Below, in pieces: positions 1-31,599 of a DNA stretch of 31,599 nucleotides. A model generated the notes under the pieces. The model had not been told where the DNA came from. It did no database searches and worked only from the letters and a program-made list of their open reading frames with translations. The translations under genes were made by a program, and so were the position numbers. Location: IMG/VR virus record IMGVR_UViG_3300045988_114300, positions 1-31,599 of that record. One strand, 5' to 3'. Positions within the stretch are counted from its first letter, which is position 1, and the number at the start of each line of letters is the position of its first letter. Origin of the DNA: a virus.

Positions 1-1029
1 AGTAGGCTGTGGCTGTGGCTCTGGATTAGGCTCTGGAGTGGGTGTTGGTTCTGGAGTAGGTGGAGTCTCCGGCTCAGTTGGCTGTGGACGATTGTCACCG
101 TTACCGTTACCGCCAGAATCAGCTGCTACATAAGTCCACACACTAGAAGCTTGCTTCTCAGCTGAGTATAGCGTGATGGAATTCTTAATACGTGGATTCT
201 TGGTTGTGCGGTAGATAAGGAAGTACTGCTCACCGTTAGCCATTGCATTGTGCAGGTTCATAGTGAACATAGAGCCATTAATGGTTGGCTCGTCAACCTG
301 GACTGGCTGCCAGCCGTAAGAGTCATCAATTGCGCCGTACTCGTCCATGCGCACACGGTAGAGCTTGAATGAACCAGGTACGTAAGAGCCAGCTTCAATG
401 CTGTCTTCCAGGATGACATTGGTGAGGTTCATCTGGTTAACGTTCAGGCGGACTTTCCACTCGATTGTGTCAGCGTCTGTGTCAGCCACACCCCACTTAG
501 CGATGACCTCACCTGTGAGCACGTTAGGACGCTCAGTGTGAACTGTGAAGCTTGCAACTTGACCAGTAGAGGTCTGAACGATACGCAACTCTTCATGATC
601 TAGTCCGTTGTCTTCTCCAATCCACGTTGCAAGCCAGATTGAACCCTTGACGTTGTCCTTGCCCTCAACGTAGTTTGTAAAGGTGACATGGCATGTCTGA
701 GTGAGTGGGTTAATCTCTGCAACTGCGCAAACTTCGCCGTCTGGTGTGTATAGGTTGAAACTTGTTGCTGCGTCATCTGGGAAGCGTAAGAATGTTGGAA
801 GCTCGATGTCGAATGAATCGCCATTGTGAAGCTCCTGCCCTGTGGCATCCCAGTTTATGTTCATATAGAACTTGGAATGCAAGCCAACTGAGTTGACTGG
901 TTGCTTCTCTAAGTTAGTTACTTGGAAGCTTGTGAGCTGAACTGGTACCGTCTGAGCTTGTGCGAGTGCTGGCACAAATACCAGCGCAGCAAAGACAGCA
1001 ACAGCCAGCCATTGAAGAAGTTTCTTCAT
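1..1029 (-). CDS. LPXTG-anchored surface adhesin (MSCRAMM-like Ig-fold), N-terminal 343 codons; runs off the left edge and continues at the window end because the contig is circular
   Basis: ATG at 1027-1029 on the minus strand with RBS GAAAGG upstream. Signal peptide MKKLLQWLAVAVFAALVFVPALAQAQT. Hand translation gives TFTNYVEG (cf. the TYTFTDYVD motif of Clf/Sdr/Cna N2 domains) and WKVRLNVNQ. A Pro-rich PxP linker sits at the 5' window edge. No stop codon before position 1, and the frame matches the C-terminal piece at 31359-31599. Confidence 0.8.
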   Translation of the reverse strand, partial: MKKLLQWLAVAVFAALVFVPALAQAQTVPVQLTSFQVTNLEKQPVNSVGLHSKFYMNINWDATGQELHNGDSFDIELPTFLRFPDDAATSFNLYTPDGEVCAVAEINPLTQTCHVTFTNYVEGKDNVKGSIWLATWIGEDNGLDHEELRIVQTSTGQVASFTVHTERPNVLTGEVIAKWGVADTDADTIEWKVRLNVNQMNLTNVILEDSIEAGSYVPGSFKLYRVRMDEYGAIDDSYGWQPVQVDEPTINGSMFTMNLHNAMANGEQYFLIYRTTKNPRIKNSITLYSAEKQASSVWTYVAADSGGNGNGDNRPQPTEPETPPTPEPTPTPEPNPEPQPQPT

Positions 1030-1081
1030 GGTTTGCCTTTCTATTTGGTTGTGAAAAATAGGGAATTAAATAAATACTGAT

Positions 1082-1444
1082 TTATTGCAGAAGCTCGTGA
1101 CTTCCTGCAATCATTGCTGCGAGCGTCTCAAGCGTCATTGTGACGTATGTATCACCAAGCGTTTTCTCTCCAACGCCTTTGCGCTTGTGGACTACTAAGC
1201 CAAACTCTGCGTCTGCGTTTCCTCGCTCCACTTCAGCTTCCTTGAGCCACTTTGGAAGTTCCATACGAGTACAGTTCTTGCACTCAACTACGACTGGAAG
1301 ACCTCGAAAGAACACTCCTGCGATGTCTCCTCGGTCGTGAATGCCTGCCGTGGTTCTGCGCTCAATGCCAGCTCCTAGACGTGCTGCGAGGTATTCTGCG
1401 ACTTGACGCTCAAACGCTGTACCTTTCTGCTTTTGTTTGCTCAT
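1082..1444 (-). CDS. Holliday-junction resolvase-like PD-(D/E)XK nuclease (Hjc-type)
   Basis: 120-aa ORF. GTAFERQVAEYL ... DIAGV ... VVECK matches the E...D...E-x-K pattern of Hjc-like resolvases. Typical phage position before the late genes. Confidence 0.55.
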   Translation of the reverse strand: MSKQKQKGTAFERQVAEYLAARLGAGIERRTTAGIHDRGDIAGVFFRGLPVVVECKNCTRMELPKWLKEAEVERGNADAEFGLVVHKRKGVGEKTLGDTYVTMTLETLAAMIAGSHELLQ

Positions 1445-1896
1445 AGCAACCTCGAAAGGGCAATATCAAGAGTGTTCCATGAGCACTGAACAAGCCTGTA
1501 GTTGGTCAAGTCAACAATGTTCATTCCACAGGCAAGTGCAGCATCACGCTCAAGTCTTGCCCCCTTGGAGGTATGCCATCCAGGCAACATCACGATTGTG
1601 TCACACTCAATAAGTGCAACAACACAACGCTTCATTGCTTCTTCATAGCCAAGGCTGTCTGGGATTTGCGAAGCGGGGTTAAAGATCTGTAAAGCATCGC
1701 ATAGTTTGACAAGTTCTTCAGTAAACGCGAACAAGCCTTTATAGTTCTTTTTTTCTGTTATTTGTCCTGACAAATAGACCTTTTTGCCATTGATTATGTC
1801 GCTGAGAGCTTCACCATCGGTTAAGTACGCAACCTGTGCGAGTCTTCTAATTACTTCAGCAGCTTTATCTTGGTTATTCATGAGATCTCTTCTCAA
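1441..1896 (-). CDS. DUF4406-family protein (nucleoside 2-deoxyribosyltransferase-like fold)
   Basis: KVYLSGQITEKKNY ... CDTIVMLPGWHTSKGARLERDAALACGMNI matches the conserved YLSGPM / LPGWE.S.GA..E core of DUF4406. ATGA overlap with the downstream gene. Confidence 0.55.
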   Translation of the reverse strand: MRRDLMNNQDKAAEVIRRLAQVAYLTDGEALSDIINGKKVYLSGQITEKKNYKGLFAFTEELVKLCDALQIFNPASQIPDSLGYEEAMKRCVVALIECDTIVMLPGWHTSKGARLERDAALACGMNIVDLTNYRLVQCSWNTLDIALSRLL

Positions 1897-2098
1897 CTAG
1901 TCGTTTGTAATACCCGATTGCTGCGTCAAAATCTTTAAGACACTCGTCATACATGCTTGGGCTTGACCAAACGTCTTTTGACTTCATCAGAGCAGCGCAT
2001 CTGTATTTAGCTTCTAGGGCTTGCAGGTACATTTCATCTACAGTTGGTTTGCGCTCGGTGGTAACGGGAATGCAATAGTTCCAAGTTTTAGGCTTCAT
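1874..2098 (-). CDS. hypothetical small protein (internal start MKPKTWNY chosen to limit overlap)
   Basis: ORF 1874..2218. Its first 40 codons overlap the 2088..2453 ORF in another frame, so the internal ATG at 2096-2098 was chosen. Confidence 0.35.
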   Translation of the reverse strand: MKPKTWNYCIPVTTERKPTVDEMYLQALEAKYRCAALMKSKDVWSSPSMYDECLKDFDAAIGYYKRLVEKRSHE

Positions 2099-2453
2099 CA
2101 CGCACCACCCTTGCGCCACACATAGGACAATAAAATGGTTTTGGGTGGCAACAAACCTCTGCCATATAAAAATACCAACCGCATTTATCACATTCATACA
2201 CATGAACTGCCAATGCATTTAAAGTTGGCTCATGTGTAACTTCTTCATCTGTTACGTGACATGTGGGGTCGATAAGGTCGGCAAGCACGGTAAAAGCACT
2301 CTCACCGTCCGGGAGACACTTTTCAAGGTCTTTGAGGTAATTGAGAGTGTAGAAATATACGTCTTGTGGCTCAAAGAGCCCTGGCATAGTGCGCTCTTTG
2401 TACTTTGCTCGTAGCTTCTCTGCTACTTCTTGACGGCTAGTCATCGTTATCAC
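2088..2453 (-). CDS. hypothetical protein with C-terminal zinc-ribbon (CDKCG...CPMCG)
   Basis: 121-aa ORF in the leftward early operon with a CxxC-x17-CxxC motif. Confidence 0.5.
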   Translation of the reverse strand: MITMTSRQEVAEKLRAKYKERTMPGLFEPQDVYFYTLNYLKDLEKCLPDGESAFTVLADLIDPTCHVTDEEVTHEPTLNALAVHVYECDKCGWYFYMAEVCCHPKPFYCPMCGARVVRDEA

Positions 2454-2934
2454 CCGACATTTCGATTAAGTCGGTGAGCGTCCAAATCTTCTCAGATAGC
2501 TCCTCGCTAATATCTTCTTTGGCTAGAATGCATCTAATCTCGCTAACCAGCGATGCGATTGTTACTGGCTTTTTGTGGGTGATGTTGTTCGCAGGTTCTT
2601 TTGTATACACGGGTTCTGCGCCAGCTGCCAAAATAACCTCTGTGCTATTACCGCGCATCATGTATCCAGCGACTTCATACTTTATACCGTCGCCGATATA
2701 TACCGTATTCCCTACTCGGATAATCTCGCCGTCTTTGTCACGAGGTAGTTCAAGCATGTTAGACGTGTCGCAAAGTCCAAGAATGACGCTACATATTATG
2801 CAAAGGCTTTTGACATTTGACATTTCGTTTAGTTTTTCTTCACCTGTGAGAGCCTTAAAGAGCGTTGAGCTGGTAATGTACTCCGTGCTCTTCAACCTCT
2901 CAGCGATTTCTGCGCGCTCTTTTTTAGTTAGCAT
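2437..2934 (-). CDS. hypothetical early protein
   Basis: ORF 2437..2991. An internal start (MLTKKERAEIAERL) trims the overlap with the 2924..3685 gene. No recognisable domain. Confidence 0.4.
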   Translation of the reverse strand: MLTKKERAEIAERLKSTEYITSSTLFKALTGEEKLNEMSNVKSLCIICSVILGLCDTSNMLELPRDKDGEIIRVGNTVYIGDGIKYEVAGYMMRGNSTEVILAAGAEPVYTKEPANNITHKKPVTIASLVSEIRCILAKEDISEELSEKIWTLTDLIEMSGDNDD

Positions 2935-3685
2935 CTTTATCAGCTCCGTTAACCTTAATACCTGTGCAAATGAAGAATTTTTCCGCATCAAAATAAGGCA
3001 TCGATGTGATTGCTGCCTTGCTATCGTCGCTTAGGCTCTCCCACCAGGCTTGACGGTCTGCTTTCTCGAGGTATAAGAACCCGCCGGTAGTCTCATGCTC
3101 TGGGTGTGCTGCCTTTTCGTCGTCTGTCATATACTCGCTATATTTCCAGGTAAGACAGTCTGACGGTATACTGCAAAGCAAGCCATAAGCTCGCGATTGC
3201 CGGAAGTCACTAAAAGTAATGTCTGTTTGGTGGTCAAAAAGACGAACTGTAGGTTTGGTTGTATTACAGTAGCCGGAGTTACAGTCGCCGGAGTTCCAGT
3301 CGCCGGAGTTCCAGTTGCCGGAGTTCCAGTCGCCGGAGTTGCGGTTGCCGGAGTTGCGGTTGCCGGAGTTACAGTTGCCGGAGTTCCAGTCGCCGGAGTT
3401 ACAGAGACTACTTATTTCATCGGCAGTTAATTCACGCAGAATTTTAAGCTTGCGACCGACACTCTTATTTCCTTGCGTCTGTACTGCGCCGGTGACGTTT
3501 ACTTCGCAAATTCGGCAAGGCTTGCTGTAATAATCGTAGACGTCAACGCACTTCTTGCAGAAATGATAGCCGTTCTCGCATATCTTAACTTCACCCTCGA
3601 CAGTGTAGGTTTTGCCGACCTCGTACACAGTGTTATCGCCGTGCTTGGTCGTCATGTCTGACAAGAACGCTTTATAGCCTTTCAT
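2924..3685 (-). CDS. phage protein with Cys-rich N-terminal domain and 9 tandem pentapeptide (NSGxW/NSGNx) repeats
   Basis: 253-aa ORF. N-terminus MKGYKAFLSDMTTKHGDNTVYEVGKTYTVEGEVKICENGYHFC resembles a conserved phage N-domain (MKAYKGF...CENGFH). The central NSGDWNSGNCNSGNRNSGNRNSGDWNSGNWNSGDWNSGDCNSGYCN is encoded by a 15-bp tandem DNA repeat. Confidence 0.7.
   Translation of the reverse strand: MKGYKAFLSDMTTKHGDNTVYEVGKTYTVEGEVKICENGYHFCKKCVDVYDYYSKPCRICEVNVTGAVQTQGNKSVGRKLKILRELTADEISSLCNSGDWNSGNCNSGNRNSGNRNSGDWNSGNWNSGDWNSGDCNSGYCNTTKPTVRLFDHQTDITFSDFRQSRAYGLLCSIPSDCLTWKYSEYMTDDEKAAHPEHETTGGFLYLEKADRQAWWESLSDDSKAAITSMPYFDAEKFFICTGIKVNGADKDAN
3272..3406. repeat. about 9 near-perfect 15-bp tandem repeats (gccggagttNNNgtY) inside the CDS
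   Basis: Directly visible: gccggagttacagtc / gccggagttccagtc / gccggagttccagtt / gccggagttccagtc / gccggagttgcggtt x2 / gccggagttacagtt / gccggagttccagtc / gccggagttacagag. Confidence 0.95.
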
Positions 3686-4197
3686 TACTCACCATCTCCA
3701 AGAAGTCCGTAGATACGTTGTGGCAACTGTCCCTGGTATGCGTCTGCTACCTTGTCAGCGTCAACTCGAAGCGTAGTACCAAGCCAGGACTCAGCAACCT
3801 CACGCTTAACCATCTCGCAACCGCCTGGCAGCTCACCGTCTTGCGTTGCACACTCAAGCACCTTGTCTGGGTAAAGCGTGATAAGACGGGTCAAAGTGTC
3901 AATGCCAGAGTCTGATGTCATGATCCAATCAACAAACTCAGCAACACTCTTAACCTGTGGTACAACCTCAACCTTTGGCTTTGAGAGTCTTGCAGACACG
4001 GTACCAACCTTCTTGCCGTTCACTTTGAGGTCAAGCTTGGAAACTCCCATTTGCACGTAGAGGTTTCTCAGCTCGTCATCAAGCTGTGTGCGCAGATTGT
4101 CTGCTGCGTGTGCGTCAAGGTGCTCCTTAACCTTCTTCTGTAGAGCGGTTAAGAATGCGACTCTCTCAACTAACAGCTCACGTTCTTCTTTGTTCAT
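3685..4197 (-). CDS. Gp157-like / Gam-like early protein (N-terminal coiled coil)
   Basis: ORF 3685..4248; start assigned to MNKEERELL (4197). Coiled-coil N-terminus, GKKVGTVSARLSKPKVEV and LPGGCEMVKRE segments loosely resemble Sipho_Gp157. Weak call. Confidence 0.3.
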   Translation of the reverse strand: MNKEERELLVERVAFLTALQKKVKEHLDAHAADNLRTQLDDELRNLYVQMGVSKLDLKVNGKKVGTVSARLSKPKVEVVPQVKSVAEFVDWIMTSDSGIDTLTRLITLYPDKVLECATQDGELPGGCEMVKREVAESWLGTTLRVDADKVADAYQGQLPQRIYGLLGDGE

Positions 4198-4210
4198 AAT
4201 CAATCCTTTC

Positions 4211-4558
4211 TTAGCTGACTGAGTCAGCCAACCATCTATCCATCTCATCGCAGGTAATCATGTATCCTCGCTCTTGTCCTGCCGGCTTGATAAACTTGAG
4301 TGCTCCTGCCTTATGCTCGGCTCTGAGCATTGAGCCTGGAATACCTGAGTATTTAGAGGTTTGAGCAATCGTGTAAGCAAGCTGTGGTGGTAGTCCTGCA
4401 AGTACAGCTGCATTAAGTGAGCGAGAACCGTTGACGGTTCCCGTCTTCTCTGCGAGCTCTCTTTGAGCTTCTGCAGAAGCAATCATGAACTTCTCAAATA
4501 GCTTTGCGAGAACGCTCACGTCTGCGGTAATCTCTTTCTGCTTCGTTGATGTCATCAA
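4211..4558 (-). CDS. hypothetical early protein
   Basis: 115-aa ORF. No confident domain. Confidence 0.4.
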   Translation of the reverse strand: MMTSTKQKEITADVSVLAKLFEKFMIASAEAQRELAEKTGTVNGSRSLNAAVLAGLPPQLAYTIAQTSKYSGIPGSMLRAEHKAGALKFIKPAGQERGYMITCDEMDRWLADSVS

Positions 4559-4721
4559 TCCACCTCCAAACTGGGATAGTGATTGCTATATAGGGGAGAA
4601 GTCCTGGAATGCCACAGACTGAGAACGTGGCATAAATAAGAGCAAATAAAATGCCTGTCATAACTGAGCAGATGTAAGCTCCAACGGCAATCTTTTTGAA
4701 TTGAAGCGGTATACTCTTCAT
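4494..4721 (-). CDS. small membrane protein (two TM segments, basic C-terminal tail)
   Basis: 75 aa, hydrophobic AVGAYICSVMTGILFALIYATFSVCGIPGLLPYIAITIPVW. RBS GGAGG 7 nt upstream, embedded in the palindrome atgttca-N8-tgaacat. Confidence 0.45.
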   Translation of the reverse strand: MKSIPLQFKKIAVGAYICSVMTGILFALIYATFSVCGIPGLLPYIAITIPVWRWIDDINEAERDYRRRERSRKAI

Positions 4722-4744
4722 ATGTTCACCTCCAGATGAACATC

Positions 4745-4783
4745 GCCCTTACGCTATGCGACAGCGTGAGGGCAAACTTTTTT
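4745..4783 (+). terminator. terminator-like hairpin (11-bp stem gcccttacgct/agcgtgagggc, 7-nt loop) followed by aaacTTTTTT on the plus strand
   Basis: Seen in sequence. Its target is unclear because no plus-strand gene lies upstream. It may limit antisense transcription or be a 5'-UTR element of the leftward operon. Confidence 0.35.
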
Positions 4784-5027
4784 GATTGGGTTTTGCATAG
4801 CAACAAAGCGTCTATGCACGCTCTTCACGCTTTTGCGTGGCGGACTGTTAGGTCCTACACGGTTATCACTACGACCGCGCAACGTTATCTGGCTACCATT
4901 AGCCATTCACTTTATTTCAACAGGTACTCACCAACTCAAGAAGCTGAGCAAGTGTTGTTGTTTTCCCTGTAACGTTTTACGTCTATACGGTTTGCAAGGT
5001 ACGTGGTGCATGGGAAGTGGTTAGTCT

Positions 5028-5243
5028 TTAACACTTAATACGTGTTTTTCTACTTCCGATATCAAGCAGATAATCGGGAGTGCAGTTATAAAGCTTTGCA
5101 AGCTTCATAAGGTTTTCTGAAAGAGGAGTATTTTGACCAGATTCCCAGCGCAAAAGAGTATTTGCAGAGACACCAATCTTCTTTGCAGCTTCGTCTGCTG
5201 ACAAACCATGTCTTGCTCTTTCAGCCTTCATGTTCATTCGCAT
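5028..5243 (-). CDS. Cro-like XRE-family HTH regulator
   Basis: 71 aa. LSADEAAKKIGVSANTLLRWESGQNTP is a canonical HTH_XRE. Divergent from the cI-like gene, with RBS AAAGGAGG. Confidence 0.85.
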   Translation of the reverse strand: MRMNMKAERARHGLSADEAAKKIGVSANTLLRWESGQNTPLSENLMKLAKLYNCTPDYLLDIGSRKTRIKC

Positions 5244-5264
5244 TATGAGTACCTCCTTTCATTT

Positions 5265-5335
5265 ACACGTTTTCTGTGTATCAATGATGTAGATAATACA
5301 CACAAAATGTGTTTGATTCAACACAAAAAGTGTGT
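5265..5335. promoter_or_regulatory. genetic-switch operator cluster: three ACAC-N7-GTGT inverted repeats (5265-5279, 5298-5312, 5321-5335)
   Basis: ACACgttttctGTGT, ACACacaaaatGTGT, ACACaaaaagtGTGT lie between the divergent cro-like and cI-like genes. Centre spacing is 33 bp and 23 bp. Confidence 0.6.
5293..5321 (-). promoter_or_regulatory. candidate early leftward promoter (minus strand -35 TTGAAT, 17-bp spacer, -10 TATTAT) for the cro-like gene
   Basis: The minus-strand reading is TTGAATcaaacacattttgtgtgTATTAT. Operators O2 and O3 overlap the spacer and -35 region. Confidence 0.5.
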
Positions 5336-5369
5336 AATTATTGTGAAGACAATGCAATACGTGTAATTG
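5313..5369 (+). promoter_or_regulatory. candidate maintenance promoter(s) for cI (TTGATT-17-TAATTA and/or TTGTGA-17-TAATTG)
   Basis: Weak sigma70-like hexamers that overlap the operators. Confidence 0.3.
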
Positions 5370-5382
5370 AAAGTGAGCGATA

Positions 5383-6015
5383 ATGAAATATCAGATTGCT
5401 GAAGCACGTAAGCTTAGAGACATTACACAATCTGAATTAGCTGAGAAAATGGGAACTACCCAGCAAACAATTCAAAGATATGAGACTAATCAAGTTAATA
5501 TCCGCATGGATAAGATGATTGAGATGTCAGAGATATTGAATGTAAGTTTGGCTTATCTCCTTGGAATGTCTAGTAGTCCAGAATTATCAGAAGTTTCTGA
5601 CATGGTTCCTGTCCCACTTCTAGGTTCAATTGCTGCTGGGACTCCTATTGAGATGATTAACATTGATGAGACGTATGACATCCCAGCAGATATTCACGAC
5701 AGATACCCGCAAGCTTTTCTTTTGAAGGTTGTAGGCGATTCTATGAACCGCGTACTACCAAATGGTTGCTATGCGCTCATTAACCCTTGCCAAGAAGCGT
5801 CTAAGTCTATGAAGGCATATGCAGTGTGTGTGAATGGCTTTGACGCAACTATTAAGCGTGTGAGACCACTATCAAATGGCTACGAGCTCATACCAGACAG
5901 CATAGATCATACTTACAGACCGCAGGTGTTTGACTTCAATGAGATTGACACACAGCCCGTCTCAATCATTGGCGAGGTTGTGTGGTATTTAGTACCTTTT
6001 GGATTTGAGATTTAG
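5383..6015 (+). CDS. CI-like phage repressor (N-terminal HTH_XRE plus C-terminal S24 LexA-like peptidase)
   Basis: ITQSELAEKMGTTQQTIQRYETNQ helix-turn-helix, Ala-Gly cleavage site (SIAAGTPI), catalytic Ser in VGDSMN, Lys in TIKRV. Confidence 0.9.
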   Translation: MKYQIAEARKLRDITQSELAEKMGTTQQTIQRYETNQVNIRMDKMIEMSEILNVSLAYLLGMSSSPELSEVSDMVPVPLLGSIAAGTPIEMINIDETYDIPADIHDRYPQAFLLKVVGDSMNRVLPNGCYALINPCQEASKSMKAYAVCVNGFDATIKRVRPLSNGYELIPDSIDHTYRPQVFDFNEIDTQPVSIIGEVVWYLVPFGFEI

Positions 6016-6046
6016 GAGTAAGTTCAACATATAAAGGTTTAAGGAA

Positions 6047-6835
6047 TTGGAAAGGTTTAGAGAAATGGCTGTTTATCAAGACAAAGCGAGAGACCGCATC
6101 AAAAAAGGTTTGAGACGCATGACAACAATTGTCGAAAAGGGACGCGCTGAAGACTTCAAAGAAGCTGACACTCGTAAAATTGTCTCAGACATTCTGTGCG
6201 AGTACCTTGGTTGGGATAGATTTGACAATGTCACAGCTGAACAGATGATTGGCTCCCGCTTTGCTGACTATGTTGTTCGCACATCAGATGAAGAGGTATT
6301 TGTCGTTGAGGTTAAGCAAATTGGGCTTAAGCTCAAGGAAACACACCTTAATCAAGCGCGTCAATATGCTGTTGATGAGGGTATTGACTGGATTATTCTT
6401 ACCAACGGTGATGACTGGCAAGTCTATCGCACTAAGCTCGAAGGCAAAATCCCTGTCACAAAGCTAGTATTCAGAGTCACTATTTCCGACAAGGAAACAG
6501 CTCCAGCACAGAAAGCAGAGCTGCTTTACCTGCTCTCTGAAGAAGCGCATCGTAAGAATGAGATTGATGACTATTATCAGAGACGCATTGCTCTTTCTGG
6601 AGAGAACCTTGCAGATCATATCATCTCAACCGAAGTCATTAATAAGCTGCGAGTTGCTATCAAGAACACCACAGGGCAGAACCTGAAGAATTCAGAAATC
6701 GCAGAAGCTCTTGTAGCACGCTTATTCTTGCCTGAAAAGGTGACAGATGACAGTCGTAAGGCAATCGCAAAAATGAAAAAAGATGAGCGTAAGAAGCCTG
6801 TAGCAAAGACAAAAGCTGCGTCTGAGGAAGAGTAG
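6047..6835 (+). CDS. HsdR-N-like (type I restriction enzyme R N-terminal / Mrr-like) PD-(D/E)XK nuclease-domain protein with charged C-terminal tail
   Basis: ILCEYLGW ... RFADYVV ... VFVVEVKQ ... QARQYA ... WIILTNGDDWQVY matches the HSDR_N motif series (E..D-YVL..-VEAK..Q-Y..ILTNG-W-Y). Co-oriented with cI, so presumably expressed in lysogens. Confidence 0.6.
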   Translation: MERFREMAVYQDKARDRIKKGLRRMTTIVEKGRAEDFKEADTRKIVSDILCEYLGWDRFDNVTAEQMIGSRFADYVVRTSDEEVFVVEVKQIGLKLKETHLNQARQYAVDEGIDWIILTNGDDWQVYRTKLEGKIPVTKLVFRVTISDKETAPAQKAELLYLLSEEAHRKNEIDDYYQRRIALSGENLADHIISTEVINKLRVAIKNTTGQNLKNSEIAEALVARLFLPEKVTDDSRKAIAKMKKDERKKPVAKTKAASEEE

Positions 6836-6841
6836 TAAAAC

Positions 6842-6881
6842 AAAAAAAGCCCTCTGAGTCCGCCAAGACAAATCAGAGGGC
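6842..6881 (-). terminator. hairpin (9-bp GC-rich stem gccctctga/tcagagggc, 15-nt loop) with a U-tract on the minus-strand transcript
   Basis: Plus strand reads AAAAAAA-gccctctga-N15-tcagagggc. The T-run is present only for leftward transcription, and the long loop lowers confidence. Confidence 0.35.
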
Positions 6882-6913
6882 AACCTCCATCTCGTTAGGA
6901 AGGTATATACATT

Positions 6914-8020
6914 ATGCCACGTAAACGTTCTTCATGGGGTTCAAATCAGTCAATGGGTCCTGGGAAACGCAGAATCCGCTATATGGCTGACACGGGAGAC
7001 GGTAGAGGGTTCACAAGACACTCTGAGACCGTCTATGGAACACGCAAACAAGCTGATGAAGTATTAGCGCAAAGACGCATAGAACACAGCCAAGACAAGC
7101 CTGTGCCAACGCTCAGGCAGGCTTATGAAGCGTGGTACCTTCCAGAGTTGCAAGAACAACTGAAGACAGGTGAACTCTCTCAGAACTCATATAAGAACTA
7201 TGTTAGTAGATGGACAAGGCATATAGACCCTATTTGGGGAAGCTTGCCAATCACGGCAATTAAACCTCTTGGAATCCAGGAATGGCTGCTCACTATGACG
7301 CAGGGAATCGCTGAGACATCGCTTATGTTGCTGCGTAAAATCCTCGATAAGTGCGTCATGCTTGAGCTGCTACCAGCAAACCCTGCAAGCGTTACGTATA
7401 GGATGCCTAAGCAATCGAATAAGCGTGATACGGATGTTTACTCGCTTAGTGAACTTTGCGAGGTTTTAGAAGCTCTACGTGGCTCTGTTGCTTATATCCC
7501 AGCTATTCTCTGTGGCATTGGTTCATGCCGTGTTGGTGAGTCATTAGGCGTGAGAAAAGAAAACATCATGTCTTATAAATATGATGGCATGACGCTTGCC
7601 ATTATTGACATTGATACACAAGTAGATAATAACGGAGAAGTACTAAACAAGCTAAAGACGCCACAAAGCAAGAGACCTATAGTCATTCCAGAGCCATGGT
7701 CAAAAGACATTCTCTCAATTGATACAGACTGGCTCACTGATACAGGCTATGGGAAGCCAGTAAGCCAGTAGGTAGTGCGTTATGTATGGAATAGGCTTCT
7801 CAAAGAAAAGAATCTTAAATACATTCCATTTAGAAATCTGCGTAATTCTTGGCGCACTATCATGCGTTGGGAGTTAGGTATAGACTCTGACTATGTTGAG
7901 AAGATGATGGGTCATGCTGGAAAGGGCGTTGGTGAAATACACTATGATCGTCCGCAATGGAGACAGTTTGCGGATGTTGTAGGAGAAACATGGGTTAGAT
8001 ACATGGCAAAGAATAATTAA
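6914..8020 (+). pseudogene. int: tyrosine integrase interrupted by a single in-frame TAG (7769-7771); two ORFs 6914..7771 and 7775..8020 in the same frame
   Basis: The N-terminal ORF carries the arm-binding domain and box I (CRVGESLGV, LKTPQSKRPIVIP). The downstream ORF carries box II (FRNLRNSWRT) and the Tyr region (MGHAGKGVGEIHYDRP). 6914 and 7775 are the same residue mod 3, giving ...KPVSQ*VVRYVW. Confidence 0.7.
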
Positions 8021-8330
8021 TAGTTAGGACATTTTAGGACACGGACAGACATTATATAGTATTTTACCTGGTCTTTTATTCTATCCCCAATACAGGTATA
8101 GTATTGTCTAGTAATGTTTGTATGTTTTATACTATAGTTTACCTGCGATTATGTAAAACGTTAGTTCGCTAAATTGGTGTATTTTATGGAATTAGGACAC
8201 GCAAAGGACACAAAGCAACGTACCTGTTTTGCGCTTTATATTAGCTAGTTTGTGCCTACGTTTCACCAGTTAAACGGCTTGTTGTAAGGCATTTTAAGAC
8301 ACGTAAATTGTGAGTTGGAGTATTTACCCA
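8021..8330. other. putative attP region: AT-rich, TTAGGACA-like direct repeats (8024, 8034, 8192, 8204, 8294) and TTTACCTG repeats (8065, 8141)
   Basis: Lies between int and the end of the late operon. The same-orientation repeats flank a central AT-rich segment, the usual layout of arm-type integrase binding sites. Confidence 0.4.
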
Positions 8331-8331
8331 T

Positions 8332-8364
8332 GAAAAAAGCCCCTCTCGTCAAAACGAGAGGGGT
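8332..8364 (-). terminator. rho-independent terminator after the lysin gene (stem gcccctctcgt/acgagaggggt, loop caaa, U-run)
   Basis: The minus-strand transcript reads ccctctcgttttgacgagaggggCTTTTTT immediately after the lysin TAA stop. Confidence 0.8.
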
Positions 8365-8369
8365 AAATA

Positions 8370-9410
8370 TTACTTAATTCCAGCGATGTATCCATCGTCA
8401 TTGGTTGTGACTGTGATGTCGCCTGTGAGAAGCTTTCCTTCCCTATCGAAGGCACAAATATTGTCTGCTCCGACTTCGTAAAGGCAATCTTCAACTCGTG
8501 AGCCATCGGAGCGTAGATAGTACCAGTCATTATCTAGCTTAAGCCAGCCAGTAATCATGCGGCCTGTCTCGTCAAGGTAATAACGCTTGCCGTCACGCTC
8601 CTGCCAGCCAGTCGCCATGCGCCCGTCAGAGCCTAGCAAATACCAGCTGTCGTTGTATGTGAGCCACTTATCAGCTTCAAGTGCGCCACTATCGTCGAAG
8701 TGCCACCAGCATTTCTCCGAGCCGTCCCAGCTAGCATGAACCCAGCCCGTGAGCATCCAGCCAGACTCGTTGAAGTAGTACCACTTCATGCCTACACGAT
8801 ACCAGCCGACGGCATACTCGCTTGATGACTCGCCTGTCTGATACCACCAACTACCCTTACCGTCAGTATGCCAGCCAATCTCAGAGCTTGAGCGCGCACC
8901 AGTCATAACTTCATACCAGTAACATACACGCTCCATATAGTGAGCGTTCTGAGAGCCGGCTAGCTCGCCAGGGCAAGCGGTTGCCACGATCTGTTTGTGC
9001 GGTCGGACGTTGCCACCCCAACGCGGATAACCAAGTCCGTACTTGATCAAGAGAGCAGCCACAAGATGTGCGCCGCTTTCCTGCGTGGTCTCTGATACCG
9101 TCCAAGGGTTCGCCTGGTCGTTAGCGTGCTCGATAGAGATACTGCGCTGGTTTTCTTCCCAGCGACCAACGGCATAAGCCGTGTCACTCTCGTAGACGTG
9201 CTGCGCGATTGCTCCCTCATTATCTACTGAATAATGCGCACTGACTTCACCATTAGCTGACCACATTGCCGCGATGCTATAAGGCGAAGAGCCAACAGAA
9301 GCCTCATGATGGACAGCAATGTACTCAACCTTATGACCACCGCGTCCTGAAGCGTATGAAGTTGTAGGTGCCCAGATATCCGCAGTAATCTCGCCCGAGA
9401 AATCAGCCAT
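8370..9410 (-). CDS. endolysin: N-acetylmuramoyl-L-alanine amidase (Amidase_2/PGRP) with C-terminal CW_binding_1 (choline-binding-type) repeats
   Basis: Zn ligands VHHEAS ... H ... ATACPGE. C-terminal aromatic repeats GWYRVGMKWYYFNESGWMLTGW, WYLLGSDGRMATGWQERDGKRYYLDETGRMITGWLKLDNDWYYL. Confidence 0.9.
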   Translation of the reverse strand: MADFSGEITADIWAPTTSYASGRGGHKVEYIAVHHEASVGSSPYSIAAMWSANGEVSAHYSVDNEGAIAQHVYESDTAYAVGRWEENQRSISIEHANDQANPWTVSETTQESGAHLVAALLIKYGLGYPRWGGNVRPHKQIVATACPGELAGSQNAHYMERVCYWYEVMTGARSSSEIGWHTDGKGSWWYQTGESSSEYAVGWYRVGMKWYYFNESGWMLTGWVHASWDGSEKCWWHFDDSGALEADKWLTYNDSWYLLGSDGRMATGWQERDGKRYYLDETGRMITGWLKLDNDWYYLRSDGSRVEDCLYEVGADNICAFDREGKLLTGDITVTTNDDGYIAGIK

Positions 9411-9712
9411 TAGTGTACCTCCTCGCCTAAAGGGCTCACACTTGGCTTTGTGTATGTCATCGCACGATCACTATCGCTAATTCCTTTTGTAGTTGGGTCA
9501 ACTGTGACACCGATAGCACCAAGCACCGCCACAATGACTGTGCCAATCAAATAGGGGTTGCTGATGAATTTTACAAACACATCAGCAAGGCTGCCCCAAG
9601 TGGTGAGGTCTGAGTAAGCTAGTCCCAAATATGCCAGGACAGGACTCATAACGATTCCAATCATTCCAAGCCACCACGCGGGGTTGTGTAGACGTACTTT
9701 CCAGTTAATCAT
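9410..9712 (-). CDS. holin (2-3 TM segments, charged C-terminus)
   Basis: 100 aa, TM segments WWLGMIGIVMSPVLAYLGLAY and YLIGTVIVAVLGAIGVTV. ATGA overlap with the lysin start. Confidence 0.75.
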   Translation of the reverse strand: MINWKVRLHNPAWWLGMIGIVMSPVLAYLGLAYSDLTTWGSLADVFVKFISNPYLIGTVIVAVLGAIGVTVDPTTKGISDSDRAMTYTKPSVSPLGEEVH

Positions 9713-9723
9713 TTGTTGCTCCT

Positions 9724-10101
9724 TTACTTCTCAAGTCTAGTGATGCGCGAGTCTAGATTTCTTACGTCGGTTTTGACCTCTGCGAGGTCTGTTGCTGCTT
9801 TTTTTGAGACTTCGTCCGCCCTTCGCGCCACAATGCCGACCACAGAAAGCTCAGCTGTGTGCTGCGTGAGTGTGGCGGTTAAATCTGAGAGCGATTGCTG
9901 ATACTTGCTCAGTTGCTCATTCATGACTTGTTGGCGCGTCTCTAAGCGTGTCAGGGTATTAGTTATGCTGCCCTTCCAAGCGTCTTCTTTCTCTTTGTCC
10001 TCTCTACTAGCACGTTGCCAGTTTGAGATGGCAATGAGACCACCCAGGAACGCTCCAGCAATGGAGATAAAGAAGGAGACCATCTCAGCTGTAATGTTCA
10101 T
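9724..10101 (-). CDS. membrane-anchored coiled-coil protein, lysis-cassette associated (XhlA-like?)
   Basis: N-terminal TM MVSFFISIAGAFLGGLIAISNW followed by a long coiled coil. Sits immediately upstream of the holin. Confidence 0.35.
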   Translation of the reverse strand: MNITAEMVSFFISIAGAFLGGLIAISNWQRASREDKEKEDAWKGSITNTLTRLETRQQVMNEQLSKYQQSLSDLTATLTQHTAELSVVGIVARRADEVSKKAATDLAEVKTDVRNLDSRITRLEK

Positions 10102-10111
10102 GCTGCCCTCC

Positions 10112-10990
10112 TTAATGCCTTACCGTAAACGTGAGAGAGCCTTGTCGCCAGGCGTTAGAGACTTTTCCGCCTTGGTCTTGAAGGTAAATGTTGCCGTCAG
10201 GTCTCGCTGAGATAGCAGTAATAACGTCAGCGTGTCCAGGGCAAATACCTGAGTCATAGACGATTGACTCATTGCCGTCTGTGGCTGAACCATATTTCTC
10301 GTGATCTACAAGAGGAGGTCTTGAGTTTTCTGGAAGCGTAAATGGGCAACGGACAGCGTCGTAAGAAATATTGTTAGCCAACCAACCTCGAACCTTAATG
10401 GTTACAGAATCACCAGTACGGTAGATGTGCCAGAAGTTGTTGTAGCTGCCTTGTGGTTGCAGGTAGATTACGTCAAAGTCAGTGTCAGACTGCTTCTTGT
10501 CGTCTCCAAGAACGTTGATAGTAGGCAGCAGAGATACGGGCTCACCAACAGTAATGCCGTTGATTGGTAGACGGTAGAGGGGCATGCAAGCTGTAGTAGA
10601 TCCTGAGAGAATGTCACCCTTTACGTAGGTTGGGTCTACCGGATTGCCTTGATTAGTCGGTGTGCCCTGGATAACCTCACAGGTAAACTTCTCTACACCG
10701 CCAACCTGCTTAGAGTACTTCAGTACGACCAAGTCATTGCGTTTGTATCCGGCACGACCATTAGCAACGTTAAGCTCAAAAGGCTCCTCATTAGTTACCA
10801 TGCGAGCGTCAAAGAGCACGTCACCTGTGTCAATACGAACCCTGTTGGCAGTCTGCATGGCAGCCTTGATTTGATTCTGTGTCTGCAAGATACCACGCAC
10901 AGAGCCAGCCACACCAGCAATAAGTCTGCCAATCTGTGGGGCTGTAATGTGGTCCTTGCCCTGGAATGAAATAACGCCATCGAAAGCCAT
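10112..10990 (-). CDS. putative receptor-binding / tail fibre protein
   Basis: 292 aa, placed between Tal and the lysis cassette. No confident motif. Confidence 0.4.
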   Translation of the reverse strand: MAFDGVISFQGKDHITAPQIGRLIAGVAGSVRGILQTQNQIKAAMQTANRVRIDTGDVLFDARMVTNEEPFELNVANGRAGYKRNDLVVLKYSKQVGGVEKFTCEVIQGTPTNQGNPVDPTYVKGDILSGSTTACMPLYRLPINGITVGEPVSLLPTINVLGDDKKQSDTDFDVIYLQPQGSYNNFWHIYRTGDSVTIKVRGWLANNISYDAVRCPFTLPENSRPPLVDHEKYGSATDGNESIVYDSGICPGHADVITAISARPDGNIYLQDQGGKVSNAWRQGSLTFTVRH

Positions 10991-11218
10991 TTAACCCTCC
11001 TTTACCATGAATTGAGCGAACTCTTCATCACGCTTACGTGCGAGCTCACGATACTTTGCAGCACAGTCAGGGCAGAGAAGGTAACTCTGCTGCACGCCGT
11101 CTGCTGATACTCTGCTTATGCTTTTCCATTGCGATGTTGCAAAGTCACTTTCAAGTAGAAAGGCTTCTTTCTTGCATCTGTCGCATTGAAAGCGTGCAAA
11201 GCCACTTGTTTTTGCCAT
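10991..11218 (-). CDS. small Cys4 zinc-ribbon protein (CDRC...CPDC), translationally coupled to Tal (TAATG)
   Basis: Internal start MAKTSGFARFQCDRCKK at 11216-11218 overlaps the Tal stop at 11218-11220. Confidence 0.45.
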   Translation of the reverse strand: MAKTSGFARFQCDRCKKEAFLLESDFATSQWKSISRVSADGVQQSYLLCPDCAAKYRELARKRDEEFAQFMVKEG

Positions 11219-12978
11219 TAAGCTGTCCTTTCCCATTTGAAGCAGCCAAGAGAAGGTAGTTGTTGCCATCTACCTCCGTAGTTTGATTGCGGGTTAACAA
11301 ATGAAGTTGTCTCAATCACAGAACCAACAGGGAAAGATGGTGTGGTTGCACCGCCTTGAGTTGCTCCCTGAACGTTGATAGTCACGTCACTAGATCCGTC
11401 AAATGAAGCGGTACCACTCACAGAGCCAACCAGCTTGATGGTGCGTGGCTGTGAGAGCTTCTTAGCAGCGTTAGCGTCACCGCCTGGAGTAGATGCGCCA
11501 GCGTATGGGTGAGTGTGGTTTGCAGGAGCTGCACCAACTTCTTGTGCTGTGTATGTTGGCTTTGCAGGAAGCTTTACTGTATGCGCCTGAGCGTCTGTAA
11601 CGTGCCCTAAAGCGTTCACATTGACCGTTGCGCCTAATTGGACTGTGCTACCCCAAGAAGCGTCTATATCGCTCTCAGAGCCGTATGTGCCAGCGGTCAC
11701 ACTAGAAGGCTCATGAGTAAGAGCGACTGTGCCACCTGTGCGCTGAGCCTTGAGGGGTGTTGTTGCTGTAACTTCTGCCACTTTAGAGTCAACCTGCAGT
11801 GTTGCTCTGCCAATCTCACTAGCTGAATCTGTTGCAACTTTACGGGCTTCATTTACTTTGTTCTCAAGGCTCTTGAAGTCTGCTCTTGATACTTCTGCAG
11901 AGATGGTGCGTCCAGCGATGGAGATACCAGTACCGGCTGTGTATGAGCTTGATACTGCGCCTGAGCCTGTGGAAGAACCGCGCTCAGCTGTGCCAGATGA
12001 AGAAGTGTTGCTAGCAGTACCGCCAACCTTGTAACTAATGCTTACCTCGGTATCTGTGACAATAATGACTTTGGTACCAACGGTTGCTGTAACGTGTAGA
12101 CCAGTCACAGGATCTATGCCAGGGACGATGTCTCCAATTCCGAACTCTTCATCATCATCAAGTGTGACGTTAATTGAGTCAGCAGCTTGATACTCTTTAA
12201 GCTTCTTAGGACCGTCTTTTTCCAGCTCTTCACGACTTGCATTGGTGTAGTTGTATGTGGTCGTGCGCTCATCAATGCCAAAGAGTGTCTGTGTAGTGGA
12301 GATGTTTCCTCGCTCGTCTGCGTAGAAGTGCAACACAATACGGTTCTTAAGCTCACCAGAGCCAAGGCAGATAAGATGGTTGTAAGGTCTTACAACACTC
12401 TTAATAGTCACGTCAGAATGTTCTGCGTCTGCGCCGTCAGTCCAGTCTGTAATGGGCTTTACCGAAAGTACAATCATGCGCTCAATGGAGTCATACTCAA
12501 TGTTGAGACGTGATGAAGAGTCAGCAAGCATCTTTCTGATGCCCGTCCAAGCATCACAGTACCTGTCGAAGGTGTACTTAACGGTAATGCCAGAAGTTTC
12601 TTCTGAGACTTTGAACTGGTTAGTAAGTCCCAGACGCTGAACAAGCTGCTTTAGAACTCCGTGAGCTTCACCACGAACACTGAGATAATCTTCTCCGCTT
12701 GGTGGTTCAAGGACCTTATCTCTAATGATTCCTTGCCATGATCTACCAATATACGTAATTGTGTTGTTGCCTGAATTGGACTCTCGTGCGTCAACCACAC
12801 CGCCCCACTCAGTGCCTTCAACATAGACGTATGCGCCATCATCGAGACGCTGCTCAGAGTCAATGTCGAGTGTAAGCTCAAAGTCGTTACCCGTGTCTCC
12901 ATATTCCAGGTCAAGGCGTGCCCCTTTGAGCGCGCCAATATCGAGATGCGTTGCGTCTGTGTAGCTAATATCTGGCAT
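11218..12978 (-). CDS. tail-associated lysin / tail tip protein (Tal, prophage tail endopeptidase family)
   Basis: 586 aa, immediately after Dit. TMP-Dit-Tal order. Gly/Ser/Thr-rich collagen-like C-terminal half. Confidence 0.6.
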   Translation of the reverse strand: MPDISYTDATHLDIGALKGARLDLEYGDTGNDFELTLDIDSEQRLDDGAYVYVEGTEWGGVVDARESNSGNNTITYIGRSWQGIIRDKVLEPPSGEDYLSVRGEAHGVLKQLVQRLGLTNQFKVSEETSGITVKYTFDRYCDAWTGIRKMLADSSSRLNIEYDSIERMIVLSVKPITDWTDGADAEHSDVTIKSVVRPYNHLICLGSGELKNRIVLHFYADERGNISTTQTLFGIDERTTTYNYTNASREELEKDGPKKLKEYQAADSINVTLDDDEEFGIGDIVPGIDPVTGLHVTATVGTKVIIVTDTEVSISYKVGGTASNTSSSGTAERGSSTGSGAVSSSYTAGTGISIAGRTISAEVSRADFKSLENKVNEARKVATDSASEIGRATLQVDSKVAEVTATTPLKAQRTGGTVALTHEPSSVTAGTYGSESDIDASWGSTVQLGATVNVNALGHVTDAQAHTVKLPAKPTYTAQEVGAAPANHTHPYAGASTPGGDANAAKKLSQPRTIKLVGSVSGTASFDGSSDVTINVQGATQGGATTPSFPVGSVIETTSFVNPQSNYGGRWQQLPSLGCFKWERTA

Positions 12979-13919
12979 TATGCACTCACCTCACTAGGTA
13001 CGCTCTGAGTGCTTACCGCCCTTGGTGTGCGAGTCTCACCCTGTTGCTGCTCTTTCTCGTATGGAGGTGTAGAGCGCGTCTCATAGAGCGTAAGGTCAAA
13101 GTCAAAGGTGTTATCCCACGTAATGTCATCGGTGCCCGGTTTGATTGGCTCGAAAAGATACGAGCCGGAGCCGTGAGCCCCGCGCTCTCGGAACTTATAA
13201 ACGTTCTCACGGGTACCGTTATCCTGCACAACAACAGCGGTCTTACTCTGTGAGTCAACCTCAAGATATGCACCAGCTGCAATAGTAGTGTTTACCTTGT
13301 GCAGGTTTTCACCAATTCTGATGTATGGGTTGGTTGCAGGACCATAGACACGCCAAAGCCAAGGAGAAGCACTCTTAGAAGGGTTAGTAAATGACTTAGC
13401 TGGCTTACCCTGGACAAGGTCAAAGGGGAAGTCTCTTGGGAAGTCAGGCTTAACACCAGCAACAGCACCGGCGGTCTCATGCTCAAAGTAGAGCGTTGTT
13501 GCCTTAAACCATGTAGGGTCTTCGACAAGAATCGTTAAAACAAACTCTGCGAACTTGTCAGAGAGCCAGTAGTTAGTAGGAGCTCCGCCAATAATGTAGC
13601 AACGGATACCCCAAGAGCCTACTGTGAGCGTTCCTGGAGTGCGGTTTAAGATGTCCTTCTCGCCAAGCTCAATAATCTTATTACGGAGCTCTAAGCCTTC
13701 TTCATCGCTCTCAGCAGCAATGCCAACAGGGAACTTGATTGTTTTGGGCTTATGATCGCGTCGTCTGAATGACGTAATTCTGCTGGAGTTCTTGCCTGAT
13801 GTGTATGACCACATCCAGTCTCTGAGTTCGTGTTCCATGTAGTGGAGGGACTTGTCAGCCCCTCCAAACTCCATGTACTTACTACCGTCAGAGGTTGTGT
13901 ATCTAATGTCTGTGCGCAT
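12978..13919 (-). CDS. distal tail protein (Dit, Sipho_tail family)
   Basis: 313 aa, directly downstream of TMP with TAATG coupling at both ends (12976-12980, 13917-13921). Confidence 0.55.
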   Translation of the reverse strand: MRTDIRYTTSDGSKYMEFGGADKSLHYMEHELRDWMWSYTSGKNSSRITSFRRRDHKPKTIKFPVGIAAESDEEGLELRNKIIELGEKDILNRTPGTLTVGSWGIRCYIIGGAPTNYWLSDKFAEFVLTILVEDPTWFKATTLYFEHETAGAVAGVKPDFPRDFPFDLVQGKPAKSFTNPSKSASPWLWRVYGPATNPYIRIGENLHKVNTTIAAGAYLEVDSQSKTAVVVQDNGTRENVYKFRERGAHGSGSYLFEPIKPGTDDITWDNTFDFDLTLYETRSTPPYEKEQQQGETRTPRAVSTQSVPSEVSA

Positions 13920-16837
13920 TATGCGCTCACCTCTCTTATCATGCGACCAAATTCACGGTTGTTCACGTCAACTCTTACAGGCTTGCCGTATGCGTCCTCA
14001 ATGCGCTTAGTCATGACATCCATCTGTGCTGAGAGATCTGCAATGGCTTGGTTGGTATCTGCGTAGATGCCATTAGCCACAAGAGATGCAGTCATATCCA
14101 TTTGTTTGTTAATAGGGACATTGAGTGCATAGCCATCAACGCCACTCTGAGCAGCTTCTGCGAGGTCTTGCGCTGCCTTGTAAACGTCTCTTTTACCGCC
14201 AGCAATACCGACAACAAAGCCATCTACTGTGTAGCCACCAAGACCTGCCATGACACGCGATGGCGAGTGAATACCAAGCAGTGCTTTGACCGCACCAACA
14301 ACGCCGTTAAAGACTCCACAGACTTGGTCTACTACCCAGCCAGCAAGTCCAGACACGCCATTTACAAAGCCTTGGATGAATGCACGTCCTGCACTGCCAA
14401 GGTCAAAGCTTGTGATGGCGTTCTTGGCTTGGTTGAGCAGATTCCCAACCGCTCCAAGCAAGCTGCCAATAATTTGCGGAACAGCTGCGACAATGGCTGT
14501 AAAGAGCGTTACAGCTGCACCAAGGAGCATTCCAATAAACGTTGGAAGATTGGAGACAACGGTACCAATGAGGTTGCCAACGTTGCCAATGAGTCCTGGA
14601 AGAATGACAGGGATAGCGTTAACGATTGCCACAAAGAGGTCCACTGCAGCTGAGAGCAACGTTCCAACAAAGCCAGGAAGTCCTGTAATGAATACATCAA
14701 TAATTTGTGGTAGGGCTGCTGCTAGTGTTGGAATGATTGCTACAACGCCATCAACAAGAGCCATAAACAGCCCTTGCGCTGCTTCAAAGAGTGCTGGAGC
14801 ATTAGCAACAAAGCCATCAACAAGACCTTGCAGGATCTGTGGAGCTGCTTCTGCAAGCTGTCCTGCAACCTCAGTAAGTGCTTGCAAGATAAAGGTGAAC
14901 GCCTGCATTGCTCCTGCCATGAGAGAAGGCGCAGAAGCCACGAGAATGTCACAGATTGCACCAGCTGCAGCCCCGACTGCTTCCAGTAGTCCTGGAGCAA
15001 TCTGTTGCCATGCTGCGCCCATCTGCCCGAAGAGAACCTCGAATGCGTGTGCCAGCGTTGGACCTGCAGAAGCAAGACCAGAAGCAACCTGTGGAAGCAC
15101 CGAGCTGATTTGAGACGCAAGTCCAGGAATTGTGTCAGCAATACCAACAATATTGCTTGCGATATTTGCTGCTGCCTGTGTGATGTCTCCGCCCATAGCA
15201 ACAAAGGCTGTACCGGCTACCGCTGCAGCGATTGAGAGCACACCAAGCACCACAGTTGCGCTGCCAAAGCCAGAAACAAGGTTTGCAACCACGCCCATAG
15301 CTGGCTGCACTGCTCCTAGAAGCTTAGGTCCTAAGCCTGTGAGTGCAGGTCCTAGAACGCCCGCGATAGCATTGCCAACGCCACCAAGCTTGGCAGCAAT
15401 CGGAGCAGCAAAGGCAGAGACTGCGCTTCCAGCCTTAGAGAGAGCAGAAGTGACAGGGCTCATGAACTGAGCCACATTACCGCCAACAGTTGCCAGCACG
15501 CTCTGCGCGTTTCTCGCAATGGATGTGAGATGTAGCGTTGCAGTTGCTGCCATGCTCTTGAATGTAGACTGCGCAGCAGAGACAATGGATACAAGCTTGT
15601 TCTTAATGGGGCTGTTGAGACCGCTGAAAGCCTTTACAAGCTTGTCTCTGAACTCCCAAGCGTAAAGAATTGCAGTCTCCAGTTTGTCCTGGACTGTTGC
15701 AGCGATTGCGCCAAAGAATGACTTAAAGCCTGTGCTTAGCCCTGCAACGGTAGAGAGTGTGCCAGGAACAATGCCCTTGATGACTGTTAGACCATTTGCA
15801 ACAACGTTTGAAGCCTTGGAGAACACTCCAAGCATCTTGCCGGCTGTCTTCATTGACTTACCAATGACAAGAAGCAAAGGACCAGTGCCAGCGAGCATTC
15901 CAATAGACTTTGCAATGGTCTGAATGTCTGAAGCTGACATCTGGCTGATTGCATTAGCTGCGTTGGTTGCCATAGAAGCCAGAGCTTCCATACCACGCTC
16001 AAAGAGTGGCATAAGTGACTCAACAAGCTTCTGAATTGGGTCTGCCAGCTTGGAGAGCGCGTCTGTCATCTTCTTGTAGCTATCAGTCTGGTACATCTTC
16101 ATGATGGTTGCGGTTGCTGCGTCAGAAAGGTTTGAGAGCACGCCAGTAAGTGTTCTGGACTGCTTAATCATGAGACCGCCAAAGTCACCCTGCATACCAG
16201 CCCTGATTGCTGCGATTGCCACATCAGCACTGACTGCTTTCTTGGTGACCATCTCCATTGCGCCAGCAACGTCTGTATGTAGTGCCTTTGCGAGATACTC
16301 CCAAGCAGGAATACCAACCTCAGTAAGCTGCATCATCTCCTGTGAAGCTGCAGTACCTTTACCGTGCATCTGACCTAATGCACGAGTGATAGCGTCAATT
16401 CCTTGCTGTCCAGCACCTAATGCTGCAGTTGCGTTGCCAACGTCTGTAAGCATGGGGATGACATCATCAGCAGCAAATCCATAAGCGAGCATCTGCTGAG
16501 TTGCCTTGTTAAGACCTGCCATCTCAAACGGCGTAGTCTTTGCAAACTCAACTAGATCAGCAATCATCTTCTTGGCACGCTCAGGACCAAGCATGGTGTT
16601 AAAAGCAATGTCTACTTGCTCAGCGTTTGCTGCGGTCTGACTTGCCCACCTAGCAGCCTTGACACCTGCAATAGCAAGGGGAGCGGTAATTGCAGCGGTA
16701 AGTACGGTGCCCGCTTTTGAGAAGCCACTGCCAAGGCTTGAAATTGCCTTAGAAGTCGTATCTGTGAGCTTGGAAACCTCGCTGGCGAACTTGGAAGAGT
16801 CACCTAAAATCTCAATGACTACTTTTCCATCTGCCAA
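13919..16837 (-). CDS. tape measure protein
   Basis: 972 aa, Ala/Gly-rich with repeated hydrophobic segments and an N-terminal coiled coil. Located downstream of the chaperone pair. Confidence 0.9.
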   Translation of the reverse strand: MADGKVVIEILGDSSKFASEVSKLTDTTSKAISSLGSGFSKAGTVLTAAITAPLAIAGVKAARWASQTAANAEQVDIAFNTMLGPERAKKMIADLVEFAKTTPFEMAGLNKATQQMLAYGFAADDVIPMLTDVGNATAALGAGQQGIDAITRALGQMHGKGTAASQEMMQLTEVGIPAWEYLAKALHTDVAGAMEMVTKKAVSADVAIAAIRAGMQGDFGGLMIKQSRTLTGVLSNLSDAATATIMKMYQTDSYKKMTDALSKLADPIQKLVESLMPLFERGMEALASMATNAANAISQMSASDIQTIAKSIGMLAGTGPLLLVIGKSMKTAGKMLGVFSKASNVVANGLTVIKGIVPGTLSTVAGLSTGFKSFFGAIAATVQDKLETAILYAWEFRDKLVKAFSGLNSPIKNKLVSIVSAAQSTFKSMAATATLHLTSIARNAQSVLATVGGNVAQFMSPVTSALSKAGSAVSAFAAPIAAKLGGVGNAIAGVLGPALTGLGPKLLGAVQPAMGVVANLVSGFGSATVVLGVLSIAAAVAGTAFVAMGGDITQAAANIASNIVGIADTIPGLASQISSVLPQVASGLASAGPTLAHAFEVLFGQMGAAWQQIAPGLLEAVGAAAGAICDILVASAPSLMAGAMQAFTFILQALTEVAGQLAEAAPQILQGLVDGFVANAPALFEAAQGLFMALVDGVVAIIPTLAAALPQIIDVFITGLPGFVGTLLSAAVDLFVAIVNAIPVILPGLIGNVGNLIGTVVSNLPTFIGMLLGAAVTLFTAIVAAVPQIIGSLLGAVGNLLNQAKNAITSFDLGSAGRAFIQGFVNGVSGLAGWVVDQVCGVFNGVVGAVKALLGIHSPSRVMAGLGGYTVDGFVVGIAGGKRDVYKAAQDLAEAAQSGVDGYALNVPINKQMDMTASLVANGIYADTNQAIADLSAQMDVMTKRIEDAYGKPVRVDVNNREFGRMIREVSA

Positions 16838-16853
16838 ATTGACCTCCTAGAAG

Positions 16854-31599: not shown

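Follow-up and report, generated by a model that had tools for sequence, protein, structure and literature searches.

Why would a temperate phage carry, among its early replication genes, a gene whose product looks made for the bacterial cell wall? The locus lies in IMGVR_UViG_3300045988_114300, a complete circular temperate siphovirus genome which we analysed over its full 31,599 nucleotides (the window) and whose true circle measures 31,544 bp. An earlier interpretation drawn from the letters alone (the sequence-only reading) had taken two minus-strand reading frames at opposite ends of the record for the halves of one phage-encoded protein of about 405 residues. The phage origin is borne out by genes for CI/Cro, integrase, terminase, portal, major capsid protein, tape measure, holin and lysin, and the halves do form a single protein. 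Bases 1-55 are identical to bases 31545-31599, representing the 55-nt k-mer overlap of a circular assembly. Because 55 is not divisible by 3, joining the raw ends of the record breaks the frame of the adhesin gene; with the overlap collapsed, a single unbroken minus-strand ORF of exactly 405 aa runs from 1029 to 1 and then from 31544 to 31359, ending in a TAA stop codon at 31358-31356 (Table 1). The two halves are also contiguous in nature, since genes 89-96% identical to this one are intact within independent contigs, namely a 73-kb MAG contig (L001), a 190-kb contig (L004), a 31.6-kb contig (L200) and the complete Lancefieldella parvula chromosome CP097092.1 (L006), which was assembled from nanopore and Illumina reads (PMC9600527). 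The ORF is coding and not a chance occurrence, because within each class of the family dS reaches 0.6-0.85 but amino-acid identity is 93-100%.

Table 1. Features of the adhesin gene, its product and its surroundings, with positions in the window
Feature	Position	Strand	Basis or remark
RusA-like Holliday-junction resolvase gene, upstream	1082..1444	-	phrog_244, E=2.7e-29
Conserved non-coding leader AATTCCCTATTTTTCACAACCAAATAGAAAGG, ending in ribosome-binding site GAAAGG	1036..1067	-	comparison of loci
Predicted hairpin CCAUGAAGA-AACU-UCUUCAAUGG pairing the start codon, -8.6 kcal/mol	1009..1031	-	RNA folding
Adhesin CDS, 5' part, codons 1-343, ATG 1029-1027	1..1029	-	translation after circularisation
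Signal peptide, aa 1-25	955..1029	-	Lys-Lys n-region, hydrophobic core, ALA/AQA cleavage motifs
N1 IgG-like domain, aa 27-165	535..951	-	Pfam Big_8, aa 52-139, E=4.7e-21
TFTNYVEG motif in N1, aa 116-123	661-684	-	aligned to staphylococcal motif
N2 IgG-like domain, aa 166-300	130..534	-	Pfam Collagen_bind (PF05737), aa 174-279, E=6.1e-11
Putative isopeptide triad K178, D209, N283	496-498, 403-405, 181-183	-	alignment
WKVRLNVNQ in N2, aa 191-199	433-459	-	translation
Latch-like motif DSGGNGNGDNRP and first part of linker, Pro/Glu/Thr-rich, aa 301-343	1..129	-	family conservation
Adhesin CDS, 3' part, codons 344-405 and TAA 31358-31356	31356..31544	-	translation after circularisation
Linker, second part, Pro- and Lys-rich, aa 344-371	31461..31544	-	translation
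LPATG sorting motif, aa 372-376	31446..31460	-	translation, family conservation
Hydrophobic membrane span, aa 379-398, and basic tail RFVRKEQ	31359..31445	-	translation
67-aa early gene, downstream; its ATG overlaps the adhesin stop (TAATG)	31153..31356	-	weak Rho_N/SAP-like and phrog_3281 matches
Assembly overlap, 55 nt	31545..31599		copy of 1-55; to be collapsed before translation

From its sequence and from models, the precursor is seen to comprise, from N- to C-terminus, a Sec-type signal peptide, two IgG-like domains, a latch-like segment, a Pro-rich spacer, LPATG-D, a membrane span and a basic tail. All of the motifs quoted in the sequence-only reading were found, including the signal-peptide-like start, TFTNYVEG, WKVRLNVNQ, the PEPTPTPEPNPEPQPQP linker, which lies N-terminal to LPATG, the hydrophobic span and the RFVRKEQ tail. 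The N-terminus, MKKLLQWLAVAVFAALVFVPALAQA, consists of MKK, a 20-aa hydrophobic core (mean Kyte-Doolittle value 2.31) and then ALA-QA, and the predicted signal peptide is kept in all 111 homologues of the family alignment. The latch-like DSGGNGNGD (DSGGxGxGD in its family form) is likewise retained, with most of its positions present in all 111 sequences. The corresponding SGGxGxGD of the broader family falls in register with DSGGGDG at the C-terminus of Bbp; in the model of the phage protein, everything past residue 289, this segment included, is below pLDDT 50. The whole linker (aa 301-371) is 30% proline with a mean hydropathy of -1.81. At the sorting signal, LPxTGD is maintained across the 111 homologues, with no variation at L, P or the D after the motif and with T and G present in at least 90%, and the membrane span and basic tail are kept as well. 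The relatives show no fewer than four distinct tail sequences, every one of them after LPxTGD. Of the complete sortase-A substrate that had been proposed, the three elements (motif, span and tail) are all present, but the LPXTG model TIGR01167 scores 11.9 bits against a cut-off of 15.9 and is below threshold. The host is an actinobacterium (Coriobacteriia), and the assignment to sortase class A is putative.

Two adjacent IgG-like (DEv-IgG) subdomains are present in the adhesin, and an Ig-fold, putatively ligand-binding region with a motif resembling TYTFTDYVD, as had been proposed, is upheld both by the Pfam domains and by profile alignments to SdrE, ClfB and ClfA. A family profile searched against PDB sequences matches SdrE, ClfB, ClfA and Bbp with the TYTFTDYV motif in register, such that VTFTNYVEGKDNVKG matches TYTFTDYVDKYEDIK of SdrE and FVFTDYVNDKENING of ClfB column for column, and N1 of the phage protein is aligned to the N2 domains of SdrE, ClfB and ClfA. 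With a profile of the broader family, the matches in the PDB are FnBPA (3e-14), ClfA, Bbp, SdrE, Cna (5e-9) and RspB. Neither a single-sequence search with N2 nor an N2-only profile reached the PDB. The putative isopeptide triad is strongly conserved: D209 and N283 are invariant both in the 111-member family and in the broader family (26-45% identity), while K178 is invariant in the broader alignment and present in at least 90% of the 111 members. In a local hmmsearch with the broader profile these residues align with K176/D209/N293, taken as the isopeptide triad of Cna, and a corresponding bond in the adhesin is presumed. AlphaFold models N1 with a pLDDT of 82-93 and N2 with only 50-76; the mean pLDDT was 59 with 26 sequences and 63.5 with 111 sequences, and the whole-chain TM-score of the predicted adhesin to solved adhesins is only about 0.3.

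The closest likenesses are to two groups of MSCRAMMs. With the collagen-hug proteins Cna, ACE and RspB of Staphylococcus, Enterococcus and Erysipelothrix, the phage adhesin shares the N1(Big_8)-N2(Collagen_bind) arrangement, the positions of the Lys/Asp/Asn triad and the LPXTG motif. Unlike them, it is only 405 aa long, shows 13-18% identity, is encoded by a phage of an actinobacterium and gives no Cna_B match in Pfam, a Pro-rich spacer taking the place of a Cna_B repeat stalk. With the dock-lock-latch adhesins of the Clf-Sdr-FnBP type (ClfA/B, SdrC/D/E/G, Bbp and FnBPA) it has in common the TYTFTDYV-type motif, and its DSGGxGxGD aligns with the DSGGGDG of Bbp, but its second domain scores as Collagen_bind and not as SdrG_C_C (N3), and it has neither Ser-Asp repeats nor YSIRK in the signal peptide. 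The nearest non-phage relatives of the A region are chromosomal 'Cna B-type domain-containing' adhesins of Pseudoramibacter, Peptoniphilus and Lachnospiraceae. These oral Firmicutes proteins are 35-42% identical to the phage A region over ~270 aa and share the K/D/N triad and SGGxGxGD; they differ in their length of 424-1327 aa and in that several are named for Cna B-type repeats and none was seen within a phage. Outside the phage-borne family, the searches brought up no homologue of more than 45% identity. Two members of that family, both of class II and 47-53% identical, are already deposited under machine-annotated names only, UniProt A0A8S5U8F9 'Clumping factor [Siphoviridae sp. ct9j27]' and the nr entry 'MAG TPA: Collagen binding domain protein [Caudoviricetes sp.]', and no studies of either were found in the searchable literature. 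SasX and SesI, from phiSPbeta-like prophages of S. aureus and S. epidermidis, are likewise prophage-borne, LPXTG-bearing, wall-anchored colonisation factors, and SasX is a surface protein thought to help MRSA to colonise and spread (PMC7047976). Compared with SasX by description, the phage adhesin stands apart in being near-universal in its phage group and in lying within the early operon. SasX itself we take to be small, without the two-domain layout of MSCRAMMs, sporadic, and accessory cargo at a prophage end.

All 24 genome matches of the adhesin fall in Atopobium, Lancefieldella or Atopobiaceae, and the gene is found in more than 119 viral contigs, invariably with early replication genes around it. 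Within the lineage, 26 of 26 newly fetched loci (Sak4 identity at least 85%) have it at the same site. It is also present in 19 of the 20 assessable loci found via an independent marker gene; L194 alone shows no adhesin within the fetched 9 kb, and there the expected site lies at the edge of the locus. The fetched loci extend for 10 kb or less to either side and end short of the tail module. The gene occurs besides in two other phage lineages, whose head modules are unrelated in their terminase, portal and capsid families. The binding domains fall into two classes that are 44% identical to each other, and this division is ancient. Within each class, N1 and N2 have a dN/dS of 0.03-0.08, indicating strong purifying selection. 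Values as low as these are unusual for an immune-exposed adhesin and count against the explanation that we prefer below. Among 50,697 GenBank phage records, megablast with 25 kb of the window gave no match, and tblastn with the adhesin returned one weak match, to Enterococcus phage Efs 1-1-1 (24.6% identity). PHROGs holds no family for the adhesin, and the searchable literature yielded nothing on phage adhesins of Lancefieldella or Atopobium.

The location of the gene among early and replication genes, and not in the tail module, is confirmed by its neighbours: RusA lies upstream and Sak4 and a DnaB-like gene lie downstream. Cro is ~4 kb upstream of it and the tail module ~20 kb away, and it lies outside the integrase-repressor interval which forms the lysogeny module. 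The TAATG overlap of its stop codon with the start of the next gene was seen in 20 of 20 loci examined, and its GC content is 49.8% against 47.7% for the genome. No terminator-like sites were found on the minus strand in 1-6100 or 26500-31599, the regions flanking the adhesin on both sides. Where the sequence-only reading had looked to 1030-1081 for a promoter of the gene's own, there is no consensus promoter, and no sigma-70-type site occurs in 1030-1500 on the minus strand, yet this phage does have a canonical promoter for Cro (TTGAAT-17-TATTAT).

A leader of about 32-45 nt precedes the adhesin gene in all loci, irrespective of which gene is upstream, and its motif occurs once in the window. 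Its mean pairwise identity of 0.85 exceeds that of the neighbouring third codon positions (0.70) and that of the sequence further upstream (0.475). Inspection by eye, with no tool, places an AATAAT / TTTAAT hexamer within the leader that could be a -10 element. In the stem of the predicted start-codon hairpin the synonymous sites are fixed (AAG in 80 of 81 sequences and CTT in 81 of 81) and the loop positions vary; the stem being invariant, there is no covariation and the hairpin is thus not proven. A search of Rfam gave no match anywhere in the window. The possession of its own leader, ribosome-binding site and start-codon hairpin suggests that translation of the adhesin is tuned separately. 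The leader and the start-codon palindrome were also considered as a CI/Cro operator and rejected, as that function falls to four ACACAnnnnTGTGT repeats at 5263-5337, and the motif of the leader has no second copy in the window.

Taking these observations together, we think it likely that the adhesin is a minimal MSCRAMM of the Cna/Clf-Sdr type, carried by a temperate siphovirus of Lancefieldella/Atopobium, which are Coriobacteriia of mouth and gut, and decorating the wall of the cell which that phage occupies. Its molecular identity is firm, while its biological role, be it lysogenic conversion or a surface function in the lytic cycle, is one that we infer. Because the gene is intact and is kept in the early operon by nearly all related phages, the adhesin probably alters the surface of the infected or lysogenic cell. 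The gene is a fixed part of the early (Cro-side) operon and is coupled in translation to the next gene. After export, the host sortase would cut LPAT|G and join the protein to peptidoglycan, leaving N1-N2 free to clamp a protein or peptide ligand by a dock-lock-latch or collagen-hug mechanism, with a Lys178-Asn283 isopeptide bond that may stiffen N2. Such a ligand might come from host tissue, saliva or a partner cell, in two ancient specificity classes, and with the adhesin on its wall a lysogen or infected cell may be fitter or better transmitted.

It is doubtful that the gene is a classic moron, transcribed autonomously from the repressed prophage and increasing host adhesion or biofilm formation in the manner of SasX on phiSPbeta or of lambda lom and bor. 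The product, a cell-surface adhesin, has no evident part in making virions, SasX provides a precedent for a prophage-borne LPXTG protein (PMC7047976), and the conserved leader with its possible -10 hexamer accompanies the gene whatever lies upstream. The architecture of a moron, as anticipated by the sequence-only reading, was nevertheless not what we found: the gene lacks a consensus promoter and a terminator, its GC content is genome-like, its distribution is near-universal and not sporadic, and, given the stop-start overlap, any transcript made in the lysogen would take in the early genes that follow. Its place in the operon makes expression in a repressed prophage less likely, and hence also lysogenic conversion in its classic form.

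In another account, the adhesin would be produced soon after infection or induction, alongside the replication proteins, and would remodel the surface during the lytic cycle or exclude superinfecting phages, thereby serving phage transmission and not host colonisation; overall, we give this account a rather low probability. It would fit a Cro-side early operon in which the gene has no promoter or terminator of its own and is coupled to its downstream neighbour, and the almost universal presence of the adhesin over three phage lineages of one host genus, under purifying selection equal to that on core phage genes, points the same way. So do the occurrence of both allele classes within one MAG or contig (L001 with L013; L043 with L100) and the intact state of the adhesin gene in the present genome, where the integrase carries a nonsense codon. 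Set against this, the MSCRAMM fold is found in no known exclusion protein, PADLOC gave no match for the adhesin, the known Gram-positive Sie/Ltp genes belong to the lysogeny module and are active in the prophage, and sortase anchoring needs ongoing wall synthesis, which is perhaps limited late in infection. In the two variants of this account, the adhesin would mask or bind the phage receptor on the producing cell and on its debris, as an analogue of T5 Llp, or would tether infected cells to neighbouring hosts. In a related formulation, advanced tentatively and with little confidence, the adhesin would be a core early function of Lancefieldella phages and not cargo, made at the onset of the lytic programme with its translation gated by the leader and hairpin, anchored by sortase on the infected cell, and acting to mask the phage receptor on that cell and its debris or to glue infected cells to fresh hosts or surfaces.

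It is very improbable that the protein is a virion-associated Ig-like decoration or tail adhesin (Hoc/BAM-like or PblA/B-like) which is freed at lysis without sortase anchoring. Ig-like folds are common on virions and the weak BFVD matches are tail proteins, but the adhesin has a signal peptide, LPxTG, a membrane span and a basic tail, its gene lies among replication genes far from the tail module, and the only strong viral match in BFVD is a member of the same adhesin family. The chance that the gene is an assembly artefact, a chimera of halves from different molecules created by circularising, is negligible: it does span the contig ends and its join rests on the 55-nt overlap, but intact genes of 89-96% identity with the same neighbours in more than 60 independent contigs, the closed chromosome CP097092.1 (PMC9600527) among them, refute a chimeric ORF.

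The view of the adhesin as a minimal MSCRAMM on the wall of the occupied cell bears on Lancefieldella (Atopobium) parvulum, a bacterium often present on the tongue and in saliva. In the literature searched, this species appears mostly in reviews on colorectal cancer and dental caries, and its phages are, to our knowledge, essentially unstudied. With a phage-borne adhesin in two specificity classes, what these bacteria adhere to could depend on the phage they carry, and thus lysogeny or infection, and not the chromosome, could fix niche or partner specificity. Given its near-constant retention, the very strong purifying selection on it and its place in an early operon, the gene may also reveal a role for sortase anchoring in a phage life cycle, a use of the host enzyme that is not known to have been described and for which SasX is the closest known precedent. 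If the adhesin does prove to be a core early function, no earlier example is known in which a phage enlists the host sortase pathway and an MSCRAMM fold for its infection strategy.

The window closes with an exact copy of its opening 55 bases; this terminal direct repeat is the k-mer overlap signature of a circular contig, and the real molecule is therefore 31,544 bp long. Raw end-to-end concatenation of the window shifts the adhesin frame. When the overlap is collapsed a single minus-strand ORF of 405 codons is obtained, and any feature crossing the window ends must be read in this way. Every string quoted in the sequence-only reading, which had joined two ORF halves into a secreted LPXTG adhesin, is found in the resulting protein. 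An artefactual join of these halves is ruled out by intact genes (89–96% identical and with the same neighbours) carried internally by many independent contigs, including 73-kb and 190-kb MAG contigs, a 31.6-kb contig and the closed Lancefieldella parvula chromosome CP097092.1, which PMC9600527 reports to be assembled from nanopore plus Illumina data.

Principal features of the phage genome (window numbering)
Feature	Position	Strand	Remark
Terminal direct repeat	1-55 = 31545-31599		55 nt
Adhesin ORF	1029..1 then 31544..31359; TAA 31358-31356	minus	overlap collapsed
DUF4406/nucleoside 2-deoxyribosyltransferase (NDT)-like gene	1441-1896	minus	
Cro-like regulator	5243-5028	minus	PHROG scan
Four ACACAnnnnTGTGT palindromes	5263-5337		between divergent CI-like and Cro-like genes
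CI-like regulator	5383-6015	plus	PHROG scan
262-aa gene	6047-6835	plus	between CI and integrase genes
Integrase	6914-8020	plus	PHROG scan
In-frame TAG in integrase	7772-7774	plus	…KPVSQ(stop)VVRY…
Large-terminase ORF	24977-26653	minus	558 aa

In overall build the adhesin is an MSCRAMM of the Cna/Clf-Sdr type, reduced to a minimum and lacking B repeats. Pfam matches lie well above cut-off for Big_8 (residues 52–139, 4.7e-21) and Collagen_bind (residues 174–279, 6.1e-11), and the family profile matches the PDB N2 domains of SdrE, ClfB, ClfA and Bbp, in which TYTFTDYVD aligns with TFTNYVEG, as had been proposed from the sequence. When the profile is drawn more widely, from relatives at 26–45% identity, it matches FnBPA (3e-14), ClfA, Bbp, SdrE, Cna (5e-9) and RspB. 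Both domains are all-beta in the AlphaFold models, with confident pLDDT for N1 (82–93) and only moderate values for N2 (50–76), and the top Foldseek matches are about a dozen characterised MSCRAMM A-regions (from E=2e-13). D209 and N283 are invariant both among 111 close homologues and in the broader family, while K178 is invariant in the latter and kept by 90% or more of the former. The profile alignment tentatively places these three residues on K176, D209 and N293 of Cna, which form the isopeptide bond of its N2 domain. Directly after N2 stands a conserved DSGGNGNGDNRP, the family form of which, SGGxGxGD, lines up with the DSGGGDG at the end of Bbp; it would fit a latch segment. Next come a 71-residue linker (30% proline), then LPATG-D and, beyond a hydrophobic span of 20 residues, RFVRKEQ; all are conserved through the 111 homologues, and the TIGR01167 score is below its cut-off.

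PHROG scans identify the window as a complete temperate siphovirus with an endolysin and holin, structural genes (tail, Dit, tape measure, major capsid, portal and large terminase) and replication genes (DnaB-like helicase, Sak4 annealase and RusA) in addition to its integrase. The ACACAnnnnTGTGT copies overlap a canonical promoter, TTGAAT-17-TATTAT, and are probably immunity operators. The minus-strand order (Cro ... DUF4406/NDT-like, RusA, adhesin, 67-aa, 64-aa and 118-aa genes, Sak4 ... DnaB-like ... terminase) puts approximately 4 kb of the early operon ahead of the adhesin. When one genome per prokaryotic species was scanned, 24 adhesin loci were recovered, every one from Atopobium sp., Lancefieldella parvula or Atopobiaceae MAGs, so that this genus of Coriobacteriia is the host. 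The window genome resembles none of the phage records in GenBank.

Three other genes of this phage deserve comment. The in-frame TAG of the integrase precedes the region containing the conserved Arg, His and Tyr of the C-terminus; since eight related phages have CAG (Gln) at this codon, it is either a nonsense mutation private to this genome or an error of sequencing, and the phage may be unable to integrate. In the 262-aa gene (phrog_17239, E=3.5e-106) there is a nuclease-like HSDR_N_2 domain, and PADLOC matches the gene weakly to a type IIG restriction enzyme. It is 95–99% identical between phage lineages that are otherwise very different in their modules, and is a candidate for a defence or exclusion function encoded by the prophage. 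The first ~100 residues of the terminase ORF also match the small-terminase families phrog_1595 and phrog_51, reflecting either fused subunits or an over-extended ORF start.

The adhesin gene looks like an integral member of the early operon with individually tuned translation, and not like an insulated moron. A consensus scan found no promoter at 1030–1081, where the sequence-only reading had proposed to look for one, nor elsewhere on the minus strand upstream of the adhesin, even though this phage has a canonical Cro promoter; nor is there a minus-strand terminator in the regions scanned to either side. The adhesin stop codon, TAA, shares bases with the start codon of the next gene (TAATG) in 20/20 loci examined, whichever gene comes next. 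A leader of ~32 nt, AATTCCCYATTTWTCAMAACCWAATAGAAAGG, occurs once in the window and always lies immediately upstream of the adhesin regardless of the preceding gene, with a conservation of 0.85 versus 0.70 at adjacent third codon positions and 0.475 further upstream. The start codon falls within a predicted, as yet unproven, 9-bp hairpin (-8.6 kcal/mol) whose loop is variable and whose stem is fixed at synonymous sites (AAG 80/81, CTT 81/81); there is no covariation because the stem never varies.

More than 120 homologue clusters (393–409 aa, 48–96% identity) are present in the protein database, mostly on 25–45-kb contigs and with a few named automatically (e.g. 'Collagen binding domain protein [Caudoviricetes sp.]'), and at least 119 viral stretches in IMG/VR carry the gene. 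The site between RusA and the small gene is occupied in all 26 newly fetched loci of the window's lineage (Sak4 at ≥85% identity). Among 20 loci found via an unrelated marker gene with the early region covered, 19 contain the adhesin; the twentieth (L194) shows none in the 9 kb covered, its expected site falling at the edge of that stretch. The gene again lies among early genes in two further prophage lineages, whose replication genes are different and whose terminase, portal and capsid belong to other PHROG families. The nearest relatives outside the family are 35–42% identical and 424–1327 aa long; those with a source name come from Pseudoramibacter, Peptoniphilus and Lachnospiraceae and are labelled as 'Cna B-type' or 'Ig-like' surface proteins. 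The sole real match in the BFVD viral structure library is a family member named 'Clumping factor'.

The DUF4406/NDT-like gene, also present in loci L007–L024, lies just upstream or one gene downstream of the adhesin in all three lineages, and two of these lineages (the window's and the L021 type) also have a homologue of the 67-aa gene alongside the adhesin, which suggests a small early-gene module moving together. L021, of the second lineage, also has a 406-aa tyrosine-recombinase-like gene (11346–12566; phrog_1, E=1.2e-61) that lies outside the lysogeny module, among the early genes and two genes downstream of the adhesin.

Just two binding-region classes, 44% identical to one another, exist among 86 unique genes: class I, that of the window (39 members, 93–100% identity), and class II (47 members, 87–100%). 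Within classes, dN/dS is 0.03–0.08 in N1 and N2 at dS 0.6–0.85, whereas between classes synonymous sites are saturated. In the signal-peptide region dS is equal within and between classes. Recombination thus shuffles the binding cassette and the linker, together with at least four anchor tails. Both classes occur on different phage backbones (loci L107, L186, L198 and L199). One gene of each class is found in a single 52.9-kb contig (IMGVR_UViG_3300045988_075207; L043 and L100) and in a single MAG (CALHDX01; L001 and L013), such that hosts can hold both specificities at once; these cases represent either tandem or double lysogeny or chimeric assembly.

We can firmly conclude that Lancefieldella/Atopobium phages encode a secreted, adhesin-type protein that has two IgG-like domains and a putative LPXTG sorting signal and is under strong selection. 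Host sortase would anchor it, a K178–N283 isopeptide bond may form, and ligand would be bound via dock-lock-latch or a collagen hug. The observation made from the sequence stands, while its interpretation is supported only in part, the look of an insulated moron not being borne out. Classic lysogenic conversion is possible but doubtful, being weakened both by the way the operon is built and by the near-universal presence of the gene. A role in the lytic cycle, through receptor masking or cell tethering, is slightly less likely: it is compatible with the wiring of the gene but has no known precedent with an MSCRAMM fold. The rest of the weight goes to a general reading in which altered adhesion would benefit the occupied cell or the phage. 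Literature searches returned nothing on this family, the nearest precedent being the prophage-borne SasX, and the core-like early-operon status of the adhesin gene is unusual for an MSCRAMM or a phage-borne surface protein.

Follow-up and report, generated by a model that had tools for sequence, protein, structure and literature searches.

We found that a stand-alone nuclease gene is optional cargo, a 'moron', in a sharply bounded and hypervariable slot between the repressor and integrase genes of a temperate siphophage of Lancefieldella/Atopobium, an oral and gut bacterium, and that this gene is maintained by selection. The encoded protein has the nuclease fold of the HsdR and type IIG restriction enzymes. 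Its location makes it a candidate for a nuclease that is expressed in lysogeny and, as a single protein, guards the lysogen from incoming DNA, a reading to which we give an even chance. Slots that follow the same logic are already known from other phages.

The stretch of DNA that was analysed (the window, 31,599 nucleotides) reads as a complete temperate siphophage genome; its ORFs include terminase, portal, minor capsid, amidase endolysin and DnaB-like helicase genes, and an attP-like region was detected. Close copies of the nuclease occur in Lancefieldella parvula and Atopobium genomes and MAGs and also in IMG/VR contigs of about 30 kb, and a megablast search of window nucleotides 4500-8500 against GenBank phages returned zero matches. 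An earlier note on this DNA had placed the gene between cI and int, and the Pfam domains of both flanking genes, those of a cI-type repressor and a tyrosine integrase, agree with that description (Table 1). The integrase gene is broken by an in-frame TAG at 7769-7771; because relatives carry CAG at the same codon, we take the TAG to be a plain nonsense change or an error, and stop-codon recoding was dropped as its meaning.

The + strand ORF at 6047..6835 contains every motif listed for it in the earlier note, namely EYLGW, DYVV (as ADYVV), VEVK, QARQYA and ILTNGDDWQVY. We consider it a real gene because the protein collection contains 239 homologues, many of them 60-98% identical, because phrog_17239 ('unknown function') is matched over the full length (3.5e-106), and because dN/dS in this reading frame is about 0.018. 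Its start had been put at TTG 6047, giving 262 residues, and this had to be corrected: translation almost certainly begins at ATG 6065, with the TTG probably unused, since nearly all aligned homologues have the N-terminus MAVYQ, the alignment to phrog_17239 opens at residue 7 of the 262-aa ORF, and a GAAAGG motif conserved in an alignment of 13 loci lies 9 nt 5' of this ATG. With this start the protein has 256 residues, to which residue numbers refer below, and the distance from the cI stop codon becomes 49 nt in place of the 31 bp first given.

The nuclease gene lies directly 3' of the repressor gene in the same orientation, and a terminator scan predicted no terminator between the two. The leader that moves along with the gene measures only about 36-49 nt, the homology block of most carriers beginning at 6019-6029, and is too short for a full promoter plus UTR. 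Given this short leader and the uninterrupted spacer, co-transcription with cI, as the earlier note had proposed, is the economical reading and is probable. The transcript covering both genes probably originates in the cro–cI switch region, which holds three to four ACAC-N7-GTGT palindromes (about 5265-5279, 5298-5312 and 5321-5335). A consensus promoter scan of this region found a promoter-like site for the - strand (5321-5293) and, at its threshold, none for the + strand, where we infer a promoter. At the other end of the gene, the hairpin previously noted before int is real; its sequence is that of a canonical - strand terminator, because a run of A (6838-6848) precedes it and a run of T is missing after it on the + strand, for which it would be at best a U-less hairpin. 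A second, shorter terminator-like site was placed by the scan on the - strand (6889-6874), overlapping the right arm of this hairpin, and other carriers of the nuclease gene have different hairpins at the equivalent place.

Table 1. Features of the window around the nuclease gene, and genes found in the same slot of related phages (for the latter, the contigs are given in place of coordinates). Residue numbers are those of the 256-aa protein.
Feature	Position	Strand	Evidence
cro-like HTH regulator, divergent from the repressor	5028..5243	-	Pfam HTH_3, 7.4e-16
cro–cI switch region with repeated ACAC-N7-GTGT operator-like palindromes	5244..5382	.	inverted and direct repeats
cI/LexA-like repressor, 210 aa; left border of the cargo slot	5383..6015	+	Pfam HTH_3 and Peptidase_S24, 7.9e-16 and 8.4e-16
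Leader belonging to the cassette, with conserved GAAAGG ribosome-binding site at 6050-6055	6016..6064	+	alignment of 13 loci
Nuclease gene, 256 aa, start most probably ATG 6065	6065..6835	+	homologues, PHROG match, dN/dS
PD-(D/E)XK core, residues 33-139	6161..6481	+
Key codons E33, D35, D68, E82	6161-6163, 6167-6169, 6266-6268, 6308-6310	+
Key codons K84, Q97, Y101	6314-6316, 6353-6355, 6365-6367	+
All-helical C-terminal domain, residues 147-243; R196 invariant	6503..6793	+	AlphaFold2 helices; hhalign
Lys/Arg-rich then acidic tail, predicted disordered	6794..6832	+	pLDDT below 50, residues 246-256
Hairpin at the right border of the slot	6849..6881	.	dG -24.2 kcal/mol, z -3.95
Tyrosine integrase; right border of the slot	6914..8020	+	Pfam Phage_int_SAM_3 and Phage_integrase
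Slot cargo: PDC-S19 (PADLOC candidate; DUF3644 and EC042_2821 nuclease-like)	L075		5e-134
Slot cargo: PDC-S42-like (PADLOC candidate), 304 aa	L072, L076, L086		4.6e-18
Slot cargo: weak MqsR-like ORF and MqsA/Panacea protein	L069		Pfam MqsR 6e-4, below cut-off
Slot cargo: lipoproteins	L068, L081; also L084/L085 (integrase about 70% identical)
Slot cargo: small membrane (TM) proteins	L073, L074, L080
Slot cargo: unknown 204-aa protein	L090; also L082 (integrase 85% identical)
Equivalent position: AbiD	L087, L089 (more distant phages, integrase 34% identical)		1.1e-41

The slot is best seen against a set of 16 sister contigs whose integrase is 94-97% identical and whose upstream DNA could be read; the nuclease gene is present in four of them. 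When the window is compared with five sister phages (L068, L069, L072, L075 and L081), homology ends at 6014-6022, at the cI stop codon (6013-6015), and is back at 6839-6859, shortly after the nuclease stop codon (6833-6835), so that the gene shows the presence and absence with sharp borders looked for in a repressor-linked accessory gene. In its place the sisters carry PDC-S19, PDC-S42-like proteins, an MqsR/MqsA-like pair, lipoproteins or membrane proteins, which bears out the suggestion in the earlier note that this interval is a hotspot for variable cargo. Among carriers the nuclease forms a discrete homology block, at about 6021-6849, with unrelated flanks: it is 96-100% identical despite upstream repressors that are 26-74% identical or belong to a 102-aa HTH-only type, and downstream lies either this integrase or HicA/HicB together with an ORF of 155 aa and a 424-aa integrase on the other strand. 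At three further loci (L022-L024) the nuclease gene is cut down to its first 23 codons and adjoins a membrane-anchored RNase_T/BRCT gene and HicAB.

The gene also recurs behind repressors elsewhere. In other Coriobacteriia prophages, proteins 59-73% identical to the nuclease are encoded 3-14 nt after an S24 repressor, in a cI(S24)–nuclease–integrase order whose integrase is either a tyrosine enzyme, of varying size, or a large serine recombinase, and in several lineages the stop codon of cI and the start codon of the nuclease nearly overlap. The repressor–nuclease–integrase order is also seen in Thermus phage Riverbug, whose homologue is 40% identical over the nuclease core and starts 5 nt after a LexA-like regulator. 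An IMG/VR scan with a Riverbug-type profile, using home-made HMMs of modest sensitivity, recovered 107 loci, 62 of them full-length, and the GC content of these viral loci ranged from 0.32 to 0.60. A repressor-like ORF was directly upstream in 17 of the 62 full-length viral loci, at a distance of 17-57 nt in 12 of the 17, and an integrase was found within 3.5 kb in 19 of the 62. In their position directly 3' of a prophage repressor, co-oriented with it and within a mosaic hotspot, lambda rexAB and BstA are the nearest likeness, although neither has any sequence or domain relationship to the nuclease. BstA is encoded 3' of prophage repressors, with 21% of its homologues found independently of prophages (PMC8585504); a mostly prophage-linked distribution with a minority of independent copies is also what we see in the nuclease family.

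At the protein level, the nuclease can be assigned firmly to the HsdR/type IIG fold. Pfam HSDR_N_2 (PF13588) matched with 30.6 bits against a gathering cut-off of 25 (E 3.9e-07), the precomputed domains of homologues include PF13588 and in many cases PF04313 as well, and the DpnII, MmeI_N and TnsA_N families gave weak sub-threshold matches. Of the description 'HsdR-N/Mrr-like' in the earlier note, the HsdR-N PD-(D/E)XK part stands and the Mrr part falls away, no Mrr catalytic or N-terminal domain being found among Pfam matches at E <= 1; nor did the 256-aa protein match a helicase family in Pfam. A search of NCBIfam gave nothing, PDB sequence searches with the protein and with the family profile matched no chain and gave nothing meaningful, and a BFVD fold search gave no informative match. 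An AlphaFold2 model built on 20 homologues (mean pLDDT 85.7) predicts that a long N-terminal helix precedes a core of the order helix-strand-strand-strand-helix-strand, which is followed by a beta-hairpin, a C-terminal domain of seven helices and a disordered tail, and thus contains the alpha-beta-beta-beta-alpha-beta core fold of PD-(D/E)XK enzymes.

Loss of the catalytic residues on alignment, which had been named as a result that would count against the proposed defence nuclease, is not what we observed. E33, D35, D68, E82, K84, Q97 and Y101 are invariant in 24 sequences drawn from two subfamilies, that of the Coriobacteriia and a second one, which share only ~25-30% identity, and the arrangement D-x13-E-x-K followed by QxxxY is the RecB-family motif set. 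The fold assignment is solid and the active site looks intact because these residues are invariant in both subfamilies and make up this motif set; the protein is presumably an active nuclease. In EcoR124I HsdR, mutation of Q179 and Y183 in the QxxxY motif slows or abolishes cleavage, and efficient cleavage needs the motif (PMC2475608). The two subfamilies are homologous over their full length, including the helical domain and the basic tail (hhalign probability 100%, E 1e-41, 251 columns). The helical C-terminal domain is conserved family-wide and is similar to the connector found behind the nuclease of type IIG enzymes. The long Lys/Glu-rich tail that the earlier note had described is present and predicted to be disordered, and the alignment shows a basic tail of similar kind in most family members.

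We conclude that the protein does not belong to the type I, type IIG or Mrr-type enzymes, as it lacks the additional domains or partners that define these classes. With the N-terminal endonuclease domain of HsdR (EcoR124I; Vibrio vulnificus fragment 3h1t; PF13588/PF04313) it shares D-x13-E-x-K and then QxxxY, but it lacks SF2 motor domains, HsdM and HsdS, has cI and int as neighbours, and at 256 aa has a conserved helical C-domain and a basic tail of its own. As the earlier note had stated, no helicase or methylase partner is present: among the 20 other window ORFs scanned, and adjoining the nuclease gene, there was no methyltransferase or restriction-type motor, and the sole helicase-family match in the window was the DnaB-like replication gene at 27661..28614. 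The type IIG/IIL enzymes (BpuSI, DrdV, MmeI-like) share the order of an N-terminal nuclease and then a helical connector. Consistent with this, PADLOC REase_MTase_IIG matched residues 69-208 of the 262-aa ORF (63-202 in the 256-aa numbering) at 2e-8, a match that spans profile positions 70-218, so that only the first 218 of 1011 positions are covered, and phrog_14719, a profile of 833 positions, matched residues 19-222. What the nuclease lacks relative to type IIG/IIL enzymes are the fused methyltransferase and target-recognition domains, which there provide self-protection and sequence specificity; relative to the Mrr-type type IV enzymes, it lacks the Mrr catalytic and N-terminal winged-helix domains. 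Some homologues bear the designation 'type IV', which is just the name given by the source.

The nuclease is best described as an uncharacterised member of an annotated family, with Pfam, PHROG and NCBI names. Apart from the partial REase_MTase_IIG match, no single-gene defence model, known or candidate, in PADLOC-DB v2.0.0 was matched by the protein, and the Riverbug homologue had zero PADLOC matches. A literature search found no functional study of HSDR_N_2/PF13588 or PF04313 nucleases in defence or prophages, or of Atopobium prophages. PDC-S19, found in the same slot of a sister phage, is likewise a single-gene candidate with a nuclease fold, but it belongs to another family with another domain architecture and is itself a computational candidate alone. 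Three points are unusual in the present gene, namely very strong constraint, recurrence behind repressors in distant phyla, and the problem of how its product would spare its own cell.

Across 29 close copies (403 pairs), the median dN/dS of the nuclease is 0.018, with dS averaging about 0.7, compared to 0.06-0.18 for most other slot cargo and 0.05-0.13 for the neighbouring integrase, so that purifying selection on it is 3-10 times stronger than on most other slot cargo genes. The constraint is evenly spread over the protein, and no stretch of conserved synonymous sites stands out; selection this strong and even is not what an arms-race gene usually shows. As third-position and synonymous diversity is uniform along the gene, no embedded self-immunity element is evident, and a DNA element of this kind, like the aba of BstA, was dropped as a candidate.

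The family also extends well beyond prophages. A profile search of 1.84 billion representatives returned 495 clusters at E <= 1e-30. Three Coriobacteriia copies are in chromosomal contexts without phage genes nearby, and one of these three adjoins the PADLOC candidate PDC-S31. Three full-length proteobacterial homologues (Lysobacter, Stenotrophomonas and other Proteobacteria) are solitary genes amid housekeeping genes, as in a Lysobacter-type genome in which the homologue lies between peptidase U32 genes and fabB/fabA, and on the strength of these solitary copies the family may have a conserved cellular role. SOS regulation in Xanthomonadales, which would parallel the link to LexA-like repressors, was considered and dropped, there being no match upstream of two proteobacterial copies (L060 and L063) to TTAG-N6-TACTA, which we take to be the Xanthomonadales SOS box.

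A possible, if doubtful, explanation is therefore a conserved role in nucleic-acid processing (repair, recombination, or the processing of ends or intermediates) that serves cells and temperate phages alike, in which case the prophage copy would aid maintenance of the lysogen or prophage, or induction, and not exclusion. The breadth of the family, its solitary full-length members in proteobacterial housekeeping neighbourhoods, the extreme and uniform purifying selection, the RecB-family motif set and the lack of a defence-catalogue match all fit such a role. It sits less well with the dispensability of the gene, which is missing from 12 of the 16 sisters with the same integrase, where defence-type genes are found instead, and with chromosomal contexts that are non-syntenic between genera. 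Likewise, the two proteobacterial copies searched lack an upstream SOS box, and the tight operon link to repressors is more in keeping with expression specific to lysogeny.

We consider it improbable that the gene encodes a toxin-like or addiction nuclease that kills cells losing the prophage, or an abortive-infection effector that acts on host DNA once triggered. A nuclease without a protective methylase could behave in this way, and toxin–antitoxin pairs (MqsRA-like, HicAB) do occupy the same slot. However, no conserved antitoxin gene neighbours the nuclease, the repressors upstream of it being 26-74% identical or of a different type alongside a nuclease that is 96-100% identical; the chromosomal copies, moreover, are solitary.

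Less probable still is a part in the lysogeny switch or in integration and excision, for example as a directionality factor or a co-regulator of LexA-like repressors. The position between repressor and integrase is conserved across phyla, and the near-overlap of the cI stop and nuclease start codons in several lineages would suit such a part. The pattern of presence and absence largely refutes it: universal conservation with the integration machinery, which the earlier note had named as grounds for giving up a defence reading, is not found, the gene being missing from most sisters with the same repressor and integrase, occurring alongside integrases of both the tyrosine and the serine class and alongside repressors of unrelated types, and having chromosomal copies without phage genes nearby. 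Equally hard to credit is a catalytically dead nuclease fold that only binds DNA or serves as a scaffold, for which the basic tail and the helical domain could provide contacts to DNA or partner proteins, because D68, E82, K84, Q97, Y101 and E33 are all invariant across two subfamilies at ~25-30% identity.

If the nuclease does protect the lysogen, the reading that we prefer, transcription from the repressor promoter would read through into its gene in the lysogen, in the manner of lambda rexAB and BstA, and the protein would cut incoming foreign DNA and so shield the lysogen from superinfection. Since a cognate methylase is absent, the cell's own DNA would have to be spared by one of three routes: the structure of the substrate (free DNA ends or replication intermediates), a dependence on base modification, or activation only upon infection. 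RecB-family QxxxY nucleases typically act at DNA ends, and for this reason we favour an end- or structure-dependent attack, which may be directed at free ends or replication intermediates of the injected DNA.

A broader proposal, which we put forward as speculative and think unlikely in its entirety, is that stand-alone RecB/HsdR-type nucleases, which form roughly 500 clusters (at 50% identity) across phyla, constitute one system that temperate phages, those of Actinomycetota and Deinococcota among others, have placed under the repressor promoter again and again. Such a nuclease would provide immunity with one protein and without methylation, telling self from non-self by the topology or structure of DNA, for example by the free ends of injected linear DNA. 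The constraint on the protein would then reflect a generic substrate, and the solitary copies in chromosomes would be forms of this system resident in bacteria.

The phages of Lancefieldella offer a natural experiment, in that their repressor and integrase are the same and only the cargo within the two sharp borders varies, and their slot could be searched for more defence candidates of oral and gut Coriobacteriia, for which we know of no phage–host model. Should the family have a conserved role in DNA processing, the solitary chromosomal copies of Proteobacteria would provide a genetically tractable route to it. Should the nuclease prove protective, a very compact nuclease without partners would join the prophage-borne immunity genes, and how a type I/IIG catalytic domain without a methylase spares its own cell would become a concrete question.

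The nuclease gene is under strong purifying constraint, with a dN/dS of about 0.018 at a dS of about 0.7. This ratio is 3-10 times below that of most other cargo genes occupying the slot in the related phages recovered by the integrase search (L068-L090), and the adjacent integrase also has a higher dN/dS than the nuclease gene. The nuclease alleles are old and tightly constrained rather than the product of a recent sweep. In three related phages, only the first 23 codons of the gene are left, with a membrane-anchored RNase_T (DEDDh) exonuclease carrying a BRCT domain upstream and HicA/HicB downstream, an arrangement that looks like a cassette-replacement footprint.

At the left edge of the slot, a ~41-nt segment at the very 3′ end of the repressor gene is kept in phages whose repressor is otherwise of a different type: the corresponding stretch of one such locus, L072, is 97.6% identical to that of the window, and in another, L085, the last 12 residues are conserved with the window repressor. 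This conserved 3′ end may represent a recombination junction. At the right edge, an A-run stands before the hairpin 3′ of the nuclease gene, and no T-run comes after this hairpin; as judged from its sequence, the hairpin would stop leftward (- strand) transcription arriving through int, and termination here would guard the repressor operon against antisense read-through.

The int frame itself is broken by an in-frame TAG. Four sister phages carry CAG (Gln) in its place, so the window integrase is cut off before its C-terminal catalytic part, whether by nonsense mutation or through an error in the sequencing. Beyond int, direct repeats of the TTAGGACAC type at 8034, 8192 and 8294 (n=3) resemble integrase arm sites.

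Features of the cargo slot, its surroundings and related loci
Feature	Location	Strand	Remark
Repressor 3′ end	window 5975-6015; L072 2915-2955; L085 2922-2957
Nuclease gene	window 6065-6835	+
Hairpin with preceding A-run	window 6838-6881
int	window 6914..8020	+	TAG at 7769-7771
attP-like region	window 8021-8369		between int and endolysin; low GC (0.36)
Strong terminator	window 8340-8363	-	inside attP-like region
Early-region genes	window 1082-1444, 1441-1896, 2924-3685	-	PDDEXK_15, DUF4406, DUF7666 proteins
23-codon remnant loci	L022 4853-6120; L024 4880-6374
Full-length nuclease homologues	L060 6001-6798; L063 6001-6810; L065 6001-6813		Lysobacter-, Stenotrophomonas-, other Proteobacteria-type genomes
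DUF2971 protein gene	L043 6525-7535	-

The early region of the window encodes a second PD-(D/E)XK protein, PDDEXK_15, which is unrelated to the nuclease, and its DUF7666 protein contains a run of pentapeptide repeats (NSGxW/N).

Full-length homologues of the nuclease also occur at three proteobacterial loci, where they are solitary, lie among housekeeping genes behind long upstream intergenic regions and have no phage genes nearby. One chromosomal Coriobacteriia copy is adjoined by a divergent gene for a DUF2971 protein that matches the PADLOC candidate PDC-S31 (8.8e-18), which hints that this nuclease copy may belong to a small defence islet.

Follow-up and report, generated by a model that had tools for sequence, protein, structure and literature searches.

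A human oral temperate phage with an amber codon in place of Gln286 in its tyrosine integrase gene

Introduction

The 31,599-nucleotide viral DNA analysed here, hereafter the window, contains two adjacent open reading frames that together encode the motifs of a tyrosine integrase and are separated by one in-frame TAG. The arrangement raises the question of whether the stop codon is a mutation that disabled a single gene, an artefact of sequencing or assembly, a codon that is translated, or the boundary between two genes. A first-pass annotation of the sequence had offered three explanations, namely a nonsense mutation derived from TGG (Trp) that produced a defective integrase, a sequencing or assembly error, and low-level amber readthrough, and had suggested that alignment with related integrases would show which residue occupies the position of the stop. 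It had also allowed that intact relatives might have two separate genes at this place.

Results

Genome organization and host

The same 55 bases are present at both ends of the window as an exact direct repeat (1-55 and 31545-31599), indicating a circular assembly and the free form of a phage genome. On the minus strand, the repeat is part of a coding stretch of low complexity that is rich in Pro, Glu and Thr. The window is a complete, circular 31.5-kb genome of a temperate siphovirus with an intact attP, and contigs of related phages are 30.9-32.4 kb in length. The lysogeny module includes an intact gene encoding a CI-like repressor with HTH_3 and Peptidase_S24 domains (5383..6015, plus strand) and, divergent from it, a gene encoding a Cro-like HTH protein (5028..5243, minus strand). 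In addition to these regulators and the integrase, the window encodes an HSDR_N_2 protein, an endolysin and a holin, structural functions (tail proteins, tape measure, Gp15, chaperone, head proteins, portal and large terminase) and replication functions (DnaB-like helicase, Sak4 and RusA). Neither a second recombinase nor a partition system was found among the window genes. A 15-nt tandem repeat array of 9.4 copies (3264-3404) is present in the early region inside a gene (2924..3685, minus strand) for a protein with DUF7666 and pentapeptide repeats. The hosts of this phage group are oral Atopobium/Lancefieldella of the human oral microbiome.

The two reading frames are one integrase gene

Direct reading of the sequence located the TAG at 7769-7771, in frame with the ATG at 6914 and the TAA at 8018-8020, in the context GGG AAG CCA GTA AGC CAG TAG GTA GTG CGT TAT. 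The ORF list contains 6914..7771 (plus strand, 285 aa) and 7775..8020 (plus strand, 81 aa from a GTG) in the same frame, and the coordinates and peptide context reported for them in the first-pass annotation were exact. The TAG is followed by 82 open codons, and both parts joined comprise 368 codons. A search with the joined sequence revealed 218 homologues, nearly all of them single proteins of 360-390 aa, of which the best two (P0001 and P0002, both 368 aa) were 97% and 96% identical over 100% of the query. The 368 codons aligned with the homologous genes without gaps at ∼94% nucleotide identity. Since the joined codons match unbroken 368-aa proteins over their full length, the two ORFs are not adjacent by chance; the finding of single homologues speaks against the idea that intact relatives have two genes here.

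The feature at 6914..8020 (plus strand) was identified as the gene for a tyrosine integrase of the lambda-Int/Tn1549-Int type, broken at codon 286, on the basis of end-to-end homology, AF2 modeling and Foldseek comparison. Pfam, alignments and modeling assign to the N-terminal ORF (6914..7771, plus strand) an arm-binding beta domain, a SAM-like core-binding domain (PF14659, SAM-like integrase N-domain, above threshold) and the first half of the catalytic domain with R206 and K248. Downstream of the stop, the C-terminal remnant (7772..8020, plus strand, 82 codons) contains R310, H334 and the nucleophile Y344 and matches the end of PF00589 (Phage_integrase catalytic domain) with a score below the gathering threshold. 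The PF00589 score is under the threshold even for intact members of this integrase family. A search of PDB sequences with the family profile gave only two NMR structures of core-binding-domain fragments, and the catalytic residues were therefore assigned by family invariance, the AF2 model and the fold search. Alignments of 24 and 65 family members revealed R206 (in SCRVGE), K248, R310 (NLRNSW), H334 (MMGH) and Y344 as invariant. All five are present across the two ORFs of the window, and they are not on a single polypeptide, the TAG at codon 286 lying between K248 and R310; the earlier reading that the stop splits the catalytic motifs is thereby borne out. On this evidence 6914..8020 is, as predicted from its sequence, functionally a pseudogene.

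The AF2 model of the intact homologue P0001, which is 97% identical, had a mean pLDDT of 91.4 and predicts the three-domain fold with arm-binding, core-binding and catalytic domains. The top Foldseek matches of the model in the PDB were Tn1549 Int and lambda Int (E ∼1e-9, probability 1.00). Residue 286 was placed at the N-terminal end of a helix (285-298), directly after a loop. The family thus shares with lambda Int and Tn1549 Int the N-terminal arm-binding beta domain, the SAM-like core-binding domain (PF14659), the catalytic order R...K...R...H...Y and a predicted fold that, for the intact allele, resembles these two best, and the gene adjoins an attP with arm-type-like repeats as in lambda-type systems. 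It differs in that sequence similarity to the solved integrases is very low (∼15%) with PF00589 below the gathering threshold, in that the first His of the HxxR box is R, K or Q, and in that the gene of the window stops before R310, H334 and Y344. Across the family this first His is absent, with R, K, Q or G in its place, and Arg-II is invariant; the HxxR-box region of the window, at 7832-7843, encodes FRNLRNSW.

The ancestral codon is CAG

The DNA of relatives reads CAG CAG GTA GTG where the window reads CAG TAG GTA GTG. Codon 286 was CAG in all 37 relatives recovered by unbiased pattern or protein scans. Thirteen of these are IMG/VR contigs, retrieved by a pattern in which the first base of codon 286 was left as N. 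Another 17 are metagenome contigs, retrieved by a pattern that accepted either C or T in each of the two Gln codons, and all of them read CAG CAG. The remaining seven are GTDB genomes, species representatives of Atopobium/Lancefieldella with an intact integrase gene. At the protein level, the column is variable across the family (Q/Y/H/P/R/E/A/I and others) with Gln in the closest relatives. The derivation of the stop from TGG (Trp) in the first-pass annotation is not supported, the codon of the relatives being CAG (Gln). Comparison with the relatives' DNA thus indicates that the amber codon (7769..7771, plus strand) is in place of Gln286 and that the change is a C-to-T transition at 7769, the ancestral codon being CAG and not TGG. 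The allele is hereafter designated Q286am.

The same allele is present in independent assemblies

The exact 285-aa product is also encoded on two contigs from other samples, both with the TAG. The first (L004) is from the human oral metagenome ERZ988913 (k127 assembly) and is 99.87% identical to the window over 7.2 kb; the second (L005) is from ERZ27263395 (k119 assembly) and is 99.90% identical over 6.1 kb. Within int they differ from the window by five (L004) and three (L005) SNPs, all synonymous. All five differences that separate the three amber copies fall within 46 nt and may represent a recombination patch.

These contigs bear directly on the proposal that the phage really has CAG and that the TAG arose from faulty sequencing or assembly, or from a minority variant that became the consensus base. 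Only one base distinguishes the two states, as that proposal would have it, yet the same base is found in three contigs from different samples and assemblers (55-bp overlap, k127 and k119), and the contigs differ from one another at other positions. Because three assemblies share the base and differ elsewhere, random error is ruled out, and the proposal as a whole is considered very unlikely; the first-pass explanation by error is contradicted by an identical allele, a few SNPs apart, in two other assemblies with other k-mer sizes.

Searching the INPHARED nucleotide collection with the integrase region gave no match, indicating that it holds no cultured or deposited relative, and a literature search found nothing on Atopobium/Lancefieldella phages or on the Q286am allele.

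Just upstream of int, at ∼6843, a mosaic boundary separates the otherwise 99.9% identical contigs. The window and L004 have a 262-aa HSDR_N_2 gene (6047..6835) at this location, and L005 (1-138) has the 117-aa gene of phages of the L001 type (L001 533-746). Between this boundary and int, an A-run is followed by a GC-rich hairpin at 6849-6881 (GCCCTCTGA...TCAGAGGGC, 15-nt loop), and the sequence resembles an intrinsic terminator of minus-strand transcription, in antisense to int. The hairpin is upstream of int in all relatives, even those with a different upstream gene, and is not reported by the terminator scan because the loop is too long.

The attachment site is intact and the amber copies are free

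Past the end of int, the window and integrated relatives are collinear as far as ...CAGGTATA (∼8099). Beyond this point the integrated copies enter host DNA beside an Asp/Glu racemase gene, whereas the window enters phage DNA and the lysis genes. The presence of phage and not host DNA past the junction indicates that the window carries attP, the region being delimited as 8021..8369 by comparison of attP and attR junctions. The crossover was located to ∼8088-8099 (...CAATACAGGTATA), the place at which host DNA begins in integrated relatives. Repeats of TAGGACA/AGGACAC flank the crossover on both sides (8025, 8035, 8193 and 8205, with degenerate copies at 8285-8303) and look like candidate arm-type binding sites for the integrase. 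Counted together, five such motifs are located within 8025-8211, plus the degenerate copies.

All three Q286am contigs (the window, L004 and L005) are in the attP, or free, form. Across the phage group, 7/8 independent lesions but 10/27 intact alleles were in attP form (Fisher one-sided p = 0.016), an association biased by ascertainment in that the routes differed, the defective alleles having been found through the cluster of the 81-aa ORF.

Other integrase lesions in the phage group

The 81-aa ORF cluster consists of 12 sequences, which are only remnants of disrupted integrase genes. Its members were traced to contigs and each locus was aligned to the intact reference gene, yielding a catalogue of lesions. 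In addition to Q286am in the window, L004 and L005, the catalogue includes Q285am (CAG to TAG in the neighbouring codon) combined with a start-codon change of ATG to ATA in L020 (2992-2994 and 2140-2142), W262am (TGG to TAG) in L021, an 11-bp deletion at nt 807 in L023, loss of the 5' 700-750 nt in L022 and L024, an internal deletion of ∼250 bp in L025/L026, and two 1-nt insertions in L045. L020 is a free-form related genome with a knock-out independent of that in the window. Of the defective integrases found, L023 (1-760) alone was in the integrated (attR) form, adjoining the host Asp/Glu racemase gene; it may be a grounded prophage.

A further family of fragments is represented by P0010, which stands for a cluster of 38 N-terminal integrase fragments of 80-271 aa, several on contigs of 30-60 kb. 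P0010 ends in ...PEPWSKRHSLH, as expected from an extra A in the run TCAAAAGAC of the reference sequence, and the 'RHSLH' tail suggests a frameshift in that A-run. One 262-aa member of the cluster, encoded on a contig of 31,599 bases, is evidently the product of the window itself called from Met24. In the unbiased scans a defective integrase was present in 1/37 loci (L045) and an amber at codon 285 or 286 in 0/37. Taken together, the comparisons indicate that the TAG of the window is one of many independent loss-of-function integrase alleles in this phage group. A mutational hot spot was considered in view of the neighbouring positions of Q285am and Q286am, and the idea was rejected as unproven. 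The adjacency is weak evidence since the 81-aa route detects point lesions only within about codons 227-287, in which only six codons can become stops by transition.

Translation through or after the stop codon

Three readings in which the integrase is still produced were weighed against this background. In the first, the amber is leaky, natural UAG readthrough or a host suppressor tRNA providing a little full-length integrase, probably with Gln at position 286, so that the allele is hypomorphic and not null. Near-cognate or supE-type suppression would bring back the ancestral Gln, position 286, being variable and at the N-terminal end of a helix, would accept most inserted residues, and the allele is present in at least three samples with no decay of the remnant downstream of the stop. 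Nonetheless, ARAGORN detected no tRNA in either the window or 42 related loci, so no suppressor tRNA(CUA) is encoded there, and the stop is absent from codon 286 in all 37 of the relatives, the TAG being common only to the near-clonal L004 and L005. TAG is moreover an ordinary terminator, ending 10 of 41 hand-picked window genes, and the gene for the CI-like repressor is one of the 10. An Rfam search gave no match, the stop stands in the context TAG-G, and the local RNA fold is unremarkable (z = -1.99). Deletions in other variants of the group are beyond rescue by readthrough, and all three copies of the allele are non-integrated. Low-level readthrough, as the first-pass annotation had proposed, is considered distinctly improbable given the absence of a suppressor tRNA from these loci, the lack of conservation of the stop and the normal use of TAG.

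The same observations bear on the second reading, stop-codon recoding, in which the phage or its host would read TAG as Gln in the manner of genetic code 15. Like stop-codon-recoded phages in which TAG encodes Gln, the window has a TAG where relatives have Gln, and L020 has another at codon 285. It differs in that the TAG is at a single site in a lysogeny gene and is otherwise a terminator, with neither a suppressor tRNA (in the window or the 42 related loci) nor another recoding feature. W262am in L021 replaces Trp and not Gln, and the relatives of the host are ordinary Atopobiaceae. When TAG was read through across the window, no other real gene was found to be split, and no other real gene pair was merged except that for the chaperone and Gp15. 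The recoding reading, which is assigned almost no probability, is effectively refuted by normal TAG usage.

The exceptional pair consists of an ORF at the tail-chaperone position (17448..17828, minus strand, 126 aa), which ends in TAG, and a Phage_Gp15 (PF06854) ORF (16854..17444, minus strand, 196 aa), which follows in frame one codon later (TAG TTC ATG; 17444-17450). Amber readthrough from one to the other was rejected because the second ORF starts at an ATG of its own and encodes a complete Phage_Gp15 protein. The same-frame layout is unlike the shifted frame typical of tail-chaperone frameshifting and is kept in L009 and L018; the two ORFs are probably just two genes.

The third reading is a split integrase, in which translation re-initiates at GTG 7775 and the two fragments, of 285 and 81 aa, form an active enzyme by non-covalent association. 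The GTG is four bases downstream of the stop, and in the confident model the break falls at a boundary between loop and helix. Against this, there is no Shine-Dalgarno sequence at a usable distance, AGG being 2 nt and GGGAAG 18 nt before the GTG; the GTG itself is the ancestral Val288 codon found in intact alleles; no relative has two genuine genes here; and other lesions in the group remove whole domains. This reading is regarded as highly improbable.

Selection on the amber allele

Private non-synonymous and synonymous changes numbered 11:15 in the three amber alleles and 37:75 in the intact alleles (p = 0.25). As the share of non-synonymous changes is only a little higher in the amber alleles, relaxed selection is not demonstrated. 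The amber lineage has three private amino-acid changes, V107I, K277T and A359T, the last of which is at a nearly invariant position. The persistence of the allele in at least three samples indicates that the Q286am phage is viable and transmissible, and also fits a residual supply of integrase by readthrough or in trans.

Discussion

The results indicate that the TAG is very probably a genuine nonsense mutation, Q286am, caused by a single C-to-T change, that left a phage strain with a loss-of-function integrase and unable to integrate by itself. Two lines of evidence uphold this explanation among the three first offered: the relatives have one unbroken 368-aa gene with CAG, and other, independent lesions are present in related phages. 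Of the other two, error did not stand and readthrough gained no support.

The C-to-T change at 7769 turned Gln286 (CAG) into amber, and translation from the ATG at 6914 reaches a stop after residue 285. The product retains the arm-binding and core-binding domains and Arg-I and Lys, and is without Arg-II (R310), His-III (H334) and the Tyr nucleophile (Y344). From the chemistry of tyrosine recombinases, an integrase without the Tyr nucleophile and Arg-II would be unable to cleave and rejoin DNA. The truncated protein has its DNA-binding domains and might still bind the att sites. Since the phage is otherwise complete, with a repressor/Cro switch, attP and genes for replication, packaging, head, tail and lysis, lytic growth should still be possible. 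Stable integrated lysogens would presumably not be formed by the phage alone, which would neither integrate nor excise by itself; at most, abortive lysogeny would be expected, as for int amber mutants of lambda. We thus infer a loss of activity and a non-integrating lifestyle. Related resident prophages are common and share its attB, and, as a matter of speculation, their integrase may help the phage.

Classical int amber mutants of lambda grow lytically as normal and integrate stably only with Int provided in trans or with suppression of the amber. The phage described here shares with these mutants, and with naturally integrase-defective temperate phages, an int gene broken by a nonsense codon in a temperate phage that is complete in other respects. 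Unlike the lambda int ambers, Q286am is a natural allele from human oral metagenomes, in a group without cultured representatives, and its phenotype is deduced rather than observed.

The pattern of lesions allows a further reading, in which the recurrent knock-outs (three ambers, frameshifts and deletions) reflect repeated selection for a non-integrating lifestyle and not mere decay. The knock-outs are mostly on complete free-form genomes. The reading is considered unlikely. If it were true, such phages would have virulent-like growth or would depend on the integrase of very common resident prophages with the same attB, and the Q286am strain would illustrate this in a transmissible form, perhaps with some function preserved by leakiness of the amber. 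By the preferred account, Q286am is a rare variant in a phage population in which integrase-defective variants arise repeatedly.

In annotation, both ORFs should be entered as a single integrase gene marked as disrupted, and a match to an integrase is alone no ground for scoring the Q286am phage as integration-competent. The kind of lesion is already known, and what is new is the natural example. The recurring loss of integrase is what population genetics would lead one to expect of lysogeny modules and not a new mechanism. The Q286am phage provides a small, clean natural example of a temperate phage that very probably lost its integrase by point mutation and is still circulating between human oral samples.
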